Part shown: positions 1 through 63,119 of the stretch, one piece after another
How the letters are laid out: every line of letters begins with the position of its first letter
Numbering within the stretch: position 1 is the stretch's first letter
Source of the DNA: a plasmid
Strand: one strand, 5' to 3'
Assembly (NCBI RefSeq): GCF_056746865.1
Contig: NZ_JBWKMP010000006.1
Length of the DNA: 63,119 nucleotides
Notes under the pieces: generated by a model
The model's input: the letters and a program-made list of their open reading frames with translations, nothing else
Databases searched by the model: none
Told to the model about the DNA's origin: nothing
Position numbers and translations under genes: made by a program

Positions 1-2
1 CC

Positions 3-170
3 GGACTGTCCGGTGCCGCACGGGACGCAGAGAAGATGAAGAAAGGCGATGCGGCTGAACATGCAGAGTTCCATATGAAAGACAACCGCTGGGTGCCTGG
101 CTGGATGTGTGCACCACGTCCACAGACGGATGCCACTGAACGCACCGATAACCTGGCTGATGCCGCCTGA
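3..170 (+). CDS. 3-prime end of an upstream leading-region gene, truncated by the window edge; product unknown
   Basis: Open frame from the window edge to TGA at 168-170, immediately upstream of psiB; no motif recognised. Confidence 0.3.
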
Positions 171-222
171 TGAACAACCACACCGCCCCGCCGGAGACGG
201 GGCGGCAGAGGGAGATACCGTG

Positions 223-657
223 ATGAAAACTGAACTGACACTGAATGCCCTGCAGTCCATGAACGCACAGGAATATGAAGATATCCGTGCTGCGGGAAGC
301 GATATGCGCCGTAATCTCACTCACGAGGTGATGCGTGAAGTGGACGCACCGGCTAACTGGATGATGAACGGAGAGTATGGCAGTGAGTTCGGGGGCTTTT
401 TCCCCGTCCAGGTTCGTTTCACGCCAGCCCACGAACGTTTCCACCTGGCATTATGTTCGCCGGGAGACGTCTCTCAGCTCTGGATGCTGGTTCTGGTGAA
501 TGGTGGTGGACAGCCTTTCGCCGTCGTTCAGGTGCAACATATCTTCACGCCTGTCGCGATCAGTCACACGCTGGCGCTTGCCGCGACACTGGATGCGCAG
601 GGATACAGTGTTAACGACATCATCCATATCCTGATGGCAGAAGGAGGTCAGGCATGA
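223..657 (+). CDS. psiB: PsiB, plasmid SOS-inhibition protein B
   Basis: 144-aa product [25 protein letters not shown]... matches PsiB as recalled; GAGGGA Shine-Dalgarno upstream of ATG 223; the ORF-track start at 109 is an upstream extension. Confidence 0.9.
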
Positions 658-1373
658 GCGCACGTTCACGGGCACTGATCCCCCTCAGCGCAGAACAACA
701 GGCCGCCATGCAGGCGGTGGCTGTCACAGAACAACGTCGTCGTCAGGGACGCACACTTTCAGCATGGCCTTATGCCACCGCTTTCTTTCGCTGCCTGAAT
801 GGCAGTCGCCGGATTTCGCTGACCGATCTCCGCTTTTTTGCCCCTGCGCTGACGAAGGAGGAATTTCATGGCAACCGTCTCCTGTGGCTGGCTGCCGTGG
901 ATAAACTGATTGAAAGTTTTGGGGAAGTCTGTGTTCTTCCCCTGCCATCCGATGCGGGGCACCGTCTGTTCCCGTCCGTGCCTTTTCGTGAAGGTGAGCG
1001 TCGTCGTCAGAAAACCACGCTGACAGAGCAGAAATACAGCCGCCAGCGGGAACGTGAGGCAGAACGACGGGAACTGGAATACCAGACATGTTTTGCTCAG
1101 GCGCAGATTGACCTTGCGTTTCATACTCCCGCCACGGTCGGAAGCTGGTTGTCCCGCTGGTCTGGTGTTGTTGAGGAGCATGATCTGGAAACGATTTTCT
1201 GGGGGTGGTGCGGGCGTTTTCCATCACTGTCATCATTTGACCGGTTTTTCTGGCAGGAGGAACCACTCTGGCGGCTGATTTTTGAAGCCGGTGAGGCCGG
1301 TCGTGGTGCACCGGTACAGGTACGTGCACTTGAGCAGTGGATGATCCCGAACAAGCTGGAGAACGTAATATGA
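654..1373 (+). CDS. psiA: PsiA, plasmid SOS-inhibition protein A
   Basis: 239-aa ORF overlapping the psiB stop (ATGA); psiB-psiA pairing typical of F/IncI leading regions. Confidence 0.85.
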
Positions 1374-1966
1374 TGAAATCAGACGAAAAATACCAGGTTC
1401 CCGCGTGGATGCGACCTCTGTTGCCGTTGCTCTGCAACACCGGGGGGAACGATCCGGAAGAACTGCTGAATGATACAGAAACCACTGCCAGTGCGAATGT
1501 TGTCCGTTATGTACTGATAGTTGCTGTGCGGTCGCAGGTTGATCTGCTGCAGCTTCTGTACAGGAAAGGGCTGTTGCGCACAGAGATACCAGGTGGCTTT
1601 TCACCGGAAGAAGCGCAGGCACTCCTGGATAATCTGGTGCGCAGCCATATCAGCAAGGCGCTGTCGGGCGAGCGAATGGCAGCCCGTGACAGAAATGCCG
1701 ATCTGGCCTGGATTGGACAGCAACTGGTCGATGCCGCCTGGTTTGTCCGTGCCACACTGGAAGCGCATGGGATGAGCGTCGGAAATGAGAGTCCCCCTGC
1801 TCCGCCGGAGACAATGCCGGACATACAGACACGGGAACTGGTGATGTTGATCAAGCGACTGGCATCATCGCTGAAAGCGGTGAAACCGGACAGTTGTGTG
1901 GTGCGTGAAGCGCAGGACTGGCTGCGCGACAGAAAACTTGTGGATATCACAGATATTCTCCGGTGA
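1370..1966 (+). CDS. hypothetical leading-region protein downstream of psiA
   Basis: 198-aa ORF from ATG 1370 overlapping the psiA stop; same strand as the other leading-region genes; no motif recognised. Confidence 0.55.
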   Translation: MMKSDEKYQVPAWMRPLLPLLCNTGGNDPEELLNDTETTASANVVRYVLIVAVRSQVDLLQLLYRKGLLRTEIPGGFSPEEAQALLDNLVRSHISKALSGERMAARDRNADLAWIGQQLVDAAWFVRATLEAHGMSVGNESPPAPPETMPDIQTRELVMLIKRLASSLKAVKPDSCVVREAQDWLRDRKLVDITDILR

Positions 1967-1989
1967 ACCAGGCATGTATATTTTACGCA

Positions 1990-2420
1990 GGGACACGCCG
2001 ATCATGATCGTTTCATATCAGGGGTGGTCTGGAGGTCATGCGGCGTGTCCTCTGCACTCGCCGGAATAAGGAAGTCGCCGGCGGCTCCGCTTTTACCCGG
2101 CCATGCGGGGCATGGCCTTGTGGGTTTTCAGCTCTGTGGCCTCAGCGTCGTGTGCGGGCTGTGCCGTGCCTCCATCTTAGCCGGGCTGGCAGGGATGCAA
2201 GGGTACGCTTCGCCGCTGCGGTCACCCGGTCCCTCCTTCCCGTCTGCCGTGATTTTCCGGTCGTTCACCCGCTCAGATTTCGCGGTCTCACCCTCCAACT
2301 CCCGCCAGCCGTGTGCGTCAGGCTGCGGCTTCCCTTGCGCCCCTGCATCCCCGCCTTATCGCCCGGCTTTTATGGAGGCACGGCACCGCCCGGTGTCGCA
2401 GAACATGTGACTATGGAGGA
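1990..2420 (+). promoter_or_regulatory. GC-rich structured intergenic region upstream of ardA; possible single-strand promoter
   Basis: ~430 bp with no convincing ORF, high GC and many short inverted repeats, directly 5-prime of ardA; its sequence differs from the two Frpo-like copies. Confidence 0.25.
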
Positions 2421-2427
2421 TTCGGGA

Positions 2428-2928
2428 ATGTCTGTTGTTGCACCTGCTGTATACGTTGGAACCTGGCACAAATACAACTGTGGAAGCATCGCCGGACGCT
2501 GGTTTGACCTGACCACGTTTGATGATGAGCGCGACTTTTTCGCCGCCTGCCGTGCTCTTCACCAGGATGAAGCCGATCCTGAACTGATGTTTCAGGATTA
2601 TGAGGGATTCCCGGGGAATATGGCCTCTGAATGCCATATCAACTGGGCCTGGGTTGAAGGCTTCCGCCAGGCACGGGATGAAGGCTGCGAAGAGGCTTAT
2701 CGTCTCTGGGTGGATGATACCGGTGAGACGGATTTTGACACCTTCCGCGATGCCTGGTGGGGCGAGGCTGACAGTGAGGAGGCTTTTGCGGTTGAGTTCG
2801 TCAGTGATACCGGCCTGCTGGCTGACGTGCCGGAGACGGTGGCGCTCTATTTTGACTATGAGGCGTATGCGCGGGATTTATTCCTGGACTCCTTCACCTT
2901 TATTGACGGTCATGTGTTCCGTCGGTGA
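2428..2928 (+). CDS. ardA: ArdA antirestriction protein (anti type I restriction-modification)
   Basis: 166-aa acidic product [62 protein letters not shown]... matches ArdA as recalled; GGAGGA Shine-Dalgarno before ATG 2428. Confidence 0.92.
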
Positions 2929-3294
2929 TTTACTCCCCCGCTCCGGCGGGGGTATGGCCTGCCAGGCCGCCGGAAAACCCTGGCAGGCTTACGCCTGCCT
3001 GAAATGCAGGAGGGCCGCGCCTGCGGCGCTGCCCTTCCTGCCCGTCATGGTGTGAGGCATTTTTCTGTTATGTCGTTTCTGTTGTTCTGATTTCCGGAGG
3101 CGGGGACACCTTCGGCTCCCGGCTGCCTGGCGGCATCCGGTCGTCAGGCCCGACTCCGACAGGCAGCTGCTGGCGCACCCGCCAGTCTCCGCCGAACCCG
3201 CTGGCGCGGTTTCGGGCTGCCGCTACGGTCCGATGTCTGAAAAACCAGGCTTGCAGCGACCGTTCCGGTCGCGCCGCCCCTGTCGCGCCGGAAA

Positions 3295-3640
3295 CGGCGC
3301 TCCCTGCACACCTGACGGTGTGTAAGGCCACTGCGCCTGATGGCGCAGTCAACCCTTCCGCCGCCACCCCTGCGGCCTGTTTCCCGCTGTGGACTTTCCG
3401 GGGGCTGGAGTAACCACATCCCGTTTCAGCAGTCCAGGGGAAGATATACCGTCCACAAAATTTTTAGCCATAAACCCGGCAAAAAATTTTGCGTCCGCCC
3501 CGGACAGCTGCCCCGTGACGTGGTGACGGACGCCCCATCGGAAAGGTCCACTGCGGGGAGAAACCCCGAAGAAGTGGACGGCAGAAGGGGCTTTCGCCCC
3601 TCCGGGGAGCAACCGGTCGGCCCGGCGACCTGATTCAGCA
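3295..3640 (+). repeat. Frpo/ssi-like element, copy 1 (candidate single-stranded-DNA promoter)
   Basis: ~345-bp GC-rich non-coding block, about 80 percent identical over its length to 6172-6520 and beginning with the shared core CGGCGCTCCCTGCACACCT...GTGTAAGGCCACTGCGCCTGATGGCGCAG; ends just before ORF 3656. Confidence 0.5.
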
Positions 3641-3655
3641 GAAGGAGACGTTTTC

Positions 3656-4090
3656 ATGACAGTCAGCAGCACGATTTCCGTTTTTTGCCGCGACGGGGTG
3701 TTCCGTACCGTTTACTGCCACCTGCACGGTGAGCCGACCTGGAACGGTCGCATCCTGCATACCCACTATGCCACCGGTCAGCAGGCCGAAGCCCTGGTTG
3801 AACACGGTGATATCCGTTGCCTCGGTCCCCGTTGCGACAAACCCGCCGGGCATACGCTTCAGAACCCGGTGGACGGTGTGACGGCTTATTACGGACGTGA
3901 CAGTGGTTTCCGGATGGACAGTGAGGCGCGTGAGTACCGTTCTTTCAGGGAGGCTATTGCCACTGAAAGCACTGAAGAGGTGCGCTTCCATTATGTGTTC
4001 ATCGACGGCTACTGGAAGGTGATGTACCGCACGCCGGAAGGCTGGAAGATGAAAGCGCTCGCGCTGGCACTGCGTCGCTGTCCGGAATGA
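3656..4090 (+). CDS. hypothetical Cys/His-containing leading-region protein
   Basis: 144-aa ORF with AGGAGA Shine-Dalgarno, immediately downstream of Frpo-like copy 1; terminator follows. Confidence 0.7.
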   Translation: MTVSSTISVFCRDGVFRTVYCHLHGEPTWNGRILHTHYATGQQAEALVEHGDIRCLGPRCDKPAGHTLQNPVDGVTAYYGRDSGFRMDSEAREYRSFREAIATESTEEVRFHYVFIDGYWKVMYRTPEGWKMKALALALRRCPE

Positions 4091-4120
4091 AAAAAAGCAG
4101 GGCGATAAACCCTGCCTTTC
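4091..4120 (+). terminator. rho-independent terminator
   Basis: Stem GCAGGG / CCCTGC (4097-4115) followed by CTTTC. Confidence 0.5.
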
Positions 4121-4182
4121 TCCGCTGGCGCTTCCCCGTACGGAAGTCCGGCATCTCATTCACTAACTATGGAGATTATGCC

Positions 4183-4449
4183 ATGAGACCATCAATTATC
4201 TTCGCAACCGCCGAGTATGTAAAGCGTCTGCGTGAAGAGTGCCTGCGGGAGAATAAACCCCTGCACCGCCATACCCGCTTCAGACGTCAGGAGCTGGCAC
4301 AGGATGAGATTAACCCGGACGTCCTGGCGATGAGCGGCCATATCGCCAGACGCTGCAGTGAGCAGAAGCGGGTGCGTATCCCCGCCATGAAAGTCAGCGA
4401 ATGGGGCCACCTGCTCCGCGCGCTTGAAATTGAGCGGGTCTGCCACTGA
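4183..4449 (+). CDS. hypothetical small leading-region protein
   Basis: 88-aa ORF from ATG 4183 with GGAG 8 nt upstream; the ORF-track start at 4087 is an upstream extension. Confidence 0.55.
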   Translation: MRPSIIFATAEYVKRLREECLRENKPLHRHTRFRRQELAQDEINPDVLAMSGHIARRCSEQKRVRIPAMKVSEWGHLLRALEIERVCH

Positions 4450-4513
4450 TTAACCCTTGCCGTCTGCCTGTGCAGGCGGCAGGATACGTTCAGACATCTC
4501 ACCAGGAGGAACC

Positions 4514-5428
4514 GTGAGTAAGAAGAAAAACACCACAACGCCCACGCCGCATGATGCCGCGTTCCGGTCGTTCCTGGCGAATCCCGACGTCGCCAGAGAT
4601 TTTCTGGAACTGCATCTTCCGGCGGAGTACCGGCAGTTGTGCGACCTGTCCACGCTGAAGCTGGAACCCGCCACCTTTGTTGAGCCGGACCTGCATCAGT
4701 ACGCCAGCGATATCCTCTGGAGCGTGAAAACCACCGGGGGTGAAGATGGCTATGTTTATACGCTCATCGAGCACCAGAGCACCGAAAATCTGTACATGCC
4801 TTTCCGCATGTTACGTTACAGTGTGGCGGCGATGCAGAGACATCTGGAGCAGCACAAAACGTTGCCACTGGTGATTCCTGTACTGTTCTATCATGGTGAG
4901 CGCAGCCCGTACCCGTACAGCATGAACTGGCTGGACTGTTTTGAGAATCCGGCACTTGCGGCTAAAATATACACAAAGCCGTTTCCGCTGGTTGATATCA
5001 CTGTCGTTGATGACAATGAAATCATGAACCATCGCCGGATGGCCGCACTGACGCTGCTGATGAAGCATATCCGCCATCGTGACATGATGGAGCTGCTGGA
5101 CAAACTCCCGCAGGTCATGGTGGAAATTTCAGACGAGCAGGTGCGTGTTCTGATTCATTACATCGTTAACGCAGGGGACTCTGTATCACCGGAATTTATG
5201 CGGGCGCTGGCTGAGCGTCTGCCGCAGCATGAGGATAAACTGATGACTATCGCAGAACGTCTTGAGCAAAAAGGTCGCCAGGAAGGCAGGATGGAAGGAC
5301 GCATGGAAGGAGCGCTTGAAAAAGCCCTGGCTATTGCGTGCCAGCTTCAGAAAATGGGGATGACGCCGGAGCAGATTAAGCAGGCTACCGGACTTTCCGA
5401 TGACGAACTGAAGAAAATCACTCACTGA
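4514..5428 (+). CDS. Rpn family recombination-promoting nuclease (YhgA-like, PD-(D/E)XK)
   Basis: Product ...PTPHDAAFRSFLANPDVARDFLELHLP...YTLIEHQSTENLYMPFRMLRY...PLVIPVLFYHGERSPYP... closely resembles E. coli YhgA/Rpn proteins as recalled; AGGAGGA Shine-Dalgarno before GTG 4514. Confidence 0.85.
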   Translation: MSKKKNTTTPTPHDAAFRSFLANPDVARDFLELHLPAEYRQLCDLSTLKLEPATFVEPDLHQYASDILWSVKTTGGEDGYVYTLIEHQSTENLYMPFRMLRYSVAAMQRHLEQHKTLPLVIPVLFYHGERSPYPYSMNWLDCFENPALAAKIYTKPFPLVDITVVDDNEIMNHRRMAALTLLMKHIRHRDMMELLDKLPQVMVEISDEQVRVLIHYIVNAGDSVSPEFMRALAERLPQHEDKLMTIAERLEQKGRQEGRMEGRMEGALEKALAIACQLQKMGMTPEQIKQATGLSDDELKKITH

Positions 5429-5440
5429 TGAGAACCACAA

Positions 5441-5467
5441 AGCCCGGCAAAATGCCGGGCTTTTTTG
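5441..5467 (+). terminator. rho-independent terminator after rpn
   Basis: AGCCCGGCA-AAAT-GCCGGGCT stem-loop followed by TTTTTT. Confidence 0.6.
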
Positions 5468-5490
5468 TCAGCAGGAGCAGAGCAAACAGC

Positions 5491-5673
5491 ATGACGATTG
5501 CAGAACGTCTTATACAGAAAGGTTTCGACGAGGGTTTTAAACAAGGGGCTCTTGAAGTGGCGCGGGAAATAGCCTGCCGGCTTCGGGATATAGGCTGGCC
5601 GCCGGAACGGATTCAGGAGGTCACGGGACTTTCCGGTGAAGAACTGAAAAAGCTGTTTCCTGATGAGCAGTAG
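5491..5673 (+). CDS. small stand-alone paralogue of the Rpn C-terminal domain (RpnS-like)
   Basis: 60-aa ORF MTIAERLIQKGFDEGFKQGALEVAREIACRLRDIGWPPERIQEVTGLSGEELKK... with AGGAGCAG Shine-Dalgarno; aligns with the last ~60 aa of the upstream Rpn (MTIAERLEQKG...TGLSDDELKK). Confidence 0.6.
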   Translation: MTIAERLIQKGFDEGFKQGALEVAREIACRLRDIGWPPERIQEVTGLSGEELKKLFPDEQ

Positions 5674-5703
5674 CCTGGCATTCAGCCAGGCTGTGAATCA
5701 CGC

Positions 5704-5955
5704 TCACACATCCTCTGCCGTTTCCCCCAGTTCATTTTCCAGTCGCCTGATGATATCTGCCTTACGCATCCCCTGCATGTGAGGCAGCAGGTCACGGACT
5801 GAAAGTGCCTGGGTGGTCCTCCAGACGGTGACGTCCACCTGTTCCGCATTTTCCCAGGCGTGCCATGTTCTCTGCGTCACGCCAAATTCTCTGGCCGCTT
5901 TTTCGCGTGACCAGAGCATGCTTTTTCGCCAGATTCGCAGTTCCCAGCCGGTCAT
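5704..5955 (-). CDS. small helix-turn-helix DNA-binding regulator (XRE/Cro-like)
   Basis: 83-aa ORF with an HTH-like segment SREKAAREFGVTQRTWHAWE; AAGGTG Shine-Dalgarno; divergent from Frpo-like copy 2. Confidence 0.6.
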   Translation of the reverse strand: MTGWELRIWRKSMLWSREKAAREFGVTQRTWHAWENAEQVDVTVWRTTQALSVRDLLPHMQGMRKADIIRRLENELGETAEDV

Positions 5956-5966
5956 AAAACACCTTT

Positions 5967-6060
5967 GAAAAAGTGAAAAAACTTCACTTTATTTTATCAT
6001 CACAATTGCCAAATCAGCGCGATAAATAAGTGTAAAAAAGTGAAGAAATTTCACTTTTTT
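5967..6060. promoter_or_regulatory. two AGTGAA-N-TTCACT palindromes (candidate operators) in the promoter region of the HTH gene
   Basis: AAAGTGAAAAAACTTCACTTT (5969-5990) and AAAAAGTGAAGAAATTTCACTTTTT (6035-6060), AT-rich, directly upstream of the - strand HTH gene. Confidence 0.4.
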
Positions 6061-6171
6061 TGCTTGTAAATGTCGTGCGGTTTTCTCTGTTTTCACCTGT
6101 GCGGGAGTGGTGTGCCAGTGACCACCACATGCCATTGTTGTGCCGTCGTTTTTCTTCAGTCGCGCCGTATG

Positions 6172-6520
6172 CGGCGCTCCCTGCACACCTTACGGTGTGT
6201 AAGGCCACTGCGCCTGATGGCGCAGCTGTCTCTGCCTGTCTGCCGCCGCACTGCGGCCTGTTCTCCGCAGACGGACTTTCCGGGGGTACATACATGACCA
6301 CATCCCGTTTCAGTCGTCCAGGGGGGAGATGTACCAGCCACAAAACTTTTTGCCGCAGGCGTCAAAAACTTTTGCGTCTGCCCCCGGACAACTGCCCCGT
6401 GACGTGGTGAGCGTCCCCCGTCGGAAAGGTCCACTGCGGGGAAATCCCCGAAGACCCGGACGGCAGAAGGAGCTTCGCTCCTCCGGGAAATGACCTGGCT
6501 GTCCCGGCAGTCGTGACGAT
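6172..6520 (+). repeat. Frpo/ssi-like element, copy 2 (candidate single-stranded-DNA promoter)
   Basis: Homologous to 3295-3640 (same 5-prime core and shared downstream blocks such as CTGCCCCGTGACGTGGTGA and GGAAAGGTCCACTGCGGGGA); ends at the Shine-Dalgarno of ORF 6535. Confidence 0.5.
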
Positions 6521-6534
6521 GAGGAGACAATGTG

Positions 6535-7383
6535 ATGAATCAGACTTTACCCACTGCTGACCTGAATACTGCCGGCACGACAGATGTTATTCCGTCTGTG
6601 GCTATCGACCGCATCATCGCGCAGCGTAACGAAGGTATTGCACTGTTCATGCAGGCGATGGAATGCCTGGCGACAGCGCGCAAGATTCTGCTCGATGCGT
6701 CAGGTGATATTTTTCTTTACGGGTTTGAAGACTGCGTGACTGATTCCGTTCGTCGCATAGATAAACCGGAAGAAGCGAAAAGGAATATCACCCGTCTTGC
6801 CGACCGGAAAATCTGGGACCGCCTGATGACAGATACGGGCATGTACACCTTCATGAGTTCATGCCAGCGTGATGAGTGGAACAGCCAGCTGATGAGCGAC
6901 ACCTGTCCTGAAATCACCCTGGACAATGTACTGGCAACATTCCGCCATCTGAATGCCTGCAAGATGCAGACATTTGAACAGGGACTGATTGATGTCTACC
7001 GGAAATTGTCATGGGATTACAGAACCAATAATCCCTGCCGTCTGGGTAAGAAAATCATTATTGAAAACCTGCTGTACCGCTGGAGTAACGGGCGTGTGAC
7101 GCTGGACTGCAGCGGACGGGAGGCACTGGATGACCTGGTACGTCCGTTTTATCTGCTGGAGGGGCGCAACGTTCCTGACTTCAGGAACAGTATCGGGGCG
7201 CAGTATGGTGAATTTCTCGGGAACGGCGACAATGTCGGTAAGCTGTTAGAAGGGGAATATTTTACGGTGCGTGGCTACCAGAAAGGGACCGTACACATTG
7301 TCTTTAAGCGTTCTGACCTTGTTGAAAAACTGAATGATATTATTGCACGGCATTATCCAGGTGCATTGCCGCCACGAGTCTGA
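6535..7383 (+). CDS. hypothetical leading-region protein (family guess: DUF4942-like)
   Basis: ~282-aa ORF with GAGGAGA Shine-Dalgarno, directly downstream of Frpo-like copy 2; the family assignment is from memory only. Confidence 0.7.
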   Translation: MNQTLPTADLNTAGTTDVIPSVAIDRIIAQRNEGIALFMQAMECLATARKILLDASGDIFLYGFEDCVTDSVRRIDKPEEAKRNITRLADRKIWDRLMTDTGMYTFMSSCQRDEWNSQLMSDTCPEITLDNVLATFRHLNACKMQTFEQGLIDVYRKLSWDYRTNNPCRLGKKIIIENLLYRWSNGRVTLDCSGREALDDLVRPFYLLEGRNVPDFRNSIGAQYGEFLGNGDNVGKLLEGEYFTVRGYQKGTVHIVFKRSDLVEKLNDIIARHYPGALPPRV

Positions 7384-7394
7384 TTAAACAGAAA

Positions 7395-7427
7395 AGCCCT
7401 GGTATTTATGCCGGGGCTTTTTTTTCT
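7395..7427. terminator. bidirectional rho-independent terminator
   Basis: AGCCCTGG...CCGGGGCT hairpin preceded by an A-run and followed by T8; sits between convergent ORFs. Confidence 0.5.
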
Positions 7428-7468
7428 GTAATCATCATAATCTCAGAACACAATGTGACATTGTCACA

Positions 7469-7804
7469 TCAATTGTTGTTCATATCGATGCCATCTTTCC
7501 TGCCTGAATCTGTCTTTTTAGGTGCTGTTTTAGAGGAAGAACGGCGGGATGGTTTTTTCGATTCTGCTTCCCGAATAATGTCACGAAGTGCCTTCTCTCC
7601 TACTTCATACCCTGCATTTTTGAGCGTGTCACGAACATCTGCCAGTGTATAACCCTTTGTCCTTACCAGGACAATAATGTCATCACGAATGGCATCAAGA
7701 AAATCACGCAATGTTTTCCGTTGAGCGGTGAGATCTGGCAATTCCGATAAAGCAGCTTTTGCCAGCTGGATGTCATCATCTGAGTAAAATTTTTTAGAAG
7801 CCAT
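7469..7804 (-). CDS. hypothetical protein with a basic Ser/Lys-rich C-terminal tail
   Basis: 111-aa ORF from ATG (7804) with GGAGA upstream; lies between the leading region and oriT. Confidence 0.5.
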   Translation of the reverse strand: MASKKFYSDDDIQLAKAALSELPDLTAQRKTLRDFLDAIRDDIIVLVRTKGYTLADVRDTLKNAGYEVGEKALRDIIREAESKKPSRRSSSKTAPKKTDSGRKDGIDMNNN

Positions 7805-7859
7805 TGGCACTTTCTCTCCGTTTCATGTTGAAGCCTGATTTTATCATCAAAAACTGACT

Positions 7860-8030
7860 CCTGGCAGGGCTGCGCCCTGCCTCTGCCGTCTGCATAAGAC
7901 TATGATGCACAAAAATAACAGGCTATAATGGCCAAAATCGGGGCAGGATGTGGGAATGTCGGACCGCGCACGCTCGCTCAGACATTCCCCACCTGGTCAG
8001 GGCTGCGCCCCGACACCCCGTAAGGAGCTG
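7860..8030. other. oriT: oriT region (origin of transfer), candidate nic site
   Basis: Directly upstream of nikA; inverted repeat GGCAGGGCTGCGCCCTGCC (7863-7881); 9-bp inverted repeat GGGAATGTC...GACATTCCC (7952-7989); IncP-like ATCCTG motif on the - strand at 7944-7949; second GGTCAGGGCTGCGCCCCGAC copy at 7995-8014. Confidence 0.55.
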
Positions 8031-8032
8031 AA

Positions 8033-8366
8033 GTGAGTGATAGTGCGGAAAAGAAAGAAAAGTGAGGTACGGCAAAAGACAGTTGTCAGGACACTCAGAT
8101 TCTCGGAGGATGAGGATGAAATCATAAGGAAAAAAGCTGAAGATTCCGGACTTACTGTATCTGCTTACATCCGAAATGCAGCACTGAATAAGCGAATTAA
8201 CTCCCGTACAGATGATGCTTTTCTGAAGGAGTTAATGAGACTGGGAAGGATGCAGAAGCATCTGTTTGTTCAGGGAAAAAGAACCGGTGACAAGGAATAC
8301 GCAGAAGTGCTTGTTGCCATAACCGAACTTACAAATACATTGCGTAAACAGTTAATGGAAGGTTGA
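8033..8366 (+). CDS. nikA: NikA relaxosome accessory protein (ribbon-helix-helix); start ambiguous
   Basis: Product ...KKSEVRQKTVVRTLRFSEDEDEIIRKKAEDSGLTVSAYIRNAALNKR... matches NikA as recalled; best Shine-Dalgarno (AAGGAG) serves GTG 8033, but that frame stops after 10 codons and the long frame starts at GTG 8037, implying a 1-nt indel in the GAAAAGAAAGAAAAG run. Confidence 0.8.
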
Positions 8367-8376
8367 GGATTCTCCT

Positions 8377-11078
8377 GTGAATGCAGTCATTCCGAAAAAG
8401 AGAAGGGACGGCAAGTCTTCGTTCGAAGACCTGGTATCCTACGTCTCTGTCCGGGATGACATGACCGATGAGGAACTGAATTTATCTTCTTCTTCGCAGG
8501 CTGAACAACCGCACCGAAGCCGTTTCAGTCGCCTTGTTGATTATGCGACACGCCTTCGAAATGAGTCATTCGTGGCGCTGGTTGATGTCATGAAGGACGG
8601 CTGCGAATGGGTCAACTTTTATGGTGTCACCTGTTTTCATAACTGTACTTCTCTTGAAACTGCTGCTGCAGATATGGAGTACATTGCGGACGGCAGGCAC
8701 ACTATGCAAAAGATGATACTGACCCTGTTTTTCACTACATTCTTTCCTGGCAGTCACATGAAAGCCCGCGTCCGGAACAGATTTATGACAGTGTACGTCA
8801 TACGCTGAAATCACTCGGCCTTGCCGACCATCAGTATGTCTCTGCCGTGCATACTGATACAGATAATCTGCACGTCCATGTGGCTGTTAACCGGGTACAC
8901 CCTGAAACGGGTTATCTGAACCGGTTATCATGGAGTCAGGAAAAACTCAGTCGTGCCTGCCGTGAGCTTGAACTGAAGCATGGTTTTGCTCCGGATAACG
9001 GTTGCTGGGTCCATGCGCCGGGAAATCGTATCGTTCGCAAAACTGCCGTTGAACGTGATCGCCAGAACGCTTGGACACGCGGAAAAAAACAAACTTTTCG
9101 CGAGTATGTTGCGCAGACAGCGGTCGCTGGTTTACGCAGTGAACCTGTACATGACTGGTTATCCCTGCATCGTCGTCTTGCGGAAGATGGTCTGTACCTG
9201 TCTCAGATGGACGGAAAATTTCTGGTGATGGATGGCTGGGATCGCAACAGGGAAGGTGTACAGCTTGACTCGTTTGGTCCCTCCTGGTGTGCAGAAAAAC
9301 TCATGAAAAAAATGGGTGACTACACGCCAGTGCCAAAAGACATTTTCAGCCAGGTGGAAGCACCAGGACGCTATAATCCGGACTTCATTGCAGCTGATGT
9401 TCGCCCGGAAAAAATCGCTGAAACAGAAAGTCTGCAGCAGTATGCCTGTCGTCATCTTGGAGAACGTCTGCCGGAAATGGCACGGGAAGGACGGCTGGAA
9501 AACTGCCAGGCTATTCACCGCACACTGGCTGAAGCGGGATTATGGATGCGTGTTCAGCATGGTCACCTGGTTATCTGTGACGGTTATGATCATAACCAGA
9601 CTCCCGTTCGTGCTGACAGCGTATGGTCACTGCTGACGCTCGACAATGTGAATCAACTCGATGGTGGCTGGCAGCCTGTACCAACAGATATTTTCCGCCA
9701 GGTTACGCCAACAGAACGCTTCCGTGGTCGTCGTATGGAGAGCTGTCCTGCGACCGATAAAGAATGGCACCGTATGCGTACAGGTACGGGGCCGCAGGGG
9801 GCTATCAAACGCGAACTGTTTTCTGACAAAGAAAGTCTGTGGGGATACAGCATCAGCCATTGTAGCCCTCAGATTGAAGAAATGATCACACAGGGTGAGT
9901 TTACCTGGCAGCGTTGTCATGAGTTGTTTGCACAACAGGGACTGATGCTACAGAAACAACATCACGGGCTTGTTGTCGTTGATGCCTTTAATCATGAGCA
10001 AACGCCGGTGAAGGCCAGCAGCATTCATCCTGATCTGACACTGGGGCGTGCGGAGCCACAGGCCGGACCTTTTGTGAGTGCTCCAGCAGATTTGTTTGAC
10101 AGGGTGCAACCTGAAAATCGCTATAACCCGGAGCTGGCTGTCAGTGACAGGTACGGGGTCAGCAGTAAACGTGACCCAATGCTGCGCCGGCAGCGACGTG
10201 AAGCCAGGGCTGAGGCCCGTGCTGACCTGCGTGCCCGCTATCTGGCATGGCGTGAACAATGGCGTAAACCGGATCTGCGTTATGGGGAACGTTGTCGGGA
10301 AATTCATCAGGCATGCCGTCTGCGGAAGTCACACATTCGTGCGCAGTACGATGATCCGGCATTACGTAAGCTGCATTATCACATTGCAGAAGTTCAGCGA
10401 ATGCAGGCATTGATCAGGCTGAAAGAAGACATCAGGGATGAGCGACAGAAACTTATTGCTGACGGGAAGTGGTATCCACCCTCTTACCGTCAGTGGGTCG
10501 AAATTCAGGCTGCTCAGGGAGACAGGGCTGCTGTATCGCAGTTGAGAGGCTGGGATTATCGCGATCGCCGTAAAGACAAGTCACGCACAACGACGACAGA
10601 CCGCTGTGTCGTGCTTTGTGAACCGGGCGGAACGCCGGTATACGGTAATACCGGTGATCTCGAGGCCCGTCTGCAGAAGAACGGGAGTGTTCGTTTCCGT
10701 GACCGTCGGACGGGAGAGTTTGTCTGTACGGATTATGGTGACAGGGTTGTTTTCCGTAATCACCATGACCGCAATGCGCTGGCAGATAAACTGGATTTGA
10801 TTGCACCGGTATTATTCGGGCGTGATCCACGCATGGGGTTTGAACCAGAAGGAAACGACAAACAATTTAACCAGGTCTTTGCTGAAATGGTTGCCTGGCA
10901 TAATGTGACAGGCCGTACCGGTCACGAAGACTACAGGATTACGCGACCGGACGTGGATCATCACCGTGAAGGAAGTGAACGCTACTACCGCGATTATATC
11001 GCGGCGAACAGCAACGATGACGCATCACTGCCTCCGCCGGAGCAGGATAAACGCTGGGAACCGCCTTCTCCAGGTTAA
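8377..11078 (+). pseudogene. nikB: NikB relaxase (MOBP), frameshifted in this sequence around 8698-8708
   Basis: N-terminal 143-aa ORF (8377-8808) and 743-aa ORF (8847-11078) join if one nucleotide is restored; the second frame upstream reads ...DPVFHYILSWQSHESPRPEQIYDSVRHTLKSLGLADHQYVSAVHTDTDNLHVHVAVNRVHPETGY (His-rich relaxase motif); combined ~900 aa. Confidence 0.85.
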
Positions 11079-11109
11079 AAAAAAGGCCGCGCCAGAATCC
11101 GGCGCGGCC
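11077..11109. terminator. terminator between convergent nikB and trbC
   Basis: A7 then GGCCGCGCC-AGAATCC-GGCGCGGCC perfect hairpin; T-run on the - strand. Confidence 0.6.
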
Positions 11110-11114
11110 ACTGT

Positions 11115-13406
11115 TCAGTACATTCCGTCCCAGTCCGGACGGTTGGTTTTTTTATGATGAAACCCGTTTACAGGACGCCCTGTCGGGTGGTTATTGTCCT
11201 GTGGAAGCGTTAACAGGTTTATACCTGCTCTTTCTGCTCTCACTGATATCTGATTTTCCTCTTTTGTTTCAGGTAGTTCTGGTCTGTTCAGCGTGATATA
11301 GCGAATTCGTCGCTCTTCCCGTGTGGTCGTTTTAAGCGTATTCACCGCTGTTTCCCACAAGGCACTTTCACGTGCGTTGATATCTGTGTCGTACTCTTCC
11401 AGCATTGCCATAGCCGCCTGACGTCCTGCAATGCGTTGCTGAAATGTATCCACGATCGTGTGCGGCTCTGTGCGAATTTTTCGTCTTTTTCTGGAGGGTT
11501 TTGCAGTCAGGACGCCAATGATGGCACTGACATTTTCCGGTGACGGTATTCGACGTTGAGTAGTACGGGGAACAAGACGGCGGAGACGGTCCAGGCGTGG
11601 CGCATCCACGCTGATATACCTGTTTATAACAACGGGATCGCTGCTGCAGCTTTTCTCATCGTCAGGGATGAAGAATGATGCTGATGGTACGGTTTCTCCC
11701 CGGAAAATAGAAAAGAACTCGCCAGGATGAAGTTCAATCAACTCCTGAACATTTATCTTGCTTTCCATCAGGATGCTGATTTGTGGGCTGTCAATCCATG
11801 ATTCACCAAATATGCCGTCCTGACGCTGCAGGTTGTTCATTCTCGCCCTGGCTTCTTCACCGGCGGCGCTTTTCAGCGTTCTGGCCGTACTACCCTCGCT
11901 GACAATCCTGCCGGCAAATTTTGTCCCCGTGTTCTGCATCAGTGTTGCAGTATTCGTGGCTGTTGTCTGTCCTTCTATACGTTCCTGGTCCTGTGCCATC
12001 AAAATCAGAGCAAAATCCAGTGAACGCACCTGAGTGGCTTCCACAGCAATACGGTCCGTATAGTATGCCCCTACTTCATCAAGGAAACACAGATAAGGGA
12101 AACGCCCCTTATATTTTTTGACTTCCAGTGCATCGGAATCAGTTCCTTCGAGGCGGTAGCCCAAATCACGGGCGAGAATCATACTTTTCTGGGTGATAAA
12201 CATTCGTCCAAGAGCAGACGTTGTATGCGCTGATGTATCCAGAGCGGGGATCATTACCATCAGAATCCTGTCGCTGTGAATGCTGTCACGGATATCGATA
12301 TCACCGGAATCTTCAGCAAAAATATCCCCGAATGCTTCCGTGAATGTGCTGAAAGTTTCAGAAAACTGCCCGGAGAGATAAGCATGTTGTTTTCTGGGTT
12401 CTTCCGTCCAGGCTGATGGTGTCCTGACCAGCGACAGGTCGAAACCGGGAACGTCCTGAAGGTAGTTACGTAACGGTGCGATAGCTTCTTCCGGCCACTG
12501 ATCATCGAGGCCACGACAGTAAAGTTTGGCCATCCCTTCGAGAGTCATATGTTCACGGAGCATCTGCAGCGACATTGTTTTGCCTTCGCGCACACACCAG
12601 AATTTAGTACCAAATACCAGTGCCTTATTCATGGCAATGGCCCGGGACTGCCACTCGCCCCCCTGGACGTTCTGGGGCAGCATTGACTGCATTGTCTCCG
12701 CTGTGAATGCCTCGGTGCTGTAACAGAAGGGATTCCAGGTATTTGACTGAGGACGCGTTTTTTCACCACTCAGAATGATTTCACTGCGGGATTTTCCTCC
12801 GTTCATGAAGTTAATGACTTCCACATCGTCTTCACGTCCAAAGCGTCTGGCCAGATACCAGATCGTTCTTGCCGTATCATTCTGTGCCTTGCCATCGACA
12901 AGGGTGAATCCTCTTGCCCAGCAAAGTGGGTTAATCGCCCAGGCAAAGATGGTTTCCGTTTTACCGCCACCGGTGGTGGCGAAAAACATTATATGGCGGG
13001 TCAGATCGTCCATACTCAGCCATAACTCCCTGCCAATATCCCTGACGCGTTGATAACCAACATAGAATATGCCGCTGGCCGGTGATTCCAGAATGACCTC
13101 ATACTGGAACAGGGTTGGCCAGAAGCTGAAAAGACTTCTTTTAATCATTCTGTCCTGTGACGGGTCAGCACATTCCAGCGTCATGGGCATACGAAGAGGG
13201 CAGCGCCATCGCTGCAGACTAAATACCAGCATTGTTATCAGTGTGAACAACAGACATGCCGGTAATGCAAGTGGCCAGATAAAACTGGCCACAAGACTTG
13301 CCACCAGGCAAAAGCCATAGATATTGAGACTCTGGAGTGCATTCCAGACAGGATTTCCCCAGGCTGTACGGTGTAAAAGCTCGGGGTTAACGCGATGTTC
13401 ACTCAT
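11115..13406 (-). CDS. trbC: TrbC, DotL/IcmO-like type IV coupling ATPase
   Basis: 763-aa ORF with N-terminal transmembrane segments and Walker A FFATTGGGKTE; size and position match R64 TrbC as recalled. Confidence 0.85.
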   Translation of the reverse strand: MSEHRVNPELLHRTAWGNPVWNALQSLNIYGFCLVASLVASFIWPLALPACLLFTLITMLVFSLQRWRCPLRMPMTLECADPSQDRMIKRSLFSFWPTLFQYEVILESPASGIFYVGYQRVRDIGRELWLSMDDLTRHIMFFATTGGGKTETIFAWAINPLCWARGFTLVDGKAQNDTARTIWYLARRFGREDDVEVINFMNGGKSRSEIILSGEKTRPQSNTWNPFCYSTEAFTAETMQSMLPQNVQGGEWQSRAIAMNKALVFGTKFWCVREGKTMSLQMLREHMTLEGMAKLYCRGLDDQWPEEAIAPLRNYLQDVPGFDLSLVRTPSAWTEEPRKQHAYLSGQFSETFSTFTEAFGDIFAEDSGDIDIRDSIHSDRILMVMIPALDTSAHTTSALGRMFITQKSMILARDLGYRLEGTDSDALEVKKYKGRFPYLCFLDEVGAYYTDRIAVEATQVRSLDFALILMAQDQERIEGQTTATNTATLMQNTGTKFAGRIVSEGSTARTLKSAAGEEARARMNNLQRQDGIFGESWIDSPQISILMESKINVQELIELHPGEFFSIFRGETVPSASFFIPDDEKSCSSDPVVINRYISVDAPRLDRLRRLVPRTTQRRIPSPENVSAIIGVLTAKPSRKRRKIRTEPHTIVDTFQQRIAGRQAAMAMLEEYDTDINARESALWETAVNTLKTTTREERRIRYITLNRPELPETKEENQISVRAERAGINLLTLPQDNNHPTGRPVNGFHHKKTNRPDWDGMY

Positions 13407-14469
13407 GGCCAGACTCGCTGTCGGTGGTTTTCAGGAATAAATTAAGCGTGCCAGTTTCCTGCAGAATTCCTGTAGGCAGATGCCAGCCGGTGTCGGACAG
13501 CACCCATGGGGTACCGGCAAATCCGAACTTACGGAAGGCGACATTGTTAACATCAATCGCAGCTCTGGCTGCTTTCAGGCATGTTTCATCTGCAGGCGTT
13601 GTTTCTTCTGATGGCGTCATCATTCCGTTATCTGCGGAATACAGTCGGTGCCAGCCGGCAGCACGTTTCTGAGCATCTTTTTCACACAGCAGTGGTGCCA
13701 CACGGTCGGTGGATTCCTCTCCACCAATAACTGAAACCGGGTAGATAACGACATTGAAGTCGCTGGCCAGGCGTTTTAAGGCCGGCTCCAGAAGTCTGCA
13801 GTTAGGACAGGCAGGATCGAGAAATGCGAACAGGGTTCGTTCATGACCGGATGACAGGTTGATGGTAAACATGCCCCGATCGGCGTTCCGCTTCAGAACA
13901 GTAGCCAGATTATGTCGCGCAGCTGCGGCTTCCGGATTTTTGCTTGTGATTGTTTTCTCCGGTACCTGGACGTCTTTTTTCGGGGGAACCGGGAGTTGAA
14001 TGCCTTCATTTAATGGCACAGTGTGATTCAGGTGAGGGGGAAGCAGTCGTGGCTCACCTGCTGTCTGTACTGCTTCAGGCGTTGTATCATCCCAGAATAC
14101 ACGATCAACATAGCGGAACAGAGAGAAGCCAATCGTTGCCATTACGAACAGCACAACGCTGGCGATTATGCCACGGAACAAAGGTGTTCTGCTGAAGCGG
14201 CGTTCCATCAGATATTCAAGGCGCAGGCAGGAATCAATAGCTGTAAGTATCTGGTCAGCGTTATGCTCCTGTTTATCAATCAGGACGGTTTCTCTGTTAC
14301 GGGTGCCCATGGCGTCAAAGGCTATATGAATCAGTTGATTATTTCGTGTTACCAGCCCTGACAGGGCATCCCGTGGAAGGACGGCAATAATTTCTGTCCT
14401 GCCATCCGGCCAGATTGCCTGCACGGAAATATGTTTTGCAATGCGTGTTGCAAAGTACTCGATTGTCAT
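13399..14469 (-). CDS. trbB: TrbB, thioredoxin-fold disulfide isomerase-like protein
   Basis: 356-aa ORF with a CPNC motif (FAFLDPACPNCRLLEPALKRL); overlaps the trbC start. Confidence 0.8.
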   Translation of the reverse strand: MTIEYFATRIAKHISVQAIWPDGRTEIIAVLPRDALSGLVTRNNQLIHIAFDAMGTRNRETVLIDKQEHNADQILTAIDSCLRLEYLMERRFSRTPLFRGIIASVVLFVMATIGFSLFRYVDRVFWDDTTPEAVQTAGEPRLLPPHLNHTVPLNEGIQLPVPPKKDVQVPEKTITSKNPEAAAARHNLATVLKRNADRGMFTINLSSGHERTLFAFLDPACPNCRLLEPALKRLASDFNVVIYPVSVIGGEESTDRVAPLLCEKDAQKRAAGWHRLYSADNGMMTPSEETTPADETCLKAARAAIDVNNVAFRKFGFAGTPWVLSDTGWHLPTGILQETGTLNLFLKTTDSESGHE

Positions 14470-14487
14470 TTTCAGTTCTCCGGATAA

Positions 14488-15696
14488 TCAGAATTCGTTG
14501 TCTGTAGCAGGTGTGCGGGGCAGGATGTCGTCGGTGAGGGACCAGTTGGTCAGGATGCGGCGTTTCCGGTCGCGATCTGGTTGTGGTTCATCCCAGATAA
14601 GACCGAGACTGAGCATATCCCGCCGTAAGCCTTCCACCGCTTCATCAACACAGGGTTCAGGGCAGGGAAGACCAAAACGCATGGCTTCGGCCTCTGCACG
14701 TGCAACGGCCACCACGCCAGCGCCTTCAATAAATCCTTTCGTGGTATTGGCGCGGTGTAATGCATAAAACAGCGTCCTGTCCACGCCTTTCAGCCAAATC
14801 CAGTTGGGTGGCGTAAGCCGCAGGTCATGTGCATACAGCCAGACCAGCCCACTGCGGACGTAGCGATGTTGTTTCAGCCATTGCTGTGCTCCGTTGCTTT
14901 TAATCACTCTCTGGAAAGCTGATTTGGCCAGTGAATAAACAGGGGTACAGAATTTCCCACTGTCCCGTTTGCTTTTAATTCTGCATGAGAGGTTCAGTGT
15001 ATCCATGAGCTTTAATGCTGCCTTACGATCATCCAGGAAATACTGAAGACCAAATATGGCAAAGAGCGCTTTTTCATGTGGTGCCATGTCTTTCCAGGAC
15101 GTTAAAGGTTTACCCAACTGGGCCATGAAACATCGTCTTGCAGCTGCAACATCGAGCTGCATATTGGTGATGAGAGTATGCTGCTCGACAAATGCTTCCG
15201 GGGTGAGAGCAACCCGCCGTTCAGGTCGTTTGCCACCATGAAAGAGTTTTTCCGGATCACCATCTGCCAGTACAGGGGCGATAGCCAGGGACAACAAAGC
15301 AAAGATGTGTGGCAGGCGGGTAATATCTACTGGTCTGCGGGTGAAACGACTTTGTCCCGGATGTTGATACCACTCCCACAAACACCAGAGTGTCACAGGT
15401 AAGAGGTACATCCACAGAATACCTATGGTCTGCTCCATGACGTTAACCCACTGGCTATAGCTTATGTTGGCGGCGTTGTTACCGGTCATGGCAAGCAGGT
15501 TGTATCGTGGTGCTGCATAGTTATGAAATGGTCCCCAGTCAACCAGTCCCCATAAGGTATGAAGAATCAGGCAGCTGGCGTAAACCACTTCCGGCAAGAA
15601 TAACCATATAACGAATAGCAGCAGGATAAGAAGGACACCAACAGCGCCCCATATCTGCATAGGATCTTCTGCGACAGGCTGTCGATTGTAAGACAT
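14488..15696 (-). CDS. trbA: TrbA, integral membrane transfer protein
   Basis: 402-aa ORF with a hydrophobic N-terminus, upstream of trbB in the same operon. Confidence 0.75.
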   Translation of the reverse strand: MSYNRQPVAEDPMQIWGAVGVLLILLLFVIWLFLPEVVYASCLILHTLWGLVDWGPFHNYAAPRYNLLAMTGNNAANISYSQWVNVMEQTIGILWMYLLPVTLWCLWEWYQHPGQSRFTRRPVDITRLPHIFALLSLAIAPVLADGDPEKLFHGGKRPERRVALTPEAFVEQHTLITNMQLDVAAARRCFMAQLGKPLTSWKDMAPHEKALFAIFGLQYFLDDRKAALKLMDTLNLSCRIKSKRDSGKFCTPVYSLAKSAFQRVIKSNGAQQWLKQHRYVRSGLVWLYAHDLRLTPPNWIWLKGVDRTLFYALHRANTTKGFIEGAGVVAVARAEAEAMRFGLPCPEPCVDEAVEGLRRDMLSLGLIWDEPQPDRDRKRRILTNWSLTDDILPRTPATDNEF

Positions 15697-15869
15697 GACA
15701 AAGTCTCCATTTCTGGAATTTAAATCAAACGGAAAGGTTAAAAATTTATTTGCAGGCGATAAGAGCTAACCAGAGGAATTAGCCGTGTGATAAAAGGATT
15801 GTTGCAGATACGAAAGTCGTTAGAATAGCTGCGGGCGCTTGAGGCTGTATGCCGAAAGCGTTTTGTGGA

Positions 15870-15935
15870 CGGTATACAGCAGAAAGCCCCAGGCGATTTT
15901 TTTATCAATCAACCAAGGGCTCTACTGTAATGCCT
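15870..15935 (-). ncRNA. pndB: candidate PndB (Sok-like) antisense RNA
   Basis: - strand promoter-like TTGCCT-N17-TACTATAAT (15977-15943) directed across the pndC translation-initiation region; boundaries are approximate. Confidence 0.3.
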
Positions 15936-16133
15936 AGACAACATTATAGTAGCCCGATAACCGCCGTAAGGCAATGGAGGGGCTATGATGCCACAGCGAA
16001 CGTTTTTAATGATGTTAATCGTCGTCTGTGTGACGATTCTGTGTTTTGTCTGGATGGTGAGGGATTCGCTTTGCGGACTCCGGCTCCAGCAGGGAAACAC
16101 AGTGCTTGTGGCAACGTTAGCCTACGAAGTTAA
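15930..16133 (+). CDS. pndC: PndC (Mok-like overlapping reading frame)
   Basis: ATG 15930 frame MPRQHYSSPITAVRQWRGYDATANVF... overlaps pndA in a different frame, as in hok/mok. Confidence 0.5.
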   Translation: MPRQHYSSPITAVRQWRGYDATANVFNDVNRRLCDDSVFCLDGEGFALRTPAPAGKHSACGNVSLRS

Positions 16134-16140
16134 ACGTTAA
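15985..16140 (+). CDS. pndA: PndA, Hok-family type I toxin
   Basis: 51-aa peptide MMPQRTFLMMLIVVCVTILCFVWMVRDSLCGLRLQQGNTVLVATLAYEVKR (Hok/Gef signature); below the 60-aa cutoff of the ORF track. Confidence 0.85.
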   Translation: MMPQRTFLMMLIVVCVTILCFVWMVRDSLCGLRLQQGNTVLVATLAYEVKR

Positions 16141-16150
16141 CGGGCAACAC

Positions 16151-16172
16151 GGCGGCAGGTTTTCTGCCGCCG
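16151..16172 (+). terminator. terminator hairpin downstream of pndA
   Basis: GGCGGCAG-GTTTTC-TGCCGCC followed by a T-rich stretch. Confidence 0.4.
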
Positions 16173-16211
16173 CTTTGTTGCGAAGGCTGACCTCATTGCG
16201 CCCTTTCTTCT

Positions 16212-16463
16212 TCAATGAAGCGTATCCGGTATTGTTTCATTTCCCCTGAAGCCGATTAGCTCCAGCCGAATGCCTTTGCCATCGGGGGCCACGTTCTGCA
16301 TTTCGCAGATACCACGTCGGGTCATGAGTGTGAAGGCTGTCATTGCCAGCATGGCTAACGCGTTTTCCTCGCTTCCGCTGCGTTTCTCGAGAGCATCGGC
16401 AATTTCTTCTATGCTCCCCACCTGAAAGCAAGAGTCGAATTCTTTACTCCACTTTTCTGACAT
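16212..16463 (-). CDS. hypothetical protein
   Basis: 83-aa ORF from ATG (16463), weak Shine-Dalgarno; no motif recognised. Confidence 0.4.
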   Translation of the reverse strand: MSEKWSKEFDSCFQVGSIEEIADALEKRSGSEENALAMLAMTAFTLMTRRGICEMQNVAPDGKGIRLELIGFRGNETIPDTLH

Positions 16464-16614
16464 CGGATTTTCTCTCTGTATTTATGGGTAGTTATCGAAC
16501 TGAATGTGCCAGTTTTTTCAGGAGACGGCAAAGTTGAGATGATTGGTTCTGATTCAGAGCATGAGTTTCCCGGTGTGACGGGCATGTCGGGCGGATTTTG
16601 AGAAACAACAGATG

Positions 16615-16646
16615 TAAAAAAACCGACTGGTGAGGTCGGTTTTTTT
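16615..16646. terminator. bidirectional rho-independent terminator
   Basis: A7-ACCGAC-TGGTGAG-GTCGGT-T6. Confidence 0.55.
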
Positions 16647-16770
16647 ACTGTTCCGTTACAGAGTGGGTGGCTCTGACCGGAGGTCTATAACTGACGCTAA
16701 AAATGATAATTTGTTCTAACTGATTAATGTTCATGCCATAAGTTTACGGGAAAGGCTGACCACCTGATAT

Positions 16771-16801
16771 TTGCAAAATACGCAAGTCCATCCTGTATAA
16801 T
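16771..16801 (+). promoter_or_regulatory. sigma70-like promoter for the DinQ-like locus
   Basis: TTGCAA (16771-16776), 19-bp spacer, TATAAT (16796-16801) preceded by TG. Confidence 0.45.
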
Positions 16802-17028
16802 CCGCAGGTCAACCAAGCTCTGTAATGGCTAGACACATTCTGTAGCCCGCTGATATCCATCGGGACTATGGACAGCTGTGCTATTCAAAGTCCTGGCCGG
16901 ACAAACAGGTGGTGCTGCGTTTGGTGCTCTGGCCGGAGGAAGTCTCTTTTCAACTAACACTGAAAGTGCCGTTGTGACAGGCAATGTAAGAGTAAACAAC
17001 GGTGATTTCTCCAGTGATGGAGAAGCGG

Positions 17029-17142
17029 ATGATTTCCCTGTTAATCATCGTTCTCAGGGCGGTAGTTGCCGTTGCAAACGCGCTGATTGCTGTTCTGGAA
17101 CTGATCCGGGAACTCGTCTTGCTGATAAGCCTGGAAACGTAA
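17029..17142 (+). CDS. small hydrophobic peptide, candidate type I toxin (DinQ-like)
   Basis: 37-aa ORF MISLLIIVLRAVVAVANALIAVLELIRELVLLISLET with GGAG 6 nt upstream; resembles DinQ as recalled (ALIALLELIRFLL); promoter upstream and hairpin downstream. Confidence 0.45.
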   Translation: MISLLIIVLRAVVAVANALIAVLELIRELVLLISLET

Positions 17143-17143
17143 C

Positions 17144-17176
17144 TAAGGGCAGGGATTTACCGCTAACCTGCCCTTT
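17144..17176 (+). terminator. terminator-like hairpin after the DinQ-like ORF
   Basis: AAGGGCAGG...CCTGCCCTT stem followed by TTTAAC. Confidence 0.4.
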
Positions 17177-17191
17177 AACAAAAAAGAGATC

Positions 17192-17368
17192 TCACGTTAA
17201 AAATTTGTACCCTTCTTTAACTTCCAGTGCCTGCTCCTTTGACTCAAACATCAGTCTTGTTTTCCCGGGAACACCCCATGAAATGTATTCAACATCTATC
17301 CACCATTTTCCATATTCTTCATATGGCCCGGATATTACTTTTTTGACAAAGGCGTCTACCAGATTCAT
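17192..17368 (-). CDS. hypothetical small protein
   Basis: 58-aa ORF MNLVDAFVKKVISGPYEEYGKWWIDVEYISWGVPGKTRLMFESKEQALEVKEGYKFLT from ATG 17368; AGGA-type Shine-Dalgarno. Confidence 0.35.
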   Translation of the reverse strand: MNLVDAFVKKVISGPYEEYGKWWIDVEYISWGVPGKTRLMFESKEQALEVKEGYKFLT

Positions 17369-17759
17369 TGTTTTTTCCTTTTTGTGTTGAAAATAATTAA
17401 TGCCAGAGCACAGCGAAAATAATGAATGCGCTGGCTGTGATAATTGCGATTTTCTCCCATATGATATTTTTCTCATGGGGGTTTCTACGGAGATTATTTC
17501 TTCGCATTGAGATACCGGTATTCATGTTTTATCTTGGACTTTTGTTTTGTTGTCTGTCTGGCAGGCTGTTCTGCGCCCGTTTGTGACAAGGTTAGCTTAT
17601 GGGGTTAAATGGTCACGGACATCATGCGGACGGTTCCCTGTCACATGCCATCTGGTTTTTTCATTCAAATTGAGAGATATTGCTAAGTTGAGTCGCTTGC
17701 GATAGTGGACTCCTGTTTGTAAGTGAGTGCCATTGTTTATTTCATGAAGAGGATTGATT

Positions 17760-17969
17760 ATGAGCATGCCTCCTGCGATAGCTAATACTTTCTTGTTTGA
17801 AATGATGAAGAGTAAATCAAAAGACGTTACACTTGCTGCGATCTATGCATTAGGTGAAGGCCGGTGTCAGGCGGAGAACATTACTCGTGAATTACATAGA
17901 TTGAGTCAAAGTGATGATATGGAAATAAAAATTGCTGCGATTAAAGCACTTGGTCGAATTTATCGGTAA
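17760..17969 (+). CDS. hypothetical small protein with HEAT-like repeats
   Basis: 69-aa ORF with GAGGA Shine-Dalgarno; two short repeats (AAIYALGEG / IAAIKALGRI) reminiscent of HEAT/PBS-lyase repeats. Confidence 0.4.
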   Translation: MSMPPAIANTFLFEMMKSKSKDVTLAAIYALGEGRCQAENITRELHRLSQSDDMEIKIAAIKALGRIYR

Positions 17970-18040
17970 CGGCATAAGTTATCTGTTGTAATGAACAAAA
18001 GCCGGCTCATTTGAACCGGCTGTTATGGAGGGAGCTTATC

Positions 18041-18703
18041 TTAAAATACTTCGGCTACAGGCATGCCTGCAATCTGCTCCCACTCCTTACGCTTCTCCTG
18101 AATCAGGCGAGGAAAGTCGACAGGGTAATCATATCCTCGACTTGCCATAGCGTGCATGGTGTTTGATGCGGTTTCTGGATGAGTACACCATGATGGAATA
18201 GGAACCATTGGCAGGTTGATGTATTTCGTATGAATTTCCAGTGTTTTGTCGTCTGTTACAGTACGAGTGAAATTATGAATGTCAAAACCGATAACATCCA
18301 TAATGTTGCCTGGATAGATACGGACATACAACATTGTGCCATTTTTAAGGTCAATACCGAAATAAGCTCCCTGAGTTAAAGATAATCCTTCATACCCCTT
18401 CTCTGGAGAGTAGAAGCCTGACTCTTTTATTGTTTGTACAACTTTTCTTATCTTTTCTCTCCTTGTTTTTGCACGTGAATACATCCATATACCTGGCGCA
18501 AGTAATAAGAACCAACTACCAAAAGTGACAACATAATCTTCAATGTTGTCACCATAATAACGAGAACTAAATAACATCAGTGTAGATGTCAGTGCGCAAA
18601 ATAAAAAGAAAGGTATTCCTAAAAAGAAGTAAGCCTTCCTTAATACATAATATAACAACCACCAAGTTGGAAATCTGTCAGTTGTCTCTTTTTTATCTTT
18701 CAT
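18041..18703 (-). CDS. excA: ExcA entry (surface) exclusion protein
   Basis: 220-aa membrane protein immediately downstream of traY; size and position match R64 ExcA as recalled. Confidence 0.8.
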
Positions 18704-18831
18704 ATAATGCCTCCCCTCGTACTATCTATTATTTTAATGCCGATGGGGAGGTTGTGCAATAGTGTTTTATTATATTATCCTTTTATTCCGTCCTTGTCGT
18801 CACTTCCTATTATCTTTAACACGATCTGTTT

Positions 18832-21008
18832 TCATTCCGAAGGAGTATGTCGGATATTGCGACTTCCTCCAATAAATATTTCTTTAACAGAATTTGCCAT
18901 GCTGCCAAGAGTGTTGGCTCCATCACGTCCCCCAAGGAAATTAATAACATGATCAGGTAGGTAGGCCTGAAGGGCAAATATGGCAGCTACAGAGGTTGTA
19001 CAAATTCTGGCGTATATCAGCAAGAAACCAGCAAGACTGAAAATACCGGTCAGCGAATTGAACTGTACGTTAACCAGGGCAGCGCCAAATAATGCATTCA
19101 GTATTGTGCCTACGGCGATGATGGCGACAGAAGCAAAGAAAAAACCAAAGACCATGAGGGCGGCCTTATCATACTATCAATTAAGTATATATAACCGTAG
19201 GCTGCCCGACTTCCTCTGTCTTCTGATGTTCCGAGATGTGTTGCAGCCCACAGAGGCCCGGCGGTACATCCTATTAATACGCTGACTATCCAGTTCCCGA
19301 TGCCTGTCATCCAGAAAATAAACGGAATAAATGGCAGGTAAATTGATAAGGAAAATCCAGCACAGAACATCAGGAACAGCAAGAAATAAACAGGTGGTGC
19401 AAGTGCTTCAAACAGCGCGGTAAGCATCGAAGCGGCACCTGTTAGTGAGTTAAAGAATTTTACAAGAATTGAGTTTTGCCACTGGCAACGACAACTCTGA
19501 CCGTTGTATATAGTCCAGATTCCTTCTGCACTTACCATTGTTATATCTCCGATATTTTTCATTTTTATCAGATGGATTAATTTGATCGCTGGTTGTTCCT
19601 GTGCCACTTGTTTCTGTTGCAATCCTGTTAGTGAGACTAACAAGGGGGCCCATAATTTCAGACAAGGCAGATTTAGGATCTTGTGCATTTGCCATTCGTT
19701 GTTCAGTTGGATGATAGTACTGTGCCCAGCGGTGGCGTATAGGAGGAATTCTGCAGTTGCGTCCTGGTAGGCACTCATGACCGCACTGAATAAGTCAGTA
19801 TCACCAACTTCTCCCAGTGATGACATTGAAGTTACAGCTGGAGCTCTGTCAGCCAGCTCTGCCAGACGCTGGTTAGCAGTGGCAAAGGTCTGATACCATG
19901 CGCCAAGCGTTACCCACCCGTAGGTTGTGAGATAAGATTTAAGAGCCTCTTTTCTGGATTGCTCTCCGTTATCAGTGGGTAGCGATTTTTGCACAGCACG
20001 TTCATATTCGTCGGCTGCTTTCTGAATCCGTGTCTCGATATCCGGCAATGTTCCGTTGCCAGAATTTCTTTTTTCCAGAAATGTTGTCACAAACTCACTG
20101 GCAGCGTTGTCCATGTCGCTAATCATATTATCCATGGCTGCACGTTGTGCTGAGATAACACCGCTGTATTCGTTTTTACTGAAGGGATTAAAGAATTTTC
20201 CAATCGTCGATTGATCTGTTGTTCCGTTTCCTTCTACTGACAGGCTGGCTGAACCACAGATACCGCTGCCATTGGATACCGTGACAGTGTAATTACCACT
20301 GGCGGTTTTAGCTGATTCTGTCATCAGTGAAGTCGAGGATTTGGCCGTCTGATTAAAATCATTTAGTCCTGCGTTAACCGCATACTTACACAGTTCCATT
20401 TCAAAAATGCCACGCGCTGCTGTTCGTGTGGATGCCTGAACTGGCTGTACAGTCATTGAATAACCATTTGCGATATTATCAGCGGCAAGTTGCACCATCA
20501 CATTGGCGGACCCAACCCCCATTATCGATGCGCCCCATAACATAATGAGCTGAGCGATACTCCAGCCATTTCCGGTTGGAACGATCATCAGAAAACCTGC
20601 AACGACACTCAGTGTGCCGACGATATCGCGTCCGGTGCTGAATACCTGTCCCTGATGCCCCGAACGCACAACATGACGGATACCAATGAACATAAACCAG
20701 ACAACGGCAAGTACGGCGATGATACTGTTGAACGCCCCGAACATGCTTCCGATCAGAGTGGGGGCGCTGGTTGACAGTGGATTGGTGACTACATCACCGA
20801 ATATCGTGACCAGCGCCTGGCGAGACAGATCGTCAGGATTGGTTGCGGCAGACACAATATCCTGATAGGTCACTGAAGCCATTGCCGGCAGTGAGGATAT
20901 AGCAAGGCCTGCACAGAGTGCGCGAAGTAAAATTTTCACAGTAACTCCGGAATAGAATTGCGTATGGGCAAAGGCCACACAGGATTTAATTAAGGGGGAT
21001 GGCGACAT
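18832..21008 (-). pseudogene. traY: TraY (DotA-like polytopic membrane protein), frameshifted near the A6 run at 19139-19144
   Basis: 632-aa ORF (19110-21008) and 107-aa ORF (18832-19155) overlap in different frames; adding one T/A in the homopolymer joins them (...IRPPSWSLVFFFASVAIIAVG...). Confidence 0.8.
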
Positions 21009-21035
21009 GCCAGTGGTACTGGCATCTGGACGTGA

Positions 21036-21620
21036 TCAGTATTGTTTACTGGTTACGGCAATTAACGTGGCATTGCGCCAGCCATTGCGGTCGTTCAGAA
21101 AATCACGGAAAGTCCCCTGCTCGGGTTCGCTGACTTTTCGTTCATGCAACTGCCAGAGGCGGTATGTAACAATCAGTGCTCTGGAAGCACAAAGAGCGAC
21201 GCCTGACAGTATCAGCACAAGAGTGCTGATGGCGCGTACCAGAGTCGTAAGAGGTAATGAAGAGGCGGCAAAGAGCATACCACTGAGAAACAAAGCGATG
21301 GCCAGCAGACTCCAGCAACAGAATCGCCATACTGTTCTGCGCCGGCGGAAACGACGATCCAGATCGTCTACTGACATATGGCTGGCCTGCAGAGCTTCTT
21401 CCCACGTGAGGTGGAGTTGCGCCTTTTTATTATTTACCTGACGAAATCTGTCCAGCCTGCGTTTTTGTTGTTCCAGCATATGCTGTACAGAATTCGTTAT
21501 CAGGCGAGTCTCCATCAGAGGAACAAAAATGTTAATAATCCCCCGGGTGGCTATGCGGGTTATGGATGGTGATTTTTTGACGTTTTTCGTCTGGTCTGAA
21601 TTTTCCGGTAACTTATTCAT
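21036..21620 (-). CDS. traX: TraX
   Basis: 194-aa ORF with transmembrane segments; assigned by synteny. Confidence 0.65.
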   Translation of the reverse strand: MNKLPENSDQTKNVKKSPSITRIATRGIINIFVPLMETRLITNSVQHMLEQQKRRLDRFRQVNNKKAQLHLTWEEALQASHMSVDDLDRRFRRRRTVWRFCCWSLLAIALFLSGMLFAASSLPLTTLVRAISTLVLILSGVALCASRALIVTYRLWQLHERKVSEPEQGTFRDFLNDRNGWRNATLIAVTSKQY

Positions 21621-21648
21621 TTTTTCAGTCCTGTTCTGACGTCAGCTT

Positions 21649-22851
21649 TCAACGTGCGTTTGCCTGATTGATTGTTTTCTCAAGGCTACCGAGTTGTTTT
21701 TCATAATACTGGCGGGCGGTCAGAGCCAGTTGCTGGCCAGAGATAACATTACCCTGGCGGATCTGTTCTTTCAGATCGTTCAGCTGCCAGTTCATTTGCG
21801 CAGTGATTCTTACCAGTTCACGGAGCAGGTTATCCCCCTGCATTTCCTGTAAATCCACCAGGTATGCTGTGTTGGCGTAGCGCCGGCCAGCCTCAAAAGC
21901 TTCAAACTCACGGGTACTCATATATCCCCGTGCTTTTGCTTCTGGTGAAGCCACCTGGTCGAAGTAAGCGGCCGCTGAGTCTGACTGCAGTGTTTCAGCC
22001 AGTGCTTTACGTGTGCTTTCATTAGGCGTGCTGTCAGCAATCAGCGTCAGTTGGGGATTCGACGCAGAATCAATGATGCCGTTGTATTCGTTCTGGAGTC
22101 CGACGTAGGTTCGCCCACTCTGGGTATTCACTTCTCCTTTACCCAGAGCACGACCGGCAGAGGGGCGGGAAGTGTTTTTCATGTAAGCCGTCGCTGCATC
22201 TATTTGCTTCTGATCCCATGTCAGTGCTGCAGGTGTGTCCGCTGTACCTGCGCCGTGGTAAATCGAGCGTACCTGACTGTCTCCACCTGGTATTTCGCCC
22301 ACAGAAGGACAAACGGCGGTTCCTCCAAAACGTGCATATTCTGCTTCTGTACAGTAACTGGCGTGTATGGCCGCGCCATCATAAGCTTCCCGCACGGGAG
22401 AGTTTGCTGCGCTGGCCAGACGGTCGCGGATGCTACGGTTGCTCACACCGCCACCTTTACTGAGTTTTGAGGCTGCGGATGCTGAGGCACTTTTGCTTTC
22501 TGTTGCAATCCCTGATGCGGATTCACTGCAGATGGAGTCTGGCACGGTGAAGCTTTTCCGTGCCTCCTCGAGGCGCTGAGTTTCATTACTGAAAATCATC
22601 TGCTGACGTGTCGCCTGTCCGTTCTGGGCAATGACACTTGCCAGCTTTTCAGAGTTCTGATTGATAGCGGTACCCGTGGCTGTCTGGGTACTCAGTATGT
22701 CACTCAGCACACCTTTGATGGCCTCCATTCTGGGGACGACCTGCTGTTCAACGGGACGGCTGGCGACGACGGTGACTGAATAAGCATGAGCCTGGCATGC
22801 CGTTCCACTCAGGATGGCTATAAGGGCTGCGAGTAATGTTTTTCTTTGCAT
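21649..22851 (-). CDS. traW: TraW
   Basis: 400-aa ORF with a signal peptide; assigned by synteny. Confidence 0.7.
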   Translation of the reverse strand: MQRKTLLAALIAILSGTACQAHAYSVTVVASRPVEQQVVPRMEAIKGVLSDILSTQTATGTAINQNSEKLASVIAQNGQATRQQMIFSNETQRLEEARKSFTVPDSICSESASGIATESKSASASAASKLSKGGGVSNRSIRDRLASAANSPVREAYDGAAIHASYCTEAEYARFGGTAVCPSVGEIPGGDSQVRSIYHGAGTADTPAALTWDQKQIDAATAYMKNTSRPSAGRALGKGEVNTQSGRTYVGLQNEYNGIIDSASNPQLTLIADSTPNESTRKALAETLQSDSAAAYFDQVASPEAKARGYMSTREFEAFEAGRRYANTAYLVDLQEMQGDNLLRELVRITAQMNWQLNDLKEQIRQGNVISGQQLALTARQYYEKQLGSLEKTINQANAR

Positions 22852-23432
22852 TTTATTGTCTCCTGCTCGGGGTGGAGCACAAGGTCAGGAAGGCTGTCGT
22901 ATTTTCTGTCTTCAGGTAGTGGGGCCAGTGGGAAACACTGATATCGCCTGGTGATATAACCTTTCCTGTTCCGGTTATCGATGATGCTGAAAGAACGACG
23001 TCTGACGCGCCGTAAGGTGGAAGGGTCAGTATCCATAACAGGCCAGTCACCGGCACTCAGTGCCGGCGTTCCGGGAACGGATGGCCATAACCAGGTATCA
23101 TCGGACATCAGCGAAGCCAGCGGTGAAGGGAGTATCCACTGGATGACATGCTGAACGTCGAATGGTGCTTCATCCGGGACAGAAACCTGCCATATTGCCG
23201 TTGTTATCAGCTCATCTGTGCTGGACGGCAACAACAGCCGCATGCCTGTAACCTTTCCCTGTGTTCTGGCATCCGAGGCGTATATCACTCTGGGATTGGG
23301 GGCCGGATGTAACCTGAAGACACGTGACGGCAGAGTGAATGAGAAACTGTCACCTTTTACCTCAAGTTTTTTAAGAAATACCTGCCCTCTGGCAGGTCTC
23401 CGGCAGCGTGGGGTGATATGAATTGTACACAT
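22818..23432 (-). CDS. traV: TraV
   Basis: 204-aa ORF; assigned by synteny. Confidence 0.65.
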   Translation of the reverse strand: MCTIHITPRCRRPARGQVFLKKLEVKGDSFSFTLPSRVFRLHPAPNPRVIYASDARTQGKVTGMRLLLPSSTDELITTAIWQVSVPDEAPFDVQHVIQWILPSPLASLMSDDTWLWPSVPGTPALSAGDWPVMDTDPSTLRRVRRRSFSIIDNRNRKGYITRRYQCFPLAPLPEDRKYDSLPDLVLHPEQETIKCKEKHYSQPL

Positions 23433-26400
23433 CAGAGATTGTATCCCTGTTTTCGGATGAGCTCCGAGGCCAGTTCTTCAATAACATTGTCACTGTTATG
23501 TTGGCCCGCCCGGTGCTCAATTAATGACGTTGCAGAACCTCTGGGGAAGTTTTCGGCCAGAATCTTACGTGCCCGAACTGAACCTAACTTATTTGTCAGT
23601 GTTTTACGCAGGGCACTGTCTTTTGGCGATGAGTTCAGCGCCCATAGCTCCAGTGGACCGACGGTAAATTTGAGTATTCTCGCAAGCGTGCCACTTTTTA
23701 CCCTGAATACTCCCAGAACAGGAACACCACTACCATCTGGTGCCGGGCCTTCCGGCATTTTCAGGAAGCGTTTCAGCATAAATTCAGGAACGTTGAAGTT
23801 ATCCCTCAGTACGGGGATATCTTCGGGTTTGTAGCGCAGTAACCAGAGAGTATTTGCTGACTTAAGAACGCTTTCCGGGTAGTCCCTCAGATACTGCGTA
23901 CTCAGAACCGTGCGGATAGCAAACTTGCGTTGCTCACGCTCCTGGGTATCCAGATTTTCCCAGATGAAGTCAATGCCCCGGGCGTTATGCAGTTCATCAT
24001 AAACTTTTGTCTTAACCTCCTGATCAAGTTGGTTAATACGTTTAAGAGCGATTTCATGGTATTCCCGTGGAAGCTGCTTTAACACTTCATCCCTGTATTG
24101 TGGCAGGGTGAAGTCACCACCGGCGATCTGACCTGCAAGCAGGTACATGATGCCGGTTTTAAGCCTGCCTGCAGGCGTTTTGTCACCGGCAACATTATTC
24201 AGATCGACAGCGATGACCCGGGTTTCCGGGTTGATCATAAACCGGGTATACCCGGATATCATGGGGTAGTCGTTATGTCCCTGCTCGAGAGCGCGGCGGA
24301 TGTAGTCCAGCAGAAGTTCGTTTGAACCATCACGCTGAACAGTACCGAAAACATCCCTGAGACTGGTATGGCCCAGCATCGAGGACACTTCGGGAAGCTG
24401 GGGCATTGCCTGATAATGTGCCCGCTGAGCCGCCATGATATACCCGGCATTGTGGAGCATATCCCGGACTTCGAACCAGGTTGATCTGGCCCACCAGGCT
24501 GCATCATGTTTTTCATACAGTCCCGAGTCCTGCAGTGCTGAATCCACCAGTTCTTCCGTTGAGGCGCGATAAAGTCGCGGATTATTTTCACCGTACTCTT
24601 TAAAAGCCAGCTCGATAAGCTGGTTGATAATTTGTCGGGTGTCTCCGGGGTTACAGGGTTGACCGGTACCGGTATCGACACAGAGAGCACACAGCACCGA
24701 TGACATGAAATTCTTTTCCGGCGTAATAGGCTTTTTAGCGCCGTACATCACGTCAAAAAGGTTACGGGTGTATTCCGGATCATTGCTCAGAATAATACCG
24801 ACAGCTTCGTCTTTTCTTTCCGGAGGAAGACTGTCGCGAATAAGCTGAACCAGTCCCTGAGCACTGTATCCCTTATCGATATAGGCAATGAAGGGCAGGT
24901 TTTTCTGAGCAGATGATATCTGTATTTCCGACAATGTATTAATCAGAACTGATTTACCCAGTCCCGGATCGCCTGGTGCGAGTTCTGTATGTTTATTTTG
25001 TTGGGATGACGCCAGACCAACCTCAATTGCGGAACCGTCTTCTGTATGTAACATCAGATTCCCTTTGCCTCGCCAGACAGAGCCTGCCCTGTTAAGCGGG
25101 AAAAGCGAGATGGCATGTGACAACGGGGGATACAGGGGAACCGGGCCGGAGCCTCCGGATGCCGCGAGAATGGTATTCACCCAGGCGCGTCGGGGATCGC
25201 CAAATGTTGTCGTGGTGCCACATACGCCCCAGCCTTCAATGGCTGATTTCAGAATGGCCTGGTTTCGTGTGCATATTTCACGTGTTTTTCCCCACGTGGA
25301 GGCCATGATGGTCATTATGCAGACAGGTTCTTTTTCATCCGTTGCCGCCAGGGCCATAACGGATTCATACATTGGACGAACGGCAGAAATGAAGCTGCTG
25401 TAAGTCAGAAGCGTTTTCTTCAGATTAAGAGCCTTCATCCCGCCGGGCATCAGATCCATTCTGATGCGCCAGGGGACTGCGCGGGGGACGGCACGGACCA
25501 GTTCGTTAAACGTCTGCAGATTTTGCGGAGGTAAAGTAATCGATACCATTCCGTGCCAGAGTCCGCCCGCCTGAACCAGGTTGCCCTGTGTGGTCACCTG
25601 AGTGTTGAATAACTGCAAATGCAATGAAGGAGCATGTAGTACGGATTCATCGTCAGTCCAGCGATATCCCGCTGGCTGGGCATCTTCAGGCAGGTGGGGT
25701 TGCCAGTTACGCGGTGTGCTGTGCCGTTCTGTCTGACGACGTATTTCACGCCCGACCTCGTGTATATCCAGTAGCCGGAGAATCAGGCCATCAGATGAAT
25801 GTCTCAGTGCCTGTTCCACATTATCAAGAAAAGCTTCGTGGCGGATTTTCAGTGCAGATAAGGTCCACTGCCAGGGGGACTGGGCAAAGCGTGCTTTCGG
25901 TACCCGTTCAGCCAGTCTTCTGACAAGCTCATCATGGGCGGTGCGATCGCTGTTGCTGATAAGGTCGGGTCCACTCCAGATCGCCAGCCAGCAACGCTCC
26001 CGGACCAGCCATGGGGACAGTGTTGTGACTTTCTCATCGACCACATCCTGTAACTGGATACCTGTATTAGCCAGTGAGCGCTTTTGTGGGGCGACCATGT
26101 CTTCGATTTCTTCTTTCCCCATGTCAGGATCACGCTCAAAAACGAAGCTGATTTTATGACCGCTGTTTTTATATGCCGTATTCAGGCTGTCACTCATGCT
26201 GGTGATCAGCGATTCCAGTGAACCTGGGCCAGTCTGGTCGGATGCTTCATCCATTTCCCTGAAAGCACCGCTGACTTCAAAGACAGAGAGATATTCTCCA
26301 CGCTTTGTGGCTGCAATATAGGGCGAATTCAGCCATGGGCGACGTTCACGATCCTGTCTGTCCAGACCAATTACAGTACGTAAATCGCAATACTCAACAA

Positions 26401-26476
26401 AACTGCTTGCGACAGAGAAACGGGATAGCGTGTTCAGACAGTCTTCGATAGTGAAGATTAAACGGTTTATGTTCAT
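23432..26476 (-). CDS. traU: TraU (DotO/IcmB-like ATPase)
   Basis: 1014 aa from ATG (26476, MNINRLIFTIEDCL...), matching the recalled size of R64 TraU; the ORF-track start at 26569 is an upstream extension. Confidence 0.8.
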   Translation of the reverse strand: MNINRLIFTIEDCLNTLSRFSVASSFVEYCDLRTVIGLDRQDRERRPWLNSPYIAATKRGEYLSVFEVSGAFREMDEASDQTGPGSLESLITSMSDSLNTAYKNSGHKISFVFERDPDMGKEEIEDMVAPQKRSLANTGIQLQDVVDEKVTTLSPWLVRERCWLAIWSGPDLISNSDRTAHDELVRRLAERVPKARFAQSPWQWTLSALKIRHEAFLDNVEQALRHSSDGLILRLLDIHEVGREIRRQTERHSTPRNWQPHLPEDAQPAGYRWTDDESVLHAPSLHLQLFNTQVTTQGNLVQAGGLWHGMVSITLPPQNLQTFNELVRAVPRAVPWRIRMDLMPGGMKALNLKKTLLTYSSFISAVRPMYESVMALAATDEKEPVCIMTIMASTWGKTREICTRNQAILKSAIEGWGVCGTTTTFGDPRRAWVNTILAASGGSGPVPLYPPLSHAISLFPLNRAGSVWRGKGNLMLHTEDGSAIEVGLASSQQNKHTELAPGDPGLGKSVLINTLSEIQISSAQKNLPFIAYIDKGYSAQGLVQLIRDSLPPERKDEAVGIILSNDPEYTRNLFDVMYGAKKPITPEKNFMSSVLCALCVDTGTGQPCNPGDTRQIINQLIELAFKEYGENNPRLYRASTEELVDSALQDSGLYEKHDAAWWARSTWFEVRDMLHNAGYIMAAQRAHYQAMPQLPEVSSMLGHTSLRDVFGTVQRDGSNELLLDYIRRALEQGHNDYPMISGYTRFMINPETRVIAVDLNNVAGDKTPAGRLKTGIMYLLAGQIAGGDFTLPQYRDEVLKQLPREYHEIALKRINQLDQEVKTKVYDELHNARGIDFIWENLDTQEREQRKFAIRTVLSTQYLRDYPESVLKSANTLWLLRYKPEDIPVLRDNFNVPEFMLKRFLKMPEGPAPDGSGVPVLGVFRVKSGTLARILKFTVGPLELWALNSSPKDSALRKTLTNKLGSVRARKILAENFPRGSATSLIEHRAGQHNSDNVIEELASELIRKQGYNL

Positions 26477-26565
26477 AGGTGAGGGAACTCCGGACTTACA
26501 GGAGGGAGGTTTGTGCAGTTTGATTTTTTTAATGCCACCCCGCGCTGGAGTGGCATGAAGAAAAA

Positions 26566-27366
26566 TCAATCAACGTATTCTTTTTTGATGAATGAATCTG
26601 GTGTCAGAATCAGGGCAATCCCGTTCATTTTTTCACGCAGGGGCGAACGACCGGAAGGTGGATAGCGACGAAAAACGTCAGCGAAATCGGCCGGGCGGAA
26701 ACTGCGGAATTTATCCTCAACCGCCAGTCTGTTTTGCATCAGTGCAGAGAGCGCTTCCCGTCCCCGCCGGACCCGGAACTTATCATTACTGAAAACTTCC
26801 TGTAATGAACGACGGTTAAGGGCCACGACCGTGGATGGATGAAGGTCGGGTAGCCACACCATAACGCCCTGTGCTGCGGCATAACCATTCAGTGAATGCC
26901 AGGCGTGGCAGAAAGCACATAAGCTGTAAGGCGGGCCGTCTTCATGAAACAGTTCCTGCTCTTTCTCTGACAACGACTCTGTACTGGTGATTTCAGCTTT
27001 CTGTACATGGCGGAGTGAAAGACGTCTGGCAGACAGACGGGCCTGCTCAAGCGCCCGTTCAGCGGCTTTTACTGCCGTGTTGTACTTTTCCTTTTCGCCG
27101 GTTGCGACTGGTTCACCACGCTTTTTTAACTTATCCAGATGTTCTGTGGCCTTATTAAGACGAACTCGTGTGTCACTGATTGTGTCGGTAAGCTGTCTGA
27201 GTGGCCATGAGTCATCCAGTCTGAAACGGTGCCTGACGTTTTGCCGGCAGCAGATACATCGACCGGGCGTTGTTAATTCCGGTTCCGGTAACAGTGGCTC
27301 CTGTGTATGAACCACATCAATTTCTGGAAAGGGATACAACCACAAGTCTTTAATGCTGTGTTGCAT
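26566..27366 (-). CDS. traT: TraT
   Basis: 266-aa ORF; assigned by synteny. Confidence 0.65.
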   Translation of the reverse strand: MQHSIKDLWLYPFPEIDVVHTQEPLLPEPELTTPGRCICCRQNVRHRFRLDDSWPLRQLTDTISDTRVRLNKATEHLDKLKKRGEPVATGEKEKYNTAVKAAERALEQARLSARRLSLRHVQKAEITSTESLSEKEQELFHEDGPPYSLCAFCHAWHSLNGYAAAQGVMVWLPDLHPSTVVALNRRSLQEVFSNDKFRVRRGREALSALMQNRLAVEDKFRSFRPADFADVFRRYPPSGRSPLREKMNGIALILTPDSFIKKEYVD

Positions 27367-27538
27367 GAGCAGGCTCCGTACTGGTGTAACGTTTCACGGC
27401 TTCCAGAATGATGTTTGCGATTTCATCGGAACAGCATTCTGCAAAAATGAATTCCTGATCGTCCCGACTGTCGTGGGCAATCACATTGCCGTTTTCTGTT
27501 CGTCGTAACGTTATGTGCTCCGGGCTCCAGGCAGACAT
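27350..27538 (-). CDS. traS: TraS
   Basis: 62-aa ORF overlapping the traT start; assigned by synteny. Confidence 0.5.
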   Translation of the reverse strand: MSAWSPEHITLRRTENGNVIAHDSRDDQEFIFAECCSDEIANIILEAVKRYTSTEPAHATQH

Positions 27539-27601
27539 ATGTGCCTCCTTGTATTGCCGAACAGGAAGGGCACCGGATAAATGCCAGTGCCCTGGACAAG
27601 A

Positions 27602-28006
27602 TTAGCCAATGGAAATTGAGGAAATCCCCAACTGTTTCTGGCTGCGACTCATCATTTCAGGTCCGGCGACAAGTACCGCCCCAATGACGATAGATACAAT
27701 GCAACTAGCCAGTCCCATCCCCCCTTGTTTCCCAACTTTTTTCAGGCCAATCAGGCCCCCGAGAAACAGAATTACGCCGATGAACTGCGCAATAGTCAGT
27801 GATGATGACTGTGCTGTTTTGGCACCTTGTTCGACATTGCGAACCATATCGGCAAGATCTCCATCGGCAAGAACGGCTTTGGGCAGCAACATCATGGGAA
27901 TGAGCAGCAGGAACTTAGTCAGTTTGCTCCGGCATGACATTACAAACAGTTGTGCGTGGATAAATGCGGCGTACAGACGGGCCGCTACGACACGAATACG
28001 TGACAT
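27602..28006 (-). CDS. traR: TraR (small membrane protein)
   Basis: 134-aa hydrophobic ORF; assigned by synteny. Confidence 0.6.
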   Translation of the reverse strand: MSRIRVVAARLYAAFIHAQLFVMSCRSKLTKFLLLIPMMLLPKAVLADGDLADMVRNVEQGAKTAQSSSLTIAQFIGVILFLGGLIGLKKVGKQGGMGLASCIVSIVIGAVLVAGPEMMSRSQKQLGISSISIG

Positions 28007-28056
28007 AGTTTCTCCTTAAATGGATATATCAGTGGTTTATATGAAGGTGAAAAAAA

Positions 28057-28584
28057 TCAGAAGACGATTCCAATGCTTGCCAGCAGGGCATTGAGGACAC
28101 GATCGATAAAGACCAGCAGGACGCCGGCAATAAATTTGACGTTTCCCTTACTGACGGATTCACTGGCACTCAGTGCGGTATGTCCATCGAGTCCGGCCTT
28201 GCGCCAGATGGATATCCCGTTCATTACAAATCCAACACCGGCCAGCTTGGCCAGCGACAGAACTGCATTTGCTGCGCCAGCAGCAGCGCCAAACGTCTGA
28301 GGTTGTACATATGCAATCGGGCCAAATGAGTCAGCCCTGAATCCCATTTGTACGCCTCCGGCGTTAATCATTGCCGGGAGTGATACGAGCATGCAGCTGG
28401 TTAACATCCCCGCAATAAATTTTCCGGGAGACATTTTTACCGGACCGGCTGAACGGGCGCGGGCAAACAGGGTAATCATGCTGATCACCCCGATGAATTC
28501 TCCCCAGGTAAACAGGAAATCCATTCCGGCACTGAAAATACTGCTGGCAAAGTTCTCAATGGCGGTCAGGGCATCCATGTTCAT
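28057..28584 (-). CDS. traQ: TraQ (membrane protein)
   Basis: 175-aa hydrophobic ORF; assigned by synteny. Confidence 0.65.
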   Translation of the reverse strand: MNMDALTAIENFASSIFSAGMDFLFTWGEFIGVISMITLFARARSAGPVKMSPGKFIAGMLTSCMLVSLPAMINAGGVQMGFRADSFGPIAYVQPQTFGAAAGAANAVLSLAKLAGVGFVMNGISIWRKAGLDGHTALSASESVSKGNVKFIAGVLLVFIDRVLNALLASIGIVF

Positions 28585-29288
28585 CAGCGTAACGTCCCTG
28601 CACTGGTGATGATGGTCCGGGTAGTCGGATCAATCCGCTGGATCACCACATTGCCCAGCGTCTGACCTTCTCTGACAGCCCAGGTACTACCCTGCCAGCG
28701 AATCCAGGCCATACCAGTTTCCATCGACATGATTTTCATTCCGTTAAGTACAGACGACGTTTTTTTCTTTGCTGGATGCGGTGTGGAAGAGGATTCAGTG
28801 ACGCTTTTCTGTGTCATTATTCCGTTCAGGCGGCTCCGGATATCATCCAGCTGACGGCGTGTTTCCTGTGCGTATTCTTCATCCTTTTTTATAGCTTCGC
28901 CCAGCTTGTTAATGCTGTCGTGAAGCATATTCAGTGTTGCCTGAATTTTTTCATCGCGGTTATCCAGCTCTGTTTTTACATCCCGGGCAAGCTGGCTCAT
29001 ATCTTCTCCTGTCCGGACAGTCATAGTCTCAGTGGACTGAACGGAAGGTGATGATTCTTGTGTGGTTTGCCAGGTCTGTACGCCAGCATCCGCATCATTA
29101 AACGGAGGCATGCCTGTTTCCGATGGCGCTCTCAGGAACAGATACCATATGGCTGCGAGCAACACGACTGCACATAGCCCCCATGTTGCTACAGATATCC
29201 CCCAGACGGAACGTTTCCAGAAGGGGGCGGGTTTCTCTTCGGGTTCACCGAAGCTGCCGGTTTCATCTATTTCTGTTTCAGGTTTCAT
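28584..29288 (-). CDS. traP: TraP
   Basis: 234-aa ORF with one transmembrane segment and a coiled-coil-like region; assigned by synteny. Confidence 0.65.
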   Translation of the reverse strand: MKPETEIDETGSFGEPEEKPAPFWKRSVWGISVATWGLCAVVLLAAIWYLFLRAPSETGMPPFNDADAGVQTWQTTQESSPSVQSTETMTVRTGEDMSQLARDVKTELDNRDEKIQATLNMLHDSINKLGEAIKKDEEYAQETRRQLDDIRSRLNGIMTQKSVTESSSTPHPAKKKTSSVLNGMKIMSMETGMAWIRWQGSTWAVREGQTLGNVVIQRIDPTTRTIITSAGTLR

Positions 29289-30577
29289 TATGGTGTCTCC
29301 GGTTGTTCATCATACCGACGTTGCATCACAGCTTTTCTTTGCTCCATGGCTGTCTGCATTCGTGCCTGCGAGCGTTGTTCCGCCTGTGATGTACGATTAA
29401 CTGAAGGGGAAATGCCACTGGAAAGGGAAGATGACCTGGCGTCGTTTGTCATTACCGGGTCAACAAACAGAATTGATACGACTTCATGCTGATACACTTC
29501 TACCTGTTTATAGGGCTCACTTTCTGCCTGGCGGGTTAATATCTGACTTCCTCTTTCCGCCATACCACCGGCAATAACGCCCGCAACAGCTTCACCACTG
29601 GGCATTCCCACGCGTCCGGTAACCGTGCCATAGTTACCCTGAATAACCTGCGTGTTGGCATCTTTATAAAGTGTGCCAATACTGCCCACACCTCCTAACA
29701 CTGACGGCAGAATGATATGTTTAAACCAGCGTGTATTCACATTGCTGGCCACGGATGACATCAGGTTGTCTTCCCGTTGAGCATATGCATTGACCTTAAG
29801 GTCCATGCCGTTCCAGCTCATCCGGTCGAAATGGATCTCCACGCCGTTACCCACCAGTTTGACTCCCGGACTGAACAGCGTTGCCCCTGCCCAGGGGCCA
29901 GCGGGAATGGTTGCGATAACCTTGGATGACGGGTTATCAGAATCCACTGCAGTATCAATATATGCCGGTATACGGGTCAGGGCAGGTATCAGTTGTATCC
30001 CTTTTTCTGCTACAGGCGTGGACAGGCTGGCATTCTGTAATGCGAATTGCTGCGTACCATTCTGCCCTGTTGTTTCTGCCGGAGATTTATTCCACATAGT
30101 CGTTGCTATGGTTGGTGTACTACCGGCAGGATGCTGATCTTTTATTCTTACAATCAGCTTTTGCAGCCGTTCCATACGCTTTTCACTGGCTGCTCGATCC
30201 TCCTGTGGTGTGCCGGAAGCCTGGCGATAAGCATAGTTTTCCGGTTTTGCTGCAGGCTGTTGTTGCTTTTCCGGAGTGTCCGGAATATCAAGCCCCTGCG
30301 GAAGACTGGCAATGAACGTCTGATTATTGCGGGCTGCCGCTGCAGCCCCTCGTTCATTATCCGCTCTTAACAGTTCACGATAGTGAGGCGTTTCGGTAAC
30401 GCTGCGCGTACCGCCGCTTGCTGCACTGTTTATGTTCACGGCTGACTGCATATCGCTGTTACTCCCTGATAGTTTGGAAAACGCGATATAGCCGCCGCCA
30501 AATAAGATGATGCTGCCCAGCCCAAGCAGGGCAGCCAGTTTCTTTCCGGATTTACCGGCATCCTGTTCAGCACTCAT
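29288..30577 (-). CDS. traO: TraO
   Basis: 429-aa ORF; assigned by synteny. Confidence 0.7.
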   Translation of the reverse strand: MSAEQDAGKSGKKLAALLGLGSIILFGGGYIAFSKLSGSNSDMQSAVNINSAASGGTRSVTETPHYRELLRADNERGAAAAARNNQTFIASLPQGLDIPDTPEKQQQPAAKPENYAYRQASGTPQEDRAASEKRMERLQKLIVRIKDQHPAGSTPTIATTMWNKSPAETTGQNGTQQFALQNASLSTPVAEKGIQLIPALTRIPAYIDTAVDSDNPSSKVIATIPAGPWAGATLFSPGVKLVGNGVEIHFDRMSWNGMDLKVNAYAQREDNLMSSVASNVNTRWFKHIILPSVLGGVGSIGTLYKDANTQVIQGNYGTVTGRVGMPSGEAVAGVIAGGMAERGSQILTRQAESEPYKQVEVYQHEVVSILFVDPVMTNDARSSSLSSGISPSVNRTSQAEQRSQARMQTAMEQRKAVMQRRYDEQPETP

Positions 30578-30579
30578 GA

Positions 30580-31563
30580 TTACTCCAGTTCTGGTGTCAC
30601 GTGAACGGACTGGCCATTCACAGAGAAAGTCAGTAGTGGGGTGACGGGAAGTTTCCAGAGATGAGTTCCGTCGGCAGAGGACAAGGTCTGTTCAAATTCA
30701 TCGCGCAACATCGCCCGGGAACGAACCAGAAGGTCATCGCCGTGTTGCCAGATCGTTGTATCCGGGACATTACCTGTGAATTTCAGCCTCTTAACTGAAG
30801 GGTCCCGGGGAGGAATACCATCCAGAAATGCCTGTAATGTTGCATCATGCAGGGCGATTTTATCCGTCGGGATGGAGACAACCGGGCTGGTTGGTCCCTG
30901 CCGTGGTATTCGCAGATCCAGACGACTGTCCATTTCCTGACTGGATGACGGCGTATCTGTTTCGCCACTGGTTACGTTCAGGATGACCGGTACCGACAGA
31001 CCTTTCAGGTAGACAGAAATATTTCCGGATGCCCATGGCCGCAATGGTGTGATTGTCACCATGTTCTCGTTGTACTGCACATCAAAGAGTTTTGGTGCCG
31101 CGTTATAAGGAGGATCGGATTGTGGCCATGGTGAACCGTTGATATCGGTAAATGTCACCACGCTCAGGTTGTTCATGGCTGTGCGAACAAGAGGAAGGCT
31201 GGCACCGGGGGACAGATTAACTGTCAGAGAGCTGATACGGGGTACAACACTGGTGATGGGCGCATTGATGGCCCGCTCGTTATCCGCCATGAGACTGCGT
31301 AGTGAGCGAATCTCATCGGCGGAGAGCTCAGAATCAAGCCTTGCCGCATCCTGTACCAGCGGGCTGGCCTGCCCGGGGGCAGGCAGCTCACCTTTTACCA
31401 GTGTTGCCGGAACACCTCCGGTGTTTTGGGAGGCGTTCTGAACGTGATCGCTGGCAGAATTTGTCGTTTGTGGTGTGCGTGCGTTCTGCCATCCTGCGTT
31501 ATCTGCAGACGTGGCGGCGCTGCACACCAGGAGCAGTGTGCTCAGTAAATAACGTGATTGCAT
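30580..31563 (-). CDS. traN: TraN (secreted/periplasmic)
   Basis: 327-aa ORF with a signal peptide; assigned by synteny. Confidence 0.7.
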   Translation of the reverse strand: MQSRYLLSTLLLVCSAATSADNAGWQNARTPQTTNSASDHVQNASQNTGGVPATLVKGELPAPGQASPLVQDAARLDSELSADEIRSLRSLMADNERAINAPITSVVPRISSLTVNLSPGASLPLVRTAMNNLSVVTFTDINGSPWPQSDPPYNAAPKLFDVQYNENMVTITPLRPWASGNISVYLKGLSVPVILNVTSGETDTPSSSQEMDSRLDLRIPRQGPTSPVVSIPTDKIALHDATLQAFLDGIPPRDPSVKRLKFTGNVPDTTIWQHGDDLLVRSRAMLRDEFEQTLSSADGTHLWKLPVTPLLTFSVNGQSVHVTPELE

Positions 31564-31573
31564 ATTACTTATC

Positions 31574-32266
31574 TCAGGAGTTCGGTCCGGCGTTACGGGA
31601 GATCATCTGCCGGATTTCCATACCGGATGGTTTCAGTCTGGGGTCAACACGCTGGATGGTGATTTCGAAAACAAAAGACTGTTCTGGCTTGCTGGTTGTC
31701 TGGCCGACCAGACGCATACGGACAGGATACTGGAATGTCCAGAACCATACGCCGTCGGACATTTGTCCCTGTCGTACCAGAACGCCAGCACCTGTCGTGG
31801 CGGTCAGATTCATCTTCTCTTTCTTGATCGTCTCCAGAATGTTAGATGCCTGTAATGCATTCACATATCCGACAAAACCTTCGTCAGAAAAACGCGGAGA
31901 CAGGGAGGAGATCTGTGAACGATAGTGCACAAAATCCAGGTTGAATGCGGTCGCCAGTGCCTGGCTGCCAAAGGCCATTGCATCATTCTGACTCCATGCT
32001 GGCTGACTTGTTGGTGCCAGCCTGACCAGACGACCATTGTCTGTAGCGAAATATTCGCGCTCCACATTCGTTGAGTGCCAGTACTGAATGGCGTTACCAG
32101 TAATACTGATAAGAAGACATGTGCCCGTACATAAAAGCGCTTTTATCAGCGCAGGGACATTATTTGCCCGCTGTTCTGACTGCTTCATAGCCCTGATTGT
32201 GCTCTTCAGTATTTCCGGGTCAGGTGCCGGATGTGATGGCGAGGATGGCTCGGTATTTTCGGTCAT
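31574..32266 (-). CDS. traM: TraM
   Basis: 230-aa ORF; assigned by synteny. Confidence 0.65.
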   Translation of the reverse strand: MTENTEPSSPSHPAPDPEILKSTIRAMKQSEQRANNVPALIKALLCTGTCLLISITGNAIQYWHSTNVEREYFATDNGRLVRLAPTSQPAWSQNDAMAFGSQALATAFNLDFVHYRSQISSLSPRFSDEGFVGYVNALQASNILETIKKEKMNLTATTGAGVLVRQGQMSDGVWFWTFQYPVRMRLVGQTTSKPEQSFVFEITIQRVDPRLKPSGMEIRQMISRNAGPNS

Positions 32267-32610
32267 AGGTTGTAGTCCTTCCAGGGATCAATATTCCCCG
32301 GCAGCTTTTCATTCACCTTGTCCACGACCGCGTCGCAGACCTGGTTTTCCAGCTGCGACAGAATGTCGTCAAGGCTGGGGAACTGGGGGAGGTTTATGCT
32401 GATTTTTTTGATTCGTGACAGACAGGACTGCAGGGATGAGGAAACATCGTTTTCACGTTGTGACCATGCATCCGCAGCTGCACGTGCTCGCTCATATCCT
32501 GTATTACTACCGGCCTGTGCCGCGCTACCCGCACGACAGGTTGCAGCACTTGCCGTGGATGAAATCAGGATAAGGCCGAGCACGGCAACCAGAGACTTAT
32601 GCATGTTCAT
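32263..32610 (-). CDS. traL: TraL
   Basis: 115-aa ORF with a signal peptide; assigned by synteny. Confidence 0.6.
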   Translation of the reverse strand: MNMHKSLVAVLGLILISSTASAATCRAGSAAQAGSNTGYERARAAADAWSQRENDVSSSLQSCLSRIKKISINLPQFPSLDDILSQLENQVCDAVVDKVNEKLPGNIDPWKDYNL

Positions 32611-32627
32611 ATGGCTTCCTTACCGGC

Positions 32628-35600
32628 TCATCGGCCGGGGCTGTGGGAGAGATCCTGATGCAGAGTTTTTTCCTGCCTGTCCTCCGGCTTTTGGCTGTTG
32701 GACCACTGCTGCCATGACTGCTCGAAGCCCAGGTTCCGGTACAACGCATCAGGTTGTTTTTCCGGCGTGTAGACAGCAGCAAAAAGCGGTTCTTCCCGGG
32801 TTTTCAGATGAAACTGCATAAGCTCCGGTGCGGGGCGATTCGTGCTGTCAGCATCGTGGTTTACCGCTTCACCATAACCTGCAAAGCGTAAACCTTTGTC
32901 GGTCAGCGCATTGATAACCAGCTGACTGTTGTCGGCTGATGGGGTGGCCAGTGCCGGATACAATGTGCCGTTCAGCCGGACCACACCCTGCAGATGTTCA
33001 TCGGCACTCTGGACAAGTAGCAGGTTGAGTTCACGCGTATCCTTATCCACTGATCCCAGAACAGGTGTCAGCTTGTCAGGGGCTGCGCTGGTTATTTCTG
33101 TTACCTGATTTGCGTTCTGTGGCGCGGAGACCGGATGTCGGTCTTCACCGATAAACAGATGTGAGCCGACGTTTTCTGGCATACGTAACGCTTTCATCTC
33201 TTCGGGCCACCCCTGGCTGATTTGCGCAGCCACTTTCATAAAGGTTTCGACCGGAATCGCCTGAATACGCTGACCTTTATCCGGATTATCATGTGATACC
33301 GAGATCCCGTTGGTAACTGACTCCATGGACCACTTATTCCGGAAACGTGCTTTTTGCTCTCCCGGGAGGATGAATTGTTCGCGGTTCTGAAGTGTCAGTG
33401 TCACCACGTCACCTTTCTGATGGTTTTTGACCAGACTTTCCAGTTGTTCCCCCCAGTAGAGTTTGCTGCCACTGCGGTTTTTAAGCTCAACAAAGAAACT
33501 CTCTCCTTTGCCGGGTGCATATTCAGCACGACCAAAATTGTGCAGTACGGCAGTCACGCTCTCTCCCGGGCGAAGTTTTCCTGGTGGTTCTTCACCTTGT
33601 GCCGCATCTGCCGTTTTGCCAGGTTCAGCCGGTGATGATGCAGGGACGGTGCTGACGGTTGATGCTTCAGGGGCAACTGGGGACGCCGGGGATTGTGTGG
33701 CTTCTTTTTCCTGAACGGGGTCAGGGACAGCCGGTTGTTCAGGGGTATTCCGGTTAAGTTCCGGTGTTGGCTGATGGGTGACAACAGCATCCTTACCGAC
33801 AGCCATTTCCTTGCGTAATTTTTCGAGCTCCAGACGCTGATCAGGCAATTTCATGCGCACATTGATGTTGTGCTCGATAATCAACTGCATCGCTTTTTGC
33901 TTAAAGGCATCACTGCCCGTCAGCTCAATGACGCCACCATAAAAATTAGTGGCCACAGCAAGTGCGGCCAGAACACTGCGATCGTCATTGCTGGCACCGT
34001 TGACCATTTCCAGCCGGTTTACCCGGTCAATGAAGGCAGGTTTGCCATCCAGTTTGTACAGGACGGTTCTGTCTGCTCGTTTTTCCCCTTCAGTGATTTA
34101 ATGATTTCGTCCAGATTGAGCGATATCGGTGCATCAGGACGTTCCGGGGCGTAGACAATACTGTCAGGTGTCGGTGTGGTCGTCGTGGTTTCCGGTGAGG
34201 GCGTGGGATCACTGTTCTCATGTGCCTGTGAATCCGTTTTTTTACGCGTAAAAAAGCCACGCGCTTTGTCGAGAAACGATGAAGTATTATCAGAAGGTGA
34301 TGTGCTCTGAACAGGTTGCTGTGGATTGGGTTCATCCCGGACAGCCGGTTCTGCAGTATCTGTTGTGGCCTGAAGTTCTGACTCATCTGCCTGAACGTGG
34401 TCTGTGTCCGGTTGCGACGGCATATCACTGTTTTCCTGCAGATGCTCAGGATTTTCATTGTTCATCAGCTCCTGATATGCGCTGTAGTTTTCGTATTCTT
34501 CGGGGCCATCTGACTCAGGAAGGAACGGCTCTGGCTGAAGGGGAATGTCTTCAGTTACATGGCTGACCGCCTCTTCCCGGGGAGTATCCGGGGATATTCC
34601 GGTGCTTTGTTTGTCATCAGGCTCCGTCATCACGGTCATTTCCTCTTTGACTGCATCAGGGGAAGGTGATGGCTCGGCTGATTCATTCATGGTTTCAGAT
34701 GAGGGACTGTCTTCAGGGGATGCGGGGGCGGCAGCAGGGGCCGGTATTTCAGGTGAAGTGCCGGATTCCTGTTGTGACTCGTTTTTTTCCGGTTGTGACA
34801 GTTCGGCTTCAAATTCACGCCAGTCTTTATCTGTGGCCACCGAGACAACTTTTTCCGGAGGTTCCGCCGGATGAGCGGGTTCATCAGGGGCAGATGCCGT
34901 TGTACTTTCCGGGGACGCCGGTGATTCTGCAGGGGAGTCCTGAACTACAGAGCTTTCCGTTTGCGCCTGAACGTTATCAGCGTGCCGCTCATCTTTGCCG
35001 TTATTTTCAGTGGCGTGACTGGTAAATGACTGTGTTTCATCAGCAATGTTACTGCTGGAAGCAGCTGGTTGTTCCTGCTGCGTGGCGGACGGCAGAGAAG
35101 GTCCCTGGTCATGGCTGTGCCCTGTATCGGGTGATGTTTCAGGATATTCTGTCGGAGTCATGGTTTTTTCCTCAGTGTGGACCGGTGTAAAAACGAGGTT
35201 GCCGATCACCAGTGCCTCGCGGATTTCCGGGGTGTTACTGTTGGGGGTGGAAACCCCGATGTGTTCTAACTGGGCGTTGATGACATGCTGAAAAGCGGCC
35301 CGTCCCCGGCTTGCGTCCAGGTCATTGAAATCGGTCAGCCCCTGCGCTTTTTCGGCATCGGTGAACGCAGGAAAGATGACCGTTCCTCCTGTCAGTTCTG
35401 CGGCTTTTGTTGCACTGACGATACCTTTGTTAACCCGGATTGCATGATCGTTGTCGGCACAGAAGATAAAGGGGCTTTGCGTCCACTTTTGCCGGGCATT
35501 TTCGGCAACGGCAATCATGTTGCCTCCATCCACCGTCATCAGTACCGGAAGGCCCGTGGCTTCGTGCAGGGAGGCCGCAGTGGCATAGCCCTCGGCAAAC

Positions 35601-36394
35601 AGTACCGGCTGACCGTTGCGCGGTGTGCCCAGCGCAAACCAGTTACCGGTTTTCTCTGAATCTTTCAGGATGCGGGCATCCTTCCCCCCGGTGACCGGAA
35701 TACGCTGGTAAGAGCGTATCGCGCCGTTACGGTTACTGAAGGGAATAACCAGTTCATTTTTGTTGTTTACCCGCACCCCCGGTGCAGCCTGAATGCCTTT
35801 CCGGGTCAGGTATTCATGTGCTGTGGCCTGCGGCCATTTGTTGACATAGCGGCGGGCATACGCGGCCTGTCGGTTGTACTGTGCTTTCAGTTCCCGCTCC
35901 GCGTCCTCCCTGCGTTGCATTGAATGCGCTTTCAGGTGGAGTCTTGCGCGGGGATCTGTCTGTTCTCCGCCGGAGAAGGTCCAGGTGATCGGCGAATCAT
36001 CCGCGCTGCGATAATCCCTGTACCAGCCGGCAGGTCTGCCGTCCAGGAATCCGCGATATGCGCCACTTTTTTGTCCTTTTTTGTCATCGGCGGTCGGGAC
36101 ACGGTGGATTTTCCCGTCCATGACCGGCAGTTCTTTCAGAACCAGTCCGGCATTCTCCAGAACCTGGGCAAACTCGGTGACCGGATCACTGCCGTTCATG
36201 GAGACGTCCTGTGGCCGGGGCAGCCAGCGGTCCAGCCTGGACAGGTCCGCCCCCGGGCGGGCGAACCAGAGTTTGTGCTCCTTGTCCCAGATGACGGGCG
36301 TGTGCCCGTTCATCGGGGGATGTGCTTTTTTGAGATCTTCTATTTCATCTGCAGGCACGGCAAGCCAGGTGCGGTAGCGGGATACAGACGGCAT
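32628..36394 (-). pseudogene. sogL: Sog DNA primase (SogL/SogS), frameshifted between 34022 and 34098
   Basis: N-terminal primase part (ORF ending 34019, start ATG 36394 with AGGAGA) and 459-aa C-terminal ORF (32628-34007) are in different frames; a G4A5 run at 34081-34089 is the likely indel site; Asp/Glu/Pro-rich linker is typical of Sog. Confidence 0.85.
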
Positions 36395-36483
36395 GAGTGC
36401 TTCTCCTGAAAAAAGACGGAAAAAAACCACCGCCGGAAGCCGGGGGTGGCTGGGGGGATAGAAAATCGGGGGAGAAATGTTTG

Positions 36484-37035
36484 TCAGGGTCTCCAGTCTG
36501 TACCCTTATTCCAGCGATCCTGCCAGTGTTCAAGATATTGTGCGGCTACATCCGGCATATTCTTGAGCACAACGACATTCTCTGAATTCTTGCGTGCAGC
36601 AGCACGAGAGAAGTTATAGGAGCCAGTTTCAACCGTGTTTCCGTCAACAATGATGACTTTGTCGTGATGGATGGGGAAGGCATCTACAGTCCGGAGAGGA
36701 ATGTCCAGCAGGTTGATATATTTCATCGCTTCCTGACTTGCCCGGTTCGTATTCCCCTTGTCATCAACAACAATACGGACGTCCACTCCGCGTTTTTTCG
36801 CTTTTGCCAGCGCATGCATTACATCCGGGTCGGTGAAGGAATATGCCATCATCCTGATGGAGCTTTCCGCACTGTTGATTGTGTCAAGCACCAGAGCGGA
36901 TGCGCTTCCTTCAGGAGAAAAGCCGACCTTCACGGATGGCGTGTCGATCATTGCAAACGATGGTGTCGTGAACAGTAACGGGCATGCCAGTAGCGATACC
37001 CGGAGCAGAGTAACGATAGTTTTTTTACCTGACAT
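36484..37035 (-). CDS. nuc: Nuc endonuclease (phospholipase D family)
   Basis: 183-aa product from ATG 37035 (MSGKKTIVTLL..., GGAG upstream) with signal peptide and HxK(x)4D motif (HHDKVIIVD). Confidence 0.8.
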   Translation of the reverse strand: MSGKKTIVTLLRVSLLACPLLFTTPSFAMIDTPSVKVGFSPEGSASALVLDTINSAESSIRMMAYSFTDPDVMHALAKAKKRGVDVRIVVDDKGNTNRASQEAMKYINLLDIPLRTVDAFPIHHDKVIIVDGNTVETGSYNFSRAAARKNSENVVVLKNMPDVAAQYLEHWQDRWNKGTDWRP

Positions 37036-37049
37036 AAAGACTCCAGAAT

Positions 37050-37340
37050 TTAATCGAGGCCAGTCCAGTCTCGTGGTGATTCCGTATGGTGGCGATACCA
37101 CCATGGACGACCGGAGGCGATGGCCCCTCTCAGAATGCTGAAAATGCGTGTACAGATAGTCCTGACAGTCCAGCCTGAACGGTCGAGAATAACGAAAAAT
37201 AAAATGATGCCGGTGCAAATCCAGAAGGTTGTTTTGGAGGGAAAGGGGCATATAAACAGATAAATCATGGTGAACGGCAGAGGTACGCCCTGGATGTTGA
37301 CTGGCGGTGTTGCATATCGCCAGAAACCTTCTCTTTTCAT
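37050..37340 (-). CDS. traK: TraK (small membrane protein)
   Basis: 96-aa hydrophobic ORF between traJ and nuc; assigned by synteny. Confidence 0.55.
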   Translation of the reverse strand: MKREGFWRYATPPVNIQGVPLPFTMIYLFICPFPSKTTFWICTGIILFFVILDRSGWTVRTICTRIFSILRGAIASGRPWWYRHHTESPRDWTGLD

Positions 37341-38485
37341 GACCGTAACTCCCCTGGCGGGATAAAAAGAATCGCTTCTCTTCGGTCAACTTCATTCCGG
37401 ATATACATTTCCAGAATCTGGTCCCGGATACGGCGCTTCTCCTGCCGGATTATGGCATCAATGTGATGCCCCCACTCTGCATGCGGCATTCCGGAAAGAT
37501 TGTCGCGAAGCTCATCGTTAATGACGATATATTCCCGGACGGCTTTACGACCACCGTCATTTGTTCTGACCAGAACCTGAACCAGAATGAACTGCAACAG
37601 TGACAGGACAGCCCAGGCCATCGAATCCCTGATGACAGGGGGAAACAGCCCAAGAAGACGTGCCAGCGTTTCACCAGGAGATTTCGTATGCATGGTGCTC
37701 AGGCAGTAATGCCCGGTGTTGCCTGCCTGTACCGCTGCGTCGGCGGTTTCGTTATCCCTGATCTCACCAACACCGATAATTTCGGGATTACGTCGTACAG
37801 CAGAACGCAGTCCGGCAGCAAAACTGACCACATCACGCCCGATTTCTGCCTGATGCGGTGGGAGCAGATCGTTTTCATTTCCCAGGATATATTCCACCGG
37901 GTCTTCATATGTCACGATTTTGGCGTCGGGGAAATTGTCCATAATGTAACGGTACAGTGCTGAACACAGCGTTGATTTTCCTGACCCGGTTTCACCACAT
38001 ACAAATCCCAGACCGCTTTTGCAGACCATTGCTTCAAGCAGGTCTGGTTCAATGTTCATGGAGAGAATGTCCGGTATTTCTGTCGGGATGACACGCATGG
38101 TTATTGAGATTGCTTTCTCCTCCGCACCAGATGTGCCCTGAATGAGGTGAGAGCGTAACCGGATGCGTTCTCCGCGTTTAAGACCATAGCGCCCGGATGC
38201 ATCCCCGTTAATCTGTATCGTCCTGTCAACCGGATTGCCTGCCAGAACGCGGGGAATGACTTCCCGACCGAACAGTTCATCAATCAGGGAGGACATGAGT
38301 GTGGTTGGTAACGTTGCACTGGAACAACGCACCCGTCGGCCAAAGCGACTGACAGATACAGGTGACCCGCCGGTCAGATCCACATCACTGACTTTATGTG
38401 CGGCACACCAGACAAAGAAATGCCGTAGTTCATCTGCAGTGAAACGCTGAAACGGAAAAAGACCAAACTCATCAGGAATATTCAT
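37337..38485 (-). CDS. traJ: TraJ (DotB/PilT-like secretion ATPase)
   Basis: 382-aa ORF with Walker A GETGSGKST. Confidence 0.85.
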   Translation of the reverse strand: MNIPDEFGLFPFQRFTADELRHFFVWCAAHKVSDVDLTGGSPVSVSRFGRRVRCSSATLPTTLMSSLIDELFGREVIPRVLAGNPVDRTIQINGDASGRYGLKRGERIRLRSHLIQGTSGAEEKAISITMRVIPTEIPDILSMNIEPDLLEAMVCKSGLGFVCGETGSGKSTLCSALYRYIMDNFPDAKIVTYEDPVEYILGNENDLLPPHQAEIGRDVVSFAAGLRSAVRRNPEIIGVGEIRDNETADAAVQAGNTGHYCLSTMHTKSPGETLARLLGLFPPVIRDSMAWAVLSLLQFILVQVLVRTNDGGRKAVREYIVINDELRDNLSGMPHAEWGHHIDAIIRQEKRRIRDQILEMYIRNEVDRREAILFIPPGELRS

Positions 38486-39300
38486 CGGGAGCCTCCTTCA
38501 GTGCCTATAAGCGGACGCCAGTGAGATTTCTGAAGATTGAATTCCGCATGATTTTTAAGGCGACGAACACGATCTCCAGTGACCAGTTTTTTCCCGTCAC
38601 CTGTAACGGTTTGCATTTGATCAGAAACATCCGGACGGGTGATCATGCCCTGACGCCAGAGAAGTGAGTACAGCATCATGCCCCGGTAATCACGGGTGAG
38701 GGTTTTCTGGTTGGCTTCAAGCGTCAGGTCGGCGTTTTGTCTTCCTTCCTGCCATCCCTGCCGTAATGCGGTTTCCCACACTTTTCGTTGCACGCTGTCT
38801 TCTGGAACGACGCTGCCTTCTGTACCCGGAGTGGCTGTTGTTGAAAGCCCCCGGAGAAGCCAGTCACGCCAGCCCGGTGGATTGCTGACAAAGCGTTCAG
38901 GGCGAATGATGGTCCAGACCCGGGAAGAGGTCCGGATTTGATCTGGCGTGATATGAGCAACGTCCTGTGCTTCATCAATAACCGGTGGTAGCCAGCCTTC
39001 CGGGCTAATCAGTGGCCGGAAATCGTATAAGGCATTAAGTGTGCTTTCCCGGGCGTTGAGTGCCTGAATCAGCTCCCATGAACGCTGAGCCTTGCCACCA
39101 CGAAATCCAAGCGTTTTACCTGCGTCGGTCAGCATTTTCCAGCGGGTTTCTGACAGACTATCCGGCTTTTCACTTCGTGGTTTAAGCCATGCATTAATGT
39201 CAGGTGGTGGCGTATTGACACCACCTGGCGAGATGGTGGGGGAAGAAGAACAACCAGTAAGCAGTATTACTGGCAAAATGAGAGAGGTGAGTGCTTTCAT
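38482..39300 (-). CDS. traI: TraI (lipoprotein)
   Basis: 272-aa ORF with lipoprotein signal (LLTGCSS). Confidence 0.7.
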   Translation of the reverse strand: MKALTSLILPVILLTGCSSSPTISPGGVNTPPPDINAWLKPRSEKPDSLSETRWKMLTDAGKTLGFRGGKAQRSWELIQALNARESTLNALYDFRPLISPEGWLPPVIDEAQDVAHITPDQIRTSSRVWTIIRPERFVSNPPGWRDWLLRGLSTTATPGTEGSVVPEDSVQRKVWETALRQGWQEGRQNADLTLEANQKTLTRDYRGMMLYSLLWRQGMITRPDVSDQMQTVTGDGKKLVTGDRVRRLKNHAEFNLQKSHWRPLIGTEGGSR

Positions 39301-39755
39301 TTTTTCCGGTTCTCCGGCTGCATGAAGCTGACCTGTAACAAGCCCGGATATTGATGGATTGTTGCTCTCCAGGCTGTCTGGGCTTCAATAAGTCTCAACG
39401 TATTGGAAAACGTCATATCCCGGACGTGAAGGTTGACTGGTAACGGCAGGCGGACACCATTGTAGTTAAACTGCATCCCCCTGACTCTGGCCAGTTCGTT
39501 CAGTAATTCAATTGCATCACCTTCCCAGTCAAAGGAAAGGCGATCGCTGTTAGCTGTCAGAAGATGAGACCCCGTTGAAACCGGAAGTTGGCCGGAAAAC
39601 ACACCTTTGTCCCATAATGTGTACTGAGTGTGCCGGGTAACCGCCACATCAGAGGCAGCACCGTAGTTACGCGGAACAGGAGTATGCTGAGAAGGGGAGT
39701 TGCAGCCAGCCAGAAAAAGGGCGGCAAGACACCCCGCAGGTATAATACGGTTCAT
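39297..39755 (-). CDS. traH: TraH (lipoprotein)
   Basis: 152-aa ORF with lipoprotein signal (FLAGCNS). Confidence 0.7.
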   Translation of the reverse strand: MNRIIPAGCLAALFLAGCNSPSQHTPVPRNYGAASDVAVTRHTQYTLWDKGVFSGQLPVSTGSHLLTANSDRLSFDWEGDAIELLNELARVRGMQFNYNGVRLPLPVNLHVRDMTFSNTLRLIEAQTAWRATIHQYPGLLQVSFMQPENRKK

Positions 39756-39962
39756 AATAATTCCTGAGCAGTTAAATCAGAATGGGATATACCGGTGCTC
39801 CGGTACAGACAGGATGATGTTTGTTTCCGGCTATACTTGCGTTACCGGAAATAAATGCCAGTGTGGCCAGGTAAATAGCCTCATAGTTTACTGAAGGTGA
39901 TTATTCCTGATACTGGCTGGTTGATGTGTCGTCAGACATAAAACGAATATGAGCGTAATCTT

Positions 39963-40110
39963 TAACGCTCCGCGCCGAATCGATCCATGATGGATGACTC
40001 GACGATTTATGAATCGAACGTACCGGCGCTTGTCCCTGAAACAGTTCCCGGCCCTCGTCCGGATAACCTGCAATTCAGACAGGCACATGTGCCCGTACAC
40101 TCTTGTATCT
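39963..40110 (-). repeat. conserved leader module E1 (family of three) upstream of traH
   Basis: ~150 nt with conserved ends shared with 59013-59165 and 60075-60230 (5-prime TAACGCTCCGCGCCGAATCGATCCATGATGGA, 3-prime CCTCGTCCGGATAACCTGCAATTCAGACAGGCACATG) and a divergent middle. Confidence 0.5.
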
Positions 40111-40149
40111 TACTGAGTATATCAGAATTTATGTAAATTCAAATATCCT

Positions 40150-40734
40150 CTATGCCTCTTTGTTGTATTTTCCGTCAAGTATGAGCCGGGTACCATCGTA
40201 ATGCATGATCAGGGCATCAAGGTACGCCGGTTTGAATTTCTTGCCGAGCCTATCTCTGGCCAGAAATGATAAACAATGATTATGTGTCATTATTACTATG
40301 TTCCTTTTATGAGATTCTCTTGCGATTGATTCAAGCGTCTTATAAAGATCATTATTGCAGTCTGATAAACTGTCCATAACGACGGGTTCTTTACCGGAGA
40401 AGAATTTTGCAGTTTGTATGGTTCTTACCGCATTGCTGGAGTAAATATCATATTCACTGAAGATTGTTGCGAACTTAATACCTTCCTGCTGTGCTTTCTC
40501 TGTACCGGTAATAGTGATTCCGCTTTTATCCGAATAGCATGGCATATCTGAACGGTCGCAACGTTCTCCATGGCGGAAAAGGAAAATAACGGTGTTATCA
40601 GCATTAATTTCTTTTGCCTGTTCCAGGGTGATATCGGGAAGCGAGCTTTTTGCTTTTGTCACTGCCGCTACCAGGAAAACAGAAAATAAAAGAATGAATG
40701 CTGTTTTTGAATAAGAAGAACGTGGTTTCATCAT
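40150..40734 (-). CDS. traG: TraG-position protein with a histidine-phosphatase (PGAM-like) signature
   Basis: 194-aa secreted protein with an RHGE motif (VIFLFRHGERCDRSD); symbol assigned by size and synteny only. Confidence 0.5.
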   Translation of the reverse strand: MMKPRSSYSKTAFILLFSVFLVAAVTKAKSSLPDITLEQAKEINADNTVIFLFRHGERCDRSDMPCYSDKSGITITGTEKAQQEGIKFATIFSEYDIYSSNAVRTIQTAKFFSGKEPVVMDSLSDCNNDLYKTLESIARESHKRNIVIMTHNHCLSFLARDRLGKKFKPAYLDALIMHYDGTRLILDGKYNKEA

Positions 40735-40793
40735 GTTATTTAAACTGAATATAAAAATACCCCCGGGTTTAGTGCCGGGGGCGGGGACAGTAA

Positions 40794-41996
40794 TCAGAAA
40801 GTGAACTGAAGTTGTGCCATTGCACCGTAATCGTGGTCAGTTCCTACCAGGCCGGAAACATCGATATGTACGACGTCAAATGGAGAGATACCAACGCCAG
40901 CGGTGAAGGCGCTTCCGGAGTTTGATGCCATGTTCTGACGATAACCGGCACGCAATTGCGCCCATTTCCATGCGTTAAATTCAGCACCAACACTTGCAAA
41001 CTGACGTTTGCTGTCAGAAGTGAAGCCACTGGCAGGAGTCAGATCAATGTCAAGAGCAGTGGTAAACAGGTCATTATGCCAGGATACACCGGCGGTTGCC
41101 TGCGGACGAACTTTGAAGGTTTCTTTAAAGCCATTGACGACTTTAGTATCAATACTGCGTGGAATGATGTTCTGGGCAACAAGACCGACAGTCCAGTTGT
41201 CATTCAGGTCTGTATAAGCACCAATATCGGCGTTGAATCCGTTTTTCGTGTTGTGGTACTTGTCACCGTCAAAATCGTCTTTGTCGTAATCACGAACCGT
41301 TACGTTGTAGTTAAACAGGTCCACACGCTGATATTTTGGTGTGACGCCAAGAGACCATTTTTGTCCGGCCGTTTCCAGTTCTTTGGCAAATGAAATTCCG
41401 ACGTCGGTAATTACAGCTGCACGCCCGAATGCGCGTGAGGTCAGGGCATTCTTATCGACGTCGGTAATTGTTCCATTGGCAACTTTGTCCAGATAATCCA
41501 GGTCTGCATCGTTTACTTTTCCGTTTACGCTGACAGTTCCGTAAGACTTGACCATAAGGGCAAACGGCAGAGTGTCATTTGCCATGGCTGCTACAGCTGA
41601 TACACCTACCTGAGCATCTGCATTGATATTGCGGAATTCCTGCAGACGATGTTTAAGATTTGCCGCTGCCTGTTGTACGCCATGCTGGTTATCTACAGCA
41701 CTGTCAAACAAATCCCAGTCATCTTTAACATCATCAGCTTTATTTGATACATCATCAGGATCAGCAACTTGTGCCCCAACAGACGGCAGAAGAAGGCTGA
41801 AATCATCATTGCTGTTGTGCTTTGTCAGTAAAGCCGGGTTTGCCAGAGGTGCCACACCATAATGGGAAGATGCTACCCCGGTACCACCCATTGCATCGTT
41901 ACGCGCTTCAAAATATGACGTCGCTGCTGCAGCGTTAAAGGAAAATAATACAGCAGATGCAATGATGGTGCGGGTAATATGATTTTTCTTCATCAT
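40794..41996 (-). CDS. traF: TraF-position outer-membrane beta-barrel protein
   Basis: 400-aa ORF with a signal peptide and a C-terminal aromatic beta-signal (...AQLQFTF); symbol by synteny. Confidence 0.55.
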   Translation of the reverse strand: MMKKNHITRTIIASAVLFSFNAAAATSYFEARNDAMGGTGVASSHYGVAPLANPALLTKHNSNDDFSLLLPSVGAQVADPDDVSNKADDVKDDWDLFDSAVDNQHGVQQAAANLKHRLQEFRNINADAQVGVSAVAAMANDTLPFALMVKSYGTVSVNGKVNDADLDYLDKVANGTITDVDKNALTSRAFGRAAVITDVGISFAKELETAGQKWSLGVTPKYQRVDLFNYNVTVRDYDKDDFDGDKYHNTKNGFNADIGAYTDLNDNWTVGLVAQNIIPRSIDTKVVNGFKETFKVRPQATAGVSWHNDLFTTALDIDLTPASGFTSDSKRQFASVGAEFNAWKWAQLRAGYRQNMASNSGSAFTAGVGISPFDVVHIDVSGLVGTDHDYGAMAQLQFTF

Positions 41997-42080
41997 TTAA
42001 TTTCCTGTTTATCAGAATTTAGACAAAACAACGCTATGACACGGATGTGCCGTAATTTTTACTTTGGTACTATCTGGTAT

Positions 42081-42905
42081 TTACCAGGGTAATAAAGACG
42101 TATTAAATAAGCTAACAGGTAGTATTTGCCCTGTAATAAGGTTCCCGGCAAGGCCAGGTCTCAACGTGACGCGTCGCAAAGACATTGTTGTATTCTGCCT
42201 GGTTGTATATTCAGTTAACCATTTTCTTTTTTCATCGTTCAGAAGTGTTGGTGATAATGATAGTGCCGGATATATTACAGAGCCATTTATTTCTTTTTTC
42301 TGTCTCAATATTACCCCGCAATATTCTCTTTTCGTATTTCCTGCGAAGGGGAAACTATGCCAGAAAATAACTTCAGTGTTGCTGCTATCACTAATAAGCA
42401 TTCTGAAATTATCAGCAGTATCTGGCCATTCACCGGACAACGCTATCGGATAGTTTTCATGGCCATTCAGCCAGTCCGGATTGAGATTAAAACATTCAGC
42501 AAGATGTTCGAGAGCGTCAGCTGAAAGATAGTCTGCAAGTCTGGCCGGGTCCTGTATAACCGTGGAGCGGATATTCCATGGCGACAGCAATGTTGCCAGT
42601 AATGGCGCATTTATATCATGCGACAGCATGATGTATTCAATTCTGCTTATTATGTTTCCTGTGGTGTTATCCGCAGGCATAAACATATTATGAAGAGCAT
42701 CCTCAAGCAGGATTCGGGTTAAATCAGCGGTGGATATGGCTAATTGTTCGCTCATTATCCCCAGAACTTCTCTTACCCCTTGGGGGTAACGGACCTGCAG
42801 AGGTGTCGGGTTTATCTGACGACCGTTGATGAGTTTTTCGCCGATTGCTTTTTTGTCCAGCGAGAGCATCATTCGGGCCGCAATACCGGTCGTATTCAGT
42901 CTCAT
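42081..42905 (-). CDS. traE: TraE-position protein
   Basis: 274-aa ORF between rci and traF; symbol by synteny. Confidence 0.45.
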   Translation of the reverse strand: MRLNTTGIAARMMLSLDKKAIGEKLINGRQINPTPLQVRYPQGVREVLGIMSEQLAISTADLTRILLEDALHNMFMPADNTTGNIISRIEYIMLSHDINAPLLATLLSPWNIRSTVIQDPARLADYLSADALEHLAECFNLNPDWLNGHENYPIALSGEWPDTADNFRMLISDSSNTEVIFWHSFPFAGNTKREYCGVILRQKKEINGSVIYPALSLSPTLLNDEKRKWLTEYTTRQNTTMSLRRVTLRPGLAGNLITGQILPVSLFNTSLLPW

Positions 42906-43055
42906 TGTTCCTCCGACTGAAAAAGTCTTTTCAGCTCATGTGGTTATTGTATCTTCGGTGTTTTTTCTGGTGAAACGAATAATTTCGATCATGCAGATCG
43001 AATGTGTTTGGCGAGTTGTTGCAACTCGCCTTTCTGTATGTGTTTTGAATGATGT

Positions 43056-44210
43056 TTACAGCGGGGTGCTGCCCGGGTTCAGAGGGCAAATCATAATGTA
43101 GTCAGGGTCGTTAACAGGTAACGCTCCGGGAGATGGGACACGTTCGCCTTTCTGTGCTGCAATGGCCAGTGTACGCAACAAAACCTCACTGGCGCGGTGA
43201 ACTGCTTCCTCTTTCGTTGTGGCAGTGACGTGAAGGTTATCAAAATCACCGATCTCAATACGATGCGCTTTCTGCCCATTTTCTTCATCGATGGTCGTGA
43301 TATGGGCAGGATACGGCACAAACCATGCTGCCACTTTTTGTGTCTGCCGCCGGCGGGCATCAAGCTTACTGACCAGTTGCCATGCACGAAGATGAGTATA
43401 CCGTTTCAGCATATTCATGGAACGATGTCCTGATATTGCAGCAATCTCCATTACATTCAGGCTACCCAGTTCGAAGAAGCGGCTTATTGCTTCATGCCGT
43501 AGATCGTGAAAATGCAGGTCCTCGATGCGAAGTCGTTGTGTGGCTATTCTCCAGGCATTTTTAAAGCCGGATGCGGTGTAATCAAAAACATTGCCGTGGA
43601 GATTAACGGGCATCATCTGAAGAAAGTTACGGGCACGTCTGGACAGAGGAACATCCCGTGAGTGACCGTTTTTGGTTTCAGGTAAATGAGCCACACCGTG
43701 GCGCAAATCAATGTGCTCCCAACGTAAGGCCAGTATTTCGCCCTGCCGCATGGCTGTCTCAAGGGCAAGATGGAAAATGACATACAACATCAGATTTTTT
43801 TCGCGGAAATAGCGAGAAAGGCGACGTTCTTCTGAAGACGTTAGCCGGCGATCTCGTCCCGAGGATACTTTCGGCTTGCGAACCAGTTCAACCGGGTTAG
43901 TACGACAGGTTCCCCATTCAACACGAGCAATATTGAACAGAGATGACAGAAGGGCGAGTTCAAGACGTACAGTATTACCTGTAATGGGTTTACCCGTTCG
44001 GGGGTTGATTTCTGCTAAACGAACGTCTCTGTATGTAGCAATATCAACGGTTGTTATTTCGTCCATATTCCGAAGGGCAATGGGATATCGCTTGATAACA
44101 TTGCTCCGGTAAAACTCCTGTTGATGCCCTTTCTTGTGAACAGAAACTGTTTTCAGGTACTTATCCAGTGCGCGTGACAGGGACATTTTACGGATGCGTG
44201 GAGACGGCAT
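43056..44210 (-). CDS. rci: Rci shufflon-specific tyrosine recombinase
   Basis: 384 aa from ATG 44210 ([19 protein letters not shown]...) with tyrosine-recombinase motifs ([14 protein letters not shown]); adjacent to the shufflon repeats. Confidence 0.9.
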
Positions 44211-44261
44211 GCTAACCTCAAAAGAGGCAAAAAATAATGCCAACAATCATTCTCTGCAAGC

Positions 44262-44274
44262 GTGCCAATCCGGT
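44262..44274 (+). repeat. shufflon repeat r1 (core)
   Basis: GTGCCAATCCGGT. Confidence 0.8.
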
Positions 44275-44741
44275 CGGTGGTCTGGAGGCAATAAAGTGAA
44301 CTACTCCGCCTGTAAGTGGTATCAATCATCTGTAGCAATGAATCACTTCATTGGCGGGAAAAGTGGAGGATCTATCTACTACAAACCCATTCAATGCCCG
44401 ACCGGATTTATCATGACAGGTACACGCATGTATGGCATTGGTGATGGCGTTGATGAGGAACACGTTGATGCTTATTGTTGCCCCTTCGGTTAAATCCCAG
44501 CACCAGGAAGATTCAGGCATGTAACAGTAATTGTGCCGCCGGACTCATAATTTCCCCACGCATAATTATTCACATACCAAACCTTGTTTTGGTCGGAGTA
44601 TACCTGCTGAAACCCACCAAAAGGTGCACCATTAAGGTATGTCCACGAACAGTACGCATGTACGCCAATGCTCAGATTTCGGGTGTTTTTCCCGATATTG
44701 TACGTACTGGTAGTGAAGTTCACTTTTGCCGTTGTCCAGAT

Positions 44742-44754
44742 ACCGGATTGGCAC
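44742..44754 (-). repeat. shufflon repeat r2 (core)
   Basis: ACCGGATTGGCAC on + strand. Confidence 0.8.
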
Positions 44755-45132
44755 GGAGGCCAGCAGCGCCAGCAATTTAATCTCAGTTCTGACACGCGAC
44801 GACATAACTACATTTTCCGGTTAAATCAGCTCTAAATGTCCCTTTATGGAAATTGTATTCGTCATAGAAGCCGCATTTCACAATTCGATTGGCATCATAG
44901 GTTGCAACTGACCCCGCAAAATAATTCGGCTTCCACCCGTGCGGATTTTCTGCATTACTGACACTCCATGAGTCAGGCATGTCAATAGGAACGACTTCTG
45001 TTTCTGCCATTTCACGCCCGTCAATACGATAGGTGTTAATACACAGTTTAAACCTCCCTAAGACCTGTGTGTTTTTGGGATATAACGTAAATGTTTTTAT
45101 ATTGTGTCCATATCGACGCTGATTACGCCAGG

Positions 45133-45145
45133 TACCGGATTGGCA
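45133..45145 (-). repeat. shufflon repeat r3 (core)
   Basis: ACCGGATTGGCAC on + strand. Confidence 0.8.
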
Positions 45146-45153
45146 CGTAGGCC

Positions 45154-45166
45154 AGTGCCAATCCGG
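45154..45166 (+). repeat. shufflon repeat r4 (core)
   Basis: GTGCCAATCCGGT, 8 bp from r3 in opposite orientation. Confidence 0.8.
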
Positions 45167-45621
45167 TACGTGGGGGACAAGACTTGGCAAGCCGTTACTC
45201 ACAGTATTCGTCCTACTTTCTGACAGATTACTTGCTTGAAATAGCTTATTGCCAGAATGGTTCACATAGAGGATGCATTCACTACTGCCGGTAGTTGAGA
45301 GCCCAGCAGGGGGCAGTACATTGTTTATTTATGCATCTGGTAAGGTCAATTAAGGATCTGCCGGAGGTGCAAATACCGCCGCCAATACATCCCGTTTTGC
45401 AGTTGGATATGTTGCTCCAGGAAAGCGCCAAGTAGCCTGCAATGTACAGCAAAGCTGATAAAGGCTGTTTTTCCTGCATATGGAAAAACAGCCTTTATCA
45501 GCTTTCCACCACTGTACCTGGGGCAGGTACTTCCTATCAGATGGGCAAACATCCTATCCAACAGAAAATACATCATGTGGTGCCGGGGTTGTTTGCGTCG
45601 TATTTGGATATCAAATTAAGT

Positions 45622-46926
45622 TTAATTGAGAGTTACACAGGACGCAATACAACCTGTCTTGTGCTCGTATTTGTACCATTTTCGTGAACCAGATGGACTC
45701 TCGACTACCTGGCAGTAATGAGAATCCTCAGCATTTCCCATTCTGGCAATGGCACAAAAGTCAAATTGCCCCAAGTAACCAGTGCTGGAAAGTTGAGTAA
45801 CCTTGAGCTTTCCACCTAATGCCCTCCACACACCGGATTGGCACGAAAGTATCGCCCCTGTACTGTCGCGGCCTACAAGCCCGTTAGGGGAGCAGGAAGT
45901 GCCAGCAACGGCAGTTCTTTCCAGTTGTAAGTATTCACCAGTATAAAGGCGACCATCAGCACGAACAGTACCGCCTTTCACCTGACCGCCGGTATAGATG
46001 CCCTTGTTGTTTACACTTCGAACCCATGATCCATCGGACATATAAAATCCGCCACCGTGAGTTTCATTGAGCCAGCCTTTACTGTTACGAGTAATTAACC
46101 AACCATTATTACTTCTGATATCACCGCCAGCGGTGACATTTACGTCAAAGTTTCCGCTATTGCCTTTTACCTGACCGCTGAAAGTGCCATTTACACCATT
46201 CACATTGCCGCTGAAATTACCAGTCTGGGCATTTACTGCCCCAACGTTATTCAGGTTATTTGATCCCATATCAATGGCCGTGTGCATTTTGTTTAAGTCA
46301 GGGCGACCATTGACCTGGAATCTGTAAAGACGATCAGTGTCCTCAGCTGCACCACTAAGTTCATCTGTCGATAACAATACGGCAATATGCCCGTTACCGC
46401 TTTTGGCACCATAATTACTTAAAGCTACTGACCAGGAACGTAATGCACCTGTGGCTGTTTTGCCGTCCTGGATATATCCACCAAGACCAGTGGTAATATC
46501 CTTAGCCATCTGGATAAGTGCTTTCACTGGATAAGGTGTGCCACCACTGGATACAACCATTGCCTGTAGTAATTCCGGGTTTTGGGCGTTTCGAACCACA
46601 TATGCCTGTAACCGCTGCCCCTCGCTGTTTGTCTCAGTAAACCCGCTGGACAAAAAGCCGGTATTTTTCAGCATGGTTGTCGTGATAACGGCAGGAGTTG
46701 TTGTGGTACTACTGCCCTGGAGAGTTGTGTAGTTTTTCCCTATATAAGAGCGGGCCGCACTGGTCCAGTTGCTGACAAGACGTGCTTCAGTTTGCCATCC
46801 TTTTGTTTGAATATAGTCCTGCCATATGCCTGCTCCCCAGGCAACTATGATCATAACAATCAGTAAAGCCGCGCCAGTTTCCAGCGATGCCCAGCCTCGG
46901 TCATATTTTTTCATCAGATTACCCAT
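45622..46926 (-). CDS. pilV: PilV thin-pilus tip adhesin (constant region plus the currently joined shufflon C-terminus)
   Basis: 434-aa ORF with prepilin-like N-terminus; crosses repeat r5 into the shufflon. Confidence 0.85.
45832..45844 (-). repeat. shufflon repeat r5 (core), junction with the pilV constant region
   Basis: ACCGGATTGGCAC on + strand, inside the pilV ORF at ...[14 protein letters not shown]. Confidence 0.8.
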
Positions 46927-47597
46927 AGTGGTTGATAAAGATTATCCAGCAGCAAAAGGACATGGCCAAAACATAGCCATGGACCCAGAGGGCCTTCTTT
47001 ATGCCCTTTTATGCACCATGTTGAATGCCATAAGACAAATCCTCCTGTGCCCAGCAACACACACCATATGGCGTTATATAGCCCTGACCATGCGGTAATA
47101 CCTGCAATAAGCCACAGGTCTCCTGTGCCAATATTAAGACGATGGCGGTTAACCAGTTTATGCAGACAGAATAAGACAATTGCGGCAGAGACAATTTCTG
47201 TTGCACGGAGCCACCATATATCAGTCGTGATTTGTGATAGCATTCCTGCAATTAAAAAACGTCGGGTGAATGTTCCTGGTAATAAACCTGTCAGTGCATC
47301 CGTTACCGCCATTTGCAGTATGAACGAAAGAATAAGGACAGCATGAATACGGTAGAGCAGTGGTGATGATGATAAAATAATTAACGCCACAGCTATACTG
47401 TATAGCCATATTCCTGACAGAACAGCAGGGTGTGTCTTATACCAGAGATGTCCCGTATCAGATAAAAAATAACGAACTCTGAATAGCAGAGTTCGTCCAA
47501 TAATGGAAAATGTGAACATCAATGGCAGTATATAAACAGGGGATAGACTTATGCCTACGATTGTCTGCATTGCCTGCCTCCCTGTCCGGGAAGACAT
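46914..47597 (-). CDS. pilU: PilU prepilin peptidase
   Basis: 227-aa polytopic membrane protein with peptidase-A24-like motifs. Confidence 0.8.
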
Positions 47598-48115
47598 ATC
47601 CCTTTCATGTCACGATAAATTCTCCATATTTTATTGGCATATTGCTCTCTTGTTTCATGTCTGTCCTTACGGAATCCGGCATTGTATGACCCAAGGCAAT
47701 TCCAGCTGACGCCACATATCTGAAAATGTCTTGCCAGTATCCAGCTTCCTATATGGATATTAAGGCATGGTTTGGTAATTAAATCCTCAGACTTTTTTAT
47801 TACGCCCATATTTATCAGCTTTGGAATATGGGTTGAGTTTATTTGCATCAACCCATAATCCGTGCTACTGGCTTTACCTGTTTTTTTGTCCTTATTTATA
47901 TTAATTGCGCCCGGCCTCAACGAAGATTCCCCGGCAGAAATAGCCTTCAATAATAATGGTTCAATTTGATAGCGCGCGCCGGCAGCGGCAAAGCAATTGT
48001 CCCACTTGTTGGTCCAGATCTGTTTGGGAGCTACGTATGAAGCTCGGGCGGGTGGAATAAGAGAAAAAAGCAGGATTAATGAAATAAGTCTGAGGGGTAC
48101 TGTACCCCCTGACAT
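47555..48115 (-). CDS. pilT: PilT lytic transglycosylase
   Basis: 186-aa ORF with signal peptide and SLT-domain motifs (ES...GLMQIN). Confidence 0.8.
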   Translation of the reverse strand: MSGGTVPLRLISLILLFSLIPPARASYVAPKQIWTNKWDNCFAAAGARYQIEPLLLKAISAGESSLRPGAININKDKKTGKASSTDYGLMQINSTHIPKLINMGVIKKSEDLITKPCLNIHIGSWILARHFQICGVSWNCLGSYNAGFRKDRHETREQYANKIWRIYRDMKGICLPGQGGRQCRQS

Positions 48116-48124
48116 TAAAACTCC

Positions 48125-48739
48125 TTAACCATTGATGGTGAAGATAAGTTTGTTTGTACCAGTGCTGCCATTATCTGCCTTGCATTGCGTACTGGCTTCT
48201 TCAGTAGTGACTTTTCCATCACTGTGAGCAGTACTGTTCAGGGTAATGCCGTTAGTTAAACCAGTTTTACTGATTCGTGTGGCAATCTGGATACAGGCAT
48301 CCTGTGGGACTTTATCATAGGTAACGGTAAAACCGTTGTTGAACCCTGATGTTGAAGCCGGGGCAACAGTTACAGCACCGCCCCATGCGTTATAGAGCGT
48401 TGCTGTACCAGATGTTTTGTCGCCCTGTACGGTCATCCCAGAGGGAATGACACCCATCTGAATGAGGGCACCTGTCATTTTGGCACTGCTGGTAAATGTA
48501 TATCCATCGCTACCTTTTAGCAGGCTCTGGGCACTTGTGATAATTGTTTGTATATTTGCGGTTTCAGTTGCCACATTGGCTCTTGTACGCAACGCATACA
48601 AACTACCCAGAACAACGACTATAACAAAAAGAACAACGAGCGCTATTGTTCCCTGCTCCAAAATTGCCCATCCTTTATCATGAGGCTCATTCTTCTTATT
48701 ATTTCCAGTTAAAGTGGTATTAATATTTTCTACTAACAT
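48125..48739 (-). CDS. pilS: PilS type IVb prepilin (major pilin)
   Basis: 204-aa ORF with a long leader then WAILEQGTIALVVLFVIVVV pilin N-terminal helix. Confidence 0.8.
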   Translation of the reverse strand: MLVENINTTLTGNNKKNEPHDKGWAILEQGTIALVVLFVIVVVLGSLYALRTRANVATETANIQTIITSAQSLLKGSDGYTFTSSAKMTGALIQMGVIPSGMTVQGDKTSGTATLYNAWGGAVTVAPASTSGFNNGFTVTYDKVPQDACIQIATRISKTGLTNGITLNSTAHSDGKVTTEEASTQCKADNGSTGTNKLIFTING

Positions 48740-48756
48740 AAATATCCTCGTTTTGT

Positions 48757-49854
48757 TTAAAAGTTACCCATGCTGTTGTCACTAATAGACTGAATATCCA
48801 TAATGGCAAAAACCAGTAACATGAGAGACATGACAAGAAATATCAGCATAATTAAACGAATCACGTTTGCCCGTTTCTTTACACGTTGAAGTGTTTGACT
48901 AAGCCATCGTTGACCATAATTGCTGATTAGCTCTGTTGCGCCATCTCCCTGTAATAAAGACAGGAAGTTGGCTGCTTCCCTGGATGGGAACTGATAACCG
49001 CACTGACGCAAAGCCAGTCCAAGATGATCCCCCTGGCGGACGCGGTAAATAATGCTGTCAAGACGTGTGCTTAACCATGGTGATGCAAACTCCTGAAGAA
49101 TGTTTAGCGAGTTGAGCGTCGTCATTTTGGCTTTCAGAAGTGCAGCCATATTCAGGAGAAATGTTGCTCCCTGTATATCCTGATAAATACTCCATGGCAT
49201 TATCTTGTCGGCAAAAGTACGAACACTGTCAGGGCTTTTCCAGTTTGGCAGAGACCATGATATTAAACCTGTGATCACTGCAAAAAGAACGGCACATATA
49301 GCGCCGTAATTATCGACAAAAACAGATAATCCATAAAGAAAACCAAGAGCACCACTCCATGAATCAGGGGAGCTTATTTTGCTCAGTTCAGGTATTAGCT
49401 CTGTATTCAGAACATATAATGTCCCCGTCATCATGATTAACAATCCCACCGGATAAATAGCCATTTGCCATATAGCCTGATGGATTTGTTCTTTTGCATC
49501 TGTAAGAGTGGTGGCGAATTGCAGTGCATCCACAATTGAACCACTTCTTATCCCGGCGCTGATTACTGCGGCCTCTTCCTGAGGAACCCATAAACTAAGA
49601 GTATATTCCAGAGAGTTTTCGCCACTGTTTTCACGAAGAGACTCAATACAGTCTGTGGCCAGTTCAGCAAAGGGATGCCATTTTCGTCCAAAGTCTGTCC
49701 AGGCATCCCGCATCTGTTCCAGTGCGGTCTTTAATGGCTGTTTATTTTCCAGCAGAAAACGCAGAGCTTCGTAAAACTGCACCCTGTAGGGGGCGCTGAA
49801 CGTTTTTCTGACAATGAAACGTCTCAGCCGTTGACTGAAATTCATTTCACGCAT
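48757..49854 (-). CDS. pilR: PilR inner-membrane platform protein (GspF-like)
   Basis: 365-aa polytopic membrane ORF; position in the pil operon. Confidence 0.8.
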   Translation of the reverse strand: MREMNFSQRLRRFIVRKTFSAPYRVQFYEALRFLLENKQPLKTALEQMRDAWTDFGRKWHPFAELATDCIESLRENSGENSLEYTLSLWVPQEEAAVISAGIRSGSIVDALQFATTLTDAKEQIHQAIWQMAIYPVGLLIMMTGTLYVLNTELIPELSKISSPDSWSGALGFLYGLSVFVDNYGAICAVLFAVITGLISWSLPNWKSPDSVRTFADKIMPWSIYQDIQGATFLLNMAALLKAKMTTLNSLNILQEFASPWLSTRLDSIIYRVRQGDHLGLALRQCGYQFPSREAANFLSLLQGDGATELISNYGQRWLSQTLQRVKKRANVIRLIMLIFLVMSLMLLVFAIMDIQSISDNSMGNF

Positions 49855-49866
49855 GTTGTTCTCCTG

Positions 49867-51421
49867 TTAGGCATCATCGATGCTGAGGCGTTCGTCTTCG
49901 TCCAGAGGGATGATTCTGTCGGCTTCAAGAGGGTCCACCAGGCCTTCATTGATACGGCGAAGAAGATGCTCTACACGACTGATGCCATGCATGTTTTCAA
50001 GCCAGTATTTACGTGCTGCAACTTTGCCGCGTGTTTTCAGAATCTGAAATAAGCGATTATCAGGTTCTATCACTTCAGCAATTACGGTCCTGCCGGTGAG
50101 GCCTTTACCTATTTCACCGCGCTTTCTGCCGTTAATAATTACGTCGTGATTACAGTCGGAGCATCCGTGAGGATTTCGGAACCAGATATTATCTGTACTG
50201 CAGAGTGAATCTTTATTGCAGTGCCGCTCAAGGTAAGCGCGGTCGTCTTCGCTAAGTTCAGGTACTCGCTTTTCCCATGGAATACGGCAGGAGGGACACA
50301 GAGTTGGTACAAGGCGCTGGCTGATCATCCCAATCAGTAATTGCGCATCGCAAATAAGATCGGCATTCATACCCATCGTAATCATTCGCTCCGGTATACC
50401 CAGAGCTGAGTTTGTATGTAATGTCGTCAGAACGATGTGACCGGTCTGAGCCGCGTAGGTGGTTGACATCATCGAGACAAGATCGCGCATTTCCCCTTCC
50501 ATGATGGCATCGGGGTCAAGTCGCATTGCCGATGAAATAGCACGACTCCATGCCAGTTTGACGGCCTCTTCGTCGGATTTGTCACAGATAATCGGGGTTT
50601 GTGTTGCCCCCAGTATCTGTCCTTCCAGCGGATCTTCGATCGTCAGCAGGTGTCGCCCCTGATTATCGTCAAGATATACACGGCAGGCACTGCGTAACGT
50701 TGTTGATTTACCGGAACCTGTTGGACCAGACAGAACTATTTTCCCTTCCGGGCGGCGCAGCATGACGTTCAGCAACCGGATTTGCTCCGGTATAAAGCCC
50801 AGTTGCTTAAACGTGGGAACTTTGTCTCCGTCATCGGGTATCAGGCGCATAACTGCAATCAGACCATCTCCCGTAGGTCTGTGACTGTATCGTGCACCAA
50901 ATATTCCTATTTTTCGCATTAATTGTGGGGACAGGCGCGCATCCTGTTCCCTTTGAGGGAAGAAACTGGTTTCAGTGACATCAGCCATTGACAGAATGGC
51001 TGTTGCGCAAAGTGAATAACCCAGTGCAGGTTGATCTTCATCTACAGTCTGCAGTTCACCGAATATTCTCATGCGAACTTTGAAAATAGACTCTGAAATT
51101 AAAAAATGAATATCTGAAGCACCAAGTTTTCTGGCCGTTTCAAAATAAGAGAGAACTTTCTTCTCACTTTCACTGACATCTGCAAGATCTTTCAGATGAA
51201 TAATCCGTTCTTTCGGACCTTTATTTTTCATCATCCTGACCGGCTTCCTGTAACTCAGACAGCGAGACTACTTTTGGGTTGATGTCAGGGTATAATTTTA
51301 GCAGTTCCTGGAGATTACTCTGTACGTCAGGTCTTGTTCGCTGATTTGTTTCGATGAGAATTTCATGGGTGTCTCCCCGGGATATAAAAAGGAGAGCATC
51401 CTTCAGATTATATTTGTCCAT
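49867..51421 (-). pseudogene. pilQ: PilQ pilus assembly ATPase (GspE-like), frameshifted at the A5 run 51225-51229
   Basis: 66-aa ORF (51221-51421) and 455-aa ORF (49867-51234, Walker A GPTGSGKST) join into ~517 aa if one A is removed. Confidence 0.85.
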
Positions 51422-51431
51422 ATCACATCAC

Positions 51432-51884
51432 TCAGAAAGTAAGGGTGGTGCCATCACTTAACGTGACGCCAGACAATGAGATCGACTTCACCGTGACGGA
51501 TGTACCCGGAAGCTGGCTACCAGTGGTGACGCTTGTCTGACGTCCATCAGCCATGCGAAGAACGGCATGAAGACGTTTATCTTTGCCGTTTATTTCCATA
51601 ATAACGGGCAATTCCTTTCTGTTTTTAGATGTCGGCTGCTCTGAAACTGATGGCAAAGAGGCAGTCACACCAGAGAAACCTGAAACAGTTTCAGATGACA
51701 GATTAACATCTGATTCTTCGAGTTGTTTCTGTAGCTGTGCGCCCTGAACTTTTGCCTGTAAAAGAATATTCCGGTTTTGTTGTGCTTCAAGTTCTCCTAT
51801 TGTGACAAGAGGTTGTGTTGTTGCAAATGAAAAACCGGAGAAGAAAAATATGGATGGAATAATGAGTAATTTACCTGGACGCAT
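51432..51884 (-). CDS. pilP: PilP
   Basis: 150-aa ORF with signal peptide; synteny. Confidence 0.7.
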   Translation of the reverse strand: MRPGKLLIIPSIFFFSGFSFATTQPLVTIGELEAQQNRNILLQAKVQGAQLQKQLEESDVNLSSETVSGFSGVTASLPSVSEQPTSKNRKELPVIMEINGKDKRLHAVLRMADGRQTSVTTGSQLPGTSVTVKSISLSGVTLSDGTTLTF

Positions 51885-53166
51885 AAATATGACCTTCTGA
51901 GGAATAACTGAAAGTACCGCCGTTTAATTCAAAATGGATATTGCTCAGACGAACGCCGGTATCCTGAAATAAAGGGAACAACTCATCAGGATTTACAGGC
52001 GTTGATAAACTGAACTGATATTCTTTCCATTTCTGAACAGGGGCTGGTTCACCATCGTTACCTGGTAATGGTTCCGGTATGGCTATTTCATTAATGGCCG
52101 GCGTTAACTGTTTTTTCTGAAACCACGTGAACACCCGCATCAGTTGTTCTGAGGGGGCAGGGACTGCCTCATCCCTGCGGGGCAGGGAAGGCAGTGGCCG
52201 GGTTACAGAAGCCAGGCGTGCACCATCTTTAAGGTTAAAGTCAGGAATAACATTAAAGATTTCTTTGCTTCTTGCCAGAAAGCCTTCAATAGTTCCTCCT
52301 GGCTGTCGTTCGTAAATCAGTGTGAATGTCTCGGGAGTACATGTTCCACCGGTAAGTTTCCAGCCTTCTAGCGCGACCGGTGATGGTTTTCGAAGGTCCG
52401 CGCAGGCTTTCAGAAAATCACTGATTACAGGTTGTGACGCCCATGGATGCGGGAGCTCCGGTGGTGGTTCGGGCTTTTTAAACTGTAATCTTGCCCGTGC
52501 AGCTATCTCCTCGGCGGTCGGTCCGACATCAGGCTCTGGCTGAGTCATCCAGAATACTGTGCCTGCGCCGGCTGCTACTAAAAACAGTACGGCAGGCAGT
52601 GTGAATTTGCTGCGATTGCCGACAGTAAGTTTGCAACGGCGGAGGTCTGCTGATGATAACCGGGTAATAATACTTTCCCAGTTATCAGGATGTTCCAGAG
52701 ACGATACAACCTGCCATTTTTCGGGGGGCTCTTCGTTCATCGCCAGAAAAAGGCTGACCTTTTGGGCAACATCGGCATCATTTCCTGATAAGTCAGCCAT
52801 AACGGCAGGCTGGCCATTAATGGAAGCAAGGAATAAGAGCTCCTTATCGCTGTACCGGAAGACACCGTATCCATTTCTGACCCATGAGCAGAAAGCCAGT
52901 GCCAGGGAAAAATAATGATTGCGTTCTGGCCTGGTCAGTATTCCTGTGCCGGTAAGGCGGCTGATCTTTCCACGGGAATTTCTGCTGCCTACAGTCACTT
53001 TCAGGGAGGTAAGCCGTCTGGGTTTTACATGATACTTGTGTTTATGATGTGAGGGGACGCGCTGTTTTTTTACGACAGGAGTCCATTTAAGACAGGCAGC
53101 CCACACGCGATGATTTACTTTAGGATCTGCGAGAAGCACTACCGGGTTGATATCTTCATCAGCCAT
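51871..53166 (-). CDS. pilO: PilO
   Basis: 431-aa ORF; synteny. Confidence 0.7.
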   Translation of the reverse strand: MADEDINPVVLLADPKVNHRVWAACLKWTPVVKKQRVPSHHKHKYHVKPRRLTSLKVTVGSRNSRGKISRLTGTGILTRPERNHYFSLALAFCSWVRNGYGVFRYSDKELLFLASINGQPAVMADLSGNDADVAQKVSLFLAMNEEPPEKWQVVSSLEHPDNWESIITRLSSADLRRCKLTVGNRSKFTLPAVLFLVAAGAGTVFWMTQPEPDVGPTAEEIAARARLQFKKPEPPPELPHPWASQPVISDFLKACADLRKPSPVALEGWKLTGGTCTPETFTLIYERQPGGTIEGFLARSKEIFNVIPDFNLKDGARLASVTRPLPSLPRRDEAVPAPSEQLMRVFTWFQKKQLTPAINEIAIPEPLPGNDGEPAPVQKWKEYQFSLSTPVNPDELFPLFQDTGVRLSNIHFELNGGTFSYSSEGHIYASR

Positions 53167-54841
53167 TATTGCCTCCTGACGGGAAAGTCGGGGTAATGAT
53201 GATCACAAGCGTGCTGCGTTCATTTTTCCCGGTTTGTGAACCACCAAATAATGGATTTGCTGGCGTAAACGTACCGGCTTTACTTGTCGTCGTATTGTTC
53301 TGATCGAAACCAGTAACGACAAGTGATTGCCCTTCTTTCAGATTGACCTTCTGGCTCAGTGAACGCAGTTTGGTATATGGCATTTCGATGTAACTGTTTC
53401 CGTCTTTTGACGTAAAGCTACGGATAGTTGGGGGATCAGACAGATTAAAGTTCATCTGCAACTGGAGATTGCCTGTTTTCTGAATTAAAGGCAGCAGGGT
53501 CATATTGAATCCAGTGGTGATCATGCCCGGTGTTAATGTTGTTGTTGCTCCTACATCCGTAGTCGTAGTTGTTGCTGACTGGGCGACGTAAACTGTCTGA
53601 TCTGCCATCTGGATAGGTACCGGCGTCAGGTTTGTGACAGTGCTTTCTTGTGAAGTTACAACGCTGACATCGCCTTGTTCACTCAGTGCTTTAATCAGAA
53701 GGCTGGAACCGCTGAATTTGGCGGCATTCCCTGTTGCCGTATCCAGAATTGATACGCCTGCAGATGTAGCGCCTGTAAAATCTCCGCTTGCATTGTTCAA
53801 CGTTGCTCCGGCGGAATGTAGCGATTTATAAACAAGGTTCCAGTCCAGACCGAACTGTTCGTTTCTGGTATTGCTGACGCTCAGAACCTGTACGTTCAGG
53901 GCTACCTGGCGGTTCATAATACTGTTTTGTTCGTCCACATATCGTGCGACGGCTTCCTGGACAGCTGGAGTATCAGTGACTGTCAGCGTTGAGCTCGATG
54001 CAGATAACCAGTAACGGCCTTTTTCTGGTGTCAGCATTGCTTCAATAGTTTTCCGGATATCTTCATACAGATCGTATTCCTGACCAACGGTTGTGCTCTG
54101 AGAGGACGTTGCATCACCGGATGCTGAGTTATCCTGGCCTCCTGTTGCCCCCATTGTGCTTGTTGAGCCAGAGCTGACACTGGAACTGCTGCTGGTTTTG
54201 GTGTTCAGCATATGAAGTGGATACGTTCTGGTTTCAGTCAGATAGAATACAATCCGACCATTATCCATGCGCCAGTACAGACCACTCCGGCTGGCCATCA
54301 GATCCAGAAGACCATTGATATCTCCCTGCCACATGAGGTTATTCAGCGTTAATGGCTGAGTGGAGGTAGTCATTGTTGTGCTGCCCAGGCTGCTTAACGG
54401 TAGACGTCCATTTTCATCTGGTGCTGGTAGTGTTCCTGTCATCTGGCGGGTAGCGCCTCCTTCAAGAGTTGAATTGGCTGCGTCAGGCGTGATGATCACA
54501 GGGATGCCGCATACGGCAGTAATACGTTGCCCCAGTTCCTGCAGAGTGATCTCTCCTTTTCTTGCCTGCGTGATGTAGCAGGCCGGAGCTGTTTGTTTTT
54601 TCTCTCTTGATACCTGAGCGACCGGAACAGGGTTTATCCATTGATTATCGAGCCAGGTAAGAGCCTGCGATTTACGGGCCGAAAGGGCTGATACCTTTTC
54701 CCGTGCATGTGCTGAGTCTTCCTGTGCTTTTTTCTGCATTTTGTTGATTTCGCTGAAAGTACATCCGGAGATGGAAAGAGCGACGGCGATCATGCAGGGG
54801 AGCACCGCCAGCTTCATTGAACGCTGGTGTGATTTTTTCAT
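53159..54841 (-). CDS. pilN: PilN secretin-like outer-membrane lipoprotein
   Basis: 560-aa ORF with lipoprotein signal (ALSISGCTF) and a Ser/Thr-rich secretin-like C-terminal half. Confidence 0.8.
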   Translation of the reverse strand: MKKSHQRSMKLAVLPCMIAVALSISGCTFSEINKMQKKAQEDSAHAREKVSALSARKSQALTWLDNQWINPVPVAQVSREKKQTAPACYITQARKGEITLQELGQRITAVCGIPVIITPDAANSTLEGGATRQMTGTLPAPDENGRLPLSSLGSTTMTTSTQPLTLNNLMWQGDINGLLDLMASRSGLYWRMDNGRIVFYLTETRTYPLHMLNTKTSSSSSVSSGSTSTMGATGGQDNSASGDATSSQSTTVGQEYDLYEDIRKTIEAMLTPEKGRYWLSASSSTLTVTDTPAVQEAVARYVDEQNSIMNRQVALNVQVLSVSNTRNEQFGLDWNLVYKSLHSAGATLNNASGDFTGATSAGVSILDTATGNAAKFSGSSLLIKALSEQGDVSVVTSQESTVTNLTPVPIQMADQTVYVAQSATTTTTDVGATTTLTPGMITTGFNMTLLPLIQKTGNLQLQMNFNLSDPPTIRSFTSKDGNSYIEMPYTKLRSLSQKVNLKEGQSLVVTGFDQNNTTTSKAGTFTPANPLFGGSQTGKNERSTLVIIITPTFPSGGNNG

Positions 54842-54854
54842 GAATATATCCAGA

Positions 54855-55292
54855 TTAGTTAACGTAGACGACAGAACCAGCAGTAATGCCTGCCGGGGGT
54901 GTCAGACCGGTTGCAGTTCCTGATAGCCAGGTGAGTTGCCCGTTTTGGAAGATCCCTATTAGTGCAGAACCACGACTTTTTGAACGCAAAGTTTCAACAA
55001 GTCCTGGTTGTTCAGGCATCCATACCCACAGACGCCCCTGTTGTAACTGATGTTTAATTCGGGAGTCCGGAGTGACAGGGAGAGCCAGTTTATCTGAGGA
55101 AATTACTCCGTCCTGCTGGCCTGATACGTATCTGATATCATTGATTCTGTTAGCAATCATTAGTATCTGACTTGCCCATACAGACGCACTTGCATATTGC
55201 TGGGCGTTTGTGGTTTCAGACATCTTCTGATTCTGGTAGCTACCAGTGATAATCAGAATGGTCAGGCCGACGGCCATGACCAGCCATCCCAT
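54855..55292 (-). CDS. pilM: PilM
   Basis: 145-aa ORF with N-terminal transmembrane segment; synteny. Confidence 0.7.
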   Translation of the reverse strand: MGWLVMAVGLTILIITGSYQNQKMSETTNAQQYASASVWASQILMIANRINDIRYVSGQQDGVISSDKLALPVTPDSRIKHQLQQGRLWVWMPEQPGLVETLRSKSRGSALIGIFQNGQLTWLSGTATGLTPPAGITAGSVVYVN

Positions 55293-56359
55293 TAGCGACC
55301 ATCCCTTGTATCAGAAACTGTAATGATGCACTGCATGCGAGAAGCCTGTGCGTATAAAGGTTTTTGCGCAGTCCGATATAACTCAAATACCTGCTCCATG
55401 GCTGATTCAAATGATCCCCGGAACATCAAAGGCGCATCAAGACGGTAATCGGTTACAGAAAGTGGCCATATGACCATCCAGTGCGTTGATGCCATGCTTT
55501 CGCATTTTGTTTCTTCTGCCCACTTAATAATGTTTTCCCTTAATGTAGTGCCTGCCGGCGCACGCCACTCTTTACCCTGAGATACCGGTTTGACAGGTGT
55601 CCCGGTCATGAGTGGGATAGACTTGACTGTGGAGCCGGTCGGAGTCGGGATTGCAGCGGGCGTAGACGGAGATACGCTGTTTCCCCTGAATGGGTTTCGT
55701 GGTTTGTTCTGGCTATTTGCTGTCGTTGAAGACTCCGGGGAAGTGGATGTGGTTACCATGGCTGCTGGCGAGATAGTGGTTGCCGTGTCCTGTGCCGGTG
55801 CAGTAGCCGATGTTGTGACGGTCAACGTTTTATTATCCCAGTCCAGATGGCCCCAGAGGTGTTGTTCTTCCAGCAACCGGTTCAGAGAACGGGTCCACTG
55901 ATCATTGGCAGACCATGAAACCAGTTTGGTATTCAGTTTGGGCGTGGCTGCATTCTCTTGTCTGAATTTCCATCCTTCCGGTAGTAATGTTTTTATCCAC
56001 TGACTGACGGTCCGGTTACGGGCCGTCGGCGATAGTGTTACAGGGGCGCTACCAGGCTTGCCTGTAATGATTAACCGGGAGAAATTCTGACTTATTGTTG
56101 GTGAAGGTAACGGTCGGGATTCGCTTACTGGCTGTGCTGTTTTTACTGTCTCTGGCACGCTGACTCTCGGGGGCGGAGTTATTTTAGGTGGAGAAAGTCG
56201 TTGTTGCGTAAGTGCCAGGACGCCAGCACTCTCACTGATTTGTCCGTCAACAAAAACCAGAGCAGGCGTATCTGATGGTGCCACGTTATTGCCGCCGGAA
56301 ATTCCGGCACAGCCGGACAATAATGACGGCAGTATAAGTGTCAGACAGTTTTTTTTCAT
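55292..56359 (-). CDS. pilL: PilL lipoprotein
   Basis: 355-aa ORF with lipoprotein signal (LLSGCAG). Confidence 0.75.
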   Translation of the reverse strand: MKKNCLTLILPSLLSGCAGISGGNNVAPSDTPALVFVDGQISESAGVLALTQQRLSPPKITPPPRVSVPETVKTAQPVSESRPLPSPTISQNFSRLIITGKPGSAPVTLSPTARNRTVSQWIKTLLPEGWKFRQENAATPKLNTKLVSWSANDQWTRSLNRLLEEQHLWGHLDWDNKTLTVTTSATAPAQDTATTISPAAMVTTSTSPESSTTANSQNKPRNPFRGNSVSPSTPAAIPTPTGSTVKSIPLMTGTPVKPVSQGKEWRAPAGTTLRENIIKWAEETKCESMASTHWMVIWPLSVTDYRLDAPLMFRGSFESAMEQVFELYRTAQKPLYAQASRMQCIITVSDTRDGR

Positions 56360-56392
56360 AACGGAGACTCCGTGTTCGTATATACGAGTTTG

Positions 56393-56686
56393 TTAATTGA
56401 TGTGAGGCGGCTGGAGAGGACGAATGACGACTGTCATTCCGTCCGAATGCAAATGCGGGAAAGACCACTGAAATAAGAGATATATAAAAGGAATTGATAA
56501 TTTTTCGTACAGACTTGTTTTCCGTGGGTATGTAATAACTGAAAAACTCAAATCATAAGATTTCAGTCTCTTTATAAGTTTATTTATTCTTGCTGGAGTA
56601 AAGAGATGTGAATGCATGACAATGATTTCATCATTATTAATTGCTTTTGATATCAGAGAAAGCAATACATCCCAGTGTTTCCTCAT
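56393..56686 (-). CDS. hypothetical protein in an AT-rich island (pilK position)
   Basis: 97-aa ORF, ATGA-coupled to the upstream ORF; GC content well below the backbone. Confidence 0.4.
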   Translation of the reverse strand: MRKHWDVLLSLISKAINNDEIIVMHSHLFTPARINKLIKRLKSYDLSFSVITYPRKTSLYEKLSIPFIYLLFQWSFPHLHSDGMTVVIRPLQPPHIN

Positions 56687-56985
56687 TGACTTCGGGCAAC
56701 GTGTGTCAGCATAGGGGCTAAGATGTATAGTTGATTTCTTGCTTCCCTTTTCTTCTTCACAAAGAATGTGAAGTCGTATTTAGATGCAGACCTTACAATA
56801 AGAAGTACACATCTGAAAAGTAGTGGGAAAATGCAAATCACAACCACCACACAGAAATATAACATATAAGGCAATGATAAGTTGTCAGTGTATGGATAAC
56901 GTAAGTATTGCCATGGGGTAGTGATGTACAGACAAAGCGTACACCAAAGCAACCAGAGATATAATGGTACGTTATTATTTTTCAT
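56683..56985 (-). CDS. hypothetical small membrane protein in an AT-rich island (pilJ position)
   Basis: 100-aa ORF with two or three transmembrane segments; AT-rich. Confidence 0.4.
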   Translation of the reverse strand: MKNNNVPLYLWLLWCTLCLYITTPWQYLRYPYTDNLSLPYMLYFCVVVVICIFPLLFRCVLLIVRSASKYDFTFFVKKKREARNQLYILAPMLTHVARSQ

Positions 56986-57109
56986 GTTGGCTGAGGCAGG
57001 CGACTAAAATAACAGACTAAGGAGGATTAACTGTTTAATTCTTTGGAACAAAAAAATGCAGTTCCTGATCATCACACACCATTGAATAAACATTTTGCTT
57101 CGGTTGCGT

Positions 57110-57364
57110 TCATGATAGCCAGTCCTGTAGATGCTGATGGCGGGAGCTGCTGCCCTTGTGCCAGCGGCAGTGGCTGCCGGGAGCACGCTCCAGTCGGAAC
57201 AGAAATCGGTTGTCGCGTAGTACCACCACGAGACAGTTATCCGGCGTGCAGAAACGTCGGGCAAGCTCATCGGGGTCTGTCGGTGTTTTCGTTGAAAACA
57301 GCCTGCGTTTGCAGTGTGCGTCGACGACCAGTATTTGCAGTCGTCCGGGATGTTGCTGTGGCAT
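57110..57364 (-). CDS. small protein, candidate PilI
   Basis: 84-aa ORF from ATG 57364 with strong AAGGAG Shine-Dalgarno at 6-nt spacing; overlapping ORFs on other frames rejected. Confidence 0.4.
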   Translation of the reverse strand: MPQQHPGRLQILVVDAHCKRRLFSTKTPTDPDELARRFCTPDNCLVVVLRDNRFLFRLERAPGSHCRWHKGSSSRHQHLQDWLS

Positions 57365-57535
57365 CAAAGACTCCTTCCGGAACGGGAAAAGAAGCAGCTG
57401 TACCGTCATAACTGCACGTACCGGTTGCGAAAAAACGGCACAAGCGAGTAGTGACAGAAAGAATGTCGGAAACGGCAGGAAGGGCGGTACAGGCTGCGAA
57501 GACTGGAAACGGGGTATGCCGGGGATTACACATCC

Positions 57536-58219
57536 TCAGTGTAATGTGATAGTCGTCTGCTCCTGTGTTGCACCCCAGACATCTTCTGGCAAGCTGGGCA
57601 GCCCGATAAATAGGGTGTGAAAGAGGGTTTCTCTGCGTTCGATCCCGAATTGATGTTCGTATCCTCTCACCACCTGAAATCCTTCGTCGGAGAATATTAA
57701 CTCTGCCGTTTCCAGAAGCTGCATAGTTTTGCGGTGTAGTGGAGTGATCAGCTGCAACGTAACTGGTGCCCTCATATCGCCTGTCGGTAGAAAACACTCT
57801 TCGGTGCGACTTAGTTGTAGCAGATGGCGTTTCCCGGAACAGGCCCGTTCAATGGATTCATTGAACACCCTCTCAGGCCATGGGCAGACATAAGTGCGCC
57901 AGCCTGCTTTCTGTAATTTACCCAGCGCAGCCCGAAAACGAAACAACGGACATTCCCCGACAGTGGCAGAGCTGAGAAAGAGCGTATTCAGCGTTCCGAT
58001 GATGGGAATATTGCGATCTTTTTCGGTCAATGCTTTTAACGCCATGATTTCGCCAGGGAGACTACTGAACTCAGGATGTCTGCTGGCACCAGAAAGCCAT
58101 TCAAGCAGGTAATGCCGTAATCCGGTTTCACTGGTTATATTGTGGTTTTCCTGTGCCGTTTTCAGGGCATTCAGTGCACACCAGAGCAACTGGCGCACGG
58201 GATGTTCTGTCGTGGTCAT
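57536..58219 (-). CDS. traC: TraC-position regulatory protein
   Basis: 227-aa ORF immediately downstream of traB; symbol by synteny. Confidence 0.6.
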   Translation of the reverse strand: MTTTEHPVRQLLWCALNALKTAQENHNITSETGLRHYLLEWLSGASRHPEFSSLPGEIMALKALTEKDRNIPIIGTLNTLFLSSATVGECPLFRFRAALGKLQKAGWRTYVCPWPERVFNESIERACSGKRHLLQLSRTEECFLPTGDMRAPVTLQLITPLHRKTMQLLETAELIFSDEGFQVVRGYEHQFGIERRETLFHTLFIGLPSLPEDVWGATQEQTTITLH

Positions 58220-58472
58220 GCGAATGTCCTACTGTGAGATGAAAAGAAGACCGGTATCCGTTCTCTCCGCCACACGTGATGGCACGGGCCGGCCTTTGAT
58301 AAAACGAATCAATACTCTGGGGTGAAGCCTTTTATTTCTTTCGCCATTAAGAAATACACGGTTCCATCAAAAGACAGGGGGAGTCCATGGTGGGGATGGC
58401 TTCGTGCAGGCTTCACTCCGGAATATTCTCTTGAATTGAAAAAAGCCCGGCCCGAAGGCCGGGAAATACTGG

Positions 58473-59006
58473 CTATGGGATGTTTACAAGGCGCTCCATA
58501 AAGCCGTGATGTTCGGCATTTGATACCAGTTCCAGGAGCAGGGATATCCTCGACTCAGGCTGGAGAGTATTTTCCATTCTGAGGAGATACTGATATTGTG
58601 CTTTTGTCAGCCATATGCTGGAAGCCGCATTCAGCTCTTCCCTGGCTCCCGGATTTAGCACAGGGTCCGGGTAAATCTTCATTAATCCATCAACAATATC
58701 TTTATTGACGGGTTTTATTTCACCGCCAAACTTCACGAAATCAATGAAGGCGCTATGGCGACGTAATGCCGATACTGGTTGAATGTCAAAATTAGCCAGA
58801 ATAAAAAAGTACCCTGGAAAAATAGCGAATATTCTTTCACGGTAACAGCACCTGGAGTCTGCCCGTCTTATCTTTCTTGTTATTAATGGAGTCCATGGTA
58901 CGACGTTTTGCTCATTCAGCCATGAGAATAAAGATTCTCTGTTTTTGCCGGCTGTATTATATTGCGCAAGATACCAGTTCCGGTTATTCAGGTGTTCTAT
59001 ATTCAC
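58473..59006 (-). CDS. traB: TraB, NusG/RfaH-like transcription antiterminator paralogue
   Basis: ~177-aa ORF with NusG-N-like motifs (NWYLAQY..., FPGYFFILANFD, FVKFGG); no ATG, likely GTG 59006 (TTG 59027 is the alternative). Confidence 0.65.
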   Translation of the reverse strand: MNIEHLNNRNWYLAQYNTAGKNRESLFSWLNEQNVVPWTPLITRKIRRADSRCCYRERIFAIFPGYFFILANFDIQPVSALRRHSAFIDFVKFGGEIKPVNKDIVDGLMKIYPDPVLNPGAREELNAASSIWLTKAQYQYLLRMENTLQPESRISLLLELVSNAEHHGFMERLVNIP

Positions 59007-59012
59007 GAAGTT

Positions 59013-59165
59013 CAACGCTCCGCGCAAAACCGATCCATGATGGACGATTTTGCGATGTCAGGCGAATATGCTAAATCATATGTCTGAAGCAGTGTCCAGC
59101 CCATATCTGGATAAACTGCAGTTCTGACAGGCATATAACCAGCAGACTCTAGTACGTTCTGTATC
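59013..59165 (-). repeat. conserved leader module E2 upstream of and abutting the traB start
   Basis: Same conserved ends as E1 and E3; the - strand end GCGCGGAGCGTTGAA runs into the traB initiation region. Confidence 0.5.
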
Positions 59166-59407
59166 GGTGATTTGGCGAACTCACAGATAAAGAACGGCTA
59201 AGCACTAATATCAGCAATACAGTGGCACAGTATTGTGATACGCGAAATAAAACATCAGCACGTCAGTTCAGAGTAAGGTCGCCATATATCGGGCATGAGC
59301 CAGATACAAATAATTGGGACACCGTCTGAAGTGATTTGCTTTATTAAAGTAACTTGTGCTTGGTGTTTATGTTTATCAATTTGGGATCGCCTGTAAAGTG
59401 CAAAATG

Positions 59408-59440
59408 CAATTTCCATGAAAGTGTCCCCTTTAATGGGGA
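59408..59440. terminator. terminator-like hairpin downstream of traA
   Basis: GTGTCCCC-TTTAAT-GGGGACAC perfect hairpin. Confidence 0.4.
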
Positions 59441-59447
59441 CACCTGT

Positions 59448-59735
59448 TCACATTTTTTCGTTTTCTTTAGCTGTATTGCTAATCATGAAAACGAACGTTC
59501 GCATCAGCACAGCAGAGCGAAGTGCATCATATCCTTCCAGATTTAAGTTCTTCAGGCTTCGCTTCAGGTAGGTTCGTACCGTTTCGGGAGAAAGCCGACA
59601 GTTCTGAGCAATGGCGTCGTAAGGAACACCCATTGCGTAAAAAACGCAGACTTTAAGCTGGTTTGTTGATAGCTCGGGAAACATGCCTTCCAACAGAGTG
59701 ATGGCCGGGAGTTTCTGTATCAGTTGAGGTGACAT
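59448..59735 (-). CDS. traA: TraA, small LuxR/GerE-family HTH regulator
   Basis: 95 aa from ATG 59735 (GGAGA upstream) with GerE-type HTH (LSTNQLKVCVFYAMGVPYDAIAQNCRLSPETVRTYLKRSLKNL). Confidence 0.65.
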   Translation of the reverse strand: MSPQLIQKLPAITLLEGMFPELSTNQLKVCVFYAMGVPYDAIAQNCRLSPETVRTYLKRSLKNLNLEGYDALRSAVLMRTFVFMISNTAKENEKM

Positions 59736-60074
59736 AGCAAAGGTCTCCGATGACAACTAAAAACGCTATCACTGAGTTCCTACGCTCATTGGTGATAGCC
59801 CAGACGGGGGTAGGAATACCGGCGTCATCGGAAACCGGCCAGGCTAATGCCTGCCCCGCCTGAGCTACCATAGATGACGACAAGAAATACAAGTTCCTGT
59901 CTTTATGGTATGGCAAAAAACGACGCCAAATGAAGAAATTAACTTCTGCGCCGACGATGACTACGCGGGTTCCTACGCCCGATCACAGTTTTGCCTGTGA
60001 CCAGTAAAGGGTACTTAGTATAACGCACCGAGTCAACTAACAGCTTAAAAAACATACAAAAAAGCGTCAAAACT

Positions 60075-60230
60075 TAACGCTCCGCGCCGAAGCGATCCAG
60101 GCGTGATGCTTCTGCTTTGTGGCGTTCGAACATGCTGGTCCATATGCACGAAACGGTGTCTGACCCTCGTCCAGACAATCCGCAGTTCTGACGAACATAT
60201 GAACAAATATGCTCTTGTAGAGGCTGTTGT
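60075..60230 (-). repeat. conserved leader module E3 upstream of traA
   Basis: Same conserved ends as E1 and E2 (TAACGCTCCGCGCCGAAGCGATCCAGG...CCTCGTCCAGACAATCCGCAGTTCTGACGAACATATG). Confidence 0.5.
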
Positions 60231-60279
60231 TACACAATTGGCGGGTTGTGTAACAAATGGTTTTATCATCTAAGAATTA

Positions 60280-60560
60280 TTCTATTTACGATCGAATGAT
60301 CTACAAAATGATTTTTTAAAGGTTTTTTAGATCGTTTAATTGCATTAAAACAGAATATTATTCTGTTAGGTGGATCGGTTGTAAGATAAATGATCGTGAG
60401 TAGGACAAAAGTCGATCTTTTAATCCAAAAGAAAGATCTAAAGCAGAAAAATCTGCTTTTAAAAATAGATTTTATTTTTTTGACGCAGGTCAAGATTAAC
60501 TTATTAGAGGTATTAGTGAGGAGGCACTGGAAGAGAAGAGATCGTTGTAATGCTTTTCAA
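60280..60560. promoter_or_regulatory. AT-rich GATC-dense intergenic region
   Basis: Eight GATC sites in ~270 bp, several palindromic (AGATCTAAAGCAGAAAAATCTGCTTT); no credible ORF. Confidence 0.35.
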
Positions 60561-60721
60561 ATTAACGTAAAGCGGGTATATTTCGGCTGTTATTAGCTGT
60601 GCAGAGGGTGGCACTCTGTGGAGCAAAGCGGCGAAAGTCGGACGGCAGAATGCGCCATAAGGCATTCAGGAGAGATGGCATGTACGGGCAGTAAGTCAGA
60701 AGACTGAAGATGTTCCGGAAG

Positions 60722-60797
60722 CCATAAAAGGAAAACCCCCACTATCTTTCTTACGAACTTGGCGGAACGACGAAAGATAGTGGGGGCCTCACAGAAT
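60722..60797 (-). ncRNA. inc: Inc antisense RNA (copy-number control of repZ)
   Basis: Perfect 15-bp stem (60736-60750 / 60772-60786) with loop containing TTGGCG (60759-60764); - strand promoter TTGAAT-N17-TATACT (60832-60806) and T-rich tail after the stem. Confidence 0.55.
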
Positions 60798-60811
60798 ACG
60801 GGTAAAGTATA

Positions 60812-60901
60812 ATGAAACCGTACCAGAGATTCAACCCTGTGCAGTGTATAAATACACGGCACAATCGCTCCGCCATAAGCGACAGCTTGTGGCAGGTCTG
60901 A
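60812..60901 (+). CDS. repY: RepY leader peptide
   Basis: 29-codon ORF MKPYQRFNPVQCINTRHNRSAISDSLWQV ending at TGA 60899-60901, overlapping the repZ start. Confidence 0.65.
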   Translation: MKPYQRFNPVQCINTRHNRSAISDSLWQV

Positions 60902-61920
60902 AGAATACTCCATATAACGCAGTACACTGGAGTCAGTTAGCACCCGAAGAGCAGATCCGTTTCTGGGAAGACTATGAAGCGGGAAGGGCGACCACTTTCC
61001 TGGTTGAACCGGAAAGGAAGCGCACGAAGCGTCGTCGTGGTGAGCACTCCACCAAACCCAAATGCGAAAATCCGTCCTGGTATCGTCCTGAGCGCTATAA
61101 GGCGCTGAGCGGGCAGCTCGGGCACGCCTACAACCGTCTGGTGAAAAAGGACCCGGTGACCGGCGAGCAGAGCCTGCGCATGCACATGTCTCTGCATCCT
61201 TTTTACGTGCAGAAACGAACGTATGTCGGTCGCAAATATGCTTTCCGTCCGGAAAAACAACGCCTCCTCGATGCCGTCTGGCCGGTTCTGGTCAGCTTCA
61301 GTGATGCGGGCACACATACCGTAGGCATGAGTGTTTCCCGTCTGGCCAGAGAAATCAGCCCGAAAGACAGCAAGGGGAAGGTTATTCCGGAACTGGAAGT
61401 GACGGTCTCCCGCCTTTCCCGTTTGCTGGCCGAACAGGTACGTTTTGGTGTGCTGGGTGTTTCAGAGGAAACCCTGTGGGACCGTGAAACCCGCCAGCGT
61501 CTGCCACGTTACGTCTGGATAACACCGGCAGGCTGGCAGATGCTGGGCGTCGACATGGTAAAACTTCACGAACAGCAGCAGAAACGACTGCGTGAAAGTG
61601 AAATCCGCCAGCAGCTCATTCGGGAAGGTGTTCTGCGTGAGGATGAAGATATCTCCGTACATGCGGCCAGAAAACGCTGGTATCTGCAGCGCAGCCAGGA
61701 TGCACTGAAACACCGTCGTGCAAAAGCGGCAGCCAGTAAGCGCGCCAGACGCCTGAAGAAACTGCCTGCCGACCAGCAGATTCATGAGATGGCAGAGTAT
61801 CTCAGGAAGCGTCTGCCGCCGGATGAAGCCTATTTTTGTTCCGATGACCATCTGAAGCGACTGGCCATCAGGGAGTTGCGTCAGCTTGAACTGACGCTGG
61901 CTGCGCCACCGCCGCACTAG
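60889..61920 (+). CDS. repZ: RepZ replication initiator (IncFII-RepA-family)
   Basis: 343 aa from GTG 60889 (no in-frame ATG available); preceded by repY and the Inc hairpin, followed by a DnaA box; the ORF-track start at 60844 is an upstream extension. Confidence 0.75.
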   Translation: MAGLKNTPYNAVHWSQLAPEEQIRFWEDYEAGRATTFLVEPERKRTKRRRGEHSTKPKCENPSWYRPERYKALSGQLGHAYNRLVKKDPVTGEQSLRMHMSLHPFYVQKRTYVGRKYAFRPEKQRLLDAVWPVLVSFSDAGTHTVGMSVSRLAREISPKDSKGKVIPELEVTVSRLSRLLAEQVRFGVLGVSEETLWDRETRQRLPRYVWITPAGWQMLGVDMVKLHEQQQKRLRESEIRQQLIREGVLREDEDISVHAARKRWYLQRSQDALKHRRAKAAASKRARRLKKLPADQQIHEMAEYLRKRLPPDEAYFCSDDHLKRLAIRELRQLELTLAAPPPH

Positions 61921-61952
61921 ACAGCACCATTCCTTCAGCACTGAATCATCGC

Positions 61953-61975
61953 CAGCCCCTCCGGGGCTTTCGGCG
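61953..61975 (+). terminator. hairpin immediately downstream of repZ (CIS-like)
   Basis: CAGCCCC-TCC-GGGGCTT stem-loop. Confidence 0.35.
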
Positions 61976-62086
61976 CTGATTCCGCTCAGCCCAAAATCTG
62001 CAGTAATCACCTTAAATCCCCTCAGAGGGGCATATCTGCCCATAAAACCACGTATCAGTCATCAGAACATGGCCACGTTGTTTCAG

Positions 62087-62095
62087 TTATCCACA
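62087..62095 (+). promoter_or_regulatory. DnaA box in the putative oriV
   Basis: Perfect TTATCCACA ~170 bp downstream of repZ. Confidence 0.4.
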
Positions 62096-62762
62096 TAAAT
62101 CCGCAAACAAAGAACTTTAAAAAGCTGCAAACCTGAAACAGCAAACCTGCAATATAGTCCTAACCCCATTATTTAATCCCCTGCGTTGCTTCGCCGCAGG
62201 GAAAGTCTTTATCTCTGAAACCACTGTGAACAAATTAAGAGGCCTTCGCTTGCAGCGGCCAAGGCCTCGCCGCTCAGAATCAAGAAGCCTCCACGCTAAC
62301 GCGCGGGCCCCGAACCTGATTTCAGCGCAAACCTCAATGCAACCACCCACACAAACACGACGCCGCTGACCCCTCATAACTGAAAAGCAGAGAAGCCGCC
62401 CGCCCGAAGAGGACGGCGTCAGCTTGACGCTTGATATTTAATCTCCTGCCATCATTCATCTCTCAATAATGTAAAGATCACATCATCACCGACCATAACC
62501 GTTAACGCAGAGATCGCCCGACTTAATCCCATATAGCGACCACTCAACCACACCGCACAGAAGCTATTTCATGGCTGAAAGCGGGTATGGCTTCCAGACT
62601 GGCGGCGATCGTTAGCGCTAATATGATCGGTAAAGCGTACCATTTAAGCGGTTTGTTGCTGTGTAACAACGGGGTCCGGCACCTTATCCTGACGCGCATT
62701 ATTTGCCTTGTTTCGTCTGAAAGTAATCACTATGATTAAATATGATTAACAGCTAATCGGAT

Positions 62763-63047
62763 ATGCAAATGAAAAACAATACCGCACAGGCAACAAAAGT
62801 AATTACCGCGCATGTGCCATTACCTATGGCTGATAAAGTCGACCAGATGGCCGCCAGACTGGAACGCTCCCGGGGCTGGATTATCAAACAGGCGCTTTCT
62901 GCATGGCTTGCCCAGGAGGAGGAGCGTAATCGCCTGACGCTGGAAGCCCTGGACGATGTGACATCCGGACAGGTTATCGACCATCAGGCTGTACAGGCCT
63001 GGGCGGACAGCCTCAGTACTGACAATCCGTTACCGGTGCCACGCTGA
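62763..63047 (+). CDS. RelB/ParD-family antitoxin (ribbon-helix-helix)
   Basis: 94-aa ORF overlapping the start of a downstream toxin-like ORF (TGATG). Confidence 0.65.
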   Translation: MQMKNNTAQATKVITAHVPLPMADKVDQMAARLERSRGWIIKQALSAWLAQEEERNRLTLEALDDVTSGQVIDHQAVQAWADSLSTDNPLPVPR

Positions 63048-63119
63048 TGGAACTGAAGTGGACCAGTAAGGCGCTTTCTGATTTGGCGCGGTTATATGAT
63101 TTTCTGGTGCTGGCCAGTA
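63047..63119 (+). CDS. ParE/RelE-family toxin, 5-prime part only (truncated by the window edge)
   Basis: Begins MELKWTSKALSDLARLYDFLVLAS... coupled to the antitoxin stop. Confidence 0.55.
   Translation, partial: MELKWTSKALSDLARLYDFLVLAS

Follow-up and report, generated by a model that had tools for sequence, protein, structure and literature searches.

Counter-oriented leading-region gene ygeA of IncI1-type plasmids encodes a small XRE-type protein that probably represses its own promoter at AAGTG-N9-CACTT palindromes

The window, that is, the whole stretch of plasmid DNA that was analysed, has 63,119 nucleotides (63 kb). The 551 bases around the locus described here have matches in 2018 PLSDB plasmids, nearly all of them conjugative MOBP/MPF_I plasmids typed as IncI1/B/O or IncI-gamma/K1. 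The sequence identifies the window as an IncI1-type plasmid and the helix-turn-helix (HTH) gene under study as ygeA in the R64 nomenclature. The R64-style gene order is psiB, psiA, ygaA, ardA, ygcA, ygdA, ygdB (Rpn/Transposase_31), a small ORF, ygeA, ygfB (DUF4942), yggA, nikA and nikB, having ygeA and yggA on the opposite strand; oriT/nikA are about 2 kb from ygeA, which lies in the leading region. The features of the locus, in window coordinates, are the following:

4457 to 5428, rpn module, with a tail ORF at 5428 to 5673, forming one flank of ygeA
5672 to 5692, GC-rich hairpin AGCCTGGC-N5-GCCAGGCT with an 8-bp stem, between the convergent 3' ends of ygeA and the Rpn-tail ORF
5704 to 5955 including the stop codon, minus strand, ygeA, 83 aa, ATG start
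5960 to 5965, minus strand, Shine-Dalgarno sequence AAGGTG, 4 nt before the ATG at 5955
5970 to 5990, proximal putative operator O1, AAAGTGAA-N5-TTCACTTT, 8-nt arms with 100% complementarity, core AAGTG-N9-CACTT
5991 to 5999, minus strand, predicted extended -10 element TGaTAAAAT of the ygeA promoter, assigned from conservation
6034 to 6060, distal putative operator O2, AAAAAAGTGAA-N5-TTCACTTTTTT, 11-nt arms with 100% complementarity, proposed as an auxiliary site
6159 to about 6530, plus strand, Frpo/ssi-like single-strand promoter element, repeating the element at 3282 to about 3650; context only, outside the putative switch
6532 to 7383, ygfB (DUF4942), preceded by this second Frpo-like element
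7469 to 7810, minus strand, yggA, between ygfB and oriT

The preliminary description had placed the HTH gene between the rpn module and the second Frpo-driven gene, which is right, as the rpn module and its tail lie on one side and the Frpo-like element before ygfB on the other. It had also taken this gene as the sole minus-strand gene of the leading region, which is wrong: yggA is on the minus strand too. The divergent intergenic region between ygeA and ygfB measures 577 bp, and the two Frpo-like elements share a 67-nt repeat with 94% identity; the elements ssi1-3 of IncI1 plasmids have been described previously (PMC12672017). Folding of the T-strand (minus) between 5950 and 6540 gave -137.7 kcal/mol (z = -9.0). 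The hairpin at the convergent 3' ends is not a canonical intrinsic terminator because it has no T-run on either strand, and the terminator scan called none at its position. PADLOC gave nothing significant. The F plasmid also has a 'YgeA', reported to be Frpo-driven (PMC9849209, PMC12672017); this is a mere name clash, since the F gene lies on the strand of the leading genes and its 95-aa product is unrelated, and the F leading region contains neither a ygeA homologue (tblastn at best E = 0.12 over 13 residues) nor the operator. A literature search turned up no paper on what ygeA of the R64 type does.

The product of ygeA is named 'helix-turn-helix transcriptional regulator' by PGAP (WP_000148285). 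The 83-aa start is favoured over the 71-aa start of some records because AAGGTG sits 4 nt upstream of its ATG; the N-terminus MTG(W/Y/F)EL is kept in all family members, and a shorter form of the gene is annotated in LC567051. Comparison with the Salmonella homologue of locus L011 (82% identical, same synteny) gave dN 0.104 and dS 1.381, and the resulting dN/dS of 0.075 indicates that ygeA codes for a protein and is under strong purifying selection. With the window protein alone, the Pfam scores stay below the cut-offs (HTH_31 23.5 bits against 27, HTH_3 16.8 bits against 23), whereas among 35 relatives HTH_31 was found in 29 and HTH_3 in 27 at E <= 0.01, the best at 2.8e-8. A phmmer search with the single YgeA sequence against PDB sequences found Aca2 (7ezy, E = 8e-4), and the family profile placed Aca2 first (E = 1.8e-6 over positions 1-52), followed by HipB and MqsA; it also matched the Aca2 entries 8w35, 7vjo and 7b5j, and HipB 2wiu at E = 8e-4. 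The AF2 model from the 35-sequence alignment is a five-helix bundle (pLDDT 89.4) whose helices span residues 3-12, 17-24, 28-35, 42-60 and 65-76. Its top Foldseek matches in the PDB are all XRE HTH proteins (Aca2, HipB, HigA2, SinR), with weak E-values, all 0.36 or worse, as expected for a domain of only ~60 residues. These results support YgeA as an XRE-type HTH protein with a predicted five-helix fold, having the HTH domain of Aca2 as its nearest solved relative, so that the initial call of a small XRE/Cro-like protein is backed by the family, the PDB profile matches and the structure model, while Pfam remains sub-threshold for the single protein.

The family is large. An exhaustive profile search recovered 1436 cluster representatives at E <= 1e-3, 100 of them at E <= 1e-10; homologues of ygeA were found by tblastn in 3699 PLSDB plasmids, 1675 of them at <60% identity, and its intergenic element is present in 1250 of 5426 complete E. 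coli genomes (~23%). PHROGs assigns the protein to family 6962, of unknown function. PGAP also calls a 65-aa ORF on the minus strand across the operators (5989-6186), which is considered spurious, having no conserved counterpart in L011 or in the Enterobacter locus L004. Since this ORF is not conserved, ygeA is taken as monocistronic, without an upstream operon partner, and no same-strand neighbour or toxin gene was found for it in the window, L004, L011 or the Salmonella IncFIB locus L005.

The two near-identical palindromes noted earlier upstream of the HTH gene are real, and their first coordinates were right to within 1 nt. Together O1 and O2 span 15-105 bp upstream of the ygeA ATG. O1 has its centre 25 bp and its end 15 nt before the ATG; the centre of O2 is a further 67 bp upstream of the O1 centre, near -63 relative to the predicted +1, and both operators are contained in a 38-nt direct repeat spaced 67 bp start-to-start. 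Allowing <=1 mismatch, AGTGAA-N5-TTCACT occurs in the 63 kb only at O1 and O2, against a chance expectation of 0.19, and two of 100 shuffles reach two sites. This enrichment in the window alone is modest evidence, the comparative evidence being far stronger.

The comparison covered 39 family loci, including 30 further ones from a scan of one genome per species, with representatives of Escherichia, Erwinia, Yersinia, Citrobacter, Rahnella, Pluralibacter, Enterobacter, Buttiauxella, Hafnia, Providencia, Pantoea, Symbiopectobacterium and others. With up to two mismatches allowed and within 300 bp upstream of the family gene, AAGTG-N9-CACTT was found in 28 of the 39 loci, in about a dozen genera; elsewhere in these loci the background density is 0.36 sites per kb. 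In most of the 28 motif-bearing loci the proximal site has its centre at -22 to -26 from the ATG, and in five at -34 to -56. The number of sites per locus is one, two or three, with a second (sometimes a third) in 15 of the 28, which means that the family can do without the second palindrome, as about half of the motif-bearing loci have a single site. Where a locus has several sites, adjacent centres are mostly 55-57 bp apart; one locus has 64 bp, and the IncI1 group 67 bp. These distances correspond to about n+0.1-0.4 helical turns, and DNA looping between in-phase operators was set aside for lack of a clear in-phase signal. L004 and L005, with proteins 47% identical, again have two AAGTG-N9-CACTT palindromes upstream. 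Between the window and L011 both operators and ATGATAAAATAAAGTG are kept, with the other intergenic sequence scrambled and synonymous sites saturated, and among IncI1 variants O1 is invariant, substitutions falling mostly in the inter-operator spacer. Distant homologues on pOXA-48/IncL and IncM-like plasmids and in Serratia, Gilliamella and some Providencia lie in other contexts without the AAGTG motif, and the operator model leaves them out.

The half-site bases covary with the recognition helix of the protein. Proteins with helix RTWHAWE have AAGTG[A/T]A half-sites (window, L018, L011), those with R[T/S]YK[D/A/V/T]YE have AAGTGCA (most loci), and those with R[T/S]YKRYE have AAGTG[A/C/T]C (L041, L044, L046 and L008, from four genera). 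Short of an experiment, this covariation is the best argument that YgeA recognises these sites, and at the level of sequence it supports protein and palindromes as a cognate pair. The palindromes are accordingly regarded as the putative operators of YgeA itself because of their conservation across genera, their usually fixed position relative to the ATG and the -10-like element, and the helix/half-site covariation.

The sites could instead belong to another protein, a host factor or a plasmid regulator, with ygeA as a bystander, either an orphan antitoxin-like gene or a decaying one. Protein and DNA are linked here through sequence comparison, and YgeA has weak NCBIfam and PDB similarity to antitoxins, including HipB and MqsA; the NCBIfam antitoxin matches reach only 12-14 bits against cut-offs of 62-79. 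Gene and site, however, occur together on different backbones at a largely conserved distance and covary, no toxin is co-transcribed (the gene is monocistronic with a convergent neighbour), and the dN/dS value is not that of a decaying gene. Lone motifs in IMG/VR are never beside a family gene and look like chance: a scan with the operator consensus AAGTGCAA-N3-TTGCACTT gave 79 isolated hits, none of which has a family HTH gene within 450 bp. That YgeA is only a bystander is therefore considered very improbable.

With the loci anchored on the proximal operator, a TAnAAT-like hexamer lies immediately 5' of AAGTG across genera (consensus TtaaAatAAGTG / TtaaAatAAGTGCAAT...). In the window it is TAAAAT, at 5996-5991, preceded by TG. 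This -10-like element is invariant in the IncI1 variants, the spacer further upstream varies, and no sequence is conserved beyond the distal operator. A simple sigma-70 scan called no minus-strand promoter here because the -35 is poor (and variable), and the assignment of the ygeA promoter is deduced solely from conservation of the -10-like hexamer. The sole call of the scan was a plus-strand promoter, GTGAAA-16-TATCAT at 5973-6000, attributed to chance, as the hexamer is TATCAC in the IncI1 variant L016 and is absent in L004 and L005.

Here it is proposed that YgeA is a small XRE-type HTH repressor, most likely acting as a dimer, on the AAGTG-N9-CACTT palindromes. O1 comes directly after the -10-like TAAAAT, and the predicted start (~5984) falls inside its left arm; as O1 covers this start, bound YgeA would exclude RNA polymerase and produce negative autoregulation. 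O2 would serve as an auxiliary operator that sharpens or extends repression, either through cooperative binding or by occluding the A/T-rich region upstream of a promoter with a weak -35. From these comparisons we infer binding by YgeA, its dimer stoichiometry, the position of the promoter and repression. Autoregulation of ygeA is well supported by comparative genomics, and the earlier description of the gene as autoregulated agrees with operator conservation, with the position of the operators relative to the ATG and the -10-like element, and with the helix/half-site covariation.

The palindromes might, on the other hand, act mainly as nucleic-acid hairpins, either as part of a single-stranded promoter or priming architecture of the T-strand or as an RNA stem-loop next to the ribosome-binding site, which YgeA would bind to block translation in the way known for Aca2. 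As single-stranded DNA, O1 folds at -5.8 kcal/mol (z = -3.2) and O2 at -8.9 kcal/mol (z = -4.1), and in the 591-nt T-strand fold both form separate small hairpins outside the long hairpin; the end of O1, 15 nt before the ATG, is beside the Shine-Dalgarno sequence, and Aca2 binds both promoter DNA and a 5'UTR hairpin (bioRxiv 10.64898/2026.07.27.740549). What is conserved, however, is the specific AAGTG/CACTT sequence and not mere pairing, with half-site bases that covary with recognition-helix residues, and the imperfect palindromes of L011, L044 and the distal site of L005 would weaken a hairpin but be tolerable for a dimer. The stems are short and A/T-rich, with no Rfam match above the gathering score, and the ygeA mRNA would have an incomplete O1 hairpin because the predicted +1 is inside the left arm. 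A main role as hairpins is thus considered quite improbable, and the palindromes are treated below as putative double-stranded operators.

A tblastn search of 38 family loci used leading-region proteins of the window and of reference plasmids as queries. Some 20 loci carry at least one marker (NikA/NikB/MobA, DUF932, DUF5983, DUF4942, KlcA/ArdB-like, Hok, PsiA, PsiB, ParB-like, SSB, methylases or Rpn), and in every one of these the leading-region markers all run opposite to the HTH gene. Only the YggA homologue is co-oriented with it, apart from locus L036, where the NikA/YggA block is on the other side, in the reverse layout. The leading genes are templated by the transferred strand and ygeA needs the complementary strand, so ygeA mRNA would come from double-stranded DNA only. 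The double-strand part of the earlier claim is in this way upheld by sequence orientation, ygeA being predicted to be transcribable only after complementary-strand synthesis. [quoted passage not shown] The whole model, with YgeA as a dimeric autorepressor, O1 as its main and O2 as its auxiliary operator, and expression dependent on double-stranded DNA, is held with good confidence, as the probable explanation of the locus.

The preliminary description also suggested that the switch may gate leading-region expression, for which the plasmid sequences give no support. No further operator was found in the 63-kb window, where only the two ygeA sites are exact and three one-mismatch hits compare with 2.0 expected, nor in the first Frpo-like copy; the remaining 26.5 kb of the reference IncI1 plasmid NZ_OP378630.1, whose ygeA region is 100% identical to that of the window, has zero matches. 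A wider regulon on the plasmid was thus rejected for both stretches. [quoted passage not shown] General gating is unsupported because operators are absent elsewhere, the neighbour is not constant, many loci have the ATG-proximal site only, and the promoters in question are reported to silence themselves. With no other target on the plasmid, the output of YgeA would be purely local, at its own promoter and the junction before the oriT-proximal Frpo operon, or on the host chromosome. A regulator having itself as its only plasmid target leaves the selective function unexplained, and this was counted against the model.

At the local level, YgeA on O1/O2 could also control the adjacent Frpo-like element and ygfB/DUF4942, in the manner of an Aca-like controller, blocking a double-strand promoter or read-through once the plasmid is double-stranded. 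This is the gating idea of the preliminary description, narrowed to the operon next door. The operators, within the 577-bp divergent region, are separated by ~100 bp from where the Frpo-like repeat begins, and the layout of a leading gene, a structured GC-rich region, operators and the HTH gene recurs in L004, L005 and L011. The plus-strand promoter-like sequence at 5973-6000 overlaps O1 and reads towards O2; its loss from L016, L004 and L005 weighs against such a function, as does the variation of the divergent gene, with nothing conserved beyond the distal operator. [quoted passage not shown] Control of the adjacent element and ygfB is thus considered unlikely, and autorepression is retained as the preferred explanation.

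Among known systems, Aca2 (PDB 7ezy, 7vjp/7vjq, 7b5j, 8w35) is the best match to the N-terminal HTH of YgeA in both sequence and fold. It is an autorepressor acting via two similar but unequal inverted repeats in and just downstream of its promoter (PMC6765145), and like ygeA it is encoded on mobile elements, beside anti-defence genes. The differences are in size and architecture, in genetic arrangement and in operator sequence. Aca2 has ~115-125 aa with a C-terminal DUF1870 dimerisation domain, whereas YgeA has 83 aa, the alignment ends at about residue 52, and DUF1870 gave no match at E <= 0.1 in YgeA and none among the 35 relatives. The Aca2 operator core is TTCG-N6/N8-CGAA (PMC6765145), against AAGTG-N9-CACTT for ygeA. 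Aca2 is encoded downstream of an acr gene in one operon, whereas ygeA is monocistronic and counter-oriented. Aca2 also binds RNA.

HipB, another small XRE HTH protein of similar length, matches the family profile and appears at Foldseek ranks 3-8. It binds several palindromes with widely spaced half-sites, TATCC-N8-GGATA, in its own promoter, a geometry close to AAGTG-N9-CACTT. HipB is an antitoxin co-transcribed with the kinase HipA, its co-repressor, whereas ygeA has no partner gene and a different operator sequence; a type II antitoxin of the HipB, MqsA or HigA kind was rejected for ygeA, which has no same-strand toxin neighbour in the window, L004, L005 or L011. The C proteins of restriction-modification systems (e.g., C.Esp1396I; Foldseek ranks 43-44) are small XRE autoregulators with paired palindromic operators, and they serve as timers upon entry of a mobile element into a new host. 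C-boxes consist of two adjacent sites within ~35 bp, follow an activate-then-repress logic and are linked to restriction-modification genes. The ygeA sites, in contrast, are 55-67 bp apart and show no sign of activation, and no restriction or modification gene was found beside ygeA in the window.

Autoregulated plasmid repressors of establishment or leading-region genes have been described in Reg576 of the Bacillus plasmid p576 and in the ArdK/ArdR-CUP system of the IncN plasmid pKM101, and their synthesis after entry ends a transient phase of expression (PMC6294495). [quoted passage not shown] C proteins and Reg576 offer a functional analogy in the timing of events that follow entry, but YgeA belongs to neither family, and membership of the Aca2, antitoxin, C-protein or Reg576 type was rejected, each failing at least one defining feature.

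The closest published entry is family 22 in Supplementary Table 1 of Samuel & Burstein 2024 (PMC11541004), with 2333 members, a median position of 2 from oriT and strand -1. It is labelled 'HTH transcriptional regulator; aca6' and adjoins Rpn families at positions 3 and 4 (PMC11541004), which matches the succession of ygeA, Rpn tail and Rpn in the window. From this order and strand, not from sequence, ygeA would correspond to family 22 (representative WP_151333485.1). The family is a catalogue entry, with no operator, mechanism or function described (PMC11541004). The 2024 leading-region survey thus already lists the family, as uncharacterised. In its mode of action the element would be an autorepressor of the classical XRE kind.

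IncI1-type plasmids are major carriers of ESBL genes, and ygeA is widespread on them. Work on leading regions focuses on the genes of the transferred strand with single-strand promoters, leaving conserved counter-oriented genes unexplained. The operator AAGTG-N9-CACTT, the three helix/half-site specificity classes and the promoter model defined here make YgeA directly testable. Beyond its own promoter YgeA may have three routes of action: host chromosomal AAGTG-N9-CACTT sites, a bound roadblock or convergent transcription insulating or silencing neighbouring single-strand promoter operons in the established plasmid, and Aca2-like DNA/RNA binding. Taking the three together, a role as a reporter of the double-stranded state, that is, a dedicated establishment-to-maintenance switch, is given a small chance only. 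If ygeA only autoregulates, it would be an ordinary small repressor; a trans target would make it the first plasmid-encoded regulator linked to the transition from single- to double-stranded DNA in these plasmids.

The plasmid region around ygeA, the gene for an XRE-type HTH protein, contains the following additional features:

5428-5673, + strand: 81-aa ORF directly 3' of rpn, its start overlapping the rpn stop
5989-6186, - strand: 65-aa 'hypothetical protein' (WP_001161115 and relatives), a PGAP call in numerous IncI1 records
3282-~3650 and 6159-~6530: two copies of a Frpo/ssi-like element, recognized by a shared repeat
7469-7810, - strand: yggA, the second counter-oriented leading-region gene, adjoining oriT
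8377-11078, + strand: nikB, the relaxase gene, broken into two ORFs

The 65-aa ORF spans both predicted ygeA operators (AAGTG-N9-CACTT palindromes) and extends into the Frpo-like element; since no conserved counterpart was found in the diverged ygeA-family loci compared, it is unlikely to be a real gene. The two Frpo/ssi-like copies are 94% identical over 67 nt and divergent beyond, and for the second copy, the transferred strand is predicted to form a long hairpin (z = -9.0 for the predicted fold). Both copies are also overlapped by called ORFs with near-identical peptides, which are spurious.

The 81-aa ORF after rpn has 72-75% DNA identity to positions 5243-5415 and aligns with the C-terminal positions 215-273 of TIGR01784; it is a duplicated and diverged copy of the Rpn C-terminal tail, which may be encoded as a small protein on its own.

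The homologues of yggA have the same counter-orientation in nearly all related loci, and the product name given by PGAP, 'molybdopterin-guanine dinucleotide biosynthesis protein MobC', looks like a misnomer. Deletion of the homologue Orf35 of pCTX-M3 increased mobilisation >200-fold, and Orf35 has been implicated in the repression of nikAB/tra (PMC6112013). The relaxase gene nikB is present as two ORFs, of 143 aa and 743 aa, whose reading frames differ. Compared with the intact nikB of the reference IncI1 plasmid NZ_OP378630.1, it has 3 extra bp near 8485-8488 and 2 extra bp near 8688-8690, the latter causing a frameshift; the split corresponds either to a sequencing error or to a relaxase pseudogene.

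Among the relatives of ygeA, four Buttiauxella loci (L027, L028, L030 and L032) have three operator copies upstream of the HTH gene at 55-56 bp intervals, centred at about -135, -79 and -24 from its ATG. In the two upstream copies one half-site is weakened, with GCCCTT replacing GCACTT, which suggests an operator array of graded affinity. The loci of Yersinia (L021), Rahnella (L024) and Enterobacter (L042) lack the distal AAGTG site and have instead, upstream of the proximal AAGTG-type site, two long, unrelated palindromes (TTCGTACTCAGTACGAA, twice, -70 to -117 from the HTH ATG), which may be bound by another regulator.

A more distant homologue, 32% identical, is found on a pOXA-48-type IncL plasmid (L003, 4543-6556). 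It is neither counter-oriented nor solitary, being part of a same-strand gene string in which it follows a 153-aa ORF and precedes a gene annotated as 'restriction endonuclease', and upstream of this string there is a different palindrome, AAAATGTTCA-N4-TGAACATTTT. Given this same-strand context and the different palindrome, this distant branch of the ygeA family is therefore put to a different use.

Follow-up and report, generated by a model that had tools for sequence, protein, structure and literature searches.

The gene directly behind the Frpo1 element of an IncI1-type plasmid was found to encode a stand-alone DUF4942 protein, which by sequence comparison corresponded to the free form of a domain that makes up the N-terminal half in orphan N6-adenine methyltransferase-like proteins. 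The gene is located in the window (the whole stretch of plasmid DNA analysed, 63,119 nt, contig NZ_JBWKMP010000006.1), and in IncI1 plasmids no other unit becomes available for transcription earlier once DNA has entered, its promoter being of the strongest ssDNA-promoter class. The reading favoured here, with a probability of about 0.4, is that the protein would serve the recipient-side plasmid as a self-contained binding module, with a link to DNA modification and to the evasion of restriction.

The unit was composed of four elements, the Frpo1/ssi1 element, a GAGGAG ribosome-binding site, the ORF and an intrinsic terminator (Table 1). The ATG start was shared with the PGAP annotation of plasmids pND11_107 and pESBL, and an in-frame GTG at 6532 was present as an alternative start. 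Judged from the Pfam DUF4942 match, 1998 homologue clusters and a dN/dS value of 0.13 (calculated against a 79%-identical homologue), the reading frame is a coding gene and not a chance ORF. The dN/dS value was similar to those of ardA (0.11) and nikA (0.09) in the same two plasmids. The ORF of approximately 282 residues, which had been proposed from the letters of the DNA, was thus confirmed by its start and stop codons, the PGAP annotation, the Pfam match and the dN/dS value. The terminator region (7381–7432) folded as RNA with an energy of –23.4 kcal/mol (z = –6.3), and because of this intrinsic terminator the unit was taken to be monocistronic.

Table 1. Coordinates and order of the features around the DUF4942 gene in the window.
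Feature	Coordinates	Strand	Description
Frpo2		 	see window order, left part; 3280–3604 was 99.4% identical to ColIb-P9 Frpo2
Frpo1/ssi1-type ssDNA promoter element	6157–6485	–	hairpin on the transferred strand; transcription towards higher coordinates
Shine-Dalgarno GAGGAG	6521–6526	+	8 nt 5′ of the ATG; anti-SD duplex –9.4 kcal/mol
DUF4942 CDS	6535–7383 (ATG to end of stop codon)	+	stand-alone, 282 aa; R64 ygfB (UniProt names), pESBL hp22 / O3K_25947
Intrinsic terminator	7396–7425	+	7-bp GC-rich stem (7396–7402/7411–7417) followed by eight U
oriT	~7942–8024		mapped from pESBL oriT
Window order, left part			psiB, psiA, hypothetical gene, ardA, Frpo2, two hypothetical genes, Rpn-family gene, small ORF
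Window order, middle			HTH regulator (–), 65-aa ORF (–), Frpo1, DUF4942 gene (+)
Window order, right part			yggA-like gene (–; PGAP 'MobC'), oriT, nikA, nikB, trbC, trbB, trbA

The original prediction described this ORF as the largest uncharacterised one of the leading region, which was true within the window, where the larger Rpn-family gene bears a family name. It also assigned the strongest ribosome-binding site to the ORF, and this was not borne out, although the site is a good one. The anti-SD pairing energies were –12.4 kcal/mol for psiA, –10.3 kcal/mol for rpn, –9.4 kcal/mol for the DUF4942 gene and –9.3 kcal/mol for ardA, so that psiA exceeded the DUF4942 gene and ardA equalled it; several of the starts used, including that of rpn, had been transferred by offset from pND11_107 and lay off start codons, and of the compared values those of psiA and ardA are firm while that of rpn, also stronger, is approximate.

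The window has an IncI1-type conjugative plasmid backbone, with a layout assigned from the annotation of pND11_107 and pESBL. The DUF4942 gene was flanked by nikA and nikB on the right and by the ardA–psiA–psiB block on the left. The upstream element was 98.8% identical (325/329) to Frpo1 of ColIb-P9 (AJ238399.1:1459–1787), the ColIb-P9 Frpo reference sequences being those of Samuel et al. 2024, supplementary file 4. It shared 81% identity with its paralogue in the window (3282–3606), and the Frpo core shared 74% identity over 118 nt with the F plasmid DNA upstream of the DUF932 operon. The minus strand of 6100–6534 was predicted to fold into a long hairpin (–116.7 kcal/mol, z = –7.5), and the element ended 49 nt before the ATG. 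The element had been called the second Frpo-like element; it is a real element, and it is second in the order of the window but first (Frpo1/ssi1) when counted from oriT.

The minus strand of the window was assigned as the transferred strand, because the numbering of the ColIb record runs outward from its oriT end and because of the position to which pESBL oriT maps (Table 1). The plus-strand genes, including the DUF4942 gene, are therefore templated by the entering T-strand. The leading-region position of the gene was correctly called, and so was an orientation that can be read from the transferred strand, as judged from the ColIb-P9 Frpo match and the annotation. The unit lies approximately 0.55–1.8 kb from oriT and would be fully inside the recipient after approximately 1.8 kb has been transferred. 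The surrounding 2 kb (5900–7900) was found in 2083 plasmid records, 1922 of them with at least 80% coverage.

Early expression was supported indirectly by the near-identical plasmid pESBL, whose Hp22 (O3K_25947) was identical to the window protein at 279 of 282 residues, with a locus DNA identity of 98.7%. In fresh pESBL transconjugants, RNA-seq after donor elimination revealed strong induction of six leading-region operons, each preceded by a predicted single-strand hairpin and with its transcription start mapped by 5′ RACE, and the three class-1 promoters, which correspond to ColIb ssi1–3, were the strongest (PMC12672017). The name hp22 is absent from the main text of the paper. From the map, we infer that the ssi1-driven operon is hp22, since this is the sole gene between ssi1 and the terminator. 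The suggested early role was therefore upheld as far as early expression is concerned, by way of the pESBL locus and the ssi class-1 hairpins induced in transconjugants. In transposon sequencing of pESBL, Hp22 scored 1.00 as non-essential, 0.00 as essential for maintenance and 0.00 as required for transfer (PMC4288162, Table 2). This lack of a phenotype is compatible with all of the recipient-side models considered below.

The suspected membership of a DUF4942-like family was substantiated by the HMM search. Pfam DUF4942 (PF13708) matched residues 90–275 with an E value of 3.2e-50 and 170.9 bits, covering positions 5–189 of the model (185 of 190). Proteins identical to the window protein are named 'DUF4942 domain-containing protein' by PGAP, and public IncI1 plasmids encode proteins that are 100% identical. 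Many databases label the DUF4942 family as DNA (N6-adenine) methyltransferase, and these names are inherited. In a library of 1.8 billion proteins, homologues formed 1998 clusters at 50% identity, most of which were intact ORFs of approximately 255–295 residues. A tblastn search located a DUF4942 gene in 5000 or more of the 72,556 plasmid records, and 4605 of the 5000 DUF4942 matches listed (92%) were on conjugative plasmids. The carriers included Escherichia, Klebsiella, Salmonella, Enterobacter and other genera, as well as pOXA-48-type IncL/M plasmids at approximately 50% identity. In the leading-region catalogue of Samuel et al. 2024 (Supplementary Table 1), family 24 contained 2171 members at a median position of 1 from oriT, on the T-strand, and family 76 contained 551 members. 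The copy in the window does not stand out among the members of this annotated, leading-region-enriched family, which was already known. A literature search for DUF4942, ydiA and ygfB returned no functional study.

The genomic context was similar in other plasmids, and in unrelated backbones too the gene occupied the leading region. In a Salmonella plasmid, the DUF4942 gene was co-oriented with genes for SSB, PsiA, a KlcA-type antirestriction protein, DUF1380 and a small N6_N4 methylase. In a Pantoea plasmid, it was co-oriented with antirestriction, DUF905, ParB-like, PsiB and PsiA genes, and a third locus (L015) displayed an IncI-like arrangement. In L015 the DUF4942 operon was preceded by an Frpo-type element, and so was the operon in the Pantoea plasmid, where the element resembled ssiD of F (70% over 358 nt). 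The match upstream of the operon in the Salmonella plasmid was partial, and none was detectable upstream of the gene in pOXA-48.

The product has a mass of 32 kDa and a pI of 6.0, the median pI of the family being 7.6. The AlphaFold model, built with a 103-sequence alignment, had a mean pLDDT of 90.3 and a pTM of 0.81. It was composed of a disordered N-terminus of approximately 20 residues, a helical lobe (residues 22–159) and an α/β lobe (residues 173–273). Residues Trp94, Leu158, Asp200, His254, and Asn267 of the window protein were invariant in the alignment, and residues Ser21, Arg31, Asp90, Trp115, Trp160, Asn165, Arg203, and Arg217 were conserved in at least 90% of the sequences. The conserved Asp200, His254, and Asn267 together with the tryptophan residues could equally form the active site of an enzyme or a protein-binding pocket. 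Searches of the PDB with the sequence and with the 103-sequence profile gave a best E value of 1.2, and no solved structural relative of the window protein was found.

The window protein is not itself a methyltransferase, an identity that was ruled out by the lack of motif I, motif IV and a Rossmann fold. The SAM motif I (e.g. VLEPSAG.G) was absent from the 282 residues, in which the sole G.G occurrence was a GNG at residue 229 in another context. A regular-expression search of the same residues for motif IV, (D/N/S)PP(Y/F/W), gave no occurrence, and the methyltransferase families of Pfam gave zero matches. The predicted fold was likewise not the Rossmann-type fold of class-I methyltransferases.

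Comparison with defence-related sets was also negative. No anti-defence family was matched in Pfam, NCBIfam or PHROG; the NCBIfam search yielded a single noise match of 12 bits, and PADLOC yielded a single weak match of 35 residues to a '2TM effector' (E = 0.0023), which was disregarded. In the DIAMOND and Foldseek comparisons with anti-CRISPR and anti-restriction sets by Samuel et al., families 24 and 76 were entered as NA. A DNA mimic was rejected on charge, with a pI of 6.0 versus 4.1 for ArdA. The original prediction would have been undermined by homology to a characterised function outside defence; none was found, and the sole characterised relatives were the methyltransferase fusions.

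These fusions were a minority of the relatives. They consisted of 440–580 residues, with an N-terminal DUF4942 and a C-terminal class-I SAM methyltransferase domain containing VLEPSAG.G and MNPPF motifs. Their best solved match was M.TaqI, an N6-adenine enzyme, although weakly (E = 8e-4), and in NCBIfam the rRNA and protein amino-methyltransferases scored alike for them. On this sequence evidence, the fusions are likely to be N6-adenine DNA methyltransferases. In PHROG 6263 ('DNA methyltransferase', 548 positions), the first 286 positions matched the window protein. Fusions occurred in 64 phage records, with phiPSA1 gp22, P12026 gp32, SSU5_095, and Dolphis gp121 among the examples, and the invariant tryptophan, leucine, aspartate, histidine and asparagine residues were retained in 64 fused relatives. 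The phage and prophage genes occupied early or replication modules; in a Brevundimonas prophage (P0278) the fusion gene adjoined DnaB, and in a Rubrivivax island, a DNA-modification island, it was accompanied by genes of the BrxC, DpdA, and C5-methylase types. Two phage annotations of homologues, 'restriction alleviation protein, Lar family' and 'RE endonuclease', were set aside as evidence. Dolphis gp121, named 'RE endonuclease', aligned as a DUF4942–methyltransferase fusion, and MR15 gp23 (543 aa) shared its length and match coordinates with phiPSA1 gp22.

The arrangement of the two domains was considered in an AlphaFold model of a 470-residue fusion. Both domains were predicted to be well folded, with a disordered linker (residues 265–278) and a pTM of 0.50. 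The model points to DUF4942 as an independent module held on a tether, and not as a recognition domain built into the enzyme; rigid packing as a target-recognition domain was rejected because of the disordered linker, the pTM and the lack of any fixed packing in the prediction. The catalytic domain of the fusions was joined elsewhere to ParB_N/HTH_ParB or to PF18760 in place of DUF4942. PF18760 is, as we take it, the N-terminal domain of ArdC, in which case both alternative partners would be DNA-binding modules typical of mobile elements.

A methyltransferase partner encoded nearby was sought by tblastn with the catalytic domain of the fusions. The domain was absent from the window, an IncI1 locus (L001) and the Salmonella and Pantoea plasmid loci, which ruled out a cognate split methyltransferase across these loci. 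In plasmid pOXA-48, no methyltransferase is annotated closer than 9 kb to the DUF4942 gene, and the F plasmid has a small leading-region methylase and no DUF4942. Obligate pairing with one plasmid methyltransferase is therefore unlikely.

In the proposed mechanism, the Frpo1 hairpin of the entering strand would drive transcription of the DUF4942 gene within seconds, and expression would fade once synthesis of the complementary strand makes the DNA duplex. The free protein would then bind nucleic acid or a partner in a manner tied to restriction evasion. In the fused relatives, DUF4942 would bring the adenine methyltransferase to its substrate, and the free form may protect or tag the DNA as it arrives, or may attract an adenine methyltransferase in trans. 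A role as a binding module is suggested by the observation that DUF4942 fills the slot of the ParB-N/HTH or putative ArdC-N DNA-binding modules in sister enzymes, and it is by this analogy that we infer nucleic-acid binding by DUF4942. The benefit would be confined to recipients with an active restriction barrier, and dispensability in laboratory matings would follow from such a requirement; the matings used for the transposon sequencing of pESBL are assumed to have had no such barrier. Several points count against the proposed role. The protein is not basic, its conserved Asp200, His254, Asn267 and tryptophan residues would suit an enzyme active site or a protein-binding pocket equally well, no cognate MTS-type domain was found in the window or in the examined IncI1 loci, and transposon sequencing gave neither a transfer nor a maintenance phenotype. 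An anti-defence role is plausible from the context. The more specific idea that free DUF4942 represents a new early anti-restriction class with a novel fold, acting as a methyltransferase-targeting subunit or as a decoy of methyltransferase-containing defence complexes, is rather doubtful.

The binding-module reading has to be weighed first against an establishment function apart from defence, such as complementary-strand synthesis or priming, an effect on host physiology or the SOS response, or a host reprogramming as recently proposed for YfjB. Such a function is improbable. In its favour, the gene is the earliest transcribable unit after oriT and the prophage fusions adjoin DnaB and replication genes. 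Priming of DNA synthesis is a further activity of Frpo elements (cited in PMC12672017), and PsiB, SSB, and YfjB are directed at host physiology and not at restriction. Against it, the sole recurrent domain partner is adenine methyltransferase-like, which points to DNA modification; moreover, no similarity to replication or SOS factors was found, and transposon sequencing demonstrated that transfer and maintenance proceed without the gene.

It is slightly less probable still that the free protein serves as a decoy or inhibitor, which would bind and block a host defence enzyme and not DNA. The candidate targets would be methyltransferase-containing complexes, such as HsdM/HsdS/HsdR of Type I systems, Type IIG/IIL enzymes, and PglX of BREX, and in the fusions DUF4942 would then supply a protective methyltransferase with a further anti-restriction activity of its own kind, independent of the first. 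Several observations suit this explanation: ArdA and KlcA-type genes are neighbours in leading regions, the module appears autonomous on a flexible tether, and a surface or pocket of tryptophan, aspartate, histidine, asparagine, and arginine residues is kept across the free and fused forms. The joining of the catalytic domain to PF18760, presumably the ArdC N-terminal domain, may be a precedent. Nevertheless, the protein is not acidic and has no sequence or fold similarity to known anti-restriction proteins or DNA mimics. The gene also had no transposon-sequencing phenotype, though in a screen assumed to lack a restriction barrier.

A donor-side role at oriT, as a relaxosome accessory factor or a regulator of tra genes, is very improbable and was largely refuted. 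The yggA-like gene and oriT adjoin the DUF4942 gene, and the YggA homologue Orf35 of pCTX-M3 affects nikAB/tra expression (PMC6112013). However, Hp22 of pESBL was not required for transfer, homologues lie approximately 6–8 kb from the relaxase/oriT region in other plasmids or occur in oriT-less phages and prophages, and the promoter acts on single-stranded DNA in the recipient. Finally, a functionless remnant, the front half of a former fusion, would account for the missing catalytic domain and the lack of a transposon-sequencing phenotype, but was contradicted by selection as strong as on ardA and nikA (dN/dS 0.13), by the predominance of intact ORFs among the 1998 clusters, by the retention of a strong promoter, a ribosome-binding site and a terminator of its own, and by a distribution that takes in IncI, IncL/M, and Klebsiella plasmids, at least 5000 in all.

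The annotation of the gene, its place in the leading-region family catalogue, and the transposon-sequencing and transcriptome data from a near-identical plasmid were already known. The present analysis adds that the protein is not a methyltransferase, has no solved structural relative, and is the free form of an autonomous N-terminal module of phage and prophage fusions. The carriers include thousands of clinically important conjugative plasmids, namely IncI1, pOXA-48-type IncL/M, and large Klebsiella plasmids. If the protein does turn out to help in evading restriction, the anti-defence repertoire of plasmids would gain a new fold and a new mechanism, and the result would also explain the non-catalytic half of widespread phage orphan methyltransferase-like proteins. 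If the anti-restriction reading is true, a leading-region family among the 25 most abundant would be a common factor, so far unrecognised, in how resistance plasmids spread. The DUF4942 gene is thus a good experimental target, although unsurprising to specialists.

When compared with known systems, the window protein was closest to the ygfB/hp22 proteins of public IncI1 plasmids, which shared full-length homology, position, orientation and the upstream Frpo1, with no difference. ArdA and KlcA/ArdB resembled the DUF4942 gene in neighbourhood and expression logic, whereas they shared no sequence or fold similarity with its product, which with a pI of 6.0 (4.1 for ArdA) is no acidic mimic.

The F leading-region protein ORF273, which we take to be the F name for the DUF932 gene product and whose large gene is the closest to oriT in that region, was a positional analogue, similar in size (approximately 270–280 residues), in its location near oriT downstream of Frpo-like DNA, and in being read from the T-strand. 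It belongs to Pfam DUF932 while the window protein belongs to DUF4942, and the two were set apart by this family assignment. [quoted passage not shown]

The small methylase gene of pESBL, M.EcoGIX, is 684 bp in length (PMC4288162). Methylases of this type (O3K_25847 in pESBL; the 227-residue 'DNA methylase' of F) shared with the DUF4942 gene the leading region, the early programme and a proposed protection of entering DNA. The counterparts were annotated as N6_N4_Mtase in the Salmonella plasmid and 'DNA methylase' in F, and not as the MTS/N6_Mtase type of the fusions, and were set apart by this annotation. The M.EcoGIX-type methylase lies outside the window, and no evidence of a partnership with the DUF4942 protein was found.

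The fusions of phages, prophages, and islands, including Pseudomonas phage phiPSA1 gp22, Marinomonas phage P12026 gp32, Salmonella phage SSU5_095, and Brevundimonas P0278, matched the window protein by homology over the whole length of DUF4942 and by the invariant tryptophan, leucine, aspartate, histidine, and asparagine residues. Their genes were likewise located in the early or replication modules of mobile elements. The window protein stops after DUF4942 with neither methyltransferase motif, whereas each of these fusions continues into a C-terminal methyltransferase domain.

The 144-aa ORF, which has an AAGGAG ribosome-binding site, was driven by the second Frpo copy and was followed by further small ORFs and then by the Rpn-family gene. 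The small ORF immediately behind the latter duplicated the C-terminal HTH segment of Rpn: a direct repeat (5243–5286 and 5491–5534) with 75% identity linked the two genes, and both products shared the pattern MTIAERL.QKG...LS..ELKK. The corresponding small ORF in L015, a comparison locus carrying a DUF4942 homologue, matched HTH_Rpn_C. Such a free Rpn C-terminal domain in a leading region could be an Rpn antidote. The HTH regulator gene and the 65-aa ORF, located between the Rpn operon and Frpo1, were on the strand that is unreadable from the entering T-strand; 'anti-CRISPR-associated gene 6' is the label of a similar HTH family in Samuel et al.

Features of the window and of the comparison set
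Feature	Position	Strand	Remark
Second Frpo copy	3280-3604	-	99.4% identical to ColIb-P9 Frpo2
144-aa ORF	3656-4090	+	
Rpn-family gene	4457-5428	+	
Small ORF after Rpn-family gene	5428-5673	+	
HTH regulator gene	5704-5955	-	
65-aa ORF	5989-6186	-	
yggA-like gene (PGAP name 'MobC')	7469-7810	-	between DUF4942 terminator and oriT
nikB (relaxase gene)	8377-11078		interrupted; present as separate ORFs at 8377-8808 and 8847-11078
Free ~280-aa protein	L006:432-1295		weak N6_Mtase match
Free ~280-aa protein	L007:15234-16079		weak N6_Mtase match
Extra middle segment of longer fusions	P0223 residues about 290-370		

In L006 and in L007, a Pantoea plasmid, the free ~280-aa protein was encoded near the DUF4942 gene. 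In the longer proteins fusing DUF4942 to a methyltransferase, an extra middle segment separated DUF4942 from the catalytic domain and carried the motif 'GG(R/K)W...H.F'. In the phages, Pseudomonas phage MR15 (L020) and phiPSA1 (L018), the DUF4942-methyltransferase gene was clustered with two or three more methylase genes. The name 'restriction alleviation protein', given to this gene by the MR15 annotators, was without evident support.

In comparison with pND11_107, nikB contained a 2-bp insertion around 8688–8692 (GCGGACGGCA in the window, GC--CCGGCA in pND11_107), which shifted its reading frame. Either the plasmid is transfer-defective, or the split in the gene results from an error in sequencing. 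The nikA start region differed from pND11_107 by 1 bp. Several indels and clustered mismatches were located in the oriT and nikA-upstream region (7920–8050), the flanks of which were about 98–99% identical to pND11_107.

The pCTX-M3 homologue of the yggA-like gene is orf35, which influences nikAB/tra expression and whose deletion increased mobilisation more than 100-fold (PMC6112013). In the IncI1 plasmid pESBL, Hp23 was dispensable for transfer (PMC4288162).

Follow-up and report, generated by a model that had tools for sequence, protein, structure and literature searches.

Probable sequence errors in nikA and nikB, beside an IncK/Z-type oriT repeat, in the relaxosome module of an IncI1-type plasmid

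How should a plasmid record be read in which the gene for the relaxase NikB is split in two and the start codon of the neighbouring nikA is out of frame with the body of the gene? The window, meaning here the whole stretch of 63,119 nt that was analysed, is an IncI1-type plasmid stretch with R64-like backbone and gene order, and the locus in question is, judged from its sequence, the oriT-nikA-nikB relaxosome module. It has in common with R64 (IncI1, NC_005014.1) the order DUF4942, mobC-like gene, oriT, nikA, nikB and opposite-strand trbC. The 63-kb transfer region is syntenic throughout at 97–99% identity, and all R64 genes from psiB to traB were detected with the exception of pilJ and traD. 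No IS elements, deletions or nonsense mutations were found in the window in this comparison. The features on which the argument turns are the following.

7944–7951, minus strand: oriT nick-region core, CAGGATGT on the plus strand and ACATCCTG on the transferred (minus) strand
7952–7989, arms 7952–7969 and 7972–7989: oriT inverted repeat, presumed NikA-binding, with outer halves GGGAATGTC / GACATTCCC; IncK2/Z-type allele
8022–8027, plus strand: Shine-Dalgarno sequence AAGGAG of nikA, read from the sequence
8033–8065, plus strand: canonical nikA start frame, a 10-codon ORF reading MSDSAEKKEK and then stop
8037–8366, plus strand: long NikA frame of 109 aa with GTG start at 8037, in register from residue 6 onward with R64 NikA from residue 7 onward
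8049–8050, plus strand: nikA lesion, T→AA, net +1 (T in 20 relatives), the extra base lying at the 5' edge of the GAAAAGAAAGAAAAG run
8105–8126, plus strand: K/Z-like patch in nikA, K/Z-type at 5 of 5 informative sites and with I1-type flanks
8377–8808, plus strand: nikB N-terminal fragment of 143 aa, residues 1–104 authentic and including Tyr22, the last 39 out of frame
8688–8689, plus strand: nikB lesion, GG insertion after Ala104 within the nuclease domain, context ATTGC^ACGGCAGG
8690–11078, plus strand: nikB C-terminal reading frame, with homology to NikB residues 105–899 from 8690

Relative to R64 the window carries +1 in nikA and +2 in nikB. In the relatives nikA starts at the GTG equivalent to 8033 and reads MSDSAVRKKSEVRQ..., and all three natural NikA alleles that were compared begin with MSD in frame with the body of the protein, whereas the GTG-AGT-GAT start of the window is out of frame. 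An indel in the A/G run had been proposed by the first-pass annotation, and the alignment with R64, pBCE049-2 and 21 further relatives bears this out, the reference GGTAAG appearing as GGAAAAG in the window. Both nikA frames had been read correctly as well, the one stopping at 8065 and the other opening four nucleotides after GTG 8033 to give 109 aa. The best ribosome-binding site had been assigned to GTG 8033, and the Shine-Dalgarno sequence does lie 5 nt from this codon, but it also lies 9 nt from GTG 8037, and with these spacings AAGGAG can serve both. The +1 is offset by a private –1 at 8028, where one spacer base that is present in all relatives is gone between the Shine-Dalgarno sequence and the start codon, so that the distance to the NikA body is unchanged. 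The long frame retains every residue from Arg7 of R64 NikA on, and its score with the NCBIfam MobA equivalog NF041264 is 121.5 bits (cut-off 80 bits; MobA/NikA ribbon-helix-helix family, Pfam PF21983), with profile positions 1–91 matching residues 12–102. Placement of the gene is as in the family, with the oriT repeat upstream and the nikB start at 8377 downstream. To call the start of nikA disrupted was therefore too strong given the frame intact from Arg7, its profile score and the distance of its start from the Shine-Dalgarno sequence, and GTG 8037 could still serve for the synthesis of NikA if the sequence is correct.

In nikB the frame switch and the split of the relaxase into pieces of 143 aa (ORF 8377–8808) and 743 aa (ORF 8847–11078) were both rightly noticed, but the cause is a 2-nt insertion and not a single-nucleotide indel, and it lies 10–20 nt upstream of the interval 8698–8708 that had been proposed for the switch. 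NikB of the relatives is 892–899 aa long, mostly 899 (n = 20), and is encoded by one ORF in 23 of 23. The Pfam domain Relaxase (PF03432) covers residues 85–203 of R64 NikB, and the break in the window falls after residue 104. The first start available to the C-terminal piece is GTG 8847, equivalent to Val157 and located just before the HTDTDNLHVHV motif. As a result Tyr22, which by analogy with RP4 TraI we take to be the catalytic residue, is on the N fragment, H158–H167 belong to the C fragment, and neither fragment has residues 105–156. With TraI_MobP_relax (NCBIfam NF041893; family cut-off 250 bits) the C fragment reaches 306 bits, but over profile positions 173–496 only, and the N fragment 19.8 bits; by tblastn, residues 102–899 of R64 NikB are 99.2% identical to the C-terminal frame. 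The sequence is clearly that of nikB, and its product as written would not be a whole relaxase. If the sequence is correct, NikB would be null, with Tyr22 and the His motif separated and residues 105–156 lost, and oriT could then not be nicked.

The core of the nick region is identical in R64, in 22 other I1-type loci and in the IncK/Z plasmids pECOED and pEGY2, and presumably, from homology to R64 and RP4, the nick falls immediately 3' of ...CCTG. Adjoining the core are private changes at 7933 (–2), 7938 and 7943, which exact DNA scans did not find elsewhere in the genome and metagenome contig collections; in comparison with R64 the private changes comprise 7933–7943 and 8005. Next to it stands the inverted repeat, which reads GGGAATGTC... 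in the window and GCAATTGTA... in R64. Its arms of 18 nt are 83% complementary, its position matches that of the 17-bp repeat of R64, and its hairpin folds at –15.5 kcal/mol (z –3.1). All 12 informative sites within 7953–7988 are of the pECOED/pEGY2 type and not of the I1 type, and the repeat region of these two IncK2/Z plasmids (NC_011754.1 and NZ_CP023144.1) is identical to the window over 7945–8004. It may be asked if the dense differences in 7933–8126 are noise; we reject this, given the compensatory changes in both arms of the repeat and the match to IncK/Z plasmids. On these grounds the differences in 7953–7988 and 8105–8126 represent true IncK/Z-type polymorphism of natural origin and not damage, and the plasmid is, as far as its sequence tells, one that carries an IncK/Z-type NikA-binding repeat within an IncI1 backbone. 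This combination was absent from PLSDB. The second patch is visible in the protein, where residues 24–31 of NikA are SEDEDEII in the window, SPVEDETI in R64 and TEDEAEIV in K/Z; in comparison with R64, residues 1–6 and 24–31 differ, and residues 36–110 are identical. The K/Z-type repeat, putatively bound by NikA, is paired with an R64-type beta-strand region of that protein (KTVVRTLRF). Across I-complex plasmids the NikA-binding repeat and the first ~35 residues of NikA covary as a module.

Are the two lesions carried by any other plasmid? Neither was found in the 23 relatives, in about 2,200 PLSDB plasmids, in about 1,400 E. coli genomes or in large protein, genome and metagenome collections. 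PLSDB was queried with the whole locus, with each lesion site and with the oriT patch; of the 1,514 matches that span the nikB site the best was 96.5% identical, and the complete genomes of E. coli came no closer. The products of 109, 143 and 743 aa had no exact match among about 15 billion proteins, a 36-mer spanning the nikA lesion was absent from the genome contig collection, and a 32-mer spanning the nikB lesion was absent from the metagenome contig collection. Out-of-frame TraY and NikB peptides had no carrier in the protein collection, where only three unrelated frameshift fragments were retrieved. With neither lesion in the 23 aligned relatives, and with the GG insertion as the sole private difference across the 2.7 kb of nikB, the lesions are by this comparison beyond chance.

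They are also not the only ones of their kind. At least 16 small indels are private to this record, and the reading frame is broken in four further transfer genes, all of which are intact in relatives that carry exactly the same TraM, PilP, TraW or PilL proteins.

traY: eight private events
sogL: –1 at 34091
pilQ: +1 at about 51224
pilK: also hit

The private differences were tallied by an offset-based scan, which picks up indels in repeats, and amount to 16 indels against 24 substitutions, compared with 121 gap columns against 2,655 substitutions in the polymorphism of the relatives (odds ratio 14.6, p ~1e-11). The excess also persists when the neutral indel fraction is set at 0.1 (p 6e-7), and 13 of 13 private coding indels are frame-breaking. 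If traY is set aside, 8 indels and 20 substitutions are left. The spread is extremely uneven: eight events fall within 1 kb of traY, and more than 30 kb of other tra, trb and pil genes is free of them. Beyond its own indel pilQ (1.6 kb), like nikB, has no other private change, and the out-of-frame parts of the broken genes are 97–99% identical to intact relatives. In many of the events an indel and a substitution lie side by side (T→AA, C→GGA, T→CC). Runs of four or more are found at the private indels of nikA (A4), pilQ (T5), pilK and one intergenic site only, and a homopolymer-type platform error was rejected as the general cause since most private indels are not at such runs. The private substitutions show a transition to transversion count of 11:13, compared with 1,625:1,030 in natural variation (p = 0.14), and those in coding sequence divide into 9 synonymous and 8 non-synonymous.

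We consider it probable that the nikA and nikB lesions are errors of this sequence record and not properties of the plasmid. Base-calling or assembly faults would have put T→AA and GG into the record, and the real plasmid would encode a NikA of 110 aa and a NikB of 899 aa, as its relatives do. The earlier reader had posed the choice well, as one between inactivated oriT processing and sequencing errors, and the number of private indels tilts it to error. We favour error because the lesions are private despite 23 allele-matched relatives, because four other essential transfer genes carry private frame-breaking indels, because the excess of indels is an error-like mutation spectrum, because the broken genes lack further decay in a window free of IS, deletion and nonsense mutation, and because clustered, complex events fit local low-quality sequence. 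The divergent patch around the lesions weakens this explanation, as it is natural and of K/Z type, so that the record is not simply noisy there; the +1 of nikA is in fact positioned between two such patches. The synonymous split and the transition to transversion comparison do not favour error, and half of the private indels are in traY alone, which is perhaps an unsampled natural allele. It counts against error, too, that nikB pseudogenes occur in nature (PMC11229322) and that at least one independent public NikB fragment (P0001) is broken nearby. A genuine pseudogenisation, with nikB truly broken, self-transfer lost and traY, sogL, pilQ and pilK decaying alongside, is possible though in our judgement unlikely. 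The plasmid's own NikB could then not nick oriT, and transfer would need the relaxase of a co-resident I-complex plasmid. The frames are after all broken in the sequence as given, and damage to several transfer genes is what one expects after selection on conjugation has been lifted, but an indel to substitution ratio about 7 times the neutral expectation, the extreme unevenness of the lesions and the freedom of nikB and pilQ from other private changes are difficult to reconcile with such decay. nikB is among the pseudogene-enriched families of large plasmids that have lost mobility, whereas the usual route in those plasmids, by IS insertions, deletions and nonsense mutations (PMC11229322), is absent here and synteny with R64 is complete. 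The three private changes in an otherwise invariant nick region point to real loss, and with its K/Z-type repeat beside an R64-type NikA beta-strand region the module could already be compromised; yet the plasmid family is very densely sampled and no sister record has any of the lesions.

A sub-case of the real-lesion reading, which we regard as improbable, sees in the nikB frameshift a scar left by imprecise gene conversion on a fine scale between co-resident IncI1 and IncK/Z plasmids, an exchange that would also account for the NikA-binding repeat and for nikA codons 24–31. The mosaic is indeed fine, passing from 12 of 12 K/Z sites in 7953–7988 to 42 I1 sites in 8029–8104 and to 5 K/Z sites in 8105–8126. 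The GG insertion yields GCGGAC at the break, which corresponds to the Ala-Asp codons GCG GAC of pECOED and pEGY2 at the homologous place and is followed by I1-type sequence; it could mark imprecise conversion and to that extent weakens the case for error. The transferred difference is however only 3 nt, other K/Z-specific bases are absent for hundreds of nucleotides on either side of 8688, and coincidence would be no rarity for so short a match (our own estimate lies roughly between 1 in 16 and 1 in 256); conversion would also leave the traY, sogL and pilQ indels unexplained. Much less credible still is a rescue of NikB by the ribosome. A –1 slip at CAA AAG (8707–8712), 20 nt past the insertion, would restore a relaxase of full length in which ADGRHTMQK replaces ARQAHYAK. 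The required direction is –1 (N frame from 8377, C frame from 8847), and an A_AAG slip site does lie within a 150-nt zone that is open in both frames; slippage at A_AAG without a stimulator is inefficient, and the downstream RNA (8713–8790) folds at –10.5 kcal/mol with z = +0.53, 139 of 200 shuffles folding as well. No X_XXY_YYZ heptamer occurs in 8655–8806, where the single-codon sites A_AAG (8710) and T_TTC (8731) are the only candidates. The public NikB fragment P0001 is broken at the same A-run, which shows the run to be indel-prone, but a single-ORF NikB in all 23 relatives gives no hint of an evolved recoding signal. Programmed –1 frameshifting of the dnaX or IS3 type was rejected, as heptamer, structure and two-frame conservation are all lacking.

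The broken nikA and nikB are alone no ground to call the plasmid non-conjugative or merely "mobilizable" before it has been re-sequenced, and the same caution applies to the annotation of traY, sogL, pilQ and pilK in this record. The IncK/Z repeat in an IncI1 backbone bears on the question of which helper plasmids mobilise which oriT. There is a slim chance that the record is accurate and that the plasmid is a natural hybrid, in which conversion swapped the repeat together with part of the NikA N-terminus and an out-of-register scar, GCGGAC, broke nikB. Such a hybrid would have a mismatched relaxosome in need of a helper relaxase or of rare –1 slippage at CAA AAG, and would be a snapshot of the specificity modules of I-complex oriT and NikA re-assorting, and of the cost.

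Among known systems, plasmids that have lost self-transmissibility carry transfer-gene pseudogenes that are common to whole clusters and accompanied by segmental deletions and IS (Nucleic Acids Res 2024, PMC11229322). nikB is named there, and the window likewise has a broken relaxase gene where other members of the family have an intact one; unlike those cluster-wide pseudogenes, its lesions occur in a single record and in a region without deletion or IS. If they are real, which we think unlikely, they would represent an ordinary and well-documented loss of self-transfer by inactivation of the relaxase. pECOED and pEGY2 have a NikA segment, (S/T)EDE.EI, similar to that of the window, but the remainder of their nikA and relaxase DNA is ~70–80% identical to the window, which has I1 alleles there, and both of their genes are intact (110 aa and ~900 aa) in contrast to the split nikB. 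The small mobilisable plasmids pCERC7, NTP16 and pU302S have their own NikA and oriT and use an I-complex relaxase from elsewhere, so that NikA and the repeat form an exchangeable specificity module working with a NikB made elsewhere (PMC9282650). These plasmids lack nikB and have 20-bp repeats, whereas the window has a full conjugative backbone; the covariation of the repeat with the NikA N-terminus among the present alleles agrees with the behaviour of their module.

The 63-kb window covers the leading region and the transfer region of a conjugative plasmid of IncI1 type, in the order psiB, psiA, ardA, oriT-nikA-nikB, trbCBA, pnd, excA, traY to traE, rci and shufflon, pilV to pilI, traCB and replicon. 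It shares synteny with R64 (NC_005014.1), at 97–99% identity, and nearly all R64 proteins have a counterpart in it with 94–100% identity. pilJ and traD of R64 are without counterpart, likewise in the relatives sharing the PilL of the window. Three patches diverge strongly from all relatives fetched, at 16700–17200 (net +48 nt) downstream of pnd, at 45317–45645 (+56 nt) in the shufflon/pilV C-terminal segments and at 62213–62709 (about −60 nt) beyond the replication gene, and they look like ordinary mosaic variation. For the shufflon region 44275–45306, none of the loci fetched gave a collinear match.

The relaxase gene nikB is found in two ORFs, 8377–8808 (143 aa) and 8847–11078 (743 aa). When the window is aligned base by base with R64, pBCE049-2 and another 21 relatives, it is seen that ATTGC(C/A)CGG of the relatives has become ATTGCGGACGG through insertion of GG at 8688–8689. 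The first-pass annotation had described this split into 143 and 743 aa, which is borne out, but it attributed the split to a single-nucleotide indel around 8698–8708, whereas the insertion is +2 and lies 10–20 nt upstream. The break follows Ala104, within the relaxase nuclease domain assigned by Pfam to residues 85–203. The N-terminal fragment retains Tyr22, presumed from RP4 TraI to be the catalytic residue, and the first start in the C-terminal frame is Val157, immediately ahead of H158-T-D-T-D-N-L-H-V-H167; residues 105–156, including HYILSW, are missing from both. As written, nikB is predicted to encode no functional relaxase. A −1 ribosomal shift would be required to rejoin the full gene, and it is very improbable that this occurs: the open overlap (8655–8806) is without an X_XXY_YYZ heptamer, A_AAG (8710) and T_TTC (8731) being its sole slip sites, the downstream RNA is unremarkable (z = +0.53), and none of the relatives has the two-frame arrangement.

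In nikA, the reference GGTAAG is replaced by GGAAAAG in the same alignment (T to AA at 8049–8050, net +1). Translation from GTG 8033 gives (M)SDSAEKKEK and then a stop, and the frame of the NikA body starts at GTG 8037 with a 109-aa product; the 10-codon ORF, the long frame and an indel in this run were all proposed from the sequence beforehand, and apart from the size and position of the nikB insertion the initial observation as a whole is confirmed. A −1 at 8028, private to the window (that is, absent from the relatives aligned), lies between the Shine-Dalgarno sequence AAGGAG (8022–8027) and the start codon and accompanies the +1, so that the distance to the NikA body is unchanged. Whether the lesion is real or an artefact, nikA is probably not inactivated, because GTG 8037 stands 9 nt from the same Shine-Dalgarno sequence, the product retains all of R64 NikA from residue 7 on, its frame scores 121.5 bits against the NCBIfam MobA equivalog (cut-off 80; the profile starts only at residue 12), and the first residues of natural NikA alleles are variable yet basic.

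Compared with R64, four further genes are split across frames by private indels.

Frame-breaking private changes in other transfer genes
traY, 18778–21008, minus strand: eight private small indels between 18808 and 19767
sogL, 32628–36430, minus strand: private −1 at 34091, adjoining private substitution at 34094; 803 + 459 aa
pilQ, 49867–51421, minus strand: +1 T at about 51224 (T5 versus T4 run); split at codon 65
pilK, about 56730–56770, minus strand: private 1-nt deletion at about 56750 versus 8 of 9 relatives; gene split

Relatives sharing the exact TraM, PilP, TraW or PilL have intact SogL (1254–1255 aa), PilQ (517 aa) and TraY (720–722 aa). In pilQ, encoding the thin-pilus ATPase, the extra T is the sole private difference across 1.57 kb. 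sogL, which encodes the primase, also carries a cluster of four private substitutions (33832–33843). The traY indels leave stretches of 66 aa and 11 aa read in the wrong frame, the ORF nonetheless staying open for 632 codons, and the conserved C-terminal 130 residues are detached and run on in another frame; the DNA holding these indels is 97.8% identical to traY of R64. Exact ExcA (220 aa; 18041–18703) and PilU (218 aa; 46917–47570) are absent from an index of 153 billion genes, unlike neighbouring proteins, and ExcA is 94.5% identical to that of R64 with a small compensated-indel patch at 18577–18591. Taken with the odd traY, this ExcA could belong to a novel entry-exclusion pair, or the two could just reflect further errors.

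The best PLSDB match is 96.5% across the nikB site and 89.9% across the oriT-nikA stretch, and complete E. coli genomes hold nothing closer for the lesion sites. Exact scans for these sites in genome and metagenome collections were empty, and the 109-, 143- and 743-aa products had no exact match among about 15 billion proteins. The intact neighbours are frequent in the collection (DUF4942 protein in 16,000 blocks, mobC-like in 54,000); all 20 contigs listed with them have an adjacent 110-aa NikA, and the adjoining NikB is 899 aa in 18 (898 and 892 aa in the others). Frameshifted fragments of NikB and TraY are present independently in public assemblies, though none matches the window. One from the Logan assemblies (P0001; five member sequences) is a 142-aa NikB N-terminal fragment, frameshifted at the CAAAAG run equivalent to 8707–8712, 20 nt downstream of the insertion in the window; indels thus tend to arise at this run, be it in assemblies or in nature.

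Between 7811 and 11078, 24 of the 26 differences shared by no I1-type relative fall within 7933–8126. The oriT inverted repeat, in 7945–8027, reads GGGAATGTC.../...GACATTCCC in the window versus GCAATTGTA.../...TACAATTGC in R64, its arms changed in a compensatory way, and the 18-nt repeat keeps its R64 position. It is identical to that of pECOED (NC_011754.1), which with pEGY2 (NZ_CP023144.1) heads about 500 plasmids matching the repeat alone at 90–95%; the donor lineage is IncK2/Z. Site-by-site comparison with both lineages gives a fine mosaic.

Mosaic and private changes around oriT
7953–7988: K/Z-type stretch, 12 of 12 informative sites
8029–8104: I1-type stretch, 42 sites
8105–8126: K/Z-like stretch, 5 sites; NikA residues 24–31 are SEDEDEII
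Everything downstream of 8126: I1-type
7933 (−2), 7938, 7943: private versus both lineages; nick region, otherwise invariant
8005, 8028 (−1), 8049 (+1), 8688–8689 (+2): private versus both lineages

R64-type sequence makes up the flanks and also the beta-strand region of NikA (KTVVRTLRF), and the mosaic as a whole is absent from PLSDB. The divergence around the lesions is natural; noise as the source of 7933–8126 is rejected in view of the compensatory arms and the K/Z match. The changes in 7933–7943 and at 8005, which are −2, A>T, A>G and T>G, fall within the nick region and shortly past the repeat, where I1-type and K/Z-type plasmids otherwise share one sequence, and the exact 36-mer of the private nick region had no match in genome or metagenome collections. 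Among relatives the oriT repeat alleles covary and NikA residues ~1–35 covary with the repeat, as illustrated by a third natural allele (NCBI/ENA contigs L013, L005 and L007) with repeat GCAATTGTATAACCGCGC/GCGCGATTATACAATTGC and NikA N-terminus MSDKRQRSGSERRQKTILRAVRFSPDEDETICKN; residues 36–110 are invariant. The repeat and NikA recognition residues of the window may be mismatched. This IncK/Z-type NikA-binding repeat and partly K/Z-like NikA N-terminus in an IncI1 backbone, outside the earlier claim, is modestly interesting; the NikA-plus-repeat pair has been treated as a module that can function with an I-complex relaxase supplied from another source (PMC9282650).

Outside the mosaic patches, private differences comprise 16 indels and 24 substitutions, compared with 121 gap columns and 2,655 substitutions in natural polymorphism among relatives (odds ratio 14.6, p about 1e-11); with 0.1 taken as the neutral fraction of indels, p = 6e-7. 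All 13 coding private indels are frame-breaking; the events are clustered, many pair an indel with an adjoining substitution, and most lie away from long homopolymers. This mutation spectrum points to error. No other decay was found in the broken genes, and the region is free of IS elements, deletions and nonsense mutations. The lesions are in this unlike the nikB pseudogenes described in plasmids that lost mobility, which are lineage-wide and associated with deletions and IS elements (PMC11229322). We favour, with some reserve, errors of the sequence record as the most likely explanation of the lesions.

The main rival, a real and recent loss of function in the relaxase gene and other transfer genes, is possible but improbable. 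In its favour, the natural mosaic shows that noise alone does not account for the record at oriT-nikA, and the nikB insertion creates GCGGAC, which are the codons of K/Z plasmids at the homologous position; imprecise conversion could have left such a scar. Of the private substitutions in coding sequence, 9 are synonymous and 8 non-synonymous, the transition:transversion ratio of private substitutions shows no significant departure, and frameshifted fragments do occur independently in public assemblies. traY, which might be an unsampled allele, accounts by itself for half of the private indels; without it, 8 indels stand beside 20 substitutions. If true, genuine inactivation would be an ordinary phenomenon, already described.

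Follow-up and report, generated by a model that had tools for sequence, protein, structure and literature searches.

HEAT repeats are protein-binding scaffolds, and natural proteins of the HEAT_2 family were the templates for the artificial alphaRep binders. OB folds are often nucleic acid binders. In temperate phages, a lone gene lying opposite to the late genes sits in the typical place of genes expressed from the resident prophage, and bor of phage lambda, which encodes a lipoprotein, is such an opposite-strand moron located between the lysis genes and cos/terminase. Members of phrog_8110 are phage proteins without an assigned function, and Hha is a small, helical co-regulator of H-NS that is carried by plasmids. 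We compare with these systems three small genes of an IncI1-type plasmid, found between trbA and excA in a window of 63,119 nucleotides (the whole stretch of DNA that was analysed), where the relevant features are laid out as follows.

15833..16140, plus strand: pnd, a hok/sok-type type I toxin-antitoxin locus, convergent with ORF1
16212..16463, minus strand: ORF1, 83 aa, acidic (pI 4.75), 'hypothetical protein' (WP_001291965)
16614..16694, minus strand: AgrB-like antisense sRNA (Rfam RF02891), antitoxin partner of dqlB
17029..17142, plus strand: DinQ_rel ORF (NCBIfam NF041473, 57 bits against a cut-off of 35)
17192..17368, minus strand: ORF2, 58 aa, acidic, predicted OB-like model, phrog_8110 (WP_001054897)
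17760..17969, plus strand: ORF3, 69 aa, two HEAT-like repeats, 'HEAT repeat domain-containing protein' (WP_000062603)
18041..18703, minus strand: excA, IncI1 entry exclusion, convergent with ORF3 (from the annotation of identical plasmids)

The trbA-excA region and its three small genes

The three ORFs listed in a preliminary description of this DNA were all found, with products of 83, 58 and 69 aa according to the ORF listing. That they are unassigned, as stated there, is correct as far as function is concerned but not for annotation, since RefSeq already lists all three (WP_001291965 for ORF1, WP_001054897/WP_001707309 for ORF2 and WP_000062603 for ORF3). The RefSeq proteins of R64 (reference record NC_005014), pTF2 and pESBL are identical to ORF1-3 or differ by one residue, identity being 100% for ORF1 in pTF2 (HTE32_RS00135) and for ORF3 in both R64 and pTF2. 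In PLSDB, ORF1, ORF2 and ORF3 are found in 1,389, 1,816 and 1,215 records, respectively, almost all of which are MPF_I conjugative plasmids, and the sequence of ORF3 is present in 747 of 5,426 complete E. coli genomes.

Homology and conservation across IncI1 plasmids, a check that had been proposed together with proteomics, yielded not only these RefSeq matches and an occurrence in more than 1,000 plasmids but also a signature of purifying selection, with dN/dS values of 0.04-0.21 for the three genes when diverged alleles are compared. For ORF1, the values are 0.15-0.20 (against alleles with 86% and 73% identity), while ORF3 spans 0.04-0.21 and its other five reading frames are broken by stop codons in every homologue. 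As for proteomics, mass spectrometry of E. coli harbouring the IncI1 plasmid pTF2 detected all three proteins (HTE32_RS00135, RS00140 and RS00145) at 'High' confidence, which in the case of ORF1 is the FDR confidence assigned by TMT proteomics (PMC12211044, Table S2). Abundance ratios in this dataset, given in the order SOS*, CIP and CTX, are 1.24/1.03/1.30 for ORF1, 2.12/1.08/2.03 for ORF2 and 1.08/0.92/0.73 for ORF3 (PMC12211044). Purifying selection and the detection of all three proteins contradict the idea, raised at the outset, that the ORFs might be spurious. ORF1-3 are real accessory genes, conserved among IncI-type conjugative plasmids and translated. This is an ordinary finding, the three being already known as annotated hypothetical proteins in more than 1,000 plasmids; in the literature, their WP accessions are not mentioned and HEAT repeats are not linked with IncI1 or with morons.

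The pnd locus is recognised by the Rfam sok model (RF01794, 131 bits at 15833-15990), its Hok/Gef ORF spans 15985-16140, and it shares a hairpin with ORF1 (16150-16172). Between ORF1 and ORF2 lies a dqlB/AgrB type I toxin module, which was missing from the preliminary description. The antisense RNA reaches 50.2 bits with the AgrB model RF02891 (gathering score 40) and has a terminator hairpin at 16614-16648, and the ORF at 17029..17142, when aligned with R64 and locus L001, has a product of 37 aa in the window, a 1-nt indel close to the 3' end having changed it from 31 aa. At a permissive threshold, Rfam returned no RNA family in the spacer between ORF2 and ORF3, and an AGAGGA motif sits 7 nt upstream of the ORF3 ATG. 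The three genes had been said to be bounded by terminators and promoter-like sequences. Hairpins at 16150-16172 and 18000-18021 do score, but as terminators of the convergent pnd and excA rather than of ORF1-3, while promoter-like sequences are not above chance (four found, against 7.0 expected in shuffled sequence).

The trbA-excA region is a mosaic of independent cassettes, namely pnd, dqlB/agrB, ORF1-3 and, in other plasmids, hha. In pESBL-type IncI1 plasmids, a block containing hha replaces the equivalent of 17510-17968 in the window and excA is kept, so the 69-aa Hha/YmoA protein fills the slot of ORF3, which is of comparable size (both are about 70 aa). However, hha is on the opposite strand. 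Homology between Hha and ORF3 was rejected for want of a sequence match, and a recombination hot spot may suffice to explain their common location. The adjacency of dqlB to ORF2 and of ORF3 to excA is kept in IncI1, B/O and K2/Z plasmids, which could result from functional coupling rather than shared descent. Among the plasmids examined, those of the IncI1, I-gamma and K2/Z groups have ORF3 beside excA.

Sequence families and predicted folds

ORF1 is an orphan family of I-complex, enterobacterial plasmids. It matched nothing in family searches (Pfam, NCBIfam, PHROG and PADLOC), in a PDB sequence search or in tblastn against INPHARED phage records. A profile search of 1.84 billion representative proteins returned only 54 matches, and most of these are fragments from ORF1's own family or frameshifted variants within it, so there is no remote homology to build on. 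The AF2 model, consisting of three helices and a hairpin, is unreliable, its pLDDT of 62 being too poor for a fold search.

ORF2 is nested in a longer ORF starting at an in-frame upstream ATG (17476), from which the 94-aa form of the pTF2 annotation (WP_001707309) results. This extension is not conserved, being frameshifted in L009 and absent elsewhere, and the phage homologues begin at the same MN(L/I/V/Y) residues as the 58-aa form. In searches of Pfam, NCBIfam, PHROG and PADLOC, the sole family match of ORF2 is phrog_8110, with which it aligns end to end (E 1.9e-19, residues 1-57 on profile positions 1-58 of 59). Full-length matches were found in eighteen phage records, identity to phage members of phrog_8110 is 38-54%, and the family as a whole, with members of about 58-63 aa, is found in diverse phages within arrays of small genes, most of which lack annotation. 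Unlike these phage proteins, ORF2 is plasmid-borne, its gene faces that of a type I toxin in convergent orientation and the protein level tracks that of Tra proteins. RsgI3, the single PDB sequence match, was dismissed as a relative (E 0.35, non-significant).

In a confident model (pLDDT 88.7), ORF2 takes the form of a putative small, acidic, OB-like beta-barrel. When set against small OB-fold proteins (eS28, IF1/aIF1A, SSB/PriB and the PAN N-domain), the predicted structure has its helix after strand 4 and the sequence is only 6-19% identical. Furthermore, while OB proteins that bind nucleic acids are basic, the entire ORF2 family is acidic (for all eight members examined, the pI lies at 4.05-5.29 and the net charge at -1.5 to -9.3), which does not fit a basic surface for contacts with nucleic acids. 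The family does have conserved aromatic residues. DNA/RNA binding is what the authors of the pTF2 study suggested for ORF2. They found the full deletion to be viable, with an unchanged conjugation frequency. It lowered tra mRNA, be it through true regulation by ORF2 or through polarity. The protein rises under the same conditions as Tra proteins (PMC12211044, Table S2). Genetic coverage of the three genes consists of this single deletion of ORF2 and of the pESBL transposon screen, which covered only the homologues of ORF1 and ORF2.

The two short repeats of HEAT/PBS-lyase type that had been noticed in ORF3 are borne out by Pfam scores above cut-off for HEAT_2 (PF13646, 31.6 bits against 27.7) and HEAT (PF02985, 24.2 against 23.5), HEAT_EZ remaining under its cut-off (21.5 against 27), and by alignment with artificial alphaRep HEAT-like repeat proteins in the PDB (E 1.9e-7). 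This alignment (e.g. with PDB 4zv6) is repeat for repeat and includes the A-A-x-A-L-G motif, both repeats matching alphaRep modules and both being kept in all homologues. The periodicity is visible in the DNA, where 17833-17855 is repeated at 17932-17954 with a spacing of 99 nt (33 codons). These profile and alphaRep matches point to a helical fold. In contrast to typical HEAT proteins, which are long solenoids, ORF3 has exactly two repeats, with a period of about 33 residues and no other domain, and it is a mobile single gene of plasmids and prophages rather than part of an extended many-repeat protein. Its GRAVY is -0.12, and it has no signal peptide-like hydrophobic segment. The suggestion that ORF3 might be a small adaptor or immunity protein thus stands in part, since a binding or adaptor role is reasonable for a stand-alone two-repeat protein. 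An addiction role, proposed for all three genes from their proximity to toxin modules, has no backing.

Possible roles of ORF1, ORF2 and ORF3

The interpretation that we favour, and regard as probable, is that ORF1-3 are independent translated small-protein cassettes in a variable accessory segment, most likely protein binders with conditional benefits. All three are too small for enzymes and carry no catalytic or membrane signature, from which we infer that they most likely bind another protein.

ORF3 is shared with temperate phages, its relatives being present in prophages and in IMG/VR viral contigs, although tblastn against INPHARED phage records gave no match. They lie between terL and terS in 15 loci (thirteen viral contigs together with L007 and L008) and between lysis genes (Rz) and terS in Citrobacter loci. 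In all the prophage and viral loci with identifiable neighbours they are on the strand opposite to the late genes, each as a single gene within the late (lysis/packaging) region, which is the position of a moron. Lambda bor holds the same kind of position, but ORF3 has neither a sequence nor a fold relation to Bor and lacks a signal peptide-like segment. Upstream of ORF3, only about 45 nt before the ATG are conserved between plasmids and the Citrobacter prophage, and no promoter was identified in this stretch.

It is conceivable, if unlikely, that ORF3 is a constitutive protection gene of resident elements, which would exclude competitors by binding either an invader component or a host factor that the invader needs. 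Such a role would fit the bor-like, opposite-strand position between terS and terL or next to the lysis genes, the proximity of the plasmid gene to an entry-exclusion gene and the protein-binding nature of HEAT repeats. It would also fit the steady level of the protein, which is not tra-like (PMC12211044, Table S2). What speaks against it is that the PADLOC matches of ORF3 are only marginal (HEAT-ARM models, E 0.005-0.011), and that phage-type changes linked to IncI1 in Salmonella have already been attributed to genes other than ORF3, namely ibfA and the gene for a 1,273-aa protein elsewhere on the plasmid. We consider it quite unlikely that ORF3 is a horizontally mobile minimal exclusion factor, binding and blocking a conserved protein of an incoming phage or plasmid, for instance one for packaging or entry, with ORF2 as a perhaps comparable binder at the transfer stage.

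Proximity to toxin modules and entry exclusion had been taken to suggest addiction functions, that is, that ORF2 might be an antidote or regulator of DqlB, with ORF1 working with pnd and ORF3 with ExcA. The arrangement lends this some appeal, every ORF being convergent with one module, the dqlB-ORF2 and ORF3-excA pairs persisting in rearranged IncK2/Z and B/O plasmids, and a distant paralogue of ORF1 adjoining hok in IncK2/Z plasmids. In the pESBL transposon screen, moreover, insertions in the ORF2 homologue Hp27 were partly depleted (0.57 non-essential, 0.42 'essential for maintenance'). Nevertheless, we find it very unlikely. None of the three genes matches a toxin-antitoxin or defence family (for ORF1 and ORF2, nothing significant in Pfam, NCBIfam or PADLOC; for ORF3, no NCBIfam match, be it to ExcA or otherwise), each is found without its plasmid neighbour, and no conserved partner gene travels with any of them across contexts. 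Homologues of ORF1 exist among IS fragments, without hok, and Hp25, the ORF1 homologue in pESBL, is non-essential (score 1.00). ORF3 is carried by prophages without excA, co-occurrence with excA is not obligatory, as pESBL-type plasmids keep excA with hha in the place of ORF3, and the two proteins diverge under cefotaxime (ratio 0.73 for ORF3 against 2.27 for ExcA; PMC12211044, Table S2). As for ORF2, we rejected it as a DqlB antidote because dqlB is widespread without it (thousands of other plasmids carry dqlB/agrB and no ORF2) and because its deletion was viable in a LexA-defective strain, where dqlB is presumably derepressed and no toxicity was reported. Published transposon and deletion data indicate that neither ORF1 nor ORF2 is required for plasmid maintenance or transfer.

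That ORF3, or all three ORFs, are indel-broken pieces of longer genes, such as a decayed long HEAT-repeat protein, is extremely improbable. This possibility, which the preliminary description entertained for ORF3 together with a merger into a longer gene after indel correction, draws on the many repeats of typical HEAT proteins, on the numerous truncated or extended variants (39-114 aa) in database clusters and on the in-frame extension of ORF2 to 94 aa. However, no merger is seen, and all plasmid and phage relatives of ORF3 keep to 67-71 aa. Those of IncI1 and IncK2/Z plasmids, of prophages in Citrobacter and Yersinia and of 23 viral contigs each have a start and a stop of their own. In addition, DNA homology of the window to the Citrobacter prophages and to IncK2/Z plasmids sets in only 40-50 nt before the ORF3 ATG, and the Citrobacter match stops at the stop codon. 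The extension of ORF2, for its part, is the one that is frameshifted or absent, the phage homologues sharing the start of the 58-aa form. ORF3 is a complete protein, not a fragment. Finally, that ORF1-3 are frames open by mere chance, or artefacts of annotation, in a non-coding spacer between toxin loci and excA is hardly credible and already contradicted, for although an ORF of such size is weak evidence on its own (there are 77 of at least 25 aa in the 5.5 kb examined) and intactness proves little among mostly near-identical plasmid copies, this is outweighed by dN/dS across diverged alleles, full-length homologues of 38-54% identity in unrelated phages, the stop-broken alternative frames of ORF3 and the detection of all three proteins by mass spectrometry (PMC12211044, Table S2).

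ORF1-3 sit in a variable accessory segment by which the tra/trb transfer region is interrupted in I-complex plasmids. Seen as independent small-protein cassettes, they would be separate units, none of which would be part of the pnd, dqlB/agrB or excA modules. ORF3 would probably be a constitutively made binder of a protein from the host or from an invading element, and ORF2 probably a binder produced along with the transfer genes. The benefits that they confer may be conditional, and hence escape notice when maintenance and mating are assayed under standard laboratory conditions.

Among the major carriers of extended-spectrum beta-lactamase genes are IncI1 and related plasmids. The present standing of ORF1-3 is that of routine annotation, i.e. 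small proteins, hypothetical but conserved, from a part of the plasmid backbone already known to vary. Since they are real, translated and, in the case of ORF2 and ORF3, shared with phages, they are sensible candidates for work on how plasmids interact with their hosts and with phages.

Three conserved small genes between trbA and excA

The plasmid type of the window is I-complex (IncI1-type), conjugative, and three small ORFs lie between trbA and excA where the preliminary description had placed them. Its statement that they match no recognisable function needs qualifying: ORF1 and ORF2 are indeed labelled 'hypothetical protein', but all three already carry RefSeq annotation in R64, pTF2, pESBL and others. 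The same trbA-excA arrangement is annotated in near-identical plasmids.

Features of the trbA-excA region
14488-15696, minus strand: trbA, left flank
16212-16463, minus strand: ORF1, 83 aa, RefSeq 'hypothetical protein'
16614-16694, minus strand: AgrB-like sRNA (Rfam, 50.2 bits vs 40)
17029-17142, plus strand: dqlB (NCBIfam NF041473, 57 bits vs 35)
17192-17368, minus strand: ORF2, 58 aa, RefSeq 'hypothetical protein'
17760-17969, plus strand: ORF3, 69 aa, RefSeq 'HEAT repeat domain-containing protein'
18041-18703, minus strand: excA, right flank, then traY

Since ORFs of such size are frequent (77 of at least 25 aa within the 5.5 kb examined), the presence of three is by itself no evidence. 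What rules out chance ORFs is selection and translation. Diverged alleles reveal purifying selection in all three: dN/dS is 0.15-0.20 for ORF1 (vs alleles 86% and 73% identical), 0.04-0.05 for ORF2 (vs B/O and K2/Z alleles) and, for ORF3, 0.12-0.21 when plasmid alleles (IncI1/B/O and K2/Z) are compared with one another, 0.08-0.17 among Citrobacter-group phage alleles and ~0.04-0.09 vs Citrobacter prophage alleles, the last with dS close to saturation. Stops break every other reading frame in 11/11 ORF3 homologues examined. Translation, for which proteomics had been suggested, is documented for the IncI1 plasmid pTF2, whose supplementary proteomics table has HTE32_RS00135, RS00140 and RS00145 each at 'High' FDR confidence (PMC12211044); according to the pTF2 record they correspond, in that order, to ORF1, ORF2 in its 94-aa form and ORF3, and they are 100%, 98% and 100% identical to the window proteins. 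As for spread, tblastn found ORF1, ORF2 and ORF3 in 1,389, 1,816 and 1,215 PLSDB records, and ORF3 DNA is present in 747/5,426 complete E. coli genomes (751 plasmid places vs 16 chromosomal). The evidence as a whole establishes that the three ORFs are real, translated, independently mobile small-protein genes. Gene fragments are ruled out as well.

A mosaic region with a toxin module

A published IncI1 plasmid comparison described trbA-traY as a very variable region, into which finQ and IS609 insert. By megablast, 15700-18100 matched 1,983 PLSDB records, conjugative in almost every case. The minus strand carries ORF1, ORF2, the AgrB-like sRNA, excA and tra/trb genes, and the plus strand pndA, dqlB and ORF3; with the sRNA and dqlB between ORF1 and ORF2, the layout is therefore one of three convergent gene pairs, that is, pnd (a hok/sok-type toxin-antitoxin locus) with ORF1, dqlB with ORF2 and ORF3 with excA (entry exclusion).

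The type I toxin module at 16614-17142, which the preliminary description lacks, is DinQ-like and complete. DqlB is 37 aa vs 31 aa in R64/pTF2, its C-terminus altered by a 1-nt indel. Between the sRNA and dqlB, 16684-16850 diverges from R64/pTF2 and is ~70 nt longer; the likeness of 16809-16835 to the pnd leader (15909-15940) suggests that this stretch may hold a hok/sok-type locus remnant or have arisen through recombination with one. The LexA box predicted 5' of dqlB in pTF2, ACCTGTTTGTTCAGCCAGGA, has a counterpart on the minus strand at 16891-16910, ACCTGTTTGTCCGGCCAGGA, with two substitutions and CTG-N10-CAG retained.

Other plasmids are rearranged locally. In pESBL-type IncI1 plasmids (L009, L010, L053), hha (Hha/YmoA), on the opposite strand, replaces 17510-17968 (ORF3 and its upstream region), and the excA allele is also diverged and shorter (615 nt). 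In a published transposon screen, 'essential for maintenance' probabilities are raised over pESBL 80960-82240 (L053 2961-4241), namely Hp27 (ORF2) 0.42, Hp28 0.76, Hha 0.59 and ExcA 0.29, insertions therefore being under-represented along that stretch. pPIMMR (L002, MF554637; 2323-2391 and 3053-3588) has additional incomplete copies of the N-terminal part of ORF1 and of ORF2, which indicate local tandem duplications. In the IncK2/Z plasmid pLS45-2 (L015; 853-1025 and 4088-4961), which has two hok copies, ORF2 is split by a frameshift and is therefore probably a pseudogene.

The three proteins and their relatives

The two HEAT-like repeats reported for ORF3 are genuine: it is above Pfam cut-offs for HEAT_2 and HEAT, matches alphaRep HEAT-like modules (E 1.9e-7, PDB alignment) and shows the two copies at DNA level, 33 codons apart. 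It had been thought a possible fragment, which its relatives contradict, since plasmid alleles (IncI1, I-gamma, B/O, K2/Z) and homologues in Citrobacter (74% identical) and Yersinia (40%) chromosomes are all 67-71 aa. The chromosomal copies reside in prophages, on the strand opposite to late genes, between an Rz-like spanin and terS in Citrobacter and in the terS-terL gap in Yersinia. An IMG/VR scan gave the same picture, with 23 further loci (13 between terL and terS, 5 of Citrobacter type). Homology to Citrobacter prophages and IncK2/Z plasmids begins just 40-50 nt 5' of the ATG, and the prophage match stops at the stop codon; the mobile unit is, in essence, the gene alone. ORF3 still adjoins excA in IncK2/Z plasmids, although the region is rearranged. 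In pTF2, its protein is flat or slightly down (1.08/0.92/0.73, SOS*/CIP/CTX ratios) while Tra proteins go up, and ExcA reaches 2.27 in the third ratio (1.15/0.98/2.27) (PMC12211044). Just upstream of the homologue, Citrobacter prophages (L003-L006, 5416-5886) carry a same-strand 145-156-aa gene that has no family match and is missing from plasmids and Yersinia-type prophages.

From end to end, ORF2 matches phrog_8110 (E 1.9e-19), with full-length homologues (38-54% identical) in Aeromonas, Pseudomonas, crAss-like and Bacteroides phages, where they belong to arrays of small genes that all run in one direction and mostly lack annotation. What is conserved is the 58-aa protein, whose internal ATG is preceded by AAGGA; the N-terminal extension of the 94-aa form is frameshifted in L009 and missing in B/O, K2/Z and phage copies. 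A confident AlphaFold model from nine sequences (pLDDT 88.7) shows a small beta-barrel. The pTF2 authors suggested nucleic-acid binding, which in its simple form is disfavoured because the family is acidic throughout (pI 4.0-5.3). Like Tra proteins, ORF2 protein roughly doubles in pTF2 when the strain is LexA-defective or cefotaxime is present (PMC12211044), and its deletion in pTF2 lowers tra mRNA but not conjugation frequency; both could be explained by read-through or polarity, ORF2 being on the tra/trb strand. ORF2 adjoins dqlB in all I-complex plasmids examined, and dqlB/agrB occurs without it on thousands of other plasmids.

ORF1 matches no family profile and no PDB entry. A profile from five diverged members retrieved just 54 proteins among 1.84 billion representatives, most of them truncated variants. 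In IncK2/Z plasmids (L014 1727-1969, L015 3517-3759, L016 3738-3980), a group of 80-aa paralogues (28-37% identity) is divergent upstream of hok, not convergent downstream, and copies 73-86% identical occur amid IS fragments without hok. The protein is acidic (pI 4.75), and its model, with three helices plus one hairpin, is poor (pLDDT 62). Its pESBL homologue Hp25 was scored non-essential (probability 1.00) in the transposon screen.

Possible roles

Size, fold, charge and expression pattern, together with phage contexts for ORF3 and ORF2, lead us to infer that each protein acts through binding a partner protein. ORF3 would be a factor that the resident element expresses at a steady level, and ORF2 one that is made along with the transfer genes. 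It seems improbable that ORF3 serves plasmids and prophages alike as a minimal protein for exclusion or protection. The addiction role once proposed from proximity to toxin modules finds no support: the three ORFs have no toxin-antitoxin signature, no partner gene is conserved across contexts and the genes for which mutants are available are dispensable, the value for Hp27 in the pESBL screen (0.42) being the one loose end. The preliminary description was thus correct in observation and partly right in interpretation. The three ORFs encode conserved hypothetical proteins that had been annotated before, in a region known to be mosaic, and their interest is therefore modest.

Follow-up and report, generated by a model that had tools for sequence, protein, structure and literature searches.

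The dinQ-like genes dqlA and dqlB were defined by Kristiansen et al. in 2016 on enterobacterial chromosomes and plasmids (PMC5066626), and dqlB-agrB is by now a known and experimentally validated family of type I toxin-antitoxin modules that is routinely annotated (dqlB in RefSeq/PGAP). In 2025, DqlB toxicity, rescue by agrB and plasmid stabilisation were described for pOXA-48 and pOXA-484, killing upon plasmid loss was described for pOXA-48 dqlB, and dqlB was reported on 67.4% of IncI1 plasmids (PMC12365149, PMC12317039). The family is thus already established as a widespread addiction module of resistance plasmids, with reported frequencies of 67% in IncI1 and >95% in IncL/M.

The regulatory logic of the family has been worked out on dinQ of E. 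coli K-12. Stem S1 (element 1:2) locks the +1 transcript, whose SD is shut in hairpin 3:4; when the first 44 nt are removed, helix 2:3 forms and the SD opens. AgrB pairs with dinQ G88-A119, which shuts the SD again and leads to cleavage by RNase III (PMC5066626). AgrA is reported not to repress dinQ, and the first ~40 nt are the most variable part of the dql leaders (PMC5066626). By extension, each member of the family would encode a small inner-membrane peptide. In the long 5′ UTR of its mRNA, hairpin 3:4 would hide the SD and helix 2:3 would open it after processing has removed the 5′ lock (1:2). An AgrB-like sRNA would then pair over ~33 nt around element 2, leading to re-closure of the SD hairpin and RNase III cleavage. 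Where the module is carried by a plasmid, the antitoxin would cease to be supplied once the plasmid is lost, and the cell would be killed.

Here we compare these systems with a locus on an IncI1 plasmid, contained in a 63,119-nt stretch of plasmid DNA that was analysed as a whole and is called the window below (RefSeq assembly GCF_056746865.1, contig NZ_JBWKMP010000006.1). An initial annotation, made from the letters of the sequence, had proposed a second, complete type I toxin transcription unit downstream of pnd, and the features that it listed are all in place. Sequence comparison and structure modelling suggest that this unit is a rearranged, probably attenuated or partly disabled allele of the dqlB-agrB (DinQ-like) module, a reading that we hold with fair rather than firm confidence. 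The agrA/agrB-dinQ locus of E. coli K-12 aligns collinearly with the whole of it, from the terminator of the sRNA through that of the toxin, as do dqlB of R64 and four further plasmid loci that PGAP annotates as dqlB. R64 dqlB also lies in the identical genomic slot, flanked by pnd, a small hypothetical gene and excA. For quantitative comparisons we used a set of six dinQ/dql loci, the window locus and five others (R64, K1, K2/Z, pESI and K-12).

The toxin coding sequence (17029..17142, + strand) encodes a hydrophobic peptide of 37 aa (MISLLIIVLRAVVAVANALIAVLELIRELVLLISLET) and is preceded by a ribosome-binding site, GGAG at 17019-17022, six nt 5′ of the ATG, as had been noticed from the start. 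The peptide had also been judged DinQ-like and not Hok-like, and profile searches bear this out: NCBIfam NF041473 ("DinQ-like type I toxin DqlB") matches residues 1-30 with 57.9 bits (cutoff 35; the profile has 31 positions), and the peptide has no match to any NCBIfam Hok model, so that no Hok/Gef-family toxin (~50 aa) was found at the locus. Named DqlB proteins are 83-97% identical to it. The NCBIfam DinQ model itself reaches 15.1 bits (cutoff 30), the motif ...ALIA.LELIR... is shared with K-12 dinQ, and a Pfam search of the peptide returned no match. Related plasmids with a conserved copy of the ORF number well over a thousand. It starts with ATG, unlike K-12 dinQ, which starts with GUG. 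Two longer frames, an ORF of 170 aa (16878-17390) and a GTG-start ORF of 46 aa, were rejected as mechanical, since the match to the family profile begins with the ATG at 17029.

Compared with the 31-aa toxins of the other plasmid modules (R64/IncI1, pOXA-48 IncL and pOXA-484 IncX3), with which it shares the toxin family (NCBIfam DqlB), the window peptide has a frameshifted tail. Close to the 3′ end of dqlB, an indel of 1 nt turns the canonical ...ELVD (31 aa) into ...ELVLLISLET (37 aa), and the C-terminal 7 residues consequently deviate from DqlB. Only one other contig with such an extended tail was found, from GCA_053109875.1 (segment 2231-2344): an otherwise R64-type dqlB that ends in …ELVRLISLET, again 37 aa, through an independent 1-nt insertion near the 3′ end. 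The near-identical tail indicates that the frameshift recurs; the extended peptide may still be toxic. Downstream lies the predicted terminator hairpin of the dqlB mRNA (stem-loop 17145..17176, + strand; stem 17145-17175), homologous to SL9 of dinQ by alignment with the K-12 dinQ and R64 terminators. It escaped a scan for T-runs because its tail is only TTT, as in dinQ.

What the initial annotation missed is the antitoxin gene of the family. On the opposite strand, 114 bp upstream, lies an AgrB-like antisense sRNA gene (16614..16694, − strand), matched by Rfam RF02891 AgrB over 16694-16614 with 50.2 bits (gathering score 40) and ending in a strong terminator hairpin at 16614-16648 (terminator scan). 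A divergent AgrB-like sRNA gene is likewise found upstream of the other plasmid dqlB genes, whereas K-12 has two such genes on its chromosome. A direct repeat with a 14-nt core (16670-16683 and 16926-16939) is shared by the sRNA gene and the toxin 5′ UTR, which makes the sRNA antisense to the 5′ UTR. Its promoter is predicted at 16703..16733 (− strand), with -10 TATCAT (16708-16703) and -35 TGAACA (16733-16728) separated by 19 nt, coordinates that we read by homology with the K-12 agrB promoter and from the alignments. To judge by its hexamers and spacing, this promoter looks weaker than those of R64 (TTGCTA-17-TATTAT) and RCS85_pI (TTGCAT-18-TATCAT).

Between leader and ORF, the canonical dinQ/dql 5′ UTR (16852..17028, + strand) is conserved from ~16884 on in alignments with K-12 dinQ and five plasmid dqlB genes. 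SL2, the target with element 2, SL4, the 3:4 hairpin and the dinQ-type terminator are all recognisable over ~16884-17176, so that the four-element architecture of K-12 dinQ (PMC5066626) and the antisense target, SD hairpin and terminator of the plasmid modules have their homologues here. The antisense target (GGAGGAAGTCTCTTTTCAACTAAC, 16926-16958, + strand) is of the R64/K2Z type, and the SD-sequestering hairpin (elements 3:4, TCTCCA/TGGAGA) lies at 17008-17023, + strand. By analogy with the family, the toxin mRNA would start at ~16808 and be ~369 nt long, its translation would be gated by the 3:4 SD hairpin at 17008-17023 against helix 2:3, and the sRNA would act on 16926-16958.

Several parts of this switch are altered in the window allele. 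All energies given here and below are thermodynamic predictions. The lock duplex between leader and target is predicted at -15.0 kcal/mol in the window, no better than shuffles (z=+1.2), against -24 to -33 kcal/mol at the five other loci (z -2.0 to -4.7); the family's 5′ lock (element 1:2), the S1 lock of K-12 dinQ, is thus absent from the predicted duplexes of the window. Helix 2:3 is also weaker than at the comparison loci (-11.4 vs -15 to -19 kcal/mol) because of a 1-nt deletion in element 3, which the other plasmid modules lack. The SD hairpin is predicted at -9.9 kcal/mol, against -7.0 kcal/mol in R64. RNAfold gives the SD a probability of being unpaired of 0.011 in the +1 form and of 0.062 after processing, values that do not make the window a clear outlier, since the reference loci scatter widely (pESI 0.008, K1 0.07). 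In this allele the SD would be held mostly closed.

Does the sRNA of the window still recognise its target? The sRNA is a chimera. Its body is that of the R64 sRNA up to ~16678 and diverges beyond, within a 5′ specificity region (~16679-16694) that is 7 nt shorter than the Rfam model; this region (GGAGG|TCTATAACTGAC) resembles the IncI-gamma/K1 type minus 7 nt and mismatches the R64-type target. Near-perfect complementarity of ~30-35 nt between sRNA and 5′ UTR, typical of the family, is accordingly reduced to the 14-nt core at 16926-16939. The predicted duplex of window sRNA and window target has -37.7 kcal/mol (cofold ddG -11.8), compared with -52 to -68 kcal/mol (ddG -24 to -39) for cognate plasmid pairs and AgrB x dinQ, and with -44 to -48 kcal/mol (ddG -23.7) for K-12 AgrA x dinQ. 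An R64-type sRNA, on the other hand, would pair with the window target at -61 to -65 kcal/mol (ddG -39.2). In these models the window pairing is in the non-cognate range. Neither a second AgrB-like gene (one match to Rfam AgrB in the 63 kb) nor a further copy of the target repeat was found in the window; the rest of the plasmid, outside the 63-kb window, could carry a cognate sRNA gene of the R64 type (pattern GTTAGTTGAAAAGAGAYTTCCTCC). Elsewhere in the window, Rfam also matched the C4 antisense RNA (59788-59875, − strand, 77.5 bits) and the repZ regulatory pseudoknot (60728-60876, + strand, 194.5 bits), the latter as an IncI1 replicon would lead one to expect.

The dqlB promoter is a hybrid as well. 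It extends over 16771..16808 (+ strand), with -35 TTGCAA at 16771-16776 and -10 TATAAT at 16796-16801. The initial annotation had called it near-consensus, which holds for the hexamers and fails for their spacing of 19 nt, the reason why a consensus scan (16-18 nt) did not call it. The -35 region aligns with the promoter of a hok-like fragment found in ColIb-P9-type plasmids (see below), and the -10 TATAAT together with CCGCAGG is identical to R64 dqlB, so that the promoter would join a hok-like -35 region to a dql-type -10 and +1. The +1 is predicted at G16808 by homology with K-12 dinQ +1, itself deduced from published nucleotide numbering (PMC5066626). SOS control, as in dinQ, was considered and rejected: no LexA box overlaps -10/+1, where a pattern search finds CTG-N9-CAG (16794-16808) instead of the CTG-N10-CAG of dinQ. 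The nearest CTG-N10-CAG, and the only one nearby, lies inside the 5′ UTR (16893-16908) and is the homologue of a weak LexA candidate reported for plasmid pTF2 (PMC12211044). The whole window has 41 copies of the pattern; dinucleotide shuffles have 17.3 +/- 3.8 and at most 29. None of the 41 is at the dqlB promoter.

Taken together, the loss of the lock and of the cognate match, the weak opening helix and the 19-nt spacers in both promoters suggest that the module is most likely attenuated or partly disabled. The frameshifted end of the toxin counts among the signs of attenuation as well. No viable plasmid can carry a membrane toxin that has escaped repression.

Alternatively, the module could be a fully functional addiction system, in which the chimeric sRNA represses dqlB through the GC-rich core GCUCUGGCCGGAGG overlapping element 2 and the altered leader and tail are neutral. 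We consider this unlikely, though it is the alternative that we take most seriously. The sRNA gene is intact, with its terminator, and scores above the Rfam gathering threshold, and the plasmid evidently tolerates the locus. The predicted sRNA-target duplex contains a contiguous run of 17 bp that covers part of element 2, where AgrA x dinQ has a run of 9 bp; in the models, this run could be sufficient to block helix 2:3. The paired core covers the GGAGG that the helix needs. Nevertheless, both duplex energy and ddG are weaker than those of AgrA x dinQ, the pair reported not to repress (PMC5066626), the sRNA promoter looks weaker than those of its relatives, and the allele was found nowhere else in the collections searched, which gives no sign of selective maintenance. 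These points favour the attenuated allele.

The most unusual part of the attenuated allele is its leader. In place of the canonical GUUAG... lock of the other plasmid modules, the first ~43 nt (16809..16851, + strand) are a decayed sokT hairpin of the hok/pnd type. The initial annotation had described this segment as pnd-like, and shuffle-tested alignments confirm that it contains sequence derived from pnd/hok: 16809-16850 and 15909-15956, in the window's own pnd, are identical in 41/48 columns (z=13.9, 0/500 shuffles), with a local score of 46 that no dinucleotide shuffle equalled (15.8 +/- 2.2, maximum 30, 0/2000). In terms of known systems, the segment is homologous to the sokT hairpin and pndC start of R483 pnd and R1 hok/sok. 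The best match, however, is the hok-like fragment of RCS85_pI/ColIb-P9 (45/52 columns, z=18.7, 0/500 shuffles). In RCS85_pI, pEW827 and ColIb-P9, a truncated hok-like locus with a full 5′ leader and no hok ORF lies at the same position (Rfam sok 67.5 bits), preceded by the window's sRNA variant, its intergenic region and the hok-like promoter. The fragment is present at >=80% coverage in 319 PLSDB records. By these alignments, the leader descends from a paralogue of pnd that has decayed and is often found in this interval on IncI1 plasmids, and the sokT relic would stem from a truncated hok-like locus between tandem agrB-like genes, as in ColIb-P9-type plasmids.

The leader also matches the R64 lock element at 26/28 positions (0/2000 shuffles). 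Since it matches both, it looks intermediate between the hok hairpin and the R64 lock, and its sequence may record how, in the course of evolution, a hok-type leader gave rise to the leaders of dql. As a general statement, that canonical dql leaders are hok-derived was rejected: local alignments of the R64, K1, K2/Z, pESI and K-12 leaders to hok-type leaders are not significant, and global alignments are marginal at best, with 73-87/2000 shuffles reaching the R64 and pESI scores.

Little of a working hok-type leader is left in the window. The 5′ ~75 nt, with the tac/ucb region, are absent. The ATG at 16825 opens only MARHIL before a stop (16825-16845), as had been pointed out initially, and this mini-ORF is a relic of the pndC-like frame: no mok/pndC frame overlaps the toxin, and the upstream SD-like AAGGG is lost. 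An own antisense promoter, degenerate, had been suggested; the degeneracy is real, the homologue of the pndB -10 reading TACAGA, and no -35 accompanies it, so that the leader has no Sok/PndB-type antisense promoter in cis that could be read from the sequence. Finally, the Rfam sok model found nothing besides pnd itself between 14000 and 19000 at E<=1.

Could the leader nevertheless serve as a target for PndB, as the initial annotation had supposed? The neighbouring pnd locus (15833..16140, + strand) is a Hok-family system (Rfam sok 131.2 bits), with pndA matches below the curated NCBIfam cutoffs (HokA 67.1, cutoff 89; Hok family 45.0, cutoff 73). PndB is predicted to run from ~15941 down to ~15884 (− strand), from a promoter TTGCCT-17-TACTAT that we presume to be its own by analogy with the R1 sok promoter. 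Acting in trans on the sokT-like 16818-16836, PndB would alter processing, stability or translation of the dqlB mRNA; in a variant, cleavage in the leader could even switch the mRNA on, much as dinQ is activated by processing at +44. If so, one antitoxin would gate two toxins, a rare cross-family wiring between type I systems. The 5′ tail of predicted PndB fits the leader at 14/15 positions (UGUCUAG.CAUUACAG), with the CUAG loop motif kept, and the duplex is predicted at -36.5 kcal/mol (cofold ddG -17.1), against -27.9 +/- 4.1 for shuffles.

This is only ~2 sd better than random, however; one shuffle reached -40.8 and the cognate pair -110.8 kcal/mol. The hairpin that would present the target is predicted to be unstable (-5.8 vs -16.5 kcal/mol), and the leader lacks a sok match in Rfam at E<=1. 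With the pndC-type SD lost and the ORF reduced to 6 codons, PndB would have no translational coupling to block, and the toxin SD lies ~190 nt downstream of the leader, governed by dql elements. Antisense RNAs of the hok family are generally specific to their own targets. In addition, the regulator of the family is the divergent AgrB-like sRNA, and the combination of hok leader and dqlB was seen on no other plasmid in the collections searched. Control of dqlB by PndB therefore appears improbable on these models, and equally improbable is that the locus is a natural regulatory hybrid, in which a Hok-type target replaces the self-locking 5′ element and PndB governs a second, unrelated toxin mRNA.

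The attenuated allele sits in a patch of about 550 bp (~16659-17250) that is 47-97% identical to R64 per 100-column alignment block, within a backbone that is 99-100% identical; the left edge of the patch falls inside the sRNA gene. We searched for the allele elsewhere. It was not found in PLSDB with an 83-nt leader query in distant mode, nor by megablast in PLSDB and 5,426 complete E. coli genomes, where the best hit is R64-type and ~91% identical. Exact junction patterns were absent from one-genome-per-species contigs and from JGI metagenome contigs (two scans each), and exact look-up of the 37-aa and 46-aa peptides in a protein collection gave none.

Such rarity might mean that the locus is a dead relic or in part a sequencing artefact, its indels being decay or errors in a locus no longer expressed. 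The allele is indeed a singleton: 1396 PLSDB records gave a match, and each dql copy found in them differs from it by at least 8%. Several 1-nt indels are located at functionally critical places (element 3, the dqlB 3′ end and the 5′ region of the sRNA), and the spacer is 19 nt long in either promoter. Yet the ORF, SD, SD hairpin, SL2 and SL4 homologues, target and both terminators are all intact, the frameshifted tail arose independently in another assembly, and the divergence consists mostly of substitutions and a structured mosaic, not of random errors. We thus regard this explanation as very improbable, slightly more so than control by PndB. A newly designed pnd-controlled toxin is disfavoured. 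The pnd-type leader, which had been taken as a conserved feature, belongs to a single mosaic allele (1/6 dinQ/dql loci) and gives no sign of conserved regulatory design.

As an attenuated mosaic allele, the locus points to the pnd-to-excA interval of IncI1 plasmids as a recombination hotspot that would shuffle agrB-like genes, dql toxins and hok-like fragments. The products would include mismatched toxin/antitoxin pairs and, in ColIb-P9-type plasmids, antitoxin arrays without a toxin. Such exchange is relevant to the diversification of antisense specificity and to the anti-addiction that competing plasmids might exert on one another. The IncI1/I-gamma plasmids ColIb-P9 (NC_002122.1; segment 1600-2400), RCS85_pI (2000-2830) and pEW827 have no dqlB. 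They carry two AgrB-like genes above the Rfam gathering score and a third that is diverged and has another specificity region, and truncated dql promoters lie alongside the hok/pnd-like 5′ fragment. Such an array of antitoxins without a toxin could act as an anti-addiction system.

Divergence from R64 was also seen at other places in the window. A second patch at 18458-18852, in the excA surface-exclusion region, is 73-90% identical to R64 with flanks at 99-100%. Two clusters of substitutions were found closer by, one at 15860-15959 in the pnd leader/PndB region (96% identity to R64) and one at 15260-15359 in trbA (94%), in otherwise identical surroundings.
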